Below are positions 1 to 64,000 of a stretch of DNA of 64,000 nt, in pieces. Source of the stretch: Lytechinus pictus (Eukaryota); assembly GCF_037042905.1 (NCBI RefSeq), contig NC_087251.1:12154001-12218000 (forward strand). Direction: 5' to 3'. The translations under genes were made by a program, and so were the position numbers. The notes below the pieces were generated by a model. It was not told the origin of the DNA. It was given only the letters and a program-made list of their open reading frames with translations, and ran no database searches. How positions within the stretch are numbered: position 1 is the first letter of the stretch; every line of letters starts with the position of its first letter.

Positions 1-309
1 AAATAAGTTGCAGCAATAAATATCTAATGCACTAAATCAATTGTCAATCCAATTTTTCTCGTTATTGGAGGAAAAAAATTGAACCTAATTTCATATAATA
101 AAATACAAAAGAACAAGTGGAGATGTGACATCATCAGCCCACCAAATGAATATTCATGACGACTGTTTTCACAAAATATTGCTAAACTTTAAAATTCAAT
201 AACTTTGTTATTTGTTATCCGATTTTGATGAAATTTTCGGCATTTTGCTCAGTGAATTCTACTCTATTTGTTAAGCTATAAATACTTTCAGCCCGGACCA
301 TCCCTTTAA
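1..309. mobile_element. Right part of a palindromic TTAA-AGG (T2/Kolobok-type) MITE, cut by the window start
   Basis: Ends in cagcccggaccatcccttTAA; near-identical to the 3' halves of the full copies at 18185..18751 and 62692..63281. Confidence 0.8.
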
Positions 310-1467
310 GCTTTCTAAAGGGAAGTATAAATAATGATCACTGCAAATGAAATTCTTGATTTACGAAATTCCAATGTATTACTATTATTTCCTCCACATT
401 TTCTCGTATATTTTTTTTTATTTTCTCTCCCTCCCCTTCCTCTTTCTGTTTCTTCTTTTTGGTGCTATATTACCCACGCGTATACGCCCCAGATATATTA
501 TTCATAATGTGCCAGAAAGGTTACGAAACTGGAAAAGAGGCAAAAGGGGCGAAATGAGCAGGGATAGAAAGAAAGGCAAAACAAATAAAGAAATGAAAAC
601 CAGGAGGGGTATAGTGAGAAACAAAAGATATAAAGGAGAAATTATATTTCACTAAAGATCCCATATTGATCTTAAAATTAGATGACTGAGAGGTAAATTA
701 GGGAGCACCAAACGGTACGTGGCGTATCTAACTTTTGTCCGGGTGAACTTCCGGTCCCCTTTAATTAATTCAGATTCCTTAACATTGAAAAAAAAAGAAT
801 GTTTTTTTTAATTCTTTTTTTAAATACATGAAAAATTAAAAATATAGGCTTACAATTAACTACATAAGAAGTTGATCACGTTTTGACATTCTTTTTTTAT
901 GTTTGTTAGAAATATCAAATTTATGTTTTTACCAAAAATTAGCATTCTACAAGCAATAATATTATGAGCGAACAGCAAAACATAATTATTTTCATACATA
1001 ATTTGCATCATTTATTTTGAAATATGAAGTTTTAACTTGTTGAAATTTTTCTAAACATTTGTAGTTTAAAAAACCTATAGGCCTATATGGGGTGCAAATT
1101 TTCGCCAAACAGTCTGGCAAACTGACACTAAACATGGTGTGAAAAAGCACAGTTAAAGAGGTCGATGCATACTGCGGACTGAAAAAAGTATAAAAATTCA
1201 CAAAATAGAATGATGAAAATTTCATCAAAATCTTATAATAAATAGCATAGTTTTGGCGTATGTGCCAGGTCTATGTAATACATGAAATATCGAGACATCA
1301 TTTCTCCTTTGTCAAAAGCTGTATGGATCCGCCCCTGAATAAGAATTCACTAAAGGCGGACGAACCCCCCCCCCCCCCCCCATTGCGATCGACATTGCCT
1401 GCAGAGCCGCGCATGCGCGCGCTGCCGAGGTTGTCTGTCCAAATCAATATTAAACGTATAGTCAATA

Positions 1468-1621
1468 GAACCAAATCCGCCGAGGAACCAAATCTGCAAA
1501 CATCAAGCCGCGTCAAACCCGGCGGATATGGTTCCGATTAAAAACGATATCGGCCATTTAGAACCATATCTGCCGGCGGATACGGTATCCGCCGGTGGAA
1601 CCAAATCCGCCGCTACACCGG
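1468..1621. repeat. Cluster of short inverted/direct GAACCA(A/T)ATCCGCCG subrepeats ending in CTACACCGG; probable MITE terminus
   Basis: gaaccaaatccgccg, cggcggatatggttc and gaaccatatctgccg recur in both orientations. Confidence 0.45.
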
Positions 1622-1799
1622 CGGACAATTTGAAGGTTGATTTTGGAGGGTCAATGTTTTATTCATGAGAATGACGTCAAAATACGCATAATGCACTTGT
1701 ATGATTGGATAAAACGCTAATGTTTTATTCATGTAGTCATGCATTAAACATTTTTTCCCTCCCACAATTCCCTACGATATCTGTGCGAAGTGTCGTTCT

Positions 1800-3880
1800 T
1801 TTGGACTCTGCGAATTCCAAGTTTCTGAAACGAAATAGCTAGACTAATTATCTGTTTATAGAATTGGTGTTCGAAATCATGGTTTCTGAGTGAACTTCAT
1901 TGGAGCAGAAAATCTTGGAGGGAACATCAATACTATTCTAATGACATTCCATACGAATAAACGTAAGTTACGCTCATTTTCATGTTTTGATCTCACTTGC
2001 AAATCATAATGTGTTTACCGGGGTTCGGGGCTCATCCTGTATTACGTATACTATGTAAACCTCAATTTCAATATTTCTTTTGCCTGACTTCCAAATAAGT
2101 CTGATCATTGAGTTTCTCAAAAATACTATATCTAGGGGTCTATAGTTTGTCGTAGATCTAGACATTCATCGGAATGCTTCATGTAGGTCCGAAGTAAACA
2201 TGTATTTCAGTTTTATTGTGATTAGACAATTATCAGGGGTAGATGTGGACTTGTTTCCGACCTCCTGTTTTTTAGTAACGACAAACTGCCGATTTTAGGC
2301 CTATTCAAATTTAGGTCAATGTAGGGTCAGAGCGGGATCCGGCCTTTGATATCGCCGGTGCTAGCCGGCTAGCGAGATTGTCGATGTAGTCATGGGGTAT
2401 AAAAATAGCGGGGACGGACTAGGCCCAAACTTCAAGCTTGAAAGTTGAAGTTTAGGCCTAGTCCGTCCCCGCTATTTCATCTTCATATGAATAAGAATAA
2501 TTCTCAGCAGTTTCTTTTATTCAGGAACTTTTTACTTCAGAACAATCAGTGTTGAAATACGATTGACCTAGCATTAGTGTCTGTTAAATTTTAGTGTTAA
2601 GTGTTAGTGTTACTAAGTCTTACATTTGAATTGAATGAAATGCGTAGCCTACCCTACTCCCTAGACCTAAATCAAGTCTATTTGAACAGGATACACTGGG
2701 CCTGGCCTGGGGTGGTAATTTGAAAACGTTCTTAGTGTTTACTTCATTCAAATGTGATGTGATTCTTAAGTTATACAGGCCCAGCATAGACCAGATCCAG
2801 ATTCAGCTATATACAGCTGTAGAAATATGTGGTTGGAATCATTTTACTTTTATAAACAGAGTGAGGTAGGCCTATGCCTCTATGTGATAGAGAATGAAGT
2901 TTCGGGTCCAGATAACTTTTTTGTTCTAGTTTGGAATATTCATACATAGACCTGGGATATGAGCAGCTAGAAATTTCAAAGATATTGTTAAAGAAGAGTA
3001 ATTTTGTTTATCTCTAAAACTCTCAAATTTAAATTGTCAATTGCAGATCCAATGGGACCAAGTTCTTAACAGTTCACACCTAGTCAGAAGTACAAAATTG
3101 AGAACCATGCCGATCAGCAAGTGTTAGTTACAATCTAATGAGGAACAGGATATCTGAATGGAAAAATTACAAGGTATGCTTACTGTTTTTATATTATACA
3201 GGCTGTATCTAAGCTCATCACCCCCCCCCCCAAAAAAAAAATAAAAAAAAAAATAATAATAATAATAATAAATATTCCCCCTTTTTGGGAGGGGGTGGGC
3301 TATGGCCAATTGTGCTGAAACATGATGCGATATCATGTAATGTTAAAGTTCCATTGTGAGTTAATATTTGTTTGAATTCAGATTCACCAGTATTTCCATT
3401 TTTAACACTGTATACTAATTATCCATATCTCCTGTCTATACATGCATTTGCATAAAAAAAACAAGATATTAACAGTTATCACAAAATTATGATAAATATT
3501 TGAATTAATTTGCACTCTATATTTTCAAAACATACTGTAGATAGTTATATTGATATATGAATTTATCTGGATGTGGGACGAAAGTAACTGCATGTGCTAA
3601 ACTTGTTTTACCACTGAAGAGTATAAAATAGAGTTTACATCTTTTTTTTTATAAACTGGACTAGATGAGTAAGAATAATTTACCGCTTATTTTGTTCTTT
3701 TCTCTTTTTTACCATGCAGGTTTCCCACTTCCCAAGCTGTTTAAGTACTGGTATCACAACATAAGTGCCAAGAAGAGATATGAAGGCCAAGTTAATAAAA
3801 AGTAGTTACTTCATTGTAATAACACATTAAAAATGAATTAATTTGAAATAAATATATTAATAAAGCATTGAATGTTACTT
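1800..3880 (+). ncRNA. Candidate three-exon non-coding transcript (exon ending 1962; 3047..3173; 3720..~3880); 5' end approximate
   Basis: Donor C|GTAAGT at 1963, acceptor TTGCAG| at 3046, donor AAG|GTATGC at 3174, long polypyrimidine tract plus CAG| at 3719, and AATAAA at 3794 with further copies near 3847 and 3859. Only a very short ORF when spliced. Confidence 0.3.
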
Positions 3881-3928
3881 AAATTACACATCTGTAGAAA
3901 AGAATGCGGTACAAGTTCAGGTTCATCA

Positions 3929-4052
3929 CAGGGGCCTCGGAACGGTTTTCAAAGTGTCACAATCGTATGGTAATTTTTACGTTTTTGTACATGGTTTTGG
4001 AAAAAAGTGGGGGGCTGAAGCCCGCCCCCCCCCCCCACTTCCGCGGCCCCTG
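3929..4052. mobile_element. Short MITE with CAGGGGCC(G)CGGAA...TTCCGCGGCCCCTG TIRs
   Basis: TIRs visible and flanked on both sides by CATCA; a related copy lies at 51234..51342. Confidence 0.65.
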
Positions 4053-4895
4053 CATCACCGGGCAATGTCATTGAAGTATACAAGTTTTGGTACAAAATTT
4101 CACACAAAATACAAGTAAGAAATATTTTTCCAACGGGCAAATGTATCACCTTTTATTGATATTTTGTACTTCTTCTAGTTCTTAGTAGTTTTCATGAAAA
4201 TAAATATTTTTTTCCAGTTTAAAGGCCTATTCAATATCAGAATAGGTCTTCCTTTGGTGATATACTTAGGGTTGTAAGACAAAAAATATTGTATTTTGAA
4301 ATAAAAATCATGCATAGCTAAATGATAATAAAAGGTGATCAGAAGATTAAGAAATAATGTTAGTAGCACTCCTGGACCTCATTTCATAAACAAGTTATTA
4401 TTATTGCAATCTTGTCATTATGACAATTATGGTAAAAGGGCTGAGCAAGAAATTAAGGTTTTTATGTTACCTAAAACAGGCTGGGGGCAAAGTTACCATG
4501 ATTACAAGTCTTCAGTGGCGTAACTATGGGGCGGGGCACGTGCCCCCCCCCCCCCTCCCATCAGCTGACAAAAAACAACGAGGAAAAGGGGAGAGGAAGA
4601 GAAACGTAGTGGGAAAGAAGAAATTATTGTTCATTATAATGTTATATTATATTATGATTATGTTATGTTATATTACATAAGAAACATTTTTTTTTTATAA
4701 CTTTATGAAACATAATTTGCTCATGGCCTATGTCTTCAATGTTCTTGGTGCGTGCACTGTCTGTTTAACAAGATATATAATCCTGTTGTACTAAAACCTC
4801 CCGTTTTCAAGTCAATATATACCAAATATATTTCGTCGCACTTCGAGTTATTGTTTTATGTGAAATAGTAGTTAAGGGATAGACCTCATCCTAAT

Positions 4896-5442
4896 TGACC
4901 TTTGACCCATGACCTTTGACCTTTGACCGCATGACCTTTGACCCCAACTTCCGGTCACTGTGGACCCCGTGACCCCACCTTCCGGTCAATCATGACCTTT
5001 GACCTTTGGGTACGCGGTAAACAGGAAATTGGATAATGAAGCGCGGGAAGCGATTTTAATTGGATAATGGAGCGCGGGAAGCGATTTTAATTGGATAATG
5101 GAGCGCGGGAAGCGATTTTAATTGGATAATGGAGCGCGGGAAGCGATTTTAATTGGATAATGGAGCGCGGGAAGCGATTTTAATTGGATAATGAAGCGCG
5201 GGACACGATTTTAATTGGATAATGACTCCGCGTGGGGACGCCATCTTAATTGGATAATGAAACGCGGGACGCGATTTTAATTGGATAATGACTCCGCGTG
5301 GGGACGCCATCTTAATTGGATAATGAAGCGCGGGACGCGATTTTAATTGGATAATGACTCCGCGTGGGGACGCCACGCTTCAACCCGGAAATGATGGGGG
5401 TGAATCTTAAAGAAAGAGTAAAAAGCAGCGCGTGCTATAAAA
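4896..5442 (+). promoter_or_regulatory. Motif-dense terminal region of the Polinton-like TIR; putative inward-facing promoter/origin
   Basis: TGACCTTTGACC nuclear-receptor DR1-like motifs at 4896, 4910, 4932, 4993; ETS-like CTTCCGGT at ~4948 and ~4979; repeated ATTGG; YY1-like CGCCATCTT at 5239 and 5305; TATAAAA at 5436. Confidence 0.5.
5027..5375. repeat. TIR-internal tandem arrays: 31-bp units (AATTGGATAATGGAGCGCGGGAAGCGATTTT) followed by 66-bp compound units
   Basis: Directly visible; copy number differs between the left end and each right-end copy. Confidence 0.9.
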
Positions 5443-5658
5443 CCCGCCAACTTGGACACCCGGCACATTCTGGACCTCGGACTAACCAGAACAGCTCTGC
5501 CTCAGGAACACCAATTTATCTACATGCCATGTTGATAACCGTGTGGATGTTGTTTGCGTTTTGGAAAGCGCCCATGTGTGGTTTCGAATATTGGAATCAT
5601 ATCGAAAAGGTGTTTGAAGAGTGGAAGGCGAAAAGAGAATCGCCAACTATTGACAATC

Positions 5659-5860
5659 ATGAGTCAAGCAAGGTGGACCGCCGAGGACGAGGCGACGTTC
5701 CGCCTCCTTCAGGAGCGCAGGAGGAGAGCAACGGAGCGGCAAAGGCAGGCCAGAGCAGAGGTGGTGGAGAGGATGCGGGAAGAGAACATCGAGGATGAAG
5801 AACGGGACGCGAGGTCTGATATGGACGCGATGGAGGGACATGATGGGGATGAAAATCGAG
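5659..5860 (+). CDS. Putative first coding exon of a small charged coiled-coil protein (MSQARWTAEDEATFRLLQERRRR...); mirrored copies at 10928..11129 (-) and 12757..12958 (-)
   Basis: ATG at 5659 downstream of the TATA box, E/R-rich helical sequence, ends at a strong donor GAG|GTAAGC at 5861. Downstream exon not identified. Confidence 0.45.
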
Positions 5861-7354
5861 GTAAGCGTTTGCTATCCTTATTAGTGAAGGGGAGAAATTA
5901 GAAATTCGAGGTATAGTAGTCATTTTGACCCCAACGCGAATTTAATTAAACACGGGCGGGGTCCGCGTGAAATAGTCATGACGATCAATTACTATATAAT
6001 CACACGCAAAAAGTTTTTGAACCAGTAATACGTCGTATCACGAAGCAAAGACCCTATTATTCATTTTGGTTGTTTCCATTTTATCAACGATGTTGGTCAC
6101 GGTGTGGATAGTATTCGCATGGTGGAGGGAGCCATATATCGGAACCCCCTATTGGACGCGGTTGGGGGAAACGTGGGTGTCAGTGAGCGAAGAACTGAGA
6201 AGGGAAGATGACGCCGCTGATTTGGTATTTGACGGGAAATAAAACTTGTAGGTTCGAGGAAAAATCCGAATCTCACCGATAATTGTGTTTTAACCACCGA
6301 TCGGAAAATTAAAAGGTAAGAATCTTTTACAAACTCTAGGCTTATGCTCTCGTATTAGTGTAAACGATAAATTCACATACGATGTACAAAACAGACGTAT
6401 GATTTCTGCAGAGTTTCCTATTGAAAAAGGGATATTTTTCCGCCTACCGGCGGATATGCCAAGCGTCTTGCATGACGTCACCGGCTACGCAAGCACCGTG
6501 ATGTCATATCCCAGGGAATTACCCTTTACCCGGTATTGCACCACCGTGGCGCAATCGCAACGTATAGGATACGATGCACGAAACAGACGTATGATTTCTA
6601 CACAGTTTCCTATTGAAAAAGTTATCTTTCTCCGCCTACCAGCAGATATTTCAAATGCCTCGCTGTTCACGAATCGATCACCCCATGCACGGCCAACGCG
6701 TCATTGAACTTGGGATATCCTATTCAAGGTGAAAGCCGGCTCTCTCTGTCTCGTATTACAACAATTATCGGTAATCCAACATGTGATTATAATCCTGATA
6801 ACAGCGACATCTCAAGCTCTATTCATTCCAGACTTTCCCCCATCAAAACTCTCTGACTTTTCCATACTGTTTTGTACATACTTCCATACTTTTCATTTTA
6901 ACTCACATGACCTGCACGGCTCTCTGACTCGCAAAAGTATACTATATTGAAACCCGTAGACGATCCCTTTTCAATCAACTTCATTCATCCGCAGTACAGA
7001 TGGTGATAACATGAAACACTATACAGTCAAGGATGATTCTTTATTATTACTATCATTTATTCTATTCCATTTCAATGTAGATAGGTTCAGATAGTGTATA
7101 AACAGCAGATTTTGATACAAAGGTAAAAATAATGTAAGATATGTTCTCAAATTACGTTGTCACAACAAAATAATTAACTGTTCATTGTTAATATTAAAGT
7201 GAAGTTCTCGTTTTTCTATTTCTTCGCTTAACTTAATGGATTGTAACACATGTCTATGGATGGCATTCAGAAAATATGAACACAATGAAGTTCAAACTGT
7301 CATTTATGTTGACGGCGTTTTCTTGGATTATTCGACAAGCTGATGTTTGTGCCT

Positions 7355-8005
7355 TTAGTTGTAGGTTCCATCTTCACCCTCCGTTTCTTCTCCACCATCA
7401 TCATTATCGTCATCGTCACCTTGATACTGGAATAAACCATCGAATTGTGAACCATGCCTGGCTAACACTCTCTGTACGGCTTTCCGGAATTCCATGCCAT
7501 TCTCTAATCTTCCCGTGAGATCGGACACGATTTCACGATTGATGTCAGCGTCTTCGAGGTACACGTTCTGCTGCAAGAACTGAGAGTACAGATCGAAAAA
7601 GATGCGTTTGACTGCCCACATTAGTTTCACGTGAGCCTTTGCTTTAGCGTCTTCTTCTTCCATTCCTTCTGAGATGTATTTCTGATATTTTTCGTCTCTC
7701 AAGTCCTTGGTGGCCGTCATGGCTTGCTCTAACCATCCTCGATAAGCGAGGTTGTCTTCAGTTTCTTCCATGTTTGCTGTCATTGACGATTCGTGTCCAT
7801 CGCTTTCTGATACGCTCGTTTCGGAATCACCGTTGGATTCTTCAACTCTTTGCATTTGAGAGGATGTGTCGGATTCTTCATCTTCACTCGTTTCTTCTCC
7901 AGTATCATGCTCAATTTGTTCATGCCTCTGCATGTTATATTTCCTACTAAAAGTTTTATCGCATCGTGAACAAGCGTAACGGTTGGACATATCCAATGTA
8001 TTCAT
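7355..8005 (-). CDS. C2H2 zinc-finger protein with acidic linker and helical C-terminal domain (copy 1)
   Basis: YACSRCDKTFSRKYNMQRHEQIEH matches C-x2-C-x3-F-x8-H-x4-H. Intact frame; first ATG at 8005 (alternative 7990), since the ORF track starts at a TTG. Confidence 0.75.
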   Translation of the reverse strand: MNTLDMSNRYACSRCDKTFSRKYNMQRHEQIEHDTGEETSEDEESDTSSQMQRVEESNGDSETSVSESDGHESSMTANMEETEDNLAYRGWLEQAMTATKDLRDEKYQKYISEGMEEEDAKAKAHVKLMWAVKRIFFDLYSQFLQQNVYLEDADINREIVSDLTGRLENGMEFRKAVQRVLARHGSQFDGLFQYQGDDDDNDDGGEETEGEDGTYN

Positions 8006-8098
8006 GCTGACTCGATGATTATTTGTTGGGAAATGAAGAAAATTAACGTTCAAACTTGTAATTATACGTTATCATGAAACGCGCGCGAAGGTACTTTG

Positions 8099-8556
8099 AT
8101 TCTTACGGATGTTTACTCATTCTTACGGATTTTTACGGATTCTTACGGATTCTTACTCATTCTTACTCATTCTTACTCATTCTTACGGATTTTTTACGGA
8201 TTCTTACGGATGTTTACGGATTCTTACGGATTCTTACTCATTCTTACGGATTTTTTACGGATTCTTACGGATGTTTACGGATTCTTACGGATTCTTGCGG
8301 ATTTTTACGGATTCTTACGGATGTTTGCGGATTCTTGCGGATTCTTACGGATTTTTGCGGATTCTTACGGATGTTTACGGATTTTTACGGATTTTTACCG
8401 ATTCTTACGGATTCTTACGGATTTTTACGGATTTTTGCGGATTCTTACGGATTCTTACGGATTATAGCTTACGTATTTTTACGGATTTTTACGGATTCTT
8501 ACGGATTTTTACGGATTCTTACGGATTTTTACGGATTCTTACGGATTCTTGCGGAT
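8099..8556 (+). repeat. Decamer minisatellite (ATTCTTACGG and variants) at the palindrome centre; short inverted block at 8627..8691
   Basis: Directly visible tandem 10-mers with ATTTTTACGG, ATGTTTACGG, ATTCTTGCGG and ATTCTTACTC variants. Confidence 0.95.
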
Positions 8557-8783
8557 TCCCATGCTGCATGGGTCATTCCAATGTGGATGAACATATTTTC
8601 CTTGACATTATATGAAAGCATTGATTAATCCGTAAACATCCGTAAGAATCCGTAAAAAATCCGTAAGAATGAGTAAACATCCGTAAGAATCAAAGTACCT
8701 TCGCGCGCGTTTCATGATAACGTATAATTACAAGTTTGAACGTTAATTTTCTTCATTTCCCAACAAATAATCATCGAGTCAGC

Positions 8784-9434
8784 ATGAATACATTGGATAT
8801 GTCCAACCGTTACGCTTGTTCACGATGCGATAAAACTTTTAGTAGGAAATATAACATGCAGAGGCATGAACAAATTGAGCATGATACTGGAGAAGAAACG
8901 AGTGAAGATGAAGAATCCGACACATCCTCTCAAATGCAAAGAGTTGAAGAATCCAACGGTGATTCCGAAACGAGCGTATCAGAAAGCGATGGACACGAAT
9001 CGTCAATGACAGCAAACATGGAAGAAACTGAAGACAACCTCGCTTATCGAGGATGGTTAGAGCAAGCCATGACGGCCACCAAGGACTTGAGAGACGAAAA
9101 ATATCAGAAATACATCTCAGAAGGAATGGAAGAAGAAGACGCTAAAGCAAAGGCTCACGTGAAACTAATGTGGGCAGTCAAACGCATCTTTTTCGATCTG
9201 TACTCTCAGTTCTTGCAGCAGAACGTGTACCTCGAAGACGCTGACATCAATCGTGAAATCGTGTCCGATCTCACGGGAAGATTAGAGAATGGCATGGAAT
9301 TCCGGAAAGCCGTACAGAGAGTGTTAGCCAGGCATGGTTCACAATTCGATGGTTTATTCCAGTATCAAGGTGACGATGACGATAATGATGATGGTGGAGA
9401 AGAAACGGAGGGTGAAGATGGAACCTACAACTAA
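8784..9434 (+). CDS. C2H2 zinc-finger protein (copy 2, translation identical to copy 1)
   Basis: Same protein as 7355..8005; ATG at 8784 (alternative 8799), stop at 9434, AATAAA at 9728 and 9744. Confidence 0.75.
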   Translation: MNTLDMSNRYACSRCDKTFSRKYNMQRHEQIEHDTGEETSEDEESDTSSQMQRVEESNGDSETSVSESDGHESSMTANMEETEDNLAYRGWLEQAMTATKDLRDEKYQKYISEGMEEEDAKAKAHVKLMWAVKRIFFDLYSQFLQQNVYLEDADINREIVSDLTGRLENGMEFRKAVQRVLARHGSQFDGLFQYQGDDDDNDDGGEETEGEDGTYN

Positions 9435-11760
9435 AGGCACAAACATCAGCTTGTCGAATAATCCAAGAAAACGCCGTCAACATAAATGACAGTTTGAACT
9501 TCATTGTGTTCATATTTTCTGAATGCCATCCATAGACATGTGTTACAATCCATTAAGTTAAGCGAAGAAATAGAAAAACGAGAACTTCACTTTAATATTA
9601 ACAATGAACAGTTAATTATTTTGTTGTGACAACGTAATTTGAGAACATATCTTACATTATTTTTACCTTTGTATCAAAATCTGCTGTTTATACACTATCT
9701 GAACCTATCTACATTGAAATGGAATAGAATAAATGATAGTAATAATAAAGAATCATCCTTGACTGTATAGTGTTTCATGTTATCACCATCTGTACTGCGG
9801 ATGAATGAAGTTGATTGAAAGGAGTCGTCTACGGGTTTCAATATAGTATACTTTTGCGAGTCAGAGAGCCGTGCAGGTCATGTGAGTTAAAATGAAAAGT
9901 ATGGAAGTATGTACAAAACAGTATGGAAAAGTCAGAGAGTTTTGATGGGGGAAAGTCTGGAATGAATAGAGCTTGAGATGTCGCTGTTATCAGGATTATA
10001 ATCACATGTTGGATTACCGATAATTGTTGTAATACGAGACAGAGAGAGCCGGCTTTCACCTTGAATAGGATATCCCAAGTTCAATGACGCGTTGGCCGTG
10101 CATGGGGTGATCGATTCGTGAACAGCGAGGCATTTGAAATATCTGCTGGTAGGCGGAGAAAGATAACTTTTTCAATAGGAAACTGTGTAGAAATCATACG
10201 TCTGTTTCGTGCATCGTATCCTATACGTTGCGATTGCGCCACGGTGGTGCAATACCGGGTAAAGGGTAATTCCCTGGGATATGACATCACGGTGCTTGCG
10301 TAGCCGGTGACGTCATGCGAGACGCTTGGCATATCCGCCGGTAGGCGGAAAAATATCCCTTTTTCAATAGGAAACTCTGCAGAAATCATACGTCTGTTTT
10401 GTACATCGTATGTGAATTTATCGTTTACACTAATACGAGAGCATAAGCCTAGAGTTTGTAAAAGATTCTTACCTTTTAATTTTCCGATCGGTGGTTAAAA
10501 CACAATTATCGGTGAGATTCGGATTTTTCCTCGAACCTACAAGTTTTATTTCCCGTCAAATACCAAATCAGCGGCGTCATCTTCCCTTCTCAGTTCTTCG
10601 CTCACTGACACCCACGTTTCCCCCAACCGCGTCCAATAGGGGGTTCCGATATATGGCTCCCTCCACCATGCGAATACTATCCACACCGTGACCAACATCG
10701 TTGATAAAATGGAAACAACCAAAATGAATAATAGGGTCTTTGCTTCGTGATACGACGTATTACTGGTTCAAAAACTTTTTGCGTGTGATTATATAGTAAT
10801 TGATCGTCATGACTATTTCACGCGGACCCCGCCCGTGTTTAATTAAATTCGCGTTGGGGTCAAAATGACTACTATACCTCGAATTTCTAATTTCTCCCCT
10901 TCACTAATAAGGATAGCAAACGCTTACCTCGATTTTCATCCCCATCATGTCCCTCCATCGCGTCCATATCAGACCTCGCGTCCCGTTCTTCATCCTCGAT
11001 GTTCTCTTCCCGCATCCTCTCCACCACCTCTGCTCTGGCCTGCCTTTGCCGCTCCGTTGCTCTCCTCCTGCGCTCCTGAAGGAGGCGGAACGTCGCCTCG
11101 TCCTCGGCGGTCCACCTTGCTTGACTCATGATTGTCAATAGTTGGCGATTCTCTTTTCGCCTTCCACTCTTCAAACACCTTTTCGATATGATTCCAATAT
11201 TCGAAACCACACATGGGCGCTTTCCAAAACGCAAACAACATCCACACGGTTATCAACATGGCATGTAGATAAATTGGTGTTCCTGAGGCAGAGCTGTTCT
11301 GGTTAGTCCGAGGTCCAGAATGCGCCGGGTGTCCAAGTTGGCGGGTTTTATAGCACGCGCTGCTTTTTACTCTTTCTTTAAGATTCACCCCCATCATTTC
11401 CGGGTTGAAGCGTGGCGTCCCCACGCCGACCCTCATTATCCAATTAAAATCGCGTCCCGCGTTCCATTATCCAATTAAGATGGCGTCCCCACGCGGAGTC
11501 ATTATCCAATTAAAATCGCGTCCCGCGCTTCATTATCCAATTAAGATGGCGTCCCCACGCGGAGTCATTATCCAATTAAAATCGCTTCCCGCGCTCCATT
11601 ATCCAATTTCCTGTTTACCGCGTACCCAAAGGTCAAAGGTCATGATTGACCGGAAGGTGGGGTCACGGGGTCAACAGTGACCGGAAGTTGGGGTCAAAGG
11701 TCATGCGGTCAAAGGTCATGGGTCAAAGGTCAATTAGGATGAGGTCTATCCCTTAACTAC

Positions 11761-12444
11761 TGGCGATTCTCTTTTCGCCTTCCACTCTTCAAACACCTTT
11801 TCGATATGATTCCAATATTCGAAACCACACATGGGCGCTTTCCAAAACGCAAACAACATCCACACGGTTATCAACATGGCATGTAGATAAATTGGTGTTC
11901 CTGAGGCAGAGCTGTTCTGGTTAGTCCGAGGTCCAGAATGCGCCGGGTGTCCAAGTTGGCGGGTTTTATAGCACGCGCTGCTTTTTACTCTTTCTTTAAG
12001 ATTCACCCCCATCATTTCCGGGTTGAAGCGTGGCGTCCCCACGCCGACCCTCATTATCCAATTAAAATCGCGTCCCGCGTTCCATTATCCAATTAAGATG
12101 GCGTCCCCACGCGGAGTCATTATCCAATTAAAATCGCGTCCCGCGCTTCATTATCCAATTAAGATGGCGTCCCCACGCGGAGTCATTATCCAATTAAAAT
12201 CGCGTCCCGCGCTTCATTATCCAATTAAGATGGCGTCCCCACGCGGAGTCATTATCCAATTAAAATCGCTTCCCGCGCTCCATTATCCAATTTCCTGTTT
12301 ACCGCGTACCCAAAGGTCAAAGGTCATGATTGACCGGAAGGTGGGGTCACGGGGTCAACAGTGACCGGAAGTTGGGGTCAAAGGTCATGCGGTCAAAGGT
12401 CATGGGTCAAAGGTCAATTAGGATGAGGTCTATCCCTTAACTAC
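11761..12444. repeat. First tandem re-duplication of the right terminus (copy of ~11143..11761 plus one extra 66-bp unit)
   Basis: After ...TTAACTACT the sequence resumes at (T)GGCGATTCTC (matches 11143) and runs to a second ...TTAACTAC. Confidence 0.9.
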
Positions 12445-13656
12445 GTTTCCCCCAACCGCGTCCAATAGGGGGTTCCGATATATGGCTCCCTCCACCATGC
12501 GAATACTATCCACACCGTGACCAACATCGTTGATAAAATGGAAACAACCAAAATGAATAATAGGGTCTTTGCTTCGTGATACGACGTATTACTGGTTCAA
12601 AAACTTTTTGCGTGTGATTATATAGTAATTGATCGTCATGACTATTTCACGCGGACCCCGCCCGTGTTTAATTAAATTCGCGTTGGGGTCAAAATGACTA
12701 CTATACCTCGAATTTCTAATTTCTCCCCTTCACTAATAAGGATAGCAAACGCTTACCTCGATTTTCATCCCCATCATGTCCCTCCATCGCGTCCATATCA
12801 GACCTCGCGTCCCGTTCTTCATCCTCGATGTTCTCTTCCCGCATCCTCTCCACCACCTCTGCTCTGGCCTGCCTTTGCCGCTCCGTTGCTCTCCTCCTGC
12901 GCTCCTGAAGGAGGCGGAACGTCGCCTCGTCCTCGGCGGTCCACCTTGCTTGACTCATGATTGTCAATAGTTGGCGATTCTCTTTTCGCCTTCCACTCTT
13001 CAAACACCTTTTCGATATGATTCCAATATTCGAAACCACACATGGGCGCTTTCCAAAACGCAAACAACATCCACACGGTTATCAACATGGCATGTAGATA
13101 AATTGGTGTTCCTGAGGCAGAGCTGTTCTGGTTAGTCCGAGGTCCAGAATGCGCCGGGTGTCCAAGTTGGCGGGTTTTATAGCACGCGCTGCTTTTTACT
13201 CTTTCTTTAAGATTCACCCCCATCATTTCCGGGTTGAAGCGTGGCGTCCCCACGCCGACCCTCATTATCCAATTAAAATCGCGTCCCGCGTTCCATTATC
13301 CAATTAAGATGGCGTCCCCACGCGGAGTCATTATCCAATTAAAATCGCGTCCCGCGCTTCATTATCCAATTAAGATGGCGTCCCCACGCGGAGTCATTAT
13401 CCAATTAAAATCGCGTCCCGCGCTTCATTATCCAATTAAGATGGCGTCCCCACGCGGAGTCATTATCCAATTAAAATCGCTTCCCGCGCTCCATTATCCA
13501 ATTTCCTGTTTACCGCGTACCCAAAGGTCAAAGGTCATGATTGACCGGAAGGTGGGGTCACGGGGTCAACAGTGACCGGAAGTTGGGGTCAAAGGTCATG
13601 CGGTCAAAGGTCATGGGTCAAAGGTCAATTAGGATGAGGTCTATCCCTTAACTACT
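12443..13656. repeat. Second tandem re-duplication of the right terminus (copy of ~10615..11761)
   Basis: Resumes at (AC)GTTTCCCCCAACCGCG (matches ~10615) and ends at the true terminus abutting the TSD. Confidence 0.9.
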
Positions 13657-14892
13657 TGAAATAGTGTTTCTTTTTCATGACTACTTAAAGTGGTTGCCCC
13701 ATTTTGTGGTCTTAATATAAAATATTTCCTGTCCGTGCTTACGTTCGCATTAGTGGATTGTTGAGATATGTCTTGGATATGTCTTGGCTTCAGTTCTTAA
13801 AATTTCCCCTTTTCTGATCTGAATATCAAACATTTTCAGCTCGCGCTCGCATCATTTGGTTAGTGAAATACGTATGATCTTCGTGAATTCCTACAAACAA
13901 GCCCCTCTTCAGGTCTGAATTTCCTAAATTTTCAGCTCGCACTTTGCGTATGTTAATAATCATGATTAAAATGACTGCAAGTGCTTCATGTGTTTAGATG
14001 TAATTCTAACAAAATCAGCAAGCGCTTGGCACTCGCATTAGATGACTATGGTGAAATATGTATACTCTTAATGGATTCCTAAAATATAGTTCTTAAAATC
14101 TCCCTGTTTGGGCTCAATATATACCAAAATTTCAGCTCGCTTCGCGCTCGCATTGTTTAGCGAGACATGTACGTATCATGATTAAAAATTTGATTAGAAT
14201 GTTACTTTTTAGGTCTGAATATAAAAAATTTTGAGCTCGCGCTACGCGCTCGCATTATTTGACCAGTGAGATACATATCCGTTTAATGGCACTGTCCTTA
14301 AAAATGTCTCTATAAGGTCAATATACCTGGCAACTGAGCACGCTTTACGCGCTCACTAAGTGACTCAAAATTTTTGCTGGTGCCCCCCCTCCCATGCCGT
14401 GACCCACGGTACGCCACTGCAAGTCTTCATAAATTATGTAGGGTTATTAAGTTGCATTTATTGTTATCTTCATTTGAAAAAAATGTGAAATGTGTTACCA
14501 CTGCAATAATATATAAATAGACTATATTTCAAAAATAGATTGAATTCTAACCATAGTGACAGTAGACAAATCAAATTTTGTTAATGATTTGCTTATGTAT
14601 TGATTGGGGAAGGCACTCTTTAGGTAGATTCTGGCATTGTGTCCCCCCCCCCCCTTATGAGGAGTGCTCTCACATCAGTAGACTATTTCTTGTCAGCAAA
14701 TTTGAAAGGAATTTATCAATTTTTTTGAGTGACAAACTTTTGTGGAAAAAGATAAACAAATATCAAAGATTTTTATGCTCTTTTATGGAATATTAACTAT
14801 AGGCTCATCGAGATCCTTTGAATGAAATTTTAACAAACATTGTACAATGTAGAAAAATGTACTTAATCCTATTTTTAGAAAGTAAAAAAGGG

Positions 14893-14931
14893 GCCTAAGC
14901 TTTCGATCCTAGCAGAATCTTCGTCGGAGGC
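14893..14931 (-). ncRNA. Minimal type-I hammerhead ribozyme-like motif, probably from a Penelope-like retroelement remnant
   Basis: Minus strand reads GCCT-CCGACGAA-GATTCT-gct-AGGATC-GAAAGCTT-AGGC: stem I GCCT/AGGC, core C(U>C)GACGA, stem II, GAAA, palindromic AAGCTT stem III. One core substitution. Confidence 0.5.
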
Positions 14932-17199
14932 AAAATGACAAACATATAAAGTGGAACAACCATAATATAGACCACAAACAAGCTACAGCAACACTAGAAA
15001 CAAGGAGACAAAAGGGGCATTAGTGAGTAGAGAAGACCAATCAGGTTAGTGAAGGGGATGAAAGAAAAGGAGTAGGCAGACACAAAGGGAAGTTAGTGTA
15101 AGTAAGGCCAAGAGGGATTAAGATAATGAGGCAGGCAACATCAAACAGGATCTGGAACAAAACAGTGATAGAGGGATGAATAACTAGAGAATTAGTGAGA
15201 GGTGGGTCAAACAGGTTACAAAGAAAGGCATAATAAACTGGTGCATAAGAGTGGGGGAAAAAAAGGAAAAGAATGGGGAGCAACTGATAATGTGCAAAAG
15301 ACATATAAATATATATGATAAAGCATTAAACAAACTAAGAGAAGAAGGTAAGTGTAAATATGTATCTATAAGTGATATGTATATAAATATATCCAAAAAA
15401 GAAATGTATATGAAAAAATATAAATACACATATGGTGTAACTGATATTGTAATCCGCTAGGTGTGACGGGAAAAAAACATAGGACTATACAGTAGGAAAA
15501 AAAAACCTGTATATGTGAAAAAGAGGAAGCAAATTGCCTAAAAAGGTAAAAGCAAATATAGAAGAGAGGGGTGTATTATGAAGAAACCATAGTATACATG
15601 TAAATAAGCAAATGTGGTAAATCTAAAAGAGGTGAGTGGAGAAAAAAAAAATATATATATAATAATTATTATATCGCCTGAATAAGGAAGGAAAAATCCT
15701 ATTTTTGTACATTTATATACCCACCCCAAAAAATCCTATTTTTGTACATTTATATACCCACCCCATACTACCCCTACCCAGTAACAGCCCTTTTTAGCTA
15801 TGCATTGCCTTCATTTTTTAAAATACAATTTAATGCTTGGTAGACGCTAATTATTATTTTTATGTTAATGTCAATGTTTTAGAAAATGGATTCCTTAATA
15901 AACATGTTAATTTTGAATTGAATTTTTAGATCTTGGTAATTTTCATTTATCAATTAAGTGTGATGATATATTGCTTCTGAGCTGTTATGCACAAATGGCA
16001 CAAGATGTTGCACTGTACTGAAATGTGATGATGGCACTGTACTGAAATGTGATGATGCCGCTGTTACATGAGATCAAACAGCAGTCAATTAAAATATTAT
16101 TCAAGAGAAATAAGGATAAGAGTGGGAAAGAAAGTAAAATGACAGGAGAATTATTTGCTTGTATGCAAATAGTTATGTCAGTTTCTGAGAGAGAGACAGA
16201 CAGAAAGAGAGAGAGAGATGGGGGGGGGGTGAAAGTTCAGTTTCTTTTACTGTTCATGACGGGTAACGGGGGGGGGGCTAATTATTTCTCCAAATATTTG
16301 AAACCAACATATAAAATGTATTTTTTCTTTCCATATGAAAATTGCACCAGATTCATTTTCAGTTGAAAATAAAAAAGAAATACGTTTTAGCCTACGATCG
16401 GTTTGCTCTCTTGCCTATTTAATTTTGAGAACCCCCTCCCCCTTAAAATATGGTATATACCTAGGTCATGATTATTGATGTTTGACATAGAAGTCGCCAT
16501 TTAAAATTAAGTGCTCCGAGGACTGCTATTCATAATAGGACTTATATTGGAGACTACAATTATGGAATAGAATTTGATTTGTTATTATCTTTGTTTATAT
16601 TATGAAAAAAGGTTCATTTCGTTTTCTGCAATATAAAGAAAAAATGGCTCCAGAAAAATAAAGAGATGTCATCGTATATGGCAACATTTTCTTTGGGAAC
16701 CTCCTCTGTAATATTTTTTAGCAAAGATCCTGGCCATTTGCAGCTAAAACAAAGCAAAGATGCAGTAATAATCGTAACAGGCAATAACAAATAGATCATT
16801 AAAATAGATGAATAATAGAACTCTGAGGAGAAAAAAAAACGAATGAGATGACATGATGTAATCACAGACACCAACGATGTTAAATCAGGTCACGCATTAT
16901 GCTAATTAGTGACAAAATACTAATTTACATATTTTTATGCTTTGCGCGAAGGACGTTCCATGACCACGCCTTCATTTCGCTGGTGTACCAAAACAGTGGC
17001 GGTGTCCATAGGCTTGTTCACGAAAAATGGGAGCAGTGTGCACTTTTGACCCTCCAAAATTTTCCCCAATTCTGACCGGATGCAGAAGCGGAGTTTCACC
17101 CCCCTGTGGATATGTTAGTGTTCCTATATAGGATATGTGTGCGCGCGGGGGCATCGGTACGGTCCGATAGGGTTTGCCCCTTTCAATAAAAATCGTCCA

Positions 17200-17563
17200 G
17201 GACGTGGACTACGCTTGCACAAGTTAAGGGTATCAAAAACACTGATTTTTTAGAAGGGGTAGTTTTGAAAGACTGGTCAATGGTCAATCGCAGGGTCAAA
17301 CGTATTTAGGGTATGTTTTTTATTCCAAAGCTTTTTTTAAGACTAGCCAAACGTGTTAAGGGTATGTTTTTTTCCCCAAGCTGTTTCCCCGGCGTAATAT
17401 TCTGGTGACAACTTGTTTAGGGGCCAAAATGTGTAAATAAAGCCCGCGAAATTAAGGGGTTATTTTGCGCACAGAGAAAAACTTGTTTAGGGGTGTTTGG
17501 AAATAATTTGGCCACGCGTGCGTATTAATACATTTGACTGGCGTCCCCCCCCCCCCCCCCGGG
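17200..17563. mobile_element. Fragment of a CCCGGGG-terminated non-autonomous DNA element; second copy at ~18072..19050
   Basis: Shared AGGGGTAGTTTTGAAAGACTGGTCAATGGTCAATCGCA and repeated TTGTTTAGGGG motifs; poly-C plus GGG end. Confidence 0.55.
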
Positions 17564-17717
17564 GAGGGAGGGGCAATGCTCTTGAATGGGGGGGATTCGA
17601 CCCCTTTTAAATGTGCAGCCTATATGCCTTGTGTCCTGAAGGCACGAAACTGAAAATTTTATATGTGCTAGTCTTTGCGTGGAGACACTGTTTGATCAAA
17701 GTTTCAACCCGGGTAGA

Positions 17718-17965
17718 CAGGGGCGGATCCAGGATTTTCAAAAAGGGGGGGGCAGACTTTAAGGAGGAAAATTTTGACAAGCCCCCCCAAAAAAAGGTTT
17801 TCAACCACAAATTAAGGATATTTCGTGCCCAAAAAATGTGACAAAAAAAAGGTCTTCAATTTCAAAAGAGGGGGCACACCTCGGTTTTAACGGCATTTTT
17901 ACATACCAAATTTTAATTTTGCTTCTCAAAAGGAGGGGGGGGCACATCCCCCCTGGATCTGCGGA
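17718..17965. mobile_element. MITE with CAGGGGCGGATCCAGG terminus; related end at 46799
   Basis: CAGGGGCGGATCCAGGATTTT...CCCCCTGGATCTGC. Confidence 0.6.
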
Positions 17966-18184
17966 GGACTGCAAAGGGGCCACTCACACTAGTACGAGGT
18001 TAATTAGTATGCAAAGGGGCTGGCACTGCTACTTAAAAGTTGCTTACAGTGTGACTAGGTGATGTATTTTCTCGGGGGGGGGGGGGGGGGCAGTAAAATA
18101 TATTGCTGTACACACGCATGACCAAAAAACGCGTTTAAGGGGTGTTTTTTCTCAGTTTTGGATGCGGGCCGTGCATGCACTCGT

Positions 18185-18751
18185 TTAAGGGATGGTCCGG
18201 GCTGAAAATATTTATAGCTTAATACATAGAGTAGAATTCACTGCGCAAAATGCCAAAAACTTCATCAAAATCGGATAACAAATAATAAAGTTATTACAGT
18301 TAAAAATTTTGCAGTATGTTACAGTCGTCATGAATATTCATTAGGTCGGCTGATGATGTAATTTCTCCACTTTCCGTTTTCTTATGTTATTACATAAAAT
18401 CATATTTTTTTCATTATTTCATACTTGTGTGAATAATTTGTCTCCCTTATAATGAAATAAGTTGCAGCAATAAATATCTAATGCACTAAATCAGTTGTCA
18501 ATCCACTTTTCTAGTTCTTGGGCAAAAAAATTGAATAAACTTAATTTCACATAATAAAATACAAAAGAACAAGTGGAGATGTGACATCATCAGCCCACCT
18601 AATGAATATTCATGACGACTGTTTTCACAAAATATTGCTAAACTTTGAAATTCAATAACTTTATTTGTTATCCGATTTTCGGCATTTTGCTCAGTGAATT
18701 CTACTCTATTTATTAAGCTATACATACTTTCAGCCCGGACCATCCCTTTAA
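18185..18751. mobile_element. Full palindromic T2/Kolobok-type MITE inserted into the ~18072..19050 element
   Basis: TTAAGGGATGGTCCGGGCTGAAA...TTTCAGCCCGGACCATCCCTTTAA; flanks rejoin to match the uninterrupted copy near 17215..17240. Confidence 0.85.
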
Positions 18752-19530
18752 AGGTAACAAAAACACAGATTAAAAAAAAAAGGGGTAGTTTTGAAAGACT
18801 GGTCAATGGTCAATCGCAAGGTACTAGGGTCAAACGTATTTAGGGTATGTTTTTTTCCAAAGCTTTTTTTTAAGACTAGCCAAACATGGTTTTTTCACCC
18901 CCGGGATCATATTCTGGCCACAACTTGTTTAGGGGCCAAAATAAATATAACCTGCAAAAAACTTGTTTAGGGGGTTATTTTGCACACAGAGAAAAACTTT
19001 ATTTAGGGGGTGTTTGGAAATAATTTGGCCACGTGTGTGTACAGCAATACATTTTTTTTCTTACATCTAAACACTCATTCAATGAACAAGGTTATGATAT
19101 AACCTTGTTCTCTGTTGTATCTCCATGTGTGGCAAAATAAGGGTGGCAATGTTTGGCTTATTTTCTCTTTTTCTTGCCATACATACTTTCCAACAATAGA
19201 AGGCGTACACAAAAATATGCCAAAAATTCAAGTTTTTGAGCGCTCTGGTGAATACAAAAATTATTACCAAGTTACTAATGAAAAATAAATTGCAACTGTA
19301 AGGAAATTAGTAATTTTGGTCACAAAAGTGATATTTTAATGATGTTTTAAAGTGTGTGCTCTGTACAGCATTGGCATACCATACTATAGTCCTACCCACT
19401 CACACGTATTGCGAGGTTAGTACCGGGTATTATTATAGTTTATACTACCTGTAGATTCCCCACGGTACCCACAGGCCACACCACAGGCAGGATGGAGGAA
19501 GCTGCAGTGGACAAGTGCATCTAAATACTA

Positions 19531-19643
19531 TCATGACTTAGTCTTGAGGACGCAATGATGATGACTTTGTAAATACTGTCATGAAGAAGTATATGACAGC
19601 ATTTAAAAAGTCATAATCATTGCGTCCTCAAGACTAATCATGA
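19531..19643. repeat. ~113-bp imperfect hairpin (mini-MITE)
   Basis: TCATGACTTAGTCTTGAGGACGCAATGAT... pairs with ...ATCATTGCGTCCTCAAGACTAATCATGA. Confidence 0.8.
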
Positions 19644-19649
19644 CTATAC

Positions 19650-20331
19650 TAGGGTGTCTGAAGCCACACTGAAAAGTGTCAGCATAAAACAGGCTGATTT
19701 AGGGGAAAATATGGCACATTTTTTCGGGGAAGTTCAGGCTACTAGAAAAATGTGATCTGAATTGATTATCAACTTGTGTTTGGCATGTATGGAAAGAGAA
19801 AATTCAGGGGCTTCTTTTGACAGAAAGGACAAGTTTATAGGATCATTTTAAATAAGGATTTAGAGATAAATTGCAAACCCTTATTTTTGTGTGTGTTGAG
19901 ATTGCCATTTCTCCATGCGTTTTCTATGGGAAAATGAAATTTCTGTTTTGCACAATTTTTTTCACTTTGTCGCAATTTTTCATTGTGATCTGGTTTCCAA
20001 ATCTTTATAAAAATCATACCATCAGATAGAGCATAAAAAATCCTATTGGACTCTTTATGGACAAGTTTTTGGCATTAATAATAAATTTAAAACAGCTCTC
20101 GGAAGCTAAAAATTTGGATTTGTGTGTGTCCATTTCTTAACTACACAGTCTATGGCAGAGAAATGCTGAAAAATGACCTAATTTCATTCTTATTTTTTGC
20201 AGCCAATAATTGGATTTTTTTCAAAAATGTTACATTTCTGTCAGTCTGAACGTCATTTCTCTTCAAATTCACAAAGAAAATGTGATATTTTCTTGAAATA
20301 AGAAAAATAATTTTTTTCTCCAGACACCCTA
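19650..20331. mobile_element. Non-autonomous TIR element with TAGGGTGTCTG...CAGACACCCTA ends
   Basis: 11-bp perfect TIR; TSD not resolved. Confidence 0.55.
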
Positions 20332-21200
20332 ACTAAGTCTATACCATGTATACTGTCTATACTAATACTATACAGACTACTAGTACTACTACTAGTACTA
20401 TTTAGTAGTTTTTAGTAGTAGTACAAAGTCTAAATTTCAAGGCTCACCGTAATTCTAAATCGTTGCTTCTCTTGTTTGGTCGGAGATGAGGTGCTATACA
20501 TCGAGGAAATTAATATACAGATTCACCTTACTGCGGCAGCCCCATCATATACCGGTAATAGGCACAGAGATAGCCCGAGCACAGTACTGTCGATCTGAAG
20601 ACGTGTCGAGGTCCCGGCGCGCCCGGGGCAAAGATTCACACCAGCATTGTACCCTGTCTACTTTATACCGGTAGCCTAACTGATCTCTATGCAGCTAGCT
20701 CTGGGTTCACCGCGGCCATATAACAAGGATACTTTCTCAACGTCTTTTCGAATAATGTAACTAAGGGAAACCAAAGAGTTCCTTGGGCAACAAATGTTCC
20801 AAATGCTTTTTGAAAGCAATTCCTAGCTGTCTGCTTTCAGATGTCATCATTGGTGGCTTCTCGTGTTCAGTGTGGCCATGGCCGTGTAGTGACTAGTGGT
20901 AATTCATATATTCCAATATACAGTTAACTCTATGGGTAATTCCCACACGATCCCACATGCTGTCTCGATCACCGCACTAATGTTTAGTTAGTCTGCAGGC
21001 ACAGACCCTTGATTTCGCAAATCGCCTAGTTCGTAGCCTAATGCAGAGACTGAAGTAGTGGGACTAGATTGATTGATTGAAGTTTACTATATGAACTTTC
21101 CATTGGTTGTTTACTGCTGATAAATGTTTTTTTTTTAATTGTTCTTTAAGATTTCATGCACTAAACAGTTAATACTGTGGGACTATTGTGGTGGACAGTG

Positions 21201-21889
21201 CCCGCGGGGGGGGGGGGGGGCACTTACATTGACGAGTGGATACCATGCGCGACCAAAAAAACACGTAAAAAGGATGTCTTTTTCATGATAGGGCACGTTA
21301 CGTACGTAACGTGATAAGGGTGTCAAAAACACAAAAATATTGAAAAAAAGGGTATCTATTTTGCTCGGAAAAATATACGTGTTAAGGGTCAAATATGCAG
21401 GGATGATAAAACAAAGTCAAAATGTTTTATAAATGATGTCCTTTTTGCCACAACACTACGTGTTTAGAGTCCGATTTGCGCGAGGTGTGGAAGGTGGGGC
21501 CGTACTAAACCAAAATAATGGTGTCTAAAGGTAAAGCCGACGACCGACGGACTCGTGACATAACAATAAAATACCTCTGTAATTGTTTAGGGGTTCATTT
21601 CAGGGAATACTTGCTAAGAGTATCGTTTTGTTTCCAATACTTTAAGGGGTGCATTTTCAGAATAAGGAAAATACATCGCTGTACTTGTTTAGGGGTTCAT
21701 TTCAGGGAATACTTGCCAAGAGTATCGTTTTGTTTCCAATACTTGTTAAGGGTACGGTTTCACACGCCAATAATTGGTGAATTTTCAGAATATGGAAAAT
21801 ACGTGTTAAGGGTGCTTTTCAAGACCCCGTGGTCGCGCATGGTATCCACTCGTCAATGGTTAAGTGCCCCCCCCCCCCCCGGGGGGGGG
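21201..21889. mobile_element. CCC(G)n-terminated TIR element; inverted relatives at ~54101..54656 and ~55057..55425
   Basis: GGGGCACTTACATTGACGAGTGGATACCATGCGCGACC / GGTCGCGCATGGTATCCACTCGTCAATGGTTAAGTGCCCC; GGACAGTG on both flanks. Confidence 0.75.
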
Positions 21890-22706
21890 GGACAGTGTTG
21901 GGGAAAAATAGTGGGGACCTGGGGAACGTTTCCACTGTTTAAGCAACTGGTTTTTAAACTGTTCTTCGAAAAAAATCTGCTGAATTGTTATCGTTTTCAT
22001 AAGGTATAATCAACGATTTTGTATAAGGGGGAAATGCAAAGTATTCTTATTCCCCCTTATCACGTGGCCTGGTCTGTAGCATTCTCAATTACATCCGTTT
22101 TTTACATTTCTTTTTTATTTCTTTTTTTTATTTCATTTTTTCTCTTGTTTGTTTCATTTGTTTTTCGTTTCCCCCTCTTCTATCCTTTAACATTCACCAT
22201 GTTCACATAGTAGTAATGATCGTTTTCGTAGCTGGTCTGGTGGCAGTTTATAATCACTCGCGTCGCGTGCGGGTTCCTAATCACTCGCGTTTTGAATTTT
22301 TGGCGATTTTTTTTTATTTCGGTGCGATTTTTTTTTAACGGTGTCTTCAATGGGACAGACATGCAGGGAAAATAAAATGAAATTGAAATTCGAGTTTCGT
22401 TTTAAGCCGGCAATTAAGTGCCTTAAAATAAAATGTACTCTACTACTGTTTTAACATAACAAACAAGCAAATCAGCCATGTGGCTCAACTAACTTAGAAT
22501 AGATCCGGACTTCTACTGTGTCTTATACGAGGACTCCGAGTCGGAACTTGCCATATCTGCCACATCGATATTGCATCGATCGTATCATTCCCATATGCGG
22601 ACATGCCTGCATGCAATGGCCCCAAGGCGGCCGGACCCGGCCGCGGTCGGACACGACGTGCATTATAGCATGGAGCAAGCTAACGTGAGTCGAGCTGAGT
22701 TAGATC

Positions 22707-25700
22707 CACTGAACTAGAGATACGTGGAAGTCGTGTTCACCCAAGCAAAACATCGCCGGCGAACTCGATAAGTCACGTGACCGCCGCCATTTTGCTAGGT
22801 CAATTGTTCGAGAACGCGCCGTAGAAGGCAATTGAAAGTATGTGCAAGATGCAGTATGTTTTCTCTATAAATATAAGATTAATACTGATGTACTACCTAG
22901 TGTGGCAAAGTGTATTTTAATGTCATTAAGCCAATCATGTACAAACATATTTCTATATGCACTATGTACTGGGACCTGGTAATTCATATAGTTTAAAAAA
23001 AGGGTTTAAATCAGGGTGACCAGATTTCAAAAAATGAAATACGGGACAATCCATAAAAAAAAGATAATCAAAGAAGGCTACACAGTATTATACTTGTGAA
23101 AAAAAATATAAAGAATTGGAAGGGAGGGTGAACGAAAGAATGAAGGAGAGAAAGAAAAGAAATGAAATGAGAAAGAAGAAAGAAAAAATGAAGGGGAAAA
23201 TGAAGGGGAAAACATGAAAGAAAGTTAGAATAATTAAAAAGACGATGAAAGAAAGAATGAAAGAGAAAAAAAGGTTTCCGTCATTCGTTGAATTCATTGA
23301 ATATAGAAAGAAAGAAAAAGAAAGAAAGGGAAGATGTGTGACAGACAAAATAAAGGTGAGAAAGAAAAAGTAAGAAAAAGAAGGGAAACAAAGAATGCCG
23401 GAAAGAAAAATGTTTTCATTCTTTGAAAGAAAGAAACGAAGAAAGAAGAAAACATGAAGGGGGAAGGAAGGAAGGGAGGGAGGGAAAGAAAGAAAGAATT
23501 AGAAGGAAAAATAGAATAAAGAATGAAAGAAAGAATGAAAGAGAGGGAGGAAAGATTGGAGGGATGAGAGAATGAAAAAAAAAATAATGGAAGGAGAGAA
23601 AAAACGAAAAGAAATTAAAGGTGAGGAAGGGAGAAGGAAGTAGATAAAAAGGGCAGATAAGAGAAAGAAGGAAAGAAAGAAAATTAACACACAGACTGGA
23701 TCAGGAAAGAAAGGTAGGAAATATTAAAAGATAGATGGAACAAAAAAAAGCAAGCAGGAAGGATAAAAGGATGAAGAATAAAAACGAAAGAGGAAAAAGT
23801 TCAAACTTCAAGCAAACAAAAGCAATCCAATCATCTAACAGAAATAACAATGATATATTTGGTGTTTTTTATCTTTAAAATTTTGAAAAACTAAGTGGTT
23901 TAGAAATGAATAAAATTTCAAAGTGAAACATTGTCAACTTACAAATTAGAGGAAACAGCGCCGGCATCCTACACAACAAGACTCAAAACGAAAGCTAAAA
24001 CAACTACATGTAGATCCAGTTATGAAAATTAAAAAACTTGTTCCTCCTATTAAATCAGTAATCTGAGAATCTATAATATATGATCATAAAAATTTCCCGC
24101 CGAATTTGCGATTATTTTGGTGGAAAAACAGTTTATCATGTGAGATTGTTTGCACCATTGAGAATCTGCTCCGATCCTACATGCATAGAGCCTGCCACAC
24201 ACAGGCAGGAAGCCAGCTCGTTTGCAATGTAGGCCTATTGGGTTAGGATAAAAATCACCCACAAAACTTTGCAAAAGTTTAGTTATCGATTTATTGTTGT
24301 CTCTGCTTCGTCATCTGTTAGGTTATTTGATGAAAATTCGTCACTTTTAAATGTATCAACTACATTTTGTTCAATATTCTAAAAATACGGGACAGATAGG
24401 TGTCCCGGAAAGGGTTTGTCGGGACGCCGGGACAAAGGAGCAAAATACGGGACGATCCCGGGAAATACGGGACGTCTGGTCACCCTGGAAATATTTGACA
24501 AGAGGCAGTGGCCTTTTTGTGCAATTTTTTACATGTGGAATATTTCATATATACTGACCAGGATATGCATATAATTATCTGGTATGTGAAAATAAGCGAA
24601 ATTTAGTGCCACAACTTTTTAAATGGAATTACCATTGCTATGTTTTTCTGATCTGTGCTCTAATTAGTAAACTTGTTAGAGTTGAATTTGTTTATCCATC
24701 ACCCCTTCCTTTATGTAAAGGTGTATTGATGTATAAGCACATGTCGTGCAACATCCATGCTCTTCCAAATTAAATTTCATAAGAATTCAAATTATATTGT
24801 GCCCATTTTTATATACACTGTACTTAGTAGATATTTCATGGCTGAGCACACGAAGGTCCAACTTTGAAGGCTCATTAAAAGTAACAACCTTCTTGTCCTC
24901 AAACTTCTATCAAATTTTTCACCCTAAATGTGTGATTGAACAGTATGAGAGGGAGGGAAGGGAATATTTACTCAAAATTTATATAGAGAAAGTTGAAATG
25001 AGAAAGGCAAAATGGTAAAGATGCAGCCGGAGAGAAAAAAAGAAACAGACGATCAACGAGAAGAGATGGAAAGAAGAGGAAGATCAAAGAGAGAGAGGGA
25101 GAGAAAGGGGGAAATGACGAGGAATGAGAAAGAGGTGAGGAGAGAAAGGCGAGACGAGAGGGAGATAAGAGGGCTTGATATAAGGGAGATGGGGAAATAA
25201 AAGAGAGATATAAGGGGGATATATAGAAAGGGAAGGTAAGAGAGAGAGAGATGAGAAAGAAGAGGAAAATCAGAGAGAAAGATGCCAAAGAGAAAGGAAA
25301 AATAATAAAGAGGGAGATCGAGATGATATAAAGGGGAGAAATAAGAGAGAGTTGTTGTTGGGCCTTTCTTTGTCATAGTGTGCGCGTGAAAAAGGTCGAG
25401 TTTTTATGATTTCATGTCTGTATATTTACTCCCCTTTAATACAAAAATGTGACTAAATCAACATTTTCAGTTATGAAAGTATTCAATAACATATATTTCA
25501 TGATGTAACAAAGCAAACTAAAACTTTAAACAGCACAAGGAACACTTTCTTTGCGTTCCTTTCTCCCATCTGCCTTCACGCAGCATTTGTCGACTAGCCA
25601 GTATTGACCTAGCAAAATGGCGGCGCGCTCAGTCGAGCGTGAAGTCCGATGCTCTTCGTTGCCGCACGGCTTTGTGTACGTTGGGAATAGGGACACGTAT

Positions 25701-25722
25701 TCCACGTATCTCTAGTTCAGTG
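22707..25722. mobile_element. Non-autonomous hAT- or P-type element
   Basis: 23-bp TIR CACTGAACTAGAGATACGTGGAA; 8-bp TSD GTTAGATC (22699..22706, 25723..25730); subterminal inverted CGCCGCCATTTTGCTAGGTCAAT. Confidence 0.85.
23012..24487. mobile_element. hAT-like element with CAGGGTGACCAGA TIR, containing a purine-rich tract
   Basis: CAGGGTGACCAGA...TCTGGTCACCCTG with subterminal ATACGGGAC repeats; TSD not preserved. Confidence 0.7.
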
Positions 25723-27579
25723 GTTAGATCCCACGTTACATATGAGGCGCCGATTGTACCAATATGATATAGAACAATTATTTGTTACATAATCATTATT
25801 CATTAAATAATAACTATTATTTATATATAATTTACATTCTATTTGTAAATAATTACTATTACATAAAATAACATTTCTAATTATTTATATATATAATTCC
25901 AAGTAATACTTCATTACTTGTAAATAATAATAGTTCGACATTCCATTATTTATAAATAATGATTATTTGTTTTTCATTATCTATAAATAATAATTTTTGT
26001 GTTTCATTATTTATAAATAATGACACTGCATACTTCATTATTTATGAATAATTGCAATTCGTTTTTTAATTATTTATAAATATGTTTGTCGAGTTTTCTA
26101 TTATTTGTAAATGATAATTATCTATTAACAATGTCAGTGCACATTTCTTTATTTATAAATAATTTGTTGAGTTTCCCATTATTTATAAATAATGAAAATT
26201 CATCGTGTTTCATTATTCATAAATAACATTTTTGTTTGAATATCCCATTATTTATAAATAATCATTATTTATAAACGATTTTTACAGTTTGCCATTACAT
26301 ACAATTAATCGTTATTCATATACAAACAACCATTATTTATAAATAATGAAAAACAAATAATCATTATTTGTAAATAATGAAAAACAAATAATCAGTATTT
26401 ATAAATAATGAAAAACAAATAATCATTATTTATAAATAATAGAATGTCGAACTGTTATTATTTACAAATAATGAAGTATTACTTGGAATTATATATAAAT
26501 AATTAGAAATGTTATTTTATATAATAGTAATTATTTACAAATAGAATGTAAATTATATATAAATAATAGTTATTATTTAATGAATAATGATTATGTAACA
26601 AATAATTGTTCTATATTATATTGGTACAATCGGCGCCTCATATGTAACGTGGGATCTAACTCAGCTCGACTCACGTTAGCTTGCTCCATGCAACCGATGC
26701 ACGTCGTGTCCGACCGCGGCCGGGTCCGGCCGCCTTGGGGCCATTGCATGCAGGCATGTCCGCATATGGGAATGATACGATGTAATATCGATGTGGCAGA
26801 TATGGCAAGTTCCGACTCGGAGTCCTCGTATAAGACACAGTAGAAGTCCGGATCTATTCTAAGTTAGTTGAGCCACATGGCTGATATGCTTGTTTGTTAT
26901 GTTAAAACAGTAGTCGAGTACATCTTATTTAAGGCACTTGCCGGCTTAAAACGAAACTCGAATTTCAATTTCATTTTATTTTCCCAGCGTGTTTGTCCCA
27001 TTGAAGACACCGTTAGAAAAAAAATCGCACCGAAATGAAAAAAAATCGCCAAAAATAAAAAACGCGTGTGATTACCAACGCGACGCGAGTGATTACGAAC
27101 GCGAGTGAATATAATAAGCCGGTCTGGTTCGGGTTTCTTATCTCTTCTCTTCCCATCTCTCCTTCCTTTAAACTTGTATTGTCTTTTTCTCTTGCACAGC
27201 ATATTTTTATTTCTTCCGTTTCCCTCTTCTTGCACAGCAACAGCCAACAGGAACAGAAGCATGGCGGCGTGTCTACTCTTTTAGCGTATCTATACTAGTG
27301 TAAATCTTCCCAGCTCCGACGGCTGATTTGTCTTACTTTCCATTCAGCTCGTTATGCAACGATGACATGTTGTCTCTTTCATCACAACACGGCGCTACGT
27401 TAGAAAACCCCTATTATGATGCTTATATATATATATATATATATATATGACTACTTGAATGATAATACTGCTTATCTTAATTAACTCAAACTTTGACCAA
27501 AATTAATACTTCACAGTATTTACAGAACAATTAAAATTTTAAATCTTTCATTCATTCTAGCAGTCTTGAAGAAGATATT

Positions 27580-29095
27580 TTTCTTCTCCATCTTAATATT
27601 TTTAGTGCCAAGATAAATTTGGATAAGTTAAATTATTTCTTGATAATAATCAGTTTCCCAAACACTCAATCATTGGATTAACTGAAACATGTTTCTCGGA
27701 AAAGCCTTGTTCTCTTTTTGCACTCCCCGATTTTAATCTAGTTGTTAATAACAGAACTCTTAGACCCGGTGGTGGTGTTGCACTTTATACCCCAACAATA
27801 CAATACGAATAATCTTATATAAATAATATGACTTTATCCAATGATGCTTTAGAATCACTCTGTTGAAATCATCAACCCCAAAGGAAAAAATCTGATACTG
27901 GGAGTTTTACCGCGACCTCCAAATTACTCAAAATTTTCTGGAAACCCTCAATGACTTTTTACTCAATCCATTTCTGAGATTGTTTTTTATTGGGGACTTC
28001 AACATCAATTTAATGAATTGTAACACTAACAATGTCTCGCAAGAGTTTCTCGAAATGTTTTTGACTAATTCTTTCTTACCAATAATTACTATAAACCAAC
28101 GAGAGTGACTAGCACTTCTGCAACTATAGATAATAATTTAGTTATGTAACTTACCCTACCCCCAAAGCTGGTATAGTCCTTCAGTGATATTTCTTATCAC
28201 TTTTTCAATTTTTGCGAAGTTGTCTAAAAAGAAACTTTTTAAGAATGAATCATATATTACTTCCTATCGTAAAATAACCGATGATAACATTTCCCATTTA
28301 ATCAATGATTTAGACAATACAGACTGGTCGACCAATTTTTACTCCACAGACGTTGATGTAGCTTACGACACTTTTATAACCAACATGACCAATTTAACAT
28401 CTTCTTTAGCTAGACACCCACGTTCCTCTTATTACCAACCGAAAATCAAATTATAAAAAAATCCCAATACATCCCTGGATTACTAAATCTCTCTTACGAT
28501 CTATTAACCATAAAATAACCTGTATTATAAATATATCGCTAAACCAAGCGAAAACTCTCGTTCTAAGTACACTTGTTATAAAAACACCCTTACCACATTA
28601 TTACGTATTGCCAAAAGGGAATACTACACTTCTTAATTTAACATCTACAAAATGATATGAAAAATACATGGAAGATTATCAATAATGTACTCAACAAAAA
28701 AAAAGGTCTACAATCACAAAAATGAAATCAAACAATATACTATCACAGACGACACTAATATAATCACAGGAGAGTTCAATTCATATTAATTTTTTTCAAA
28801 TATTGACAACAACTTGGCTAAAATATATCTCGAACTAACAAATCTTTTTCCAATTTCCTTGACGACTCTAACCCCAATTCCATGTTTTTTTTATCCTATA
28901 AACTAATTCGATGGAAATCGTAAATATAGTTAGCAATCTACAGAATAAGAAAAGCCCCGGGTACGATAGTATACTTAACTTTCTACTACAAAAATTATTA
29001 CAGCCATCGTTGACCCATTGGTATTAGCACTGGACGGGTCCCCAATAAAATGAAAATCTCCAAAGTCATCCCACTGTTCAAAAAGGGTGATAGCT
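27580..29095 (+). pseudogene. Degenerate CR1/L2-like LINE ORF2: AP endonuclease through start of reverse transcriptase
   Basis: Frameshifted motifs IIGLTET, GGGVALY, IGDFNINL, KPTRVT.TSAT, PWITKS, KSPGYD and KISKVIPLFKKG. Confidence 0.85.
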
Positions 29096-29333
29096 ATATA
29101 TGGTGGCCCTGAGGGGACATCGCAAATAGACCAAATCGCGAATATTCACGACGAAATTCACGACGTCGCCAATTTCGTCGTGAATTGGTTTTGCTTGCCT
29201 GGGCGGTATGCGGGTTGAAACCAATTCGTCTGCTGCTAATTCCTCCACTCACAACAGGGTCTACATTCATTTAGTCTAATGCAATTCTGTTCATTAACTT
29301 TTCGCCTAACAACCATAATATGGTCAAATAACC

Positions 29334-30820
29334 GGTGACCCGACAATTGCTCCGCCGACATCTGCTCCGTCGACAATTGCTACGCAAAATACGACAACTG
29401 CTCCGCCGACAATTGCTCCGGACAGGTGCTCCGCCGACAGTTGCTCCGTCGACACTTGCTCCGCCGATATTTGCTCCGTCGACACTTGCTCCGCCGACAC
29501 TTGCTCCGCCGACATATGCTCCGCCGACATTTGCTCCGCCGACATCTGCTCCGCCGAAAATTGCTCCGCCGACATCTGCTCCGATTATACGACAATAAAA
29601 TTGCTCCGCTGATATTTGCTCCACCGACATCTGCTCCGCCAAAGTCAATATTTGCTCCGCCGACATCTGCTACGCCCGCCGAAAATGGCTCCGCCGTACA
29701 TTGCTCCGATAATGCGACGACTATTTATTTATTCGTATATATTACTGGTATACATATTATTGTCTTTTACAAAAAACATTATTTGTTTAGACGTTATGAG
29801 AGAGATACATACATTATATTCATTTATCAAAATATATTTAAATTGTCGCTATTGCACAGAATAGAACAAAATACAACCGAAGTCTAATTTTATAGTGACT
29901 CACCAGTAGCGTAATGAGCCAACAACAAAAATGGAGGGGGCCATACAAGGATGACATTTATTTTCCTTTCCTTTATTATTTTTTTCAATTGGTAGGGAGA
30001 ATGGGGGGATCCGTGACCTAGCACGCCCCTCCCCCATCTGTACGCCAGTGATGATCATTGAAACAAATTGAAAGAAAAAAGGTGCAAGGGTAGATAAGGC
30101 CCAAGACGTAATAAAAAATATTGATAAAAATTATAATGCTGATAATGAAAATAAATGGCGTGAAAGAACAAAACGAGAAAGAGGGAGAGAGAGGAGAGGG
30201 GAGCCCGCACGAATGTATGGTGTATAAGTATAAGAAGAGATATTGTGTCCAGCACCCCCCCCCCCCCCCACATTCTCTCCCCGCTCAAGACCGGATTGAA
30301 ACCAATGATAATAATATCCAGATTCACAATCTGCGTTACAATTTGTCAAGTGTCAGCGGCAGGGAGAACAATATGTTTTTTAAGCAGAAAGCTGTGATGA
30401 TGGGGGGAGAATGAAATAAATAAATAAATAAAACATTAACGAATAATAAGAACAAAACAATTTGTTAGATGTTCGTGCAATTTTGTTATCTGAGCACATG
30501 ACGGCGGAGCAATTGACGGCGGAGCAATTGACGGCGGAGCAATTGTCGCGGAGCAATTGTCGTATAATCGGAGCAGATGTCGGCAGAGCAATTATCGGTG
30601 GAGCAATTGTCGGCGGCGCAAATATCGGCGGAGCAGATGTCGACGGAGCAAATATCGGCGGAGCAAGTGTCGACGGAGCAAATATCGGCGGAGCAAGTGT
30701 CGACGGAGCAACTGTCGGCGGAGCAACTGTCCGGAGCAATTGTCGGCGGAGTAGTAATGTCGTATTTTGCGTAGCAATTGTCGGCGGAGCAAATGTCGGC
30801 GGAGCAATTGTCAAGGAACC
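29334..30820. mobile_element. Palindromic MITE with 15-bp GACA(A/T)TTGCTCCGCC subrepeat arrays at both ends (Mutator- or Merlin-like GG..CC termini)
   Basis: Forward array 29340..29710 and reverse array 30500..30812; 8-bp TSD AAATAACC at 29326..29333 and 30821..30828; inserted into another repeat spanning ~29213..31066. Confidence 0.8.
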
Positions 30821-32063
30821 AAATAACCATTTGGTACAGTCATCACTTCGTCTAATCACCACTTCGTCTATGACCATTTCGTCTCATAACTAGTTGGTCT
30901 AATTAACACTTAGTTCAATTAGACCAAATGGCATATGGAATAAATGGCAATTGGACCAACTGGTTATTAGACGAAATGTCAGTAAGACCCGTGTGGATAG
31001 TGGACGAACTGATGGTAGACCAAATGATAGCAGACGAGTTGGCATTAGACCAACTGAAAATAAACCATGTCCACTGCTATCCATATGCATAGACGGATCC
31101 AGGGGGCCGAGGGGCCCGCCCCCCCCCCCCCCCCCCTATTGGCGGAGCAAAAAAAAAAGGAAAAAAGGAAAGAAAGAAAAAAATAGAGGGAAAAGAGAGT
31201 AGAAAAAGAAGAGGAAGAGACGAGTGAATAAGTAATATGAGGGCCGGGAAGACATGGAAATAAAAATAATATTTCATGTCACTGTATAAAATTTTCGCTC
31301 GTGCTTCGCGCTCGCATTAGTGCGTTATGGTGTACTGTGTAATCCCGTAGGATTTTTTTTGCCAAAATTGATTTTTTTTTTTTTTTTGGCTTCAATAGGG
31401 TCCCTTTAGACCAAAAATAATGGGGTTCAAATTTTCAGACCCCTCCTTCCCTTCGTGGGGGTCCTTTTTGGCGCCATAGTGGCATGTACAAAGCCCAATA
31501 GGATAATCCATTGTTTTCAACCTTATTTCTCACTTTTCTTGGCCAATTTTATTTTTAAGTTGTCTGAGGTGTACAAGAATGAATATTTGATAATGTGATG
31601 TCAATGTTTTTTTTACTTTTACCATATGGGGGCGGATTTTGCGAAAAATGCCCACAAAATTACCCCAAAAATGTAATTTTCCCCCTTTTTGGCACTAGAA
31701 TTGGAACAAAAAAATACATAATGAAATGCATATGTCTTGTTATACAGTCTAATAACAGAGGAATACATCACATGTAATTTATATGATTATTCTTGGTCAA
31801 TTGATATAAAAATCAACCCCATTTCAGGATTTTATGCAGTGAAAACCTTACTACAACTACAGATGGCGCCATAACTTATCATGATGATATTAGTGTGGTA
31901 CGGTATGTTATGAGTCCTGCTAGGACTTTAGTGCCAAAATTTTGCTTTTTTTCATTATGGATTCCCTTGGGTCCAATCTATCAGGAAGTGATAGGGTTCA
32001 AATTTTCAGAACCCTCACCCACTGCCTGAGGGGGGATCACCTATATCAATACCCCCTAAAATA

Positions 32064-32611
32064 GGTTACACTTCGTAATTCCGAAGGTTCGTAATTCCGA
32101 AGGTTCTTTATTCCGAAGGTTCGTAATTCCGAAACACGTAAATTGCCTATACCTTGATGTTCGTTAATCCGAAAACGTAAAAGGGTTCGTTAATCCGAAC
32201 ATTTGTGGCGTTATTCGGAAGGTTCGATAATCCGAAAACGAAATAAGCTTCGATGTTCCGAAGGTTCGTTAATCCGAAGGTTCGTTAATCCGAAAACGAA
32301 ATAAGGTTCGTTGTTCCGAAGGTTCGTTAGTCCGAAAACGAAATAAGGTTCGTTAATCATTTCGTTTTCGGACTAACGAACCTTCGGAATTACGAACCTA
32401 ATTTCGTTTTCGGATTAACGAACCTTCGGAATTACGAACCTCACTTTGTTTTCGGACTAACGAACCTTCGGAATTACGAACCTCATTTCGTTTTGGGACT
32501 AACGAACCTTCAAAATTACGAACCTTCGGAAATACGAACCTTCGGAATAACGAACCTTCGGAATATCCGAACCTTCGGAATAACGAAGCTTCGGAATTAC
32601 GAATGTATGCG
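32064..32611. mobile_element. Palindromic MITE built of TTCCGAAGGTTCG subrepeats
   Basis: Array flips orientation near 32355; CCTAAAAT on both flanks. Confidence 0.8.
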
Positions 32612-33199
32612 CCTAAAATCAGGTGTATTAGCAATTTTTCGCCTGAATTGTTTTGTGGTATTTTATCATCGCTAGACAGCTAGAATGCTTATATCTGAAG
32701 ACTTCCAGTGAGATGATCATCCTACCAACCATATTCCTTACCCCTCTCCTACCCCCCCCCCCCCCCCCCCCCCCACTGCCTGGCACAACTTTCACCATTC
32801 GGCCACTCGTTCTAGAGTACAATTTACGAATAAAGGACTTCTATTCAAATTGTCAATTATAATACTTCTCGGCTCATTTCCAATTACTGATAGACAGAAA
32901 GAAAAACATGTGAACTATATTTTATGCCCCCCCCCCCACACACACACAAGCACACACATGCACATAATCAGTATTGAAATAATATGTAATGTTTTATTTA
33001 TTGACCTTCACAAGATTTAGAGAACTTCCGAACTTATACACCTGCTTTGTGCCTCAATTCTACGGTAGGGCCTACAGACTATTCAATGTACGACCAAAAA
33101 TACCCTTATCCGGAAAAATTGCAACAAATTGTTTTTCAACAGTTTTTAGTACTATTTGACCTCAGGAATAATATACTAAAAATCTACCAAAATCCACAT

Positions 33200-35390
33200 C
33201 AGGGAAAGTGGTTATTTCCAAGATAGCATCCAAGATGGCCACAATTCACTGAAAATTAAATGAATACGACTCACTCATTATCCACCCTAGAATCCTATAA
33301 TTGGTTTCATACTACATGGTCTAGGAGGTAAAATAATTTGTTGACCCCGGGTAGAGTGAATATAAGGACCCCAGGGTACCTGGAAAATCCAAGATGGCAA
33401 CAAAAATGGCTGCCGCGTGCTAAAAATCCACAATTTGGTTTCTATTCAATGATTTTAAGGGTGAAGTAATTGGAAAAAGTTAAAAAAAGGACAGTGAGTG
33501 GTCTGGTGGGTCCAAAAATCCATGATGGCTTCAAAAAAATTACTCTGAAATGGCTGCTAAAACAGACGCTGATTTCATATCGACCAAGGAAATGTGATTT
33601 CGATGTTTAACTTTAAACCATTGGTTACAAGGGTCAAGTAAATATAAGGATAAGTTACAAGGACAGTCAGTGGTCTGGTATGTCCATATACATCCAAGAT
33701 GAATTCCAAAAATTTATCTCAAAATGGCTGCTGATACTTAAGCGGACATAGTTTTTTTTTCATATCGGCCAGGGAGATATCATTTTGGTCTCTAAACCAC
33801 TGGTTTTAAGGGTCAAATAATACATTAGGACAAGTTAATAGGGGCAGTCAGTGGTCTGGTACGTCAACAAATGTGATATGGCCTCCAAAATGCAAGGTCC
33901 AAATTGACTGTGATTCTTAAAAGTAGACATAGTTCATTAGAAATGCACATTGTGGATTTGATTTTGGTGTCAACACTATAGAGTTTAAAGGGTTAAGTAA
34001 TATATTGTGTCAAGTTGAAAGAACAGTCGGGTGTCAAGTTTGTCAAAAAATCCAAGATTGCTTTAAAGAATGGGGTCTTAAATGACTGCTGTTACTTAAA
34101 AGTGGATATAGAACAGTAAACATACACCGGGGGATACTGTTGGTGTCTACACTAGTATTTCGAGGGTTAAAAATACTTAAGGACTGGTTACAATGATTAT
34201 GCAGTTATCCATTTTGCCTTAAAATCCAAGTTAGCTTCCAAAAATGGGTTCTAAAAATGACTATTGTTACTTAAAAGTGGATACATCATTCATACAATAT
34301 CCATCTGTGAAAAATATTTTGGTGCCTACACTTAAAATTAGTTACAAGGGCAGTCAGCGGTCCGGTATGTTGAAATATCCAAGATGGCTTCCAAAAATGG
34401 AGTTTGAAATTGCTGTTGCTGCTTAAAAAAACCCGATATAGTTTGTAAAATATCCGGGAATATGATTTTTTTGTGTCTATTATAAATGGGTCAAATAATA
34501 CATTAGAATAAGTTACGAGAAGAGTCGTTGGTCAATTATCTTAAACAATGTAGTATAAAATAGCCACTGTTATTTACAAAATGGACATGACTGTAATAGC
34601 AATCAAGGATATGGTTTTGATGTCTAAACCATAATTTTTAAAGTCAGGAAATTAGTTACAAGCGTTGGAGCGTGGCCCAGTGGATTAGTCTTCTGACTTT
34701 GACACAGAGGGTCGTGGGTTCGAATCCCAGCCATGGCATAATTTCCTTCTGCAAGAAAATTTATCCACATTGTTCAGCACTCATCCCAGGTGAGGTAAAT
34801 GGGTACCCGGTAGGAAGAAATTCCTTAAAAGCTTGAGCGCCTATAGGCAGCCCATTTAAAGCAGGGGTAATAATAATAGCAGCTGGGCCCGCTGGGAGAA
34901 CAGTTTTCAAAACTGAAGTGGCTTCCCCAGGTAAATATACCTATATTATTAATATTATTATATTATAACAAGGACAGTCAGTGGTCTATGTCGAAAAATC
35001 CAAGATGGCGTCAAGAAATCTGAGTCTAAAGTGACTGCTGTTACTTAAAAATGGACATAGTTCATTTAAAATCCAAAAGGACATATGATTTTGGTGTCCA
35101 CTCTATGGTTTCATGATTAAAATGATACTTTTGACTGGTTACAAAGATATGCACTTGTCCATTTTGCCTAAAAATCCAAGAGAGTTTCCAAAATGGCATC
35201 TAAAACGACTCCTATCACTCAATAATGGTCAAAGTTTATACAATATTAATCTGTGAGAAATAATTTTGGTGTATACATGGTGGTATAAAGGGTCAGATAA
35301 TACATTCGACAAGTAACAGCGATAATTAGTTTTCCATTTTGTCAAAAAATCCATGGTAGATTAAAAAATTTCTTCAAATGGGTGATGTTA
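33200..35390. repeat. Diverged ~130-180-bp tandem array (AAAATCCAAGATGGC core); inverted units at ~40500..40760
   Basis: Core recurs near 33226, 33387, 33517, 33693, 34050, 34223, 34377, 34997 and 35173. Confidence 0.7.
34667..34965 (+). mobile_element. tRNA-derived SINE
   Basis: Box A TGGCCCAGTGG, box B GGTTCGAATCC, core CACTCATCCCAGGTGAGGTAAATGGGTACC, (ATT)n-like tail. Confidence 0.85.
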
Positions 35391-35756
35391 CAAACTCATG
35401 AATCAATATGATAACTTATCCCATACATTTCGTCGGCGGTCATCCGAACCGTCGTATCAGTCAATTTTGGTCCAAAAAAAAAGATTTTTGCAGAAATTTG
35501 AAGTACAAATCCTACTCTATTCGTAACTAAATTTCTAGGCAGCAGTTTATTTCATTTTTTGAGATATGAGAAGATTTTCACGGCGATGCCATACATTTTT
35601 TTAATAAAATGCGCAAATGGAAACATACGTACTATAACAGAGCGATACGACGTTTTGACTGACCGCGATTTCAATGCGCGCGCGCGGTCAGCCAAACTGT
35701 CGTATCGGCCATCTGCACTGCATTGACTTTGCACGTGAAAAGCGATACGTTTTGAC

Positions 35757-38700
35757 CATAGAGATATATACTAATAATTAGTACCGTACGCTGCCCAATC
35801 GTCGCTCAGTTTACGCATTTTCCTTTATGTTTCATTCAATTAGCTACGATATGCTTACTTCCATATGTCATCTGAAAGCGAAAATACTGGAAAATTGTTT
35901 CATAGGATAATAATTATATGTCTTAGAAGCCCCGCTGCGTAATTCGCCGTTTTTGGCACCCCTTGCGCCTGCCCAATCGCCGCTCACCATTGCCCTAACT
36001 CCGCTCGCTTAGCGCGCGCATTCATACATGATTGTAGTTTATAAGGCCTGATACTGTCTAACTCTTTTTTCTACCCTTTTTTCTTGCACTTCTGAGTGAG
36101 AAAGTGAGTAATTTTGTTGTGATTAAATGTATTGTTTACAAGTTTTATAGTACTATACACTGTATAAAATGTTTCTTTCGCCAAGTGCAATTATTTTTAG
36201 GGCCTCAAACTTTTTGTTACTGATCTACGCCTATATATCGGTTTTTTTTATCCTCCAAACTTTATTCCGTATTTTTTATAAAATACATATTTTCAAAAAA
36301 CCTTTCCCGACAAACTTTTAACTGATTTCAATTGTCTAATAATATGAATATGATTCTAATCCATTCATGAATTTTATGAGTATATTATTATTTATTTATT
36401 TATTTCGGAAATGAAAAGTATATGAAATTGGAACAATTAATGTAATACAACATTAACAGAGTATATAGATTGAGCACCCACTGGGTCAAATAAATTACTG
36501 TTGTCAATAAAGACCATGACCCTAACCAGTGCTATAATAAAGGTGCTTACAAAAAAATCGGAAGCGGATGAGAGTCAGCATGAGCAAAAATGTTTAAAGA
36601 ACAATATATATAATAGAATAACATGCTTGATATAGTTAAGTTAACTTAATTAACTTAAAATATCAATATTGATGAATTTACATTCTTATGAATAAAACGC
36701 TATAAAGCTCTTTTAGCACATTCGCCATTCAAAGTAATCATTTTCGCCACTCATCCAACTTGAGTGCCCCCCACCCCCTTGTCGTCCCTTCCGCTCATCG
36801 CCCCCTGATGCCAGTGACCATTGATTTCCATTATTATTTTTTTATTATTAGAAATAAATTATTTGCATCCTCCTTCAGGTTCTAATTCAAATTTGTTGCT
36901 TTTACACTATCTTGACTCATTATTTATCAAGTATATGTATTCGTGTATCCCACTTTTTTGTTAACTCTTTACTTTTTCTTGTCGTATTGATATTTTTATG
37001 GGACTCTCACTGCATAATTCTTTGGAGCCTTCAACCAACAAGCTTTGCTTTTACTTTTAGCTCCCTCATATCCACATCTCTCATTTTCTTTCTTTGTCAT
37101 AATAGAACCAATTACAAGAATAAATTCTAGTATTTTTTTCTATTGTTATATTATGTACACGTTTCATATTTTTACGATGTTTATTTATGCTTATCTATGA
37201 AAACTTGTAGGCCTATTGTATAATATTATTGTTTGTATTGAATTGTTGATTTTTTGAAAATGTGAAATGTTGATGTGCATAACCTTGAACCCTGAACTCC
37301 GATAATATTTTTGGGGGGATTCCCTTATATTGACTTTCATTAAATAAAAGCTCATCTTGAAAAACAACAATAAATATTTAATCACCTCGCTGGTTTAAGT
37401 TCATATTCGAACTTCCGTCAATAATAGGAGAGGGAAAAAGGCACTCAAGAAAATTATATTTGTTCAAAATAAATTGGTCAATTTAAATCCTGTTCCGTTT
37501 TCAAACAAAACACAATAAAAAAAGGAAATCTCCAGAAACATGACAAAGTTTCATCTATTCAAATCAATCAGGAAACTATATACTGACCGAGTTCAAAAGG
37601 CCTATGATATAGGCCCATTAGTGGGAGATTTTTTCTTATTTATTCATTTAAATTCTTTATTTTATTTAGATTTATAGATATGAATCAGATAGGCATGCAG
37701 ATAATGCGTATGGGCCTACCATAAAATATATGTATCATTATAGGCTCATAAGTTATCACATATAGGCCTAATTACACATCTATTTCCATCATTCCAATTA
37801 AATTATCCCTAAATGTCATACTCTGAGTAAATAATATTGGTAATCATCAAAATATGAATACGCCACATAAAAAACCAGTATTACGATCGATAATAGCCTA
37901 GAAGACATGCCAGCCTGCATGCCAGGGGCCGCGGAACCGGGGGAGGGGCTTCACCCCAGAACAAAAAAAAAAACTATCCCTATATATCTAAGTTGTTTGT
38001 ACGTCGGTATTTAGTGATAAACATCGAAGTCTCATTTTTTAGCATTGATGACCCTACGATTCGTTATAGAGCAAGATAATTTTTGTAAAACTTTTTCCCA
38101 AACACTTTGGGCCGGGACAATGATTACAATTAAATCTCGAAATATTTATGGTGAACAGTGACAAACTCTTTTGATCATCTTTCAACATTTCTGTAAACGT
38201 CAGCTTATCTGCCTGCTCCATGATAAATCGTTGACGACCGAGGGGCTTTTATTTGCCGTCACCCTCAGCTAAACGGAGAGAGAGGGTGAGATAGAAAAGA
38301 AATCATAGGAGAAGTGAGAGAGGAAAATGTAAAAGAGTATAAAGAAGAAAAAATGGCCGCGTCGCAAAAAAGACAACGGAAGAGGTATCAATCAAGGCCG
38401 GAATAGGAAAATAATGAAATGAAAAAAAAAGAGGAAGGAAAATAAAAGGAAGAAGACAAGACGAAAATGAGAGTTGGGGGACCGACAAATACCTGTACCC
38501 TTCATTTAGAACAAAATAACTATTCAGCCTGCGCTACGCACCCGCATTGCCCGTTTGTTTCATTATTCATGTCTTGTTTTCAAGTCATTCTCGGTTTGTA
38601 ACATAAAACATCATTACAAAAGTGCTTAAAATGTCTCGTTTTTTCTCTGAATCAGGGGCGGAAATCTTTCCCAAAATTAAGTAGGGGGGGGGGGCAAGGG

Positions 38701-40141
38701 GCTGGAAAATTTGACAAGCAAAAAATTATGAATTATGACCTGAAATAAATTCAGACATTCCTACATTGTTTACACTTAATTTTCATCTCATATTAAATTC
38801 ACGAGTTGAATTAGTAAAGTAATCAGGCGTTACCATGGCAACATACCATTATCATGCATTCAAATGAACTTATATCCATGCAGAACACTCTGTTGTTTTC
38901 GATATTTAATTCAAACGAATTGGTCAAACCTATATGATTTTGGCATTTTAATTGTCATTTTCCACCATTCATCTTTTCCCACCATAATGTTGATTTATGA
39001 TGCCAATTCAATAAATGCCCCCAACGTCATTGGCCAAAGTTCCGTCATTGACCTTAAATTACCTTTGACCGTGGCATGACCTGAAACTCACTATAGGATT
39101 TTCACTGAATCCCTTATTTCGAAGTTTCATGATAGCTATAAAAACCTGTAGGCCTATTTCAAACTTATGATTACATTTCACAAACTTATCCTGTTTTAAG
39201 ATTTCAATGTTTACGACGCCGCCCGCGCGGCGCCGTCGGAAAAAGCGGCGCCCTGCATGTCTCTGCAGGCAATCAAGACAATTGTATTTTTCTGCGGGAA
39301 AGATAAGCCGTTACCATGGCAATGGATCTTTTGCAAATACTTTGATGACTTGATAGGCCTATATCTAGAAATTGAATTTGGAAGGCTTAAGAATGATAGA
39401 TTGGACCATTTAAATTGACAGGGTAATGTGCCATATTATATAGGGATCAACTTTTTTTTAAAACATATTAATCAGTTGCCATGGCAACGGCGGAAGGAGG
39501 CATTTATAAAACTGGCAACAAGCGGATTCATGTTCAGCACCATCAAAATAGAGGAAATGACACAAAAAATCAGATTCTAAAGAAAAGTCTACTTGAAAAA
39601 TTATGACAATTCCGTTTAGGCCCTATACTCTTACAATGATTATCATACATAATCAGGGTGAGCGGAGTTAGGGCAGGCTGCTATCTCAAGGTATGCCCTC
39701 GCTAATTCATTCACACAACAAATATTCATTCTAGAAAAAATTGTCATGACGACATATCAGGACCTCCCGCACCTGCGACTCTCACATTTTCATTCATCAT
39801 ATAAGAATATAACATTTTTCACTGTTTTTAGGAGTTTTTAAAGTGATTGAAAAAAAACGTAATTTGGTGCAGTTGCGGTACAGTTGATCGAAGTTCAAAC
39901 AGTTATCGGGTTACTTTACATTTAAAGCAGTATTTCACGATGATTTATTAAGGGATTGATTTTATTTTTCCACACTTTGTTTTTTCATGTAATGGTCTCC
40001 TCTTGGGTGCTTAATTATGCTAGTATACTAAACAATAAGGAATTTGGGACGAATTTAAAATGATTATCATAATAAGCAGCGTGCGCAACGCGCTTGTGAG
40101 GGTGAGCGAGAATTGGGCAGCGTACGGTATACATCTCTATG
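35757..40141. mobile_element. CATAGAGAT-terminated element (P- or hAT-type)
   Basis: CATAGAGATATATAC / TATACATCTCTATG; 8-bp TSD GTTTTGAC at 35749..35756 and 40142..40149. Confidence 0.75.
35784..40127. mobile_element. Tc1/mariner-pogo-type non-autonomous element
   Basis: TA|CCGTACGCTGCCCAAT...ATTGGGCAGCGTACGG|TA. Confidence 0.7.
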
Positions 40142-42011
40142 GTTTTGACTGACCGCGCGCATTGAAATCGCGGTCAGGGTTGTTGTATTCCCTATGGCGT
40201 ATTTGTACGGGGGAAATCTAAACCGCTCAAACCGAAATTATACAAGCATGTAGCTCTTTTGCGATATTTTCTCTGATCCTTGCTTTTGTGTAAAAATAAG
40301 GATACCTTCGTCAAGCAATTGTCTTGGTCTTTCCAATCATGTATTTTTCTTGCAACGAATTTGTTGTAAGGCTGGGGAACTAAGTGAGAAAATTATGGTA
40401 AACTTTGAAGTCGATTTTCTTAGAAATGGGTTTGCACCGTCGTATGTGTGATACGACGGTTCGGAAGACCGACGAGGACCTCTTGTACCAATTTTGATCA
40501 TTGAAACCATGTTCTAGACACCAATTCCATCTATCTCAGGTTGATATAAAATGTGCTATGTCCATTCAAAGTATCAACAGTCATTTTAAACTCCATTTTT
40601 GGAAGCCATCTTGGATTTCTGGACTCACGAGACCACTGTCCTTGTAACTTTTCCCGATATACTTCTTCACCCTTAAAAACCTTTGAATAGAAACCAAATT
40701 AAGGCCACTTAAGTAAGCTAGAAAAAACGAATCGTGGATTTTTAGCCTAATTAGGCAGCCATGGGGGGTAGAATAAAAACAAATTGAATGCCATACTATG
40801 AAATGGCATTGGAAATAATTGCTCTTGAAATATGTCAGCTTTCAAATTCATTGAAAAAATTACAGTGCCTAGAATTCGATAAGTGCTTGTCATAAGTTAT
40901 GGCGCCATCTAGTGTTGTAGTAAGGTTTTCACTGCGTAAAATCCTGAAATGGGGTTGATTTTTACATCAATTGACCAAAAATAATGATATAAATTACATG
41001 TAATATATTCCTCTGTTATTGGATTGTATAACAAGACATATTCATTTCATTTTGTAATAGTTTTGTCCTAATTCTAGTGCCAAAGAAGGAAAAATAACAT
41101 TTTGGGGGTAATATTTTACAAGTTTTGTGGCATTCACAATGTCCGCCCCCGTATGGTAAAGTGAAAAACCATTGACGTCACAACATCATCAAATATTCAT
41201 TCTTATACACTTCAGACAGCTTAAAAATAAAATTGGCGAAGAAAAGCGAGATGTAAGGTTGAAAACAATGGATTATCCTATTGGGCTTTGTACAGGCCAA
41301 AATGGCGCCAAAAAGGACCCCCCACGAAGGGAAGGAAGGGTCTGAAAATTTGAACCCCATAATTTTTGGTCTAACGGGACCCTATTGAAGCCAAAACAAC
41401 CAAAAAATCAATTTTGGCTCAAAAGTCCTACGGGAGCTGTGTCATTGACATACCGTACATTGCCTGTTATGTGATTTTCATATCTTGTTCAATATGGAGT
41501 TTAAATATCAAGTTTGGAAGTCAATATACAAAACATATTTCATCTCAAGTGCTCTGTAAATATGACAGTTTTATGGTCTGAATATTAACATTTTCCGCTC
41601 GCGCTGCGCGCTCGCAAATTTCGATTTATCAGGTACCTATTATTTTCGTGTATTCCATAAAGTTTTCAAAGTATCCCTTTTCAGGTCTGAATGTCAAAAC
41701 GTGTCAGCTAGCGCTGCACGCTCGCATTTTGATTGTATGTCTCAATATTGATTAATCCCATTTTTTAAGTTGTAAACAAAGATTTAGGCTCGCAATTTGT
41801 GCTCGCGCAGTGGTTGAAAATATATTAACTGATGCATCATATTTATGATTACAAAAGTGCTTGAAATGTCCAGTTTCAGGCCATATTATCATCAGGTTTC
41901 GCGCCCTCATTATAGGCATTAATGAATAAGATATTAATTTAATGATTAAAATTGTCCCTTTTGTTTCATCTCGCGCTTAGCAATAGGAATAGGAAGATAG
42001 TCGTCATTTTC

Positions 42012-43000
42012 GGTTCCATGACAATTGCTCCGCCGACATTTGCTCCGCCGACAATTGCTACGCAAAATACGACAAATGCTCCGCCGACAATTGCTCCGGA
42101 CAGTTGCTCCGCCGACAGTTGCTCCGTCGACACTTGCTCCGCCGATATTTGCTCCATCGACACTTGCTCCGCCGATATTTGCTCCGTCGACATCTGCTCC
42201 GCCGATATTTGCTTCCCCGACAATTGCTCCGCCGAAAATTGCTCCGCCGACATCTGCTCCGATTATACGACAATTTCTCCGCGACAATTTCTCCGCCGTC
42301 AATTGCTCCGCCGTCAATTGCTCCGTCGTCATGGGCTCAGATAACAAAATTGCACGAACATCTTACCAATTGTTTTGTTCTTATTATTCGTTTCATGTTT
42401 TATTTATTTATTTCATTCTCCCCCCCATCATCACAGCTTTCTGCTAAAAGAAAAAGTGTTCTCCCTGCCGCTGACACTTGACAAATTGTAACGCAGATTG
42501 TGAATCTGGACTTTTGTTCATATATTATTATCATTGGTTGCACTCCGGTCTTGAGCGGGGAGAGAATGTGGGGGGGGGGGTGCTGGACACAATATCTCTT
42601 CTGCTTTCCAGCAACTTATACACCATACATTCGCGCGGGCTCCCCTCTCCTCTCTCTCCCTCTTTCTCGTTTTGTTCTTTCACGCCATTTATTTTCATTA
42701 CCAGCATTATAAATTTTATCAATATTTTTTATTACGTCTTGGGCCTTATCTACCCTTGTACCTTTTTTTCTTTCAATATGTTTCAATGATCATCACTGGC
42801 GTACAGATGGGGGAGGGGCGTGCTAGGGGTCACGGATCCCCCCCCCCCCATTCTCCCTACCAATGGAAAAAAAAAGAATAAAGAAAAGGAAAATAAATGT
42901 CATCCTTGTCTGGCCCCCTCCATTTTTTTTGTTGGCTCATTATATACGCTACTGGTGAGTCATTATAAAATTAGACTTCGGTTGTATTTTGTTCTATTCT
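42012..43000 (-). mobile_element. Truncated inverted copy of the 29334..30820 element (matches ~29860..30820)
   Basis: Same 15-bp array and the same internal sequence in reverse orientation. Confidence 0.85.
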
Positions 43001-43254
43001 ATTAAAATATATTCATATTGTCGCTATTGTTCCTTTTCTGGTAAATATATCCAAAAAATTCGATTAGCGCATCACGCTCTCATTTCTTTTACGAGATATC
43101 CCCCCAGGTATGCATGTTTACAATAAAAAAAAAATGCGTATAAATAGAAAGGGGACATTTATACGCATTTTTTTTTAATTGTAAACATGAAGCATACCTC
43201 GGGGGGGGGGAGATCTCGTAAAAGAAATGAGAGTGCGATGCGCTAATATTGGAT

Positions 43255-44040
43255 ATTGGATCAAGGCCAACAAACTTTCGCTTAATCACCAGAAGACAAA
43301 CTACATGCATGCTTTTTAGTAATAAAATCAATACTCTACCAGGCAGTATTTTCTTTTATAATTTCGTTCTTAATAATGTTTCCACTACCAGATTCTTGGG
43401 TGTCCTTATTGACAACAAATCCTGGAAGCCTCATATCGATAGTATATGTAAAACAATTTCTAGAAACATTGGAATTATTAATTAACTCAAACATTTTCTC
43501 CCTTCTCGCACTTTGTTAGCATTATACTACACCCTTATTCTACTATATATTAATTACGGAATAATTGCCTGGGGATGTGCAATACAAACACAACTAAACA
43601 GAATATTACTTCTCCAGAAAAAAAAGCTCTAAGAATAATTTTTCAAACACACTTTAGATCACATACTGATATCTTATTTATTTTTTTTAATTACATTCTC
43701 AAAGTAGGTGACATATATTTTTTGGAACTTAGTCAATTTATGTTCAAATTAAGCAAGGACGATATCCCCGCTATTTTCTCAAATATGTTCCGTAAAAATA
43801 CATCATCCGTACACTGCAGCTACCCAACAAGGCACGACAATATTATCCTTCCTTTAACAAGAACTTTATTTGCAAATAATTCATATCCGGGCCTGCCTAC
43901 TGGAACTCTCTGCCTCAAGATATTAAAGAATTCCCTAATATAAATATTTTTAAACGCAAACTGAAAAAAATGTTAATTTTGCAATATTCGTTGCAAACAG
44001 GTCAAGCTGAATTTTGTGTATATGTGTATTATATGCGCTC
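43255..44040 (+). pseudogene. Degenerate 3' end of a CR1/L2-like LINE ORF2
   Basis: Motifs KANKLSLN, TRFLGVLIDN, SWKPHID, YYTLI, NYGIIAW, LQKKALRI, GP..WNSLP and FKRKLK. Confidence 0.85.
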
Positions 44041-44161
44041 ATAATATATACATATACGTATATTATTGTTACTTTTTTTCTTCTTAAAATTGCAATTAGC
44101 CAAAGTACCTGCTCCTGCTACCCGCTTTCTTTCTACGTAATGTACACTGCACTTCTCTGTC

Positions 44162-45612
44162 CAACCGCGTAGCCAGGATTTCATTTTGGAGGGGGCGGTA
44201 AATGCACACGAAGCGTGCCAACACTTACAGAGCGCGCGAAGCGCGTTCCCTAGGGGGTGGGTGCAGGGAGGGGGGGGGAGTTTCCCCCTCCCTTGCGAAG
44301 CGCGGAGCTTTCGATGTTTCATAAATTAAAATAAAAAGGAGCCGCCTCCCTTGTCTCTAGTACCTATATCAGCTCCAATTCATTTGAATATATTGTGATT
44401 TTGAGCCTTGTTTTCAAAAGTGATTGTAAAACGAACAAAAAAAGGGATAAAATGGAGGAAATTAAATAATATTAACCCTGCGCGAAGCGCGGAAGCTAAA
44501 GCGTTTTATATTTTTTTTGCAAAGAAAATGGTCCCGATAAAAGGTTATTTTATAAGTTATATTGAATACTTCCCTTGGAAAGATCAGATTTGATTACAAA
44601 CAATTTAGCGACAGTGCATATCTTAACTCGCAAAACAGAGGAGAAGAAGGATATATATGCCGGGAGGAAGATATTCCTCCCCGCGCAGAGCAATGAAACT
44701 CTGAAATTTCAAAGGGCGGACGTTTCATCAAATGCAGATATCTCTAATACCCCCATCAGCTCTAATTCAATTAATTTTCTAAGATTATTGAACTTCATTA
44801 CAAGGAAAATAGTGCGCAAAAAGTTGAAACTTCTGTGATTATTGAAATGATATAAAACAGGATGATGTATAATTTCTTTCACTTATCCTGATGCGCTTCA
44901 CTTTGAATGATAAAGAAACTTAAGTGTCATTCAAAATTTCAAACTGAGGGCGCGAAACAGGACAGGAGATGAATGTGCAGGGAAATGACATAAAGTTGAA
45001 TAGAATTTGATAAAAAAAAATATTGTACTTTTTTTATTTAATACGACAAGAATTTCATTCCTTCCTCTTTTTAAATTAGGAACCTGTTTGCCCCCAAATT
45101 ATGGTTGTTTAGTAATGAGCTGAAAAGCGGGAGAAGTTGCCTATATGGAGGTGACGGCAGAAATTGAGATAAAGATTTTACCCGCCCGGAGCCGACCCGA
45201 CCAGAATTTGCGCGATTAATAAAAAAAAAAAGATAAATTCATATACTTCGGCCTAACCTTACTCTTATTCCATGCCCTAATGTATACATTTGAACTTTAA
45301 CTGGCAAGAAACACATATAGCTGAGGTGGAAAAACAGGATTAGAGAAAGGGTGAGGGAAACAAAGGAGAACTGCAATATTGTCATTTAACCGCGCGCAGC
45401 GCGGAAGCAAAATTCATATATATAAATTTAGAACAAGAGTCACGGAGTTTCTTTTTTGAGGAAAAAATAAAGAATAAAAAGAAAAAGCTACCTTTCTTCC
45501 CTTCCCTCCCTTCGCTTTTCCTTTTCTCCTCTCTTTTTCCCTTCTTTTTTCTTTTTGGGGACGTTTTGGGGGGGGGGCGACCGCCCCCACCGCCCCCCTG
45601 GCTACGCGCCTG
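44162..45612. mobile_element. hAT-type non-autonomous element
   Basis: CAACCGCGTAGCCAGG / CCTGGCTACGCGCCTG; flanks TCTCTGTC and TCTCTGTA (7/8 TSD match). Confidence 0.7.
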
Positions 45613-47649
45613 TCTCTGTACATGTCCCTCCCCTCTTCTCCCCCTTACACCCCCTCTCTCCCTAATGTTATAAAACAAAATATTTCTCACACGATCCATC
45701 AGTTACTTTTTTTTGTAAAGTGCACAAAAATTGTTTGTGTTCATTTTTAAACAAAAGTTATCATTGAGACCCAATATTTCTTTGTTGTAATTTTGAAATG
45801 AAACTAAGTTAGGGGCTTGCCTTTTGTACAAGCTTGGCTTTTTTTCGGCAAGACCCTCCGTTTTACTTTTAAATACAAATGTCATCTTAGGTAACTCATT
45901 ATTTAGTGAATTGTGTTCCTTAAATCTAACTAAGATGTTTTAGATATTTTATTATGTCTTGCAGTATTTTCGACCTTGTTATGTAATTCTGTACAATTGT
46001 GGAACGGAAATCAATGTGGCATATATATGGCTCGACACAGACAAAAGAGTTTGTACATGTATATACCTACTACAAACAAATTAATTATTAGCTATAATGT
46101 CTATTTATGCTCAAAACGTGTATAGGGCCAACTGACTAGGAACCCTTTTTCCTTTCACATGCAGAATATGTTTGTGGTGGGTCCATGGTGTAATTCACCA
46201 TATATTTTATTATTTGAATTATACAGTTTTTCATTTTTGGGGCAGATGTTAGTTTTATCATTCTTTTTGTTGTTGCAGATTTGAGAATGAGGAGACTCTT
46301 CATCGAATTACTATGCCAATTCCACATGCGGCATTATGTTAAATGGAGGAATCAAACTTAGTTTCACATTATCCTTAAGAGAAAATTGAAATATTTCATA
46401 CTTGTAGTGAGTGATATATATCGTTGATTCACTTATTTGCATACCGACCAGGATGTGCATTTGACTGTGTTTGTGATATAAATTAAAATGTCATAACTTT
46501 CTTTATTCAACAATTGATTTTTCAGTGAAAAGCGTACAAATTTCACCAAAATTGTGCACCAAAGCCATGACTAAAAAAAGACACAAAAGCAAGTAACAAA
46601 GTGATCGAAGACATAATTTAAGGCTAATTTCTTAGCCTAATTCTATTGTAAAAAAATCAAAACGGATAATCAATGACTGGAAGGATTAGAATTAGACTAT
46701 ACAGAACACATATTAATATCGTTCAGCGTAAACCACAAATGGAATGAATTCATGTAATAATATATACAAATTTATATAACAGAATACTACCCCGCCGCCA
46801 GGGGCGGATCCAGGATTTTCCAAAAGGGGGGGGGGGGACATCTTTAGTTTCCAAGGAAAAATTTGACCAGCAAAAAAAAACACAGGTTTTTAACCAAAAA
46901 TTAATAGTTCGTCACCGAAACAAATTTACAAGCAAAAAAAAAAGAAAAAAAAGGTCTTCACTGCACACTTCTTTTTTAACTGTACGGGGAAGGGGGGCTT
47001 GAATAGTGCCACATTCGAGTTACATGCACACAGTACAGGCGATCTATACCGTAATTACTTTTACCGTATTATCAGCGAACCGTCGACCTACCAGTACTCA
47101 GTGCATGCCGAGCATGGATCCCCAATGGCAACAATACTGTGACTGAGGTGAGGATTCTTTTTATGAATACCGGTATCGACTTCACTAGGCTGAATGATTG
47201 GAGTACCTTTAGAATCCAATGTCATGAATCGATTACAAAAGAGCAATTACCTACTAATTGCTGCTGCCGGTGTGGTGCGATATCAGTTTTGTCGCCCTCT
47301 ACGTTCGTGAGTGAATTAAGAGTCCCCGGCGACAAGCAGGAATCGGATCGGGAGATGGATAAAGGATGGGGGGAGGGGGCAGATGGGGGAGGGGGGATGG
47401 CCCCGTAGAGGGAGTACACGACTTGTCCAATGTGGTGGATGTAGTAGGAGAGAGTGAAGTAATGGCAGGTGATATAATAATCAGAGGACTTAAAAAGGGA
47501 TGATATATATGAAGGGATCAAAGAGGGGGCGCGTGATCGAGGACACGTGCAATGGTATATAATTATGTTGATGATGTTGTTTAAGGAATGATATACGTTG
47601 ATATCTATATATGGATACAGAATACTTGGATACTATTATATTAAAACAT

Positions 47650-48110
47650 GTATGGATATGAATACATGGATACGTGGATACTTGGATACTATTGGATACT
47701 TGGATACTTGGATACGTGGATACGCGGATACGTGGATACTTGGATACTATTGGATACTTGGATACTTGGATACGTGGATACGTGGATACTTGGATACTGT
47801 TGGATACTTGGATACTTGGATACGTGGATACGCGGATACGTGGATACGTGGATACTTGGATATTGGATACTTGGATACTTGGATACTTGGATACTTGGAT
47901 ACGTGGATACGTGGATACGCGGATACGTGGATACGTGGATACGCGGATACTATTGGATACTTGGATACTTGGAGACTTGGATACTTGGATACGTGGATAC
48001 GCGGATACGTGGATACGGGGATCTTAGATACCTTTGGTTACATGGATACTTGGATACGCGGCTACGGGCACATGCCTACATGAAAACTTAGATACATAGA
48101 TACTTGGATA
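47650..48110 (+). repeat. GGATAC(TT/GT/GC) octamer minisatellite
   Basis: Directly visible; source of the DTWILGY pseudo-ORFs. Confidence 0.95.
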
Positions 48111-50319
48111 AGAACATCAAGGAGTTTTTGATACTCTGGAACATGGAAAACACATGAAGAAGTGCATGATACTAAGTGTACTTTTAGAACGAAGCATCAC
48201 AGACCCTAATTACCTTATTTTCAGATAATTGACATCGTCACTTTTAATCTGTATTTTTCTTGAGAGAAAAGATAGAAAAGGCTACTTTCATCAGTGAATC
48301 GTTAAAAATTGGCTGCTCTCTTTATAATTATAACGAGACATATATCAATTCCCTAAGCCCATATGATTACAATTTGACCAATTAATCTTAATCCTTTTTA
48401 GGATTAATTTTATTTAATTAAGTTGATTTCAGTAAACAAAATATAAATAAACTATTTGGATTATTATAGATTTTTCAGTCAACATAAAAGAAGGCTAATA
48501 TAATAACATGTACGAATATGCAGCTTAAAGGTCAAGTCTACCCAAAAAGTTATTGATTTGAATCAATAGAGAAATAAGAAACAAGCCAATTTCATCAAAA
48601 CGTATGTAAAATAAGAAAGTTATGACATTTGGAAGTTTTTCGCTTATATTTCGCAAAACAATTACAATCATGTACAACTCAGTGATAAGTAATAAGACAC
48701 GAGCAACAGAGAACAACAAAATAGTTAAGTAAGGGGATAATAAGAACGATATACGTTTTGGTTATATTAAAATGACCAATCAATTTCAAAACATTGGTTA
48801 CAATTCGACAATTAATTTCACTCACTCCTGTTGGTAATTGCAACGAGACACATCATAGGGCCAATATCACAATCCTTTTTTTAAACAAATTAATTTCATT
48901 CCTATGTCTTGTTATGTGAATGTCTCGTTCTGATTATAAATTATCTCATATGACTCGTTCTATTTATAATTATTGGCATATAATTTACTTCTTTTCAAAA
49001 ATTATAGAAAGAGTGAACTTGATGAAGAGAAATAGAAGAGGAATTACAGAAGGGGGAAAATAGGATAAAAGGAGAAGACGGAGGAGGAGAATGAAGAAAA
49101 ATAGGAATATGAAGTAAGGGAGTGCAATACAAAGTTTTGTGAATGATATATTGCATTATTGGCATATAATTTACTTCTTTTCAAAAATTATCTTCCTACT
49201 TATACATCCAGAAGACTATCAAGAGAGCATGGAGAACTGCAATTGTAACAGAACATCGGCATGCAATGACGCCTATGATATAATATCTCGTTTTAAGCAT
49301 GAATTGGATTAAACTTTAATTGGTGGGTTGTAATGTGAATGTCTCGTTCTGATTATAAATACGGATAAGTATTAGTCCTATATGATTCGTTCTATATCTT
49401 AATTTTTATCAAAAATGATTTTTTTTTTAAATAAATATTTTATGAATTTAGACCTAGTTAAAAATTGAATAAGTTGACCGGTTTATGAAAAGACATGACT
49501 TTCTTAGCGTTTTTTGAAATGGTGAACAGGAATGTTATATCTGACTAAACAATATTACTGATTCGAGTGCGAAGCGCGATTTAAAATATGTTATAGGGCC
49601 TATTGCGATCGGAAACTTCATATTTTAAGTACGTTTTGTACATAAATTTAGACCTAAAAACGGACATTCCTTGCTTTTTTTTGGGGGGGGTCTTGTTGTA
49701 TGCATTAAAAATTCTTTAGTAATTTACGTTAAATAATGTGTTTAATTGCCAATATTTATTATCATCTACGATTATGCTGTAACGAAAAATGCATACACGA
49801 CATACCTACAGTTACAACATCACCTTATTAATAAACTGGTAATTAGATACTGTCTTGCTCGAATGCAGTATACTGAAAATTTATCAAAATCGAATATAAA
49901 ATAAGAAAGTTATGACATTTAAAGATACGCTTATTTTCAACAATTGGAAATTTTGAAATATGACGTGCTTGCACAACACATGTAATTCGATTTAATTATG
50001 TTAAAAAATGTCACTTCAGAATTCCTTCAGTTCATTGATAAAGAACCACCTGTGAATGCCTTTGAGACTATAGGGATACCGTGTAAGATTAATACCCCAA
50101 ATTCTTGAAAGGAGGGATTAAGATTTAATAGTGATTACGTAATCTATTGAAGTTAATGACCGGCATGAACGTGAGACCGGCATGAGACGAGGAAAGAAAG
50201 ATGAAATAAAAAAAGAGAAAAAAATGTGAAAAAGGAATATAAGAAAAAACAGAAATTCAAGTTTATATTCCTAATGCATTTTAAGCACTTTGTTTGATCG
50301 TGAATGATATTTTATTAAT

Positions 50320-50677
50320 AAGAAATAATAATAAATGATAGCATGTTTATAAATATCGCATTTCTCAGAACGGCTCAAAACGATTTACAGCATATTATTG
50401 TCCCATGATTCATTTCAATCCCGCATGAAAAGTGCACAATTTCCACATCTTGGGAAGCATTCCTTGCATTCATCGCAGCCTCGAAATGGCGCTTGCAAAT
50501 TCAAGCATCCAATAACTTTCGCATCCAACCGGGTACCCATTTAGCACCTGGGTCGAGAGTGGCAAGGTGTGCCGGCAATACGTCTTACCAAAGGACGGTA
50601 TATAGACCGCGGTGAGAATCGAACACACGACTCTCCGTTTACAAGGCGGGAGTCAGAACCACTATACGCCACGACTC
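50320..50677 (-). mobile_element. tRNA-derived SINE (second family)
   Basis: Minus strand: box A TGGCGTATAGTGG, box B GTTCGATTC, core CTCTCGACCCAGGTGCTAAATGGGTACCCGG, ATT-rich tail. Confidence 0.8.
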
Positions 50678-51233
50678 TTAAAAAAAGGCCTTCCTGAAAA
50701 AGTCGTGCACAGAACATGTTTCTCATAAACATAAAATATGAGCGCGAACTTCTTTCAAACATCAAGGACGAAAAGACCTAAGTATTTTTCGTAAAAATGA
50801 ATAGCGTGCACAATCTTCTTAATTAAAGTATTAAAAGCATGAAGAGCGAAATGAACCAATAATTTTAACAAATTGACCTAGCTGAAACACTGATATCTTC
50901 CCGTCTGTAAATTTCTTCACTCTTTTTCTTCTTTTCCACTCTTCTTTGCATTTATTCCATTTTTCCTTTTTACGCAGCCAATAGGGCGTAGAGATCGCAT
51001 TCGGCCTCCTGGAATTGCCCATTTACATTTTCTTTTTTAGTCTATATTTTAATTGGTACAAGAGGAGGCAAAGGCGATTAGACACTGGATTCACAAGTTC
51101 GTCCAAAAATTAAAACTGATATTTCTAATCTTACACATTTACAATCTTGGCCAATTATTTTCTGTTCATTATCGCGATTTTTTTTCCTACTTGATTCTAT
51201 TTCACCTCATTTCATTCATCTCCTTTGTTTATC

Positions 51234-51342
51234 CAGGGGCCGCGGAACGGTTTTCAAAGTGGGGGGGGGGGCTGAGCCAAAAGTGGGGGGGGGGGGCTGA
51301 AGCCCCCCAGCCCCCCCCCCCCCCCCGGTTCCGCGGCCCCTG
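51234..51342. mobile_element. Short CAGGGGCCGCGGAAC MITE
   Basis: Perfect 15-bp TIR. Confidence 0.75.
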
Positions 51343-51799
51343 TAATTCCTATTTCTTTTGTGCTGTTTGTATATCTCTTTAATACTGGGAGGGATAAGCC
51401 AGCAGCAGGGAGAGGAGGGCCGTATTAGCACGACATTCCCCCTTTGTTTTTCTTTTCCACCATATCATTATTTAAGTTTCCCTTTCCATTTTACTTATAT
51501 TTCTTCTGTTTGTACTTTTTTTAAAGGGGTAAGCAAGACCACCTCGCCCCTTGGTCTGCATGTGCCTGTCGAATGCAATTTGCATCCTAACTTCCCGTTT
51601 TCTTCCTCTTTTGTAATATATGTATTAATTTGTGGAAAAAACTATTAGAAAGTAATGTTATAAAGGGAGCCTCGACTTTGCTATTAACATATGCAGTCTT
51701 TTTAAAGTTACCTTAGATCCGAGATAATTTATTGTCATGTATAAAATGCACAAAATCTGCTTTCAAAAAGTGAATACTATTACACCGACAAACACAATT

Positions 51800-54100
51800 G
51801 TTTTTAGCCTACATATTTCAACAATCAAATAATGTGAGCGCAAAGCGCGAGCTGAATATTTCTTACATTCCCAGCTATATACAGGGCATTCTAAGCACCT
51901 TTTAAAATCACGAACAGGATAGGGGTATGACTATACACTTGATGTGATCGCGAAGCGCGAGCCGAAACGAAATTCGACATCTCACGTTTTGTAAATCATG
52001 AAAAGGATGGATAAGTGGATAAATGGATAACATTCCTACATTAATAATTTGATAATCTGATCTGAAACTGGAACAAGATTCGTATCTAAATAAATATGCG
52101 TGCGTGTGTTTAGATTCAAACCTAGAATCTGGACATTCTTATTACATTATTTATCATAATATCAATAATAAGAGCGCGATCCGCGAGCTAAAGATATTTG
52201 ATTTTCCGATCCCAAAAAAAAAGTTAATTTAAGCGCAATTACGAATTGGATATGGATCCTGCTTAATAAATGATGCGAGTCAAAGCGCAAGTTGATATTT
52301 TTATCAATACATATATTTCCAGTTGCGACCGGGAAATTTTAAGGACATTTTTGTTTTTGTCGAGAGATGAAACTTGTCGATATTCCGTTCTGAAAAAAAA
52401 ACCGGACAATGATTATTAGGAAATAATGAAAATATTATTATCTTACTTATTAATCTAATAAGCCCAATGAGGTCGCGAAATTAATATCAAGGTAAAAAAA
52501 CTGGATATTTGTAATCATGAAAAGGATGCATGGGTTAATATACTTTAAAGAATACTTTAAAAATAATGCGAGCGCAAATTGCAAGCCGAAAATTTTGATA
52601 AACTGTCAAGAAAGAGGAATTTAAAATAATTTGTTACAATTGATATAGGTATACATTACTCCCCAATGAAAATGCAAGTGCGCAGCTTTAGCTGATACTA
52701 TTCAGAATCAGATAAGCCTAAAAAGGGATATTTTTCAAAAAAATATGGAATACACGAAGAGAATAGTTACTTGACGAATTAAATAATGCTAGTGCGCAGC
52801 GCGAGCGGAAAATGTCGATATTTAGACCATAAAATATAGTCATTTTACAGAAAACTATAAAATATATTTGTAATTCAAACAAATTGAAAACTCAGTGTCC
52901 GAGAAATATTTCATATATTTACTTCAAAACTTGATATTTTAAGCTCAATATAAGCCTATTGAGCAAGTTATGTATATTATAGATTAGGCAATGTGAGCAC
53001 AAAGCGAGCGAAAATTTAAAATAGTGACATGAAATCCCCCCCCCCCCTCATCTTATTTTATTCACTCGTCTTACTCCTCTTATTTTCCCTCTTCATTTTC
53101 TATTCTCTTTTCTCTTCTTTTTCCTCTCTTTCCATTTTTTCTTGTTTGCTCGTTCCAAAAAGTGGGGGGGGGGGGGCATTTGATATCAAATTCCAAAAAG
53201 TGAGGGGATCGAAGCGTCTCCCTGTCCCCCAGGGATTTCCACCAATGTATGCAATTTGATTTGAAATAAAAGAAAACCCTACATCGTCTTTGTAGTCGAT
53301 TTTTTTTTTTTAATAGCGTACTTTCATGACGAATTAATTACTTACTAATAAATCGGATTTAATAAGAAAATCAATGTTTCTTTAAAAAAAACCGCACCCC
53401 AAACCCCAAATAACACCCCTAAATTAATTTAAAAAAAATATATGAACGATAATTTTCTTGGAGTATTCGCAATTTGTCCGAAAATTATTCTTATTGTCCT
53501 CGTCCTTAAATTTACCACTCGTGACGTTGTCCTAAATGTCTCCGGTTCTGTCCTAATACGATCTGCATGCTGTCCGCGCCGATAATCTTGTCCCAGGACA
53601 GTTCCAGGAATGTCCTACGACAATATGCAGACAGTCCTGGTCGTGTCCTAGGACAAGATCATTTGCATAATCTTTTACGGAATTTGGTTGCGGACAGCAT
53701 GCCGAAATGACAAAAGTAGCTTCCGCAACCCTTCCTGGTCTTGTCCGCGCCCTAGTGGAAAACCGCCTTAAAAAACAAGCTGTGTGTCTCGAACAATTAA
53801 ATGTGAGCGCGAAGCACGAGCTTAATTTTTTGTATATTGACATGATAAAGGAGCATTTTGACAAATTTTGGAAAGAATTTCCAAAGAGGATAGGTATCTC
53901 ACAAATCAAACAATGCGAGTGCGCAGCGCGAGCTGGAAACTTTTATATAACAATTTGTGTAAATCAAACAAAATAATGAAAGCTTGAGGTGCGAGCTAAA
54001 ACATTGTGTGCAAATTGATTTCAGAACTGGATATATGAAATGTCATTTAATTCTCTTGAATGGGAATCATTACAAAGGCAATGTGAGCGCGAAGCGCGAG
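51800..54100 (-). repeat. Diverged hAT-like internal sequence with GCGAGCGCGAAGCGCGAGC subrepeats, interrupted near 53250..53770
   Basis: Recurrent motif; similar to 57990..58801 and 41459..42005. Confidence 0.5.
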
Positions 54101-54286
54101 CCACTTCCATTCACGAGTGGATACCATGCGCGACCATGGGGTCTCGAAAAGCACCCTAAACAGTCACGTATTTTCCATATTCTGAAAATGCGCCCCTTAA
54201 CAAGTATTGGCGCGTGAAACCCTACCCTTAGCAAGAATTGGTAACAAAACGATACTCTTGGCAAATGTTCCCTGAAATGAACCCCT

Positions 54287-55824
54287 AAACAAGTACAGGA
54301 ATGTTTTATTGTTACGGGTCCTTCGGTCGTCGGCTTTACCTTATTTGGTTTAGTACGACCCCACCTTCTACACCTCGCGAAAATCGTGACTCTAAATACG
54401 AAGTGTTGGGGCAAAAAGGACATCCTTTATAAAACATTTTAATTTTGTTTTATCATCCCCGCGAATTCGACCCTAAACACGTAATTTTCCTAGCGAAATA
54501 GATACCCTTTTTTCATTATTTTTGTGTTTTTGACACCCTTATCACGTTACGTACATAACGTGCCCTATCGTGAAAAAGACATCCTTTTTACGTGTTTTTT
54601 TTTTGGTCGCGCATGGTATCCACTCGTCAATGTAAGTGCCCCCCCCCCCCCGCGGGGTTCAAACAAGGACAGAAAATGAGCTATGCCTATATTATACGAA
54701 TCGCTTCATATTTATCCTCCTAAACATTCAGAATCCATGTCATATTCATCATAATCTCTAGATTTATAGAGAAAAAACAGCAAAAATATTGCTCTACAAT
54801 TCTAAAAAGAAGGGTATATACATGTATATATTATTTTAATTATACGAACCAAAAGTCCAGTTTTCTGTCTTATAATTTACTGTGAAAATCACAAGAATTT
54901 GATTTTTAAAAAAATAGGTAGGCCTGCATGTACAATTTTTTTTAATTAAAAAAGAAACAAAAATAGAATGGACAAGAAAGGAAGAATATAAAAGAGAAAA
55001 GAAAAATATATTAAAAAAAAAAAGAAGAAAATAAAGGAGAAAAACAACGTAAAGGAAAACAAGTACAGGAATGTTTTATTGTTACGGGTCCTTCGGTCGT
55101 CGGCTTTACCTTATTTGGTTTAGTACGACCCCACCTTCTACACCTCGCGAAAATCGTGACTCTAAATACGAAGTGTTGGGGCAAAAAGGACATCCTTTAT
55201 AAAACATTTTAATTTTGTTTTATCATCCCCGCGAATTCGACCCTAAACACGTAATTTTCCTAGCGAAATAGATACCCTTTTTTCATTATTTTTGTGTTTT
55301 TGACACCCTTATCACGTTACGTACATAACGTGCCCTATCGTGAAAAAGACATCCTTTTTACGTGTTTTTTTTTTTGGTCGCGCATGGTATGCACTCGTCA
55401 ATGTAAGTGCCCCCCCCCCCGCGGGGTTCAAACAAGGACAGAAAATGAGCTATGCCTATATTATACGAATCGCTTCATATTTATCCTCCTAAACATTCAG
55501 AATCCATGTCATATTCATCATAATCTCTAGATTTATAGAGAAAAAACAGCAAAAATATTGCTCTACAATTCTAAAAAGAAGGGTATATACATGTATATAT
55601 TATTTTAATTATACGAACCAAAAGTCCAGTTTTCTGTCTTATAATTTACTGTGAAAATCACAAGAATTTGATTTAAAAAAAAATAGGTAGGCCTGTACAA
55701 TTTTTCTTTTAATTAAAAAAGAAACAAAAATAGAATGGACAAGAAAGGAAGAATATAAAAGAGAAAAGAAAAATATATTAAAAAAAAAGAAGAAAAGAAA
55801 GGAGAAAAACAACGTAAAGGAAAA
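54287..55824. repeat. Near-identical 770-bp tandem duplication
   Basis: AAACAAGTACAGGAATG starts at 54287 and at 55057; both copies end ...AACGTAAAGGAAAA. Confidence 0.95.
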
Positions 55825-56151
55825 GGAAAAGTGTTTAAACAAGGACAAAAAAATGAGCTATATGCCTGTATTGTCTTGAAAATGATTTTTTTAATAAGAT
55901 GACTGAGACACGTACTGCACTGGGCCATGTTAAACCAAGAAAAGAATATAAACCAACAAAATTCTACTTTTAGCGACAGATCGACCGACTGAAATGTGGA
56001 TGAAAATATTTTCTGATTCTCCCTTCTTTTCCCCCTTTTCGCGAAGGGTGCATGGATCCTCCCCTGTATAACATACCCCCACGACTCTCCCTCCTTCCAC
56101 CCCCCCCCCCCCCCTTTGGCGAAAGCTGGATACTCCCCTGTACCCCCTCCC

Positions 56152-56448
56152 CCGTATCCACAAACATTATCCCAGCTGCCCGTATCCTCGTATCCACGTA
56201 TCCGCGTATCTTCGTATCCATGTATCCAGTTATCAGTACGGTAGTAGTATCCACGTATCCGCGTATCCACGTATCCTCGTATCCATGTATCCAGTTATCA
56301 GTACGGTAGTAGTATCCACGTATCCGCGTATCCACGTATCTTCGTATCCATGTATCCATTTATCAGTACGGTAGTAGTATCCACGTATCCCAGTATCCAC
56401 GTATCCTCGTATCCATGTGTATCCACGTATCTTAGTATCCATGTATCC
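56152..56448 (-). repeat. Inverted GGATAC-type minisatellite with ~60-bp higher-order units
   Basis: GTATCCAC / GTATCCGC units interleaved with TTATCAGTACGGTAGTA. Confidence 0.9.
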
Positions 56449-56900
56449 GCTTTTATCTCAAAAACGTAATTTCTAAAAAAGTTAACAAGTACCGGTACGT
56501 CGTATCCGTTGTTTTCTCGTTTTAAAATCTAGAGATTTTTGTAATCGATTCATGACATTGGATTCTAAAGGTAAGCCGAATGATTCTTGTTTCGGGATAG
56601 ATCTAATTATTGTAGAGTTTATCGATAGGGACAGCATAGATTTTGGAGATTTCATTCATAGTCCGTGAGTCGAAATTGTCGGTGTCACTGTATCGTACTC
56701 ACTGACTGTGCGACTTGTCGCAACAGCGTCGAGCGGTAGCGAAAGTGTACGTGTAGCGGCGCTGATATGCGAATCTGATCGCATATATGCATGCACGCGC
56801 ACGGCCACGGCATCGTAGTACTAAGTAAATGTCATCATCATCATCATCATCCGTTAAAGTACAGTCCACCAGGTTGGTGGACTGTCACCAACACCTAGTA

Positions 56901-57523
56901 CCGTATGGGTACTAGTATTCAACCCGGCATAATTCAAAGATTTTGACATATTCCCCAAAATATCTAGAAATAGGGAATTTATCTTAATTTCATACCTTTG
57001 TTATTTCCAGGGTAATCTGTTGTCAGTATTTTCTTTATCAATCTGTCGACTGTGTGCGCAGAGGATCGAATTATGCGGCGATGGCCTTTTGCACTGAATG
57101 GTACTAGTATTCAACCTAGTGAGGATTGATAGCAAATCTTAAAAAGGTCTAGATTGCTAAATTAGATCTAGATCTATGTAAGTCTCTGGCTTTGATTAAT
57201 TCCCTGTTTGGTCTCATCTCAAATGGTCTAGTCCATAGTCGGATGGGACAAGGGCAGATTGAGAGACAGGACCATCTTTCATCACTATAAAGACACTAGG
57301 TTGAATACTAGTACCGACGGATTGAATACTAGTACCAAAAACCGTCGCCGTAAAATTCGATCGCCCGCGCACGCAGTTGACGGGTTGAAGAAAAAAATAA
57401 CGGGAAAAAGAATAACCAGCATTTGCTCTTTGAAATAAGACAGGTCTGAAATTCAGGTAAATTCCATATTTCTGTATATTTGAAGAAACTCTCCAAACAG
57501 GTTGAATACTAGTACCCTTACGG
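56901..57523. mobile_element. Tc1/mariner-pogo-type MITE with TA TSD
   Basis: TA|CCGTATGGGTACTAGTATTCAACC...GGTTGAATACTAGTACCCTTACGG|TA; the empty site is present in the paralogous copy at ~60617. Confidence 0.9.
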
Positions 57524-57989
57524 TATACCCAGTTGTATGTCACCATCATGTATGTCACCATCAGTATGTCACCATCATCTAGTAGGATGGGGGATCGGGT
57601 GTCCGGACACTTTATATTTTTGAAGCCTTCTTTTTTGTCTTTGGATTACACTAAAAATATGAATTCAATACTTGTAATCATCTTCTATTTTGTTCTTTAT
57701 AATATTTCCTAACATTTTGTACTAAAAATTTATGAAACTTCGCTTTCAAATTTTTCCAAATGACTTTCTAAAATTGATCGTCCGGACACACAACCTGTCC
57801 GGACACACAACAACTATTTCATATTTCCGATCTGAAAAAGTCAATTTCAGCTCTATATTTCAAGCAGTTTGTAGGAAAATTGTGAGGTGGATATGGCTCG
57901 AACTTAATAAAGAGCTGATATTTTTCATTATCATTACTTCAAGTTTTGACATTGGACCGGGACATCCTTAGGACCTATCATTATATGAA

Positions 57990-58801
57990 ATTGATGACTA
58001 TCTTCCTATTCCTCTTGCTAAGCGCAAGATGAAACAAAAGGGACAGTGTAATTATTAAATCTTATTTATTAATGCCTAATGAGAGTGAGAAATCTGATGA
58101 TATTTATGGCCTGAAAACTGGACATTTCAAGCACTTTTGTAATTAGGAATACGATGCATCAGTTAATCTATTTTTAAAAATTAATGCGAGCGCAAAGCGC
58201 GAGCCAAATCTTTTGATAAACTATATTGAAAAGGGGATTTTACGTAGTTTGTTGTATAATAAATATTGAGACATACATAACTCGCCAATCAAAATGCGTG
58301 CATTTATCGCTATCTGATACGTTTTGACAATTAGACATGAAAAAGGGATATTTTGAAATCTAAATGGAATACACGAAAATGATAGGTACCTGATAAATCA
58401 AAATTTGCGAGCGCGCAGGGCGAGCCGAAATTTTAATATTCAGACCATAAAACTTTCATTTTTAAAGAGCACTTTTTAAAAATTGTAAGAAACCACACAA
58501 AATAATGAAAGTTCGATTTCCGAGGTGAAATATATATTGACTTCCAAACTTGATATTTAAGCTCCATATTGAAAGAGATATGTAAATCACCTAACAGGGA
58601 ATGCGAGCACGATCGAAAATTTTAGTGACATGAAAGATTCTTTTTATTTTCCAAGTCTTCCCCTCATCTTATTTTATTCACTCGTCTTCCTTCTCTTCTT
58701 TTTTCCCCTCTCTTTTCCCTCCTTTTTTTCTTTCTTTCCTTTTTCTTCTTTTTTTGCTCCGCCAATAGGGGGGGGGGGGGACCCCCCTGGATCCGCCTAT
58801 G
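57990..58801 (-). mobile_element. hAT-like element fragment ending CCCCCTGGATCCGCCTATG
   Basis: Uninterrupted counterpart of the split element at 31088..42005. Confidence 0.7.
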
Positions 58802-59202
58802 CCTAATGAATATTCATGACGACTAGTTTAAAAAAATATTGCTAAACTTTCAAATTTAATAATTTTGCTGTTATCAGAATTTGATAACATTTTAGTGAAT
58901 TCTACTTTAGACATTTTCAGCCCGGTGTTACGTCTGCGGCCATAAAACTAATATCTATATCTGGTCGTAGCCGCGTTTTCCTCCTTTTGACAAGCACTTT
59001 TTGGCACAAAGCATATAAAGCCTTTTTTTTGGAATATATGGTTTCATAAATTCGTTCAGTGACGGAGTCTGGTCATTAGGTAATGTAAGAATTTTCTCCT
59101 TTAAAAATAGATATGTTCGACAACTCTTCGGTTGTGAAATCGATATAATATAGGCTAGGCCTGTAAATCATGTCAAGTGCGCTGGGCAAGATTATGCCTA
59201 CC

Positions 59203-59814
59203 TGAAAGGTCAAGTCCACCCCAGAAAAAAAAAATTGTTTGATAGAGAAAATCAAACAAACAAAATTAACGCTGAAAACTTCATCAAAATCGGATGTAAA
59301 ATAAGAAAGTTATGACATTTTAAAGTTTCGCTGATTTTGAAAAACAGTTATATATGCTCAATACTATGATATGCAATATAAGAGTCAATGATGTCACTCA
59401 CTAATTATTTTTGTTTTGTTTTTATTGCTTGAATTATATATCATTTCAGCTTTTACAGATTTGAAAATTAGGACCCTATATTGTCTGAACCAGATAATGT
59501 TAAAACAATTTAATTATACATCTTCGGGTAGGAATGCAACTTTATTTCACATGACAATGGGGAGAAAATGAGAATATTTCATATTTCATAATAATAAAGT
59601 ACAAAAAAATAGTGATTGGGTTATGTCATCAGTCATCCAATTTGCATGCCAACTAAGATGTGCATATAACTGTTTTGTGAAATTTAGCGAAACTTTAAAA
59701 TGTCATAATATTCTTATGTTGGCTCCGATTTTGATGAAATTTTCAGTGGTATGCTTGTTTTATTTTTCTCTTTCTATTCAATCAGCTTTTTGTTTGGGTG
59801 GCCTTGTTCTTGAA
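59203..59814. mobile_element. Older T2/Kolobok-type MITE (AGGTCAAGTCCACCC end); fragment also at ~48525..48680
   Basis: Degenerate TTAA-AGG termini; internal inverted TTCATCAAAATCGGA..AGAAAGTTATGACATTT. Confidence 0.6.
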
Positions 59815-61710
59815 CGGTGCATGGCTCAGGGGAAGTTGTGCAAAAAAATTATGAATTCAGAAAGAAAAAAAAATCAGTGGCTACATGATCCATGACGGGG
59901 CGCAATGCCGCTCCATACCGGGCCCCCTGGGTAGGTAATTTGCACACTTGGGATATAATTACATTTACAATTTTGAGGGTGTTGTTGTCATAGGGGTGCA
60001 TGGGCACGGGCAGGATGTGCCCCCTGGATCCGCCAGTGATTCGTAAGCTCCCACCACAATATAATAAATCACACACAAACCAGAATAGGGGTACAAAATT
60101 TAATCAACATTATAGGCCTACACGATTCATAAAATGAAAGATGTAATCCAAGGCTATAATGAATACTATTGTAGACTTATAAGTATTTGTCCTGTAAGCC
60201 CATGAATATATATCAACTTGAAATGGATCAATTAAAACTACCGCGTCTTGTCTTAGTATAAGCGAAAAAAAATTATAAGCATAAAACAAAGTCATAATTA
60301 CAAACATTACAACTGTTTGGACAATAAAAGGCCTAGGCATAGGCCTACAAACTATAACAGTCCCGTTGAGTATCGTGATGTTGTTCAAATTCAATTGCAA
60401 ATTTTACACTACGTTCTAACATGCAGGGGCCGCGGAACCGAGATGGCATCATCGTCGAGCGGTAGCGAAAGTGTACGTGTAGCGGCGCTGATATGCGAAT
60501 CGGATCGCATATGCATGCACGCGCACGGCCACGGCATCGCTCTAATAAGTAAATGTCATCATCATCATCCGTTAAAGTACAGTCCACCAGGTTGGTGGAC
60601 TGTCACCAACACCTAGTATACCCAGTTGTATGTCACCATCATGTATGTCACCATCAGTATGTCACCATCATCTAGTAGTAGTACTACTAAGTATTAGTAG
60701 TATACCGGTACCCAGTTGTTGTGTGTCCGGACGATCAATTTTAGAAAGTCATTTGGAAAAATTTACAAGCGAAGTTTCATCAATTTTTAGTACAAAATAT
60801 TAGGAAATATTATAGAGAACAAAATAGAAGAAGATTACTTCCATTGAATTCATATTTTTAGTGTAATCCTAAGACAAAAAAGAAGGCTTCAAAAATATAA
60901 AGTGTCCGGACACCCGACCCCCCATCCTACAGGAAGAAGGCGGTGGCCTGTAAGTGTAATTCCCGGTCACTCCATCTATGGTTTTAGTCTGGTGAATTTA
61001 TGTACGCATGCTGAGGAGTGGTAGTCATGGTAGATCAAAGAGATGATCCCACCAATATTTATCTACATAGTACATGCCTTTTAAATGATTCTGTTGTTGG
61101 CAAGACGACTATACTTTCACTTAAGTTCAGGGAGGCTATTCCAATCATCTATCACTCTTCTGCTAAAAGACTTGCTGTGAACGTCCAGTCTACAGTACCG
61201 GTACCGGTACTCTTTCTGTCGATTACAAAATCTTAACTAAAGTAGACATACCAGTAGTCAGGCAGCATATGTCATGATTTACCGGCTACTTCGACAAATT
61301 GGCTAAGTCTGATTTTTCACTGTTATGTGATTGGTGACATCACAAGGAACAACTTTCAACTTGGTGACAAATTTCTAATGGTCATCTTGACCATGTTAGG
61401 GGTCAAAATAAGGTCAATAGGGGTCAATTTTTTAAATTGCCCCAATTCTGTCGAGTGACACATCAAATTGTTTGTCTTGTTATACTGAACAAAAAAGTGT
61501 ACATAACCATATACTCTTGACCTTCCGTTACAAAGTTATGACCGGCAATGTCAAAGGTCAACGGACTTTCGTTAAATGGCAAATTCCACTGAAGGTGTTA
61601 AGGAAGCTCATTTTTTCCGTGTTTTTATGCATGTGTGTACTTTTTATTTTCGTTTTGATAAGTCCATCGTCAAAAGTCCTTATCCAGAAGATATAAAGGG
61701 TCAAGACAAG

Positions 61711-64000
61711 GTCAGGGAAAGGTGAAAAGGTCAACAAACTTTCATTGGAAGCCAAAATACACGTCTAAAAGCTGTTAGAAGTTTAGAAGTCTTATTTTTC
61801 GTGGGTTCTTTATTTTGAAAAGTCTATATCTAAGAAGATATTTATATAAAGGGGTCAAATGTGCTTATTTAGGAACAAAATAGATAAACAGAGATAGACG
61901 TTGAATACAGTCAGTGTGGTATCATCGTATTGCAGGAATACCTTGAAACGACTTCATGACAAACCCTTATGCCCTTAAAATCTTATCATCTTCATGGTGT
62001 GATAATTAAGTGCAACCAGGGAGTTTTATTTTTTAGAAATTCAATTCAAGTTCAATTCATTTTCAATTTACTAGTCTTTGATATGTAAAGAAGTATTTCC
62101 TTCATTTGCTTTGGACAGAATATTCTAATTAACAGAAATTATTGTAATGTATTGGGGTATAAGTATAATACTATGTTAACAGAATAAACACATCGATTGA
62201 TCAGTGCTCCCAGCTCCTAAGAAAGTTGCCTAACATTTCATTTGGATTATCTTACGAATAAGATGCTTGATCTCTGGAGCCAAGAAGGACTACACATTTC
62301 TGATGCATGTGCTGTTCTGAGTTTACCATTGGGGCCCTTTTGCATTTTGTAAAGTGAAATTTAAGGATTTCGTGCATACTTTTGGTCAATTTTATTTATT
62401 TTTCAGTAAAAATGCAAGTCTTCACAATTTCTGGGGGCAGCTGCCCCCCCCCCCCTTCCCGCTGCGGTATGGCCGTGGTTTACTTCGATGACATATGTGA
62501 TTATTCTTTCTAGTAACATCCAGGTAGTTCAGCAAGTAGGAAAAAACAAGAACGACAAAAGAACAAAAACAAAATCTGCATCTACAATGTAGCATCTATG
62601 CACATCACTATCGTGAAAACTGGTATTAAGTTTAGTTTTACGTTGTATATGCTCTGGAAAAAACACACTTGATAAAATAGTGCAAGCCGTGTTAAAGGGA
62701 TGGTCCGGGCTGAAAATATTTATATCTTAATACATAGAGTAGAATTTACTGAGCAAAATGCCGAATATTTCATCAAAATCGGATAACAAATAATAAAGTT
62801 ATTGAAGTTTAAAGTTAAGCAATATTTTGTGAAAACAGTCGTCATGAATATTTATTAGGTGGGCTGATGATGTCACATCTCCACTTGCCGTTTTCTTATG
62901 TTATTACATAAAATCATAATTTTTTCATTATTTCATACTTGTGTGAATAATATGTCTCCCTTATAATGAAATAAGTTGCAGCAATAAATATCTAATGCAC
63001 TAAATCAGTTGTCAATCCAATTTTTCTAGTTCTTGGAGGAAAAAATTTGAATAAACCTAATTTCATGTAATAAAATACAAAAGAACAAGTGGGGATGTGA
63101 CATCATCAGCCCACCTAATGAATATTCATGACGACTGTTTTCACAAAATATTGCTAAACTTTGAAATTCAATAACTTTGTTATTTGTTATCCGATTTTGA
63201 TGAAATTTTCGGCATTTTGCTCAGTAAATTCTACGCTATTTATTAAGCTATAAATACTTTCAGCCCGGACCATCCCTTTAATGTCAGCACATAATCAGGA
63301 ATGAGTTGCCTTCTTGGCTCCAGAGATCGAGTAATGGTCAGAATATATCACATCAGCATGATAGACACACATGACTGACTACAAACAGCATGCTTGCACG
63401 ATGTTGCCTCTTTGTCAGACTTATCAACTTATCATATCATCCTCAATCCTAACCTCATTATCTTATTCGTAAGTTAATCCAAATAAGATATTAGGCATCT
63501 TTCTTAGGAGCTGGGAGCACTGATCAATCGATGTGTCTGTTAACATAGTGCACATATATACCCCAATACATTACAATACTTTCTGTTGATTAAAATATTA
63601 TGTACAAAGCAAATGGATGAAATGAATCTTTGCAAATCAAAGACTAGTAAATTGAAAATGAATTGAACTTGAATTGAATTTCTAAATCAAGAAACTCGGA
63701 AAGAGCTGGTTGCACTTATAACATCATGAAGATGGTACAACTTTTAAGGGCATTAGGGTTTGTCAAGTCGTTTCAAGGCATTCCTGCAATACCATGATAC
63801 CCCACTGAATGTATTCGACGTCTATCTCTGTTTATCTATTTTGTTCCTAAATAAGCACATTTAACCCCTTTATATATAATGTCTTCTTAGATATAAACTT
63901 TTCAAAATAAAGAACCCACGAAAAATAAGACTTCTAAACTTCTAACGGCTTTTAGACGTGTATATTTTGGCTTCCAATGAATTTTGACCTTTCCCTGACC
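61711..64000. repeat. Long imperfect inverted repeat (arms 61711..~62320 and ~63283..64000), probably a fold-back element extending past the window
   Basis: For example TTAGAAGTTTAGAAGTCTTATTTTTCGTGGGTTCTT pairs with AAGAACCCACGAAAAATAAGACTTCTAAACTTCTAA. Confidence 0.85.
62692..63281. mobile_element. Full palindromic T2/Kolobok-type MITE
   Basis: TTAA|AGGGATGGTCCGGGCTGAAA...TTTCAGCCCGGACCATCCCT|TTAA. Confidence 0.9.

Follow-up and report, generated by a model that had tools for sequence, protein, structure and literature searches.

The window, a stretch of 64,000 nt of the sea urchin Lytechinus pictus, contains at positions 4867-13656 an element with AGTAGT...ACTACT ends and a flawless TGAAAT target site duplication (TSD) on both sides. 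These features, reported in the initial annotation, were read directly at the left junction (gTGAAAT/AGTAGTTAAGGG at 4867) and the right junction (CCCTTAACTACT/TGAAAT at 13656), with the two identical, unstranded TSD copies at 4861..4866 and 13657..13662. Polintons are characterised by 5'-AG...CT-3' termini and a 6-bp TSD, and carry genes for pPolB, an rve integrase, a packaging ATPase, a protease and capsid proteins.

From the outside in, the arms of the element run from a Polinton terminus through subterminal repeats and up to ~1 kb of one autonomous end to a zinc-finger module, and join at a conserved centre that combines 10-nt tandem repeats and a short unique spacer. The left terminal block (4867..5358, + strand) leads from the AGTAGTTA terminus through five TGACCTTTGACC motifs into 31-nt and 66-nt tandem repeats, and holds 11 AATTGGATAATG cores. 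The outer part of the left arm (5359..6379, +) is in common with one end of pPolB-bearing Polintons and includes small ORFs (e.g. 5659-5901) conserved with a 17-kb element on C6; the inner part, the zinc-finger module (6380..8134, +), aligns to every palindromic copy and not to the 17-kb element, and contains the left copy of a zinc-finger ORF (7355..8005, −; 216 aa from the ATG, open frame 237 aa). The non-palindromic centre (8135..8654, +; 520 nt), to the end of which the alignments of several other copies extend, comprises ~46 TTCTTACGGA-type units and a 68-nt unique spacer: the 10-nt array starts at ~8098, inside the arm, and ends at 8558, and the spacer (8559-8626) is followed by a few inverted units. 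The right arm (8655..11429, −) mirrors 5359-8134 and carries the right copy of the ORF, divergent from the left one (8784..9434, +; C7:12162784-12163431, 100% identical and stop-free).

To the right of this arm lies a first terminus, T1 (11430..11761, −), complete to ...ACTACT, and then 1.9 kb (11761-13656) made of two more truncated right-end copies, each with its own terminus. Extra end copy 1 (11761..12444, −) contains 5359-5645 (287 nt) in reverse complement, followed by terminus T2; it overlaps T1 by 1 nt, and T2 ends in ...ACTAC without the final T (alternatively, there is a 2-nt overlap at the join). Extra end copy 2 (12443..13656, −) contains 5359-6174 (816 nt) in reverse complement, followed by T3, the outermost terminus, which adjoins the TSD, and its positions 12972-13655 are 100% identical to the 684 nt of copy 1. 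In a global alignment the arms (5359-8134, 2776 nt, and 8655-11429, 2775 nt) differ by three mismatches (5361, 5465 and 6469) and one net 1-nt indel near 6964-6968. The near-identity of the arms that had been claimed therefore stands, but these 2.78-kb arms do not make up essentially the whole body, given the 520-nt centre and the 1.9 kb of extra ends. The conserved centre (0.52 kb), the two truncated right-end copies and the 216-aa zinc-finger ORF in each arm had been overlooked.

As had been noted from the sequence, the element lacks the Polinton core genes: tblastn with every stop-to-stop ORF of ≥80 aa in the 17-kb relative (66 in all) gave no match to pPolB, integrase or ATPase, the shared end region being the sole match, and the same search returned no capsid or protease gene. 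The only Pfam match among the ORFs of the element was zf-C2H2 (PF00096, E = 1.9e-5, 25.3 bits, cutoff 25.2). The protein, encoded by an intact ORF in both arms, combines a single C2H2 finger with an acidic linker and a C-terminal helical domain; its predicted model is of only moderate quality (pLDDT 63.7), and searches of PDB and BFVD gave no structural match at E ≤ 0.001.

The 17-kb relative (C6:1299810-1316732) has the same termini and a 6-bp TSD, and encodes a pPolB of 1249 aa (PF03175, E = 2e-34), an rve integrase with a chromodomain (PF00665, E = 1e-10), an A32-like ATPase (Pox_A32, E = 1e-7) and a Peptidase_C5 match that falls below the family cutoff (E = 0.037); no capsid family was found in it with Pfam. 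The occurrence of these termini on an element with both pPolB and integrase had been proposed as a check, as had a search for a parent with the arm sequence at one end only, and both were borne out. Positions 5120-6379 are 98.8% identical (15 mismatches, 0 gaps, 1260 nt) to one end only of the pPolB-bearing copy L056 (C17:12.80 Mb), whose match to the left arm, as reverse complement, ends at 6379; the outer ~1.5 kb of the arm is thus Polinton-derived. Moreover, the 1-kb stretch 5376-6376 occurs complete in no copy other than this element and three pPolB-bearing ones, each of which has it once. These comparisons support the earlier proposal that the element derives from one Polinton end.

Relative to autonomous Polintons, the element is alike in its AG...CT termini, its 6-bp TSD and the sequence identity between its outer ~1.5 kb and a pPolB-bearing element in this genome. 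It is unlike them in lacking the core genes, in carrying a zinc-finger gene missing from the relatives examined, and in inverted repeats of ~3.3 kb that fill most of the element, compared with ~545 nt (96.5% identical) in the 17-kb relative. Of the features of a non-autonomous derivative, shared AG...CT TIRs and a 6-bp TSD are both present, and autonomous-derived internal sequence accounts for the outer ~1.5 kb per arm (98.8%), while the autonomous copies examined contain nothing that corresponds to the inner 1.75 kb or the centre.

The element belongs to an abundant family. At least 40 matches to the terminus were scored among 165 candidates in the genome, and at least 150 matches to the zinc-finger ORF among 331 candidates; at least 51 divergent and 2 convergent ORF pairs, together 106 matches, occur among the 149 scored matches tabulated. 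The AGTAGTTA terminus is common to the element, every family copy and the pPolB-bearing copies. Fourteen of 16 two-ended non-autonomous copies have a perfect 6-bp TSD, each expected by chance in 1 of 4096 cases and differing in sequence between copies (the exceptions are L061, with 5/6 positions matching, and L042, with none), and perfect 6-bp TSDs also flank the 17-kb autonomous element and a 26-kb composite. The other palindromic copies with different TSDs that had been predicted are thus present: 14 of the 16 two-ended copies share the palindromic layout and the centre of this element, and the 68-nt-spacer centre recurs in other copies. The element is best explained as a non-autonomous, almost fully palindromic Polinton/Maverick derivative, and its insertion is judged recent from the near-identical arms and the intact TSD.

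The recurrence of this architecture also bears on whether the palindrome, the extra ends or both could be an assembly or fold-back read artefact over an ordinary insertion. Long perfect palindromes and repeated ends are typical failures of long-read assembly, and the structure here is known from an assembly; however, the same architecture occurs at many loci with differing unique flanks, TSDs, breakpoints and variants, the centre is more than a bare switch point, and L061, a second copy with a duplicated right end, has an extra end that is built differently. Given this family evidence, we consider such an artefact very unlikely.

The initial annotation had proposed instead a unique, recent snap-back defective genome, in which the polymerase on one Polinton end switched strands and the product integrated once. 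Daniell, in 1976, is said to have described incomplete adenovirus particles whose DNA carries one end as long inverted repetitions. The element resembles snap-back or copy-back genomes in consisting mostly of two inverted copies of one genome end, with two identical origins and a putative dependence on a helper. That the outer ~1.5 kb matches a pPolB-bearing copy at just one of its ends, that the arms are near-identical and that the complete 1-kb end segment was found in this palindromic copy alone would all suit such an event. However, the inner 1.75 kb and the centre, missing from the autonomous copies examined, are common to at least 51 ORF pairs; the closest relative in the zinc-finger region, L053 (99.6-99.8% identical there), lacks the 1-kb segment; the conserved centre is asymmetric, unlike a fresh switch point; and the distinct flanks and TSDs of the other palindromic copies rule them out as assembly duplicates. 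A one-off copy-back is therefore highly improbable as the origin of this copy, and the conserved, asymmetric centre shows the palindrome to be handed down, not formed anew by random copy-back. Near-identical arms, being a property of the family, are no proof that the palindrome is of recent origin, so that of the recency that had been claimed the part on the insertion stands and the part on the palindrome is unsupported. The presence of the complete segment in this copy alone makes a recent exchange with a helper end plausible.

Measured against snap-back defective viral genomes as defined in PMC13506859, two features do not fit: parental inverted duplication only, since the zinc-finger module and the 10-nt array are missing from the parental-type copies examined, and de novo formation with the switch point as axis, since the 68-nt-spacer centre is common to other copies, with at least 51 divergent ORF pairs. 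Also unlike snap-back genomes, the family is stably inherited in many copies that sit in the germ line between TSDs; its asymmetric centre is conserved, and it carries helper-foreign DNA and its own gene under selection. The label 'defective-interfering' is likewise unfit for an element with a gene under purifying selection.

We assessed how closely the two arms of a copy follow each other within the family. Compared over 1.33 kb of the zinc-finger region, the two arms were identical (distance 0) in 10 of 12 copies and lay 0.0007 and 0.0015 apart in the remaining two, whereas different copies were 1.4% apart at the median and 4.7% at most (339 comparisons over the same 1.33 kb). Inner alignment edges matched between the arms in all 12 other palindromic copies mapped, with 10 different values among copies. 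The arms thus appear to be re-symmetrised during propagation, because those of young copies are identical although the copies differ, and because breakpoints are mirrored. The arms of an older copy, L062, are only 92.5% alike, and arms therefore drift after insertion; this is a single old copy with diverged arms, which may have been asymmetric on insertion. The symmetry is not perfect, as the three sites of difference in the present copy attest, and the tandem-repeat blocks at the termini differ in length (492 nt on the left, 332, 397 and 398 nt on the right), a range (492 vs 332-398 nt) that speaks against fresh copying of the arms unless tandem repeats slip readily.

Since termini are shared and there are many insertions with distinct TSDs, the family would seem to be mobilised in trans by the proteins of an autonomous element. 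The rve integrase of the helper would recognise the shared termini and insert the element, its protein-primed polymerase would copy the element from either identical end, and the two arms would be made alike repeatedly during propagation. Most probably, a displaced single strand would fold back on itself into a hairpin, a long-armed counterpart to the adenovirus panhandle, and be repaired or copied, which would explain the mirrored substitutions and breakpoints of both arms. Extra end copies would arise where the polymerase or repair jumped off a finished end and into the interior of another arm.

Alternatively, the family could be a foldback-type, MITE-like passenger, moved by the cut-and-paste activity of the helper integrase only and never replicated by pPolB, with chromosomal gene conversion between close inverted repeats keeping the arms alike. 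Homogeneous, long and internally repetitive inverted repeats are known in cut-and-paste Galileo and Foldback elements (PMC3573991), which also resemble the present family in homogeneity within each copy and marked structural variation among copies. Unequal terminal blocks would suit local slippage, and the evidence here is genomic, with extrachromosomal replication not part of it. On the other hand, the arms of L062 fell to 92.5%, and several ORF pairs have arms differing in stop codons or identity (e.g. C17:29774452/29776489 and C3:75441185/75442104), which argues that conversion in situ fails to hold arms together for long; in addition, the end-to-internal junctions, with 1-2 nt of overlap, resemble template switches or end joining of linear molecules. 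We regard a passenger of this kind as rather unlikely. A transposon of the Foldback or Galileo type itself was rejected: their TSDs are 9 and 7 bp and their termini of P or MULE type, while the TSD here is 6 bp, both termini and subterminal DNA are of Polinton type, and an rve integrase would act as partner enzyme in place of a P-type or MULE transposase.

Butterfly polintons, as presented in bioRxiv 10.1101/2025.02.07.637071, have TIRs of ~2 kb containing hexon and adenain genes, and are alike in that inverted repeats reach over genes, giving two gene copies per insertion; those elements are of autonomous size with core genes between the TIRs, whereas here the repeat is nearly the whole element and the core is gone.

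Taking these comparisons together with the family data, we consider it probable that the element is a gene-bearing, helper-dependent palindromic Polinton derivative, re-symmetrised during propagation. Between two subfamilies of the zinc-finger ORF, dS was ~0.6 and dN ~0.12 (dN/dS 0.17-0.21, ~0.19), and by this measure the gene is kept intact by purifying selection. The zinc-finger module was absent from the autonomous copies examined, which come from the scored part of the candidate matches. Its protein probably binds the element's own repeats or in another way favours the element over the helper, which would make the family a satellite more than a deletion derivative. The three cognate pPolB copies, two of which contain stops (90-97% identity), compare with more than 100 zinc-finger ORFs among the matches scored, a ratio compatible with interference with the helper.

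A bolder reading, which we offer tentatively, is that the family is a true Polinton satellite, with arms made identical again in every round of protein-primed strand displacement via a repaired or copied snap-back hairpin, and with the zinc-finger protein as its own factor, capturing the helper machinery by binding to the terminal TGACCTTTGACC arrays or to the 10-nt array of the centre. If so, the mirrored changes, the identical-then-drifting arms and the end-to-internal junctions would be the first genomic footprint of Polinton replication. An integrase-only cut-and-paste cycle with gene conversion would also suit most of the data.

Polinton replication is thought to be adenovirus-like; to our knowledge it has never been directly watched, pPolB-driven replication has been shown for no Polinton, and non-autonomous derivatives have hardly been described. 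The family reported here is large and young, and apparently active, with the ends of a Polinton only, a body that is nearly all inverted repeat and its own gene under selection. In practical terms, its elements mis-enter host annotation as proteins (e.g. 'dentin matrix acidic phosphoprotein 1-like') and are fused into adjacent gene models. Among named proteins, the closest homologues are those of Lytechinus pictus. The mirrored changes yield a testable prediction of a single-stranded hairpin intermediate, and arm divergence could act as an insertion clock, like LTR divergence in retrotransposons. Because Lytechinus pictus is a sea urchin now used in germ-line genetics (PMC9245184 and PMC11361634), bench testing of these predictions is possible.

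Direct reading of both junctions, gTGAAAT abutting AGTAGTTAAGGGATAGACC at 4867 and GGTCTATCCCTTAACTACT abutting TGAAATag at 13656, confirmed that the AGTAGT/ACTACT termini and perfect 6-bp duplication reported in the initial annotation are real. The extent of the element was borne out in part: the termini and TSD are as claimed, but the right side is longer than described, with two extra end pieces, and the arms are separated by a 520-nt non-palindromic centre. A repeat search of the window placed the inverted arms at 5359-8134 and 8655-11429 (2776 vs 2775 nt), which differ in a global alignment by 3 mismatches and one net 1-nt indel. The centre runs from a one-directional TTCTTACGGA-type array through a unique 68-nt spacer (8559-8626) to a few inverted units. 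Outside the arms, the terminal blocks consist of TGACCTTTGACC motifs and 31/66-nt tandem repeats, and are unequal in length (left, 492 nt; right, 332, 397 and 398 nt). All 17 matches of the TGACCTTTGACC 12-mer in the 64-kb window fall inside the four termini, compared with 0.03 expected by chance. These arrays (4896-5004, 11631-11732, 12315-12416 and 13526-13627) read on the opposite strand as AGGTCA direct repeats with 1-base spacing, the arrangement of DR1-type nuclear-receptor sites. Binding of host factors to such putative sites beside the origin would parallel adenovirus. The element has inserted among copies of an unrelated short repeat (~100 nt; TAAAA.CTCCC...CAGCTCGC), which flank it on both sides (4792-4826 and 13792-14280). 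An LTR retrotransposon was ruled out by the termini, which do not fit, and by the repeats, which are inverted instead of direct.

We compared the element with a 17-kb autonomous relative in the same genome (C6:1299810-1316732), which shares the AGTAGTTA termini and has CATATT as its TSD and ~545-nt TIRs (96.5% identical). This relative codes for a 1249-aa pPolB (PF03175), an rve integrase with chromodomain, a Pox_A32-type ATPase and a PC4-like protein; it also has a weak adenain-like Pfam match (E = 0.037), and no capsid family was found in it by Pfam. Two other copies of its pPolB, both with stops, were present among the scored matches (C17:12.80 Mb and C21:5.80 Mb). The window arm matches one end only of the pPolB-bearing elements: over 4867-6379 the alignment is to the C6 element's right end, and 5120-6379 is 98.8% identical to the C17 copy, gaplessly, with homology ending at 6379. 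Besides the window element, only the three pPolB-bearing copies contain the 1-kb stretch 5376-6376 in full, each of them once (99, 93 and 92% identity), while other palindromic copies retain just its first 76-466 nt, always in both arms. Neither the zinc-finger module that makes up the inner arm (6380-8134) nor the central 10-nt array was found in the autonomous copies examined, and no scored zinc-finger match lay within 20 kb of a scored pPolB match (comparison of coordinates, with part of the candidates scored in both searches). No ORF of the element matched a Polinton core gene, and when every ORF of the 17-kb relative that reaches 80 aa (66 in total) was searched by tblastn, matches fell in the shared end region only. 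The termini, TSD and end homology are those of a non-autonomous Polinton derivative, and the element departed from an autonomous Polinton on every point compared; judged from these features, it would work like a helper-dependent Polinton derivative.

The window (C7:12154001-12218000 of the 812-Mb assembly) holds one member of a larger family. The first 164 nt of the element had at least 40 genomic matches (40 scored of 165 candidates), and the zinc-finger ORF at least 150 (150 scored of 331 candidates), mostly open frames of 237-238 codons. Among 149 of the scored ORF matches, 106 formed 51 divergent and 2 convergent pairs with a spacing of 0.9-2.7 kb. Sequence was read for 16 two-ended non-autonomous copies (the window copy, L040, L042-L052, L054, L055 and L061), for one old copy and, in part, for three autonomous copies; L041, a duplicate of L040, and L053, with one terminus only, were kept outside the 16. 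Fourteen of the 16 copies are palindromic around the same kind of centre, the exceptions being L043 (second arm truncated) and L046 (single arm). A perfect 6-bp duplication, different in sequence each time, flanks 14 of the 16, with 5/6 positions matching at L061 and none at L042. The one-off event initially envisaged is contradicted by this family of many copies with their own TSDs and a shared centre, and an assembly artefact is a very unlikely source of the multi-locus pattern. Nor did the element prove to be a de novo snap-back defective genome, as had been proposed, because part of its sequence is foreign, its centre is conserved and it is one of a multi-copy family.

Several loci depart from the common form. 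The 2.9-kb single-arm copy L046 (G000:C15:18239402-18242336) consists of a terminus, the 10-nt array, one zinc-finger arm and a terminus, with 416-nt TIRs and the TSD ATTTAT, and is either an ancestral form or a half-deleted palindrome. A 26-kb composite (L031-L033, G000:C6:21765963-21792011) with outward termini and the perfect TSD TACATG holds two palindromic copies and ~11.5 kb of other DNA without a large ORF, and may have moved as a single unit. One palindromic copy is found twice, 25 kb apart, at L040 (G000:C5:41084010-41089619) and L041 (41109311-41114921), and the two are free of mismatches over 6.2 kb. They have the same right flank but unlike left flanks, and L041 is missing its first 8 nt. 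The pair is a very recent segmental duplication ending at the element.

Each arm of the window element carries an intact zinc-finger ORF of 216 aa (7355-8005, minus strand; 8784-9434, plus strand), and both ORFs run outward, diverging from the centre. The protein has one C2H2 finger (PF00096, E = 1.9e-5, 25.3 bits vs a cutoff of 25.2). In an AlphaFold model of moderate confidence (pLDDT 63.7), a disordered acidic linker joins the finger to a helical bundle, and an alignment with homologues in other records (41-75% identity) showed conservation of the finger and the helical C-terminal domain. Foldseek found nothing matching the model in PDB or BFVD at E<=0.001, an Atlas search with the protein returned C2H2 clusters only, and a scan of IMG/VR found no relative. 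Two ORF subfamilies exist at ~72% protein identity, both mostly intact, and between them dS is ~0.6 and dN ~0.12 (dN/dS of 0.17-0.21); on such substitution patterns, the zinc-finger gene is kept by selection. Two pairs of the second subfamily are convergent (C17:9749496-9752503 and C20:8818179-8820910), and this subfamily may be built differently. The nearest named homologues are from the sea urchin Lytechinus pictus. Public models P0001, P0012 and P0015 name the element protein 'dentin matrix acidic phosphoprotein 1-like' and fuse parts of it to sialyltransferase-like and hydroxylysine-kinase-like models. These fused or misnamed gene models are likely annotation contamination from insertions in or near genes.

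We assessed how arm likeness is distributed within and between copies. Within the zinc-finger region (1.33 kb compared), 10 of 12 copies had arms without any difference (distances of 0.0007 and 0.0015 in the other two), and in the same region 339 comparisons between copies gave a median distance of 1.4% and a maximum of 4.7%. In a tree of arms, those of one copy were identical or sisters in 11 of 12 cases. The inner edges of alignment to the window arm were the same in both arms of all 12 other palindromic copies mapped (L042, L044, L045, L047-L052, L054, L055 and L061), and took at least 10 different values (6377 in two copies, 6412, 6452, 6486, 6496, 6508, 6531, 6711, 6727, 7542 and 7301). 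Since edges are mirrored within copies and varied among copies, changes have been copied between the arms on many occasions. Conversion in place would not simply account for this likeness, because the arms of the older copy L062 (~89% identical to the window) are just 92.5% alike and several zinc-finger ORF pairs differ between arms in stop codons or identity. The L040/L041 pair, having 0 mismatches, is uninformative on in-situ conversion versus replicative symmetrisation. The simplest reading is that arms are identical at insertion and drift later, which points to equalisation as a step in the element's own cycle. We infer that this step would pass through a single-stranded hairpin, which would correspond to the adenovirus panhandle but with long arms. 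The centre, being asymmetric and conserved, speaks against a palindrome remade by random copy-back in each round.

The complete right terminus ends at 11761 and is followed by two more end pieces, the first (to 12444) being the reverse complement of 5359-5645 plus a terminus, and the second (to 13656) that of 5359-6174 plus the outermost terminus. Their junctions overlap by 1 and 2 nt, the middle terminus is without its final T, and at the variable site 5465 both extra copies match the right arm, not the left. Simple nested insertion was ruled out as their source, given right-hand termini only and no internal TSDs. Because of the short overlaps and the terminus one base short, the terminus-to-internal junctions seem more readily explained by template switching, or by linear molecules being joined end to end, than by precise joining by integrase. 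L061 also has a duplicated right end, built otherwise, from 879 nt at 99.7% together with 266 nt of the ORF region. Elsewhere, a ~45-kb array of truncated units (G000:C17:8136542-8181441; L036-L039 cover 8149500-8182000) contains at least 10 zinc-finger ORF pairs. Its units are cut at arm position ~6746 and joined straight to a new terminus, the junction of taagaggc to AGTAGT is present twice, and the flank of one terminus is the reverse complement of another's.

Reads were mapped to the left half (3800-8700). For two raw RNA runs, 8.7 and 8.3 million records were covered, ~6% of each, and 172 reads mapped per run, mostly 95-99% alike and aligned over part of their length (138/172 and 155/172), with depth up to ~11 in the terminal block and up to ~5 in the zinc-finger ORF. 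At best, these reads represent family-level transcription, on one or both strands. An RNA joint from 5260 to 6508 (3 reads) lies near the alignment edges of L044 (5225 and 6508) and does not match the window element. Contigs from a DNA run under another species label cover the zinc-finger region, and no junction-spanning piece was seen among them over 3800-8700. Very deep pile-ups of RNA reads and contigs at 3937-4130, whose loose ends are rich in runs of G or C, probably stem from a unit that is highly expressed or repeated and has no relation to the element.

Gene-bearing long TIRs are already on record: butterfly polintons have such TIRs of ~2 kb (10.1101/2025.02.07.637071). Outside the founding papers, the literature searched described no non-autonomous Polinton family that is both palindromic and gene-bearing, and a prior Repbase entry is possible. 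The main interest of the family lies in the mirrored arm changes, which make the proposed mode of Polinton replication testable.
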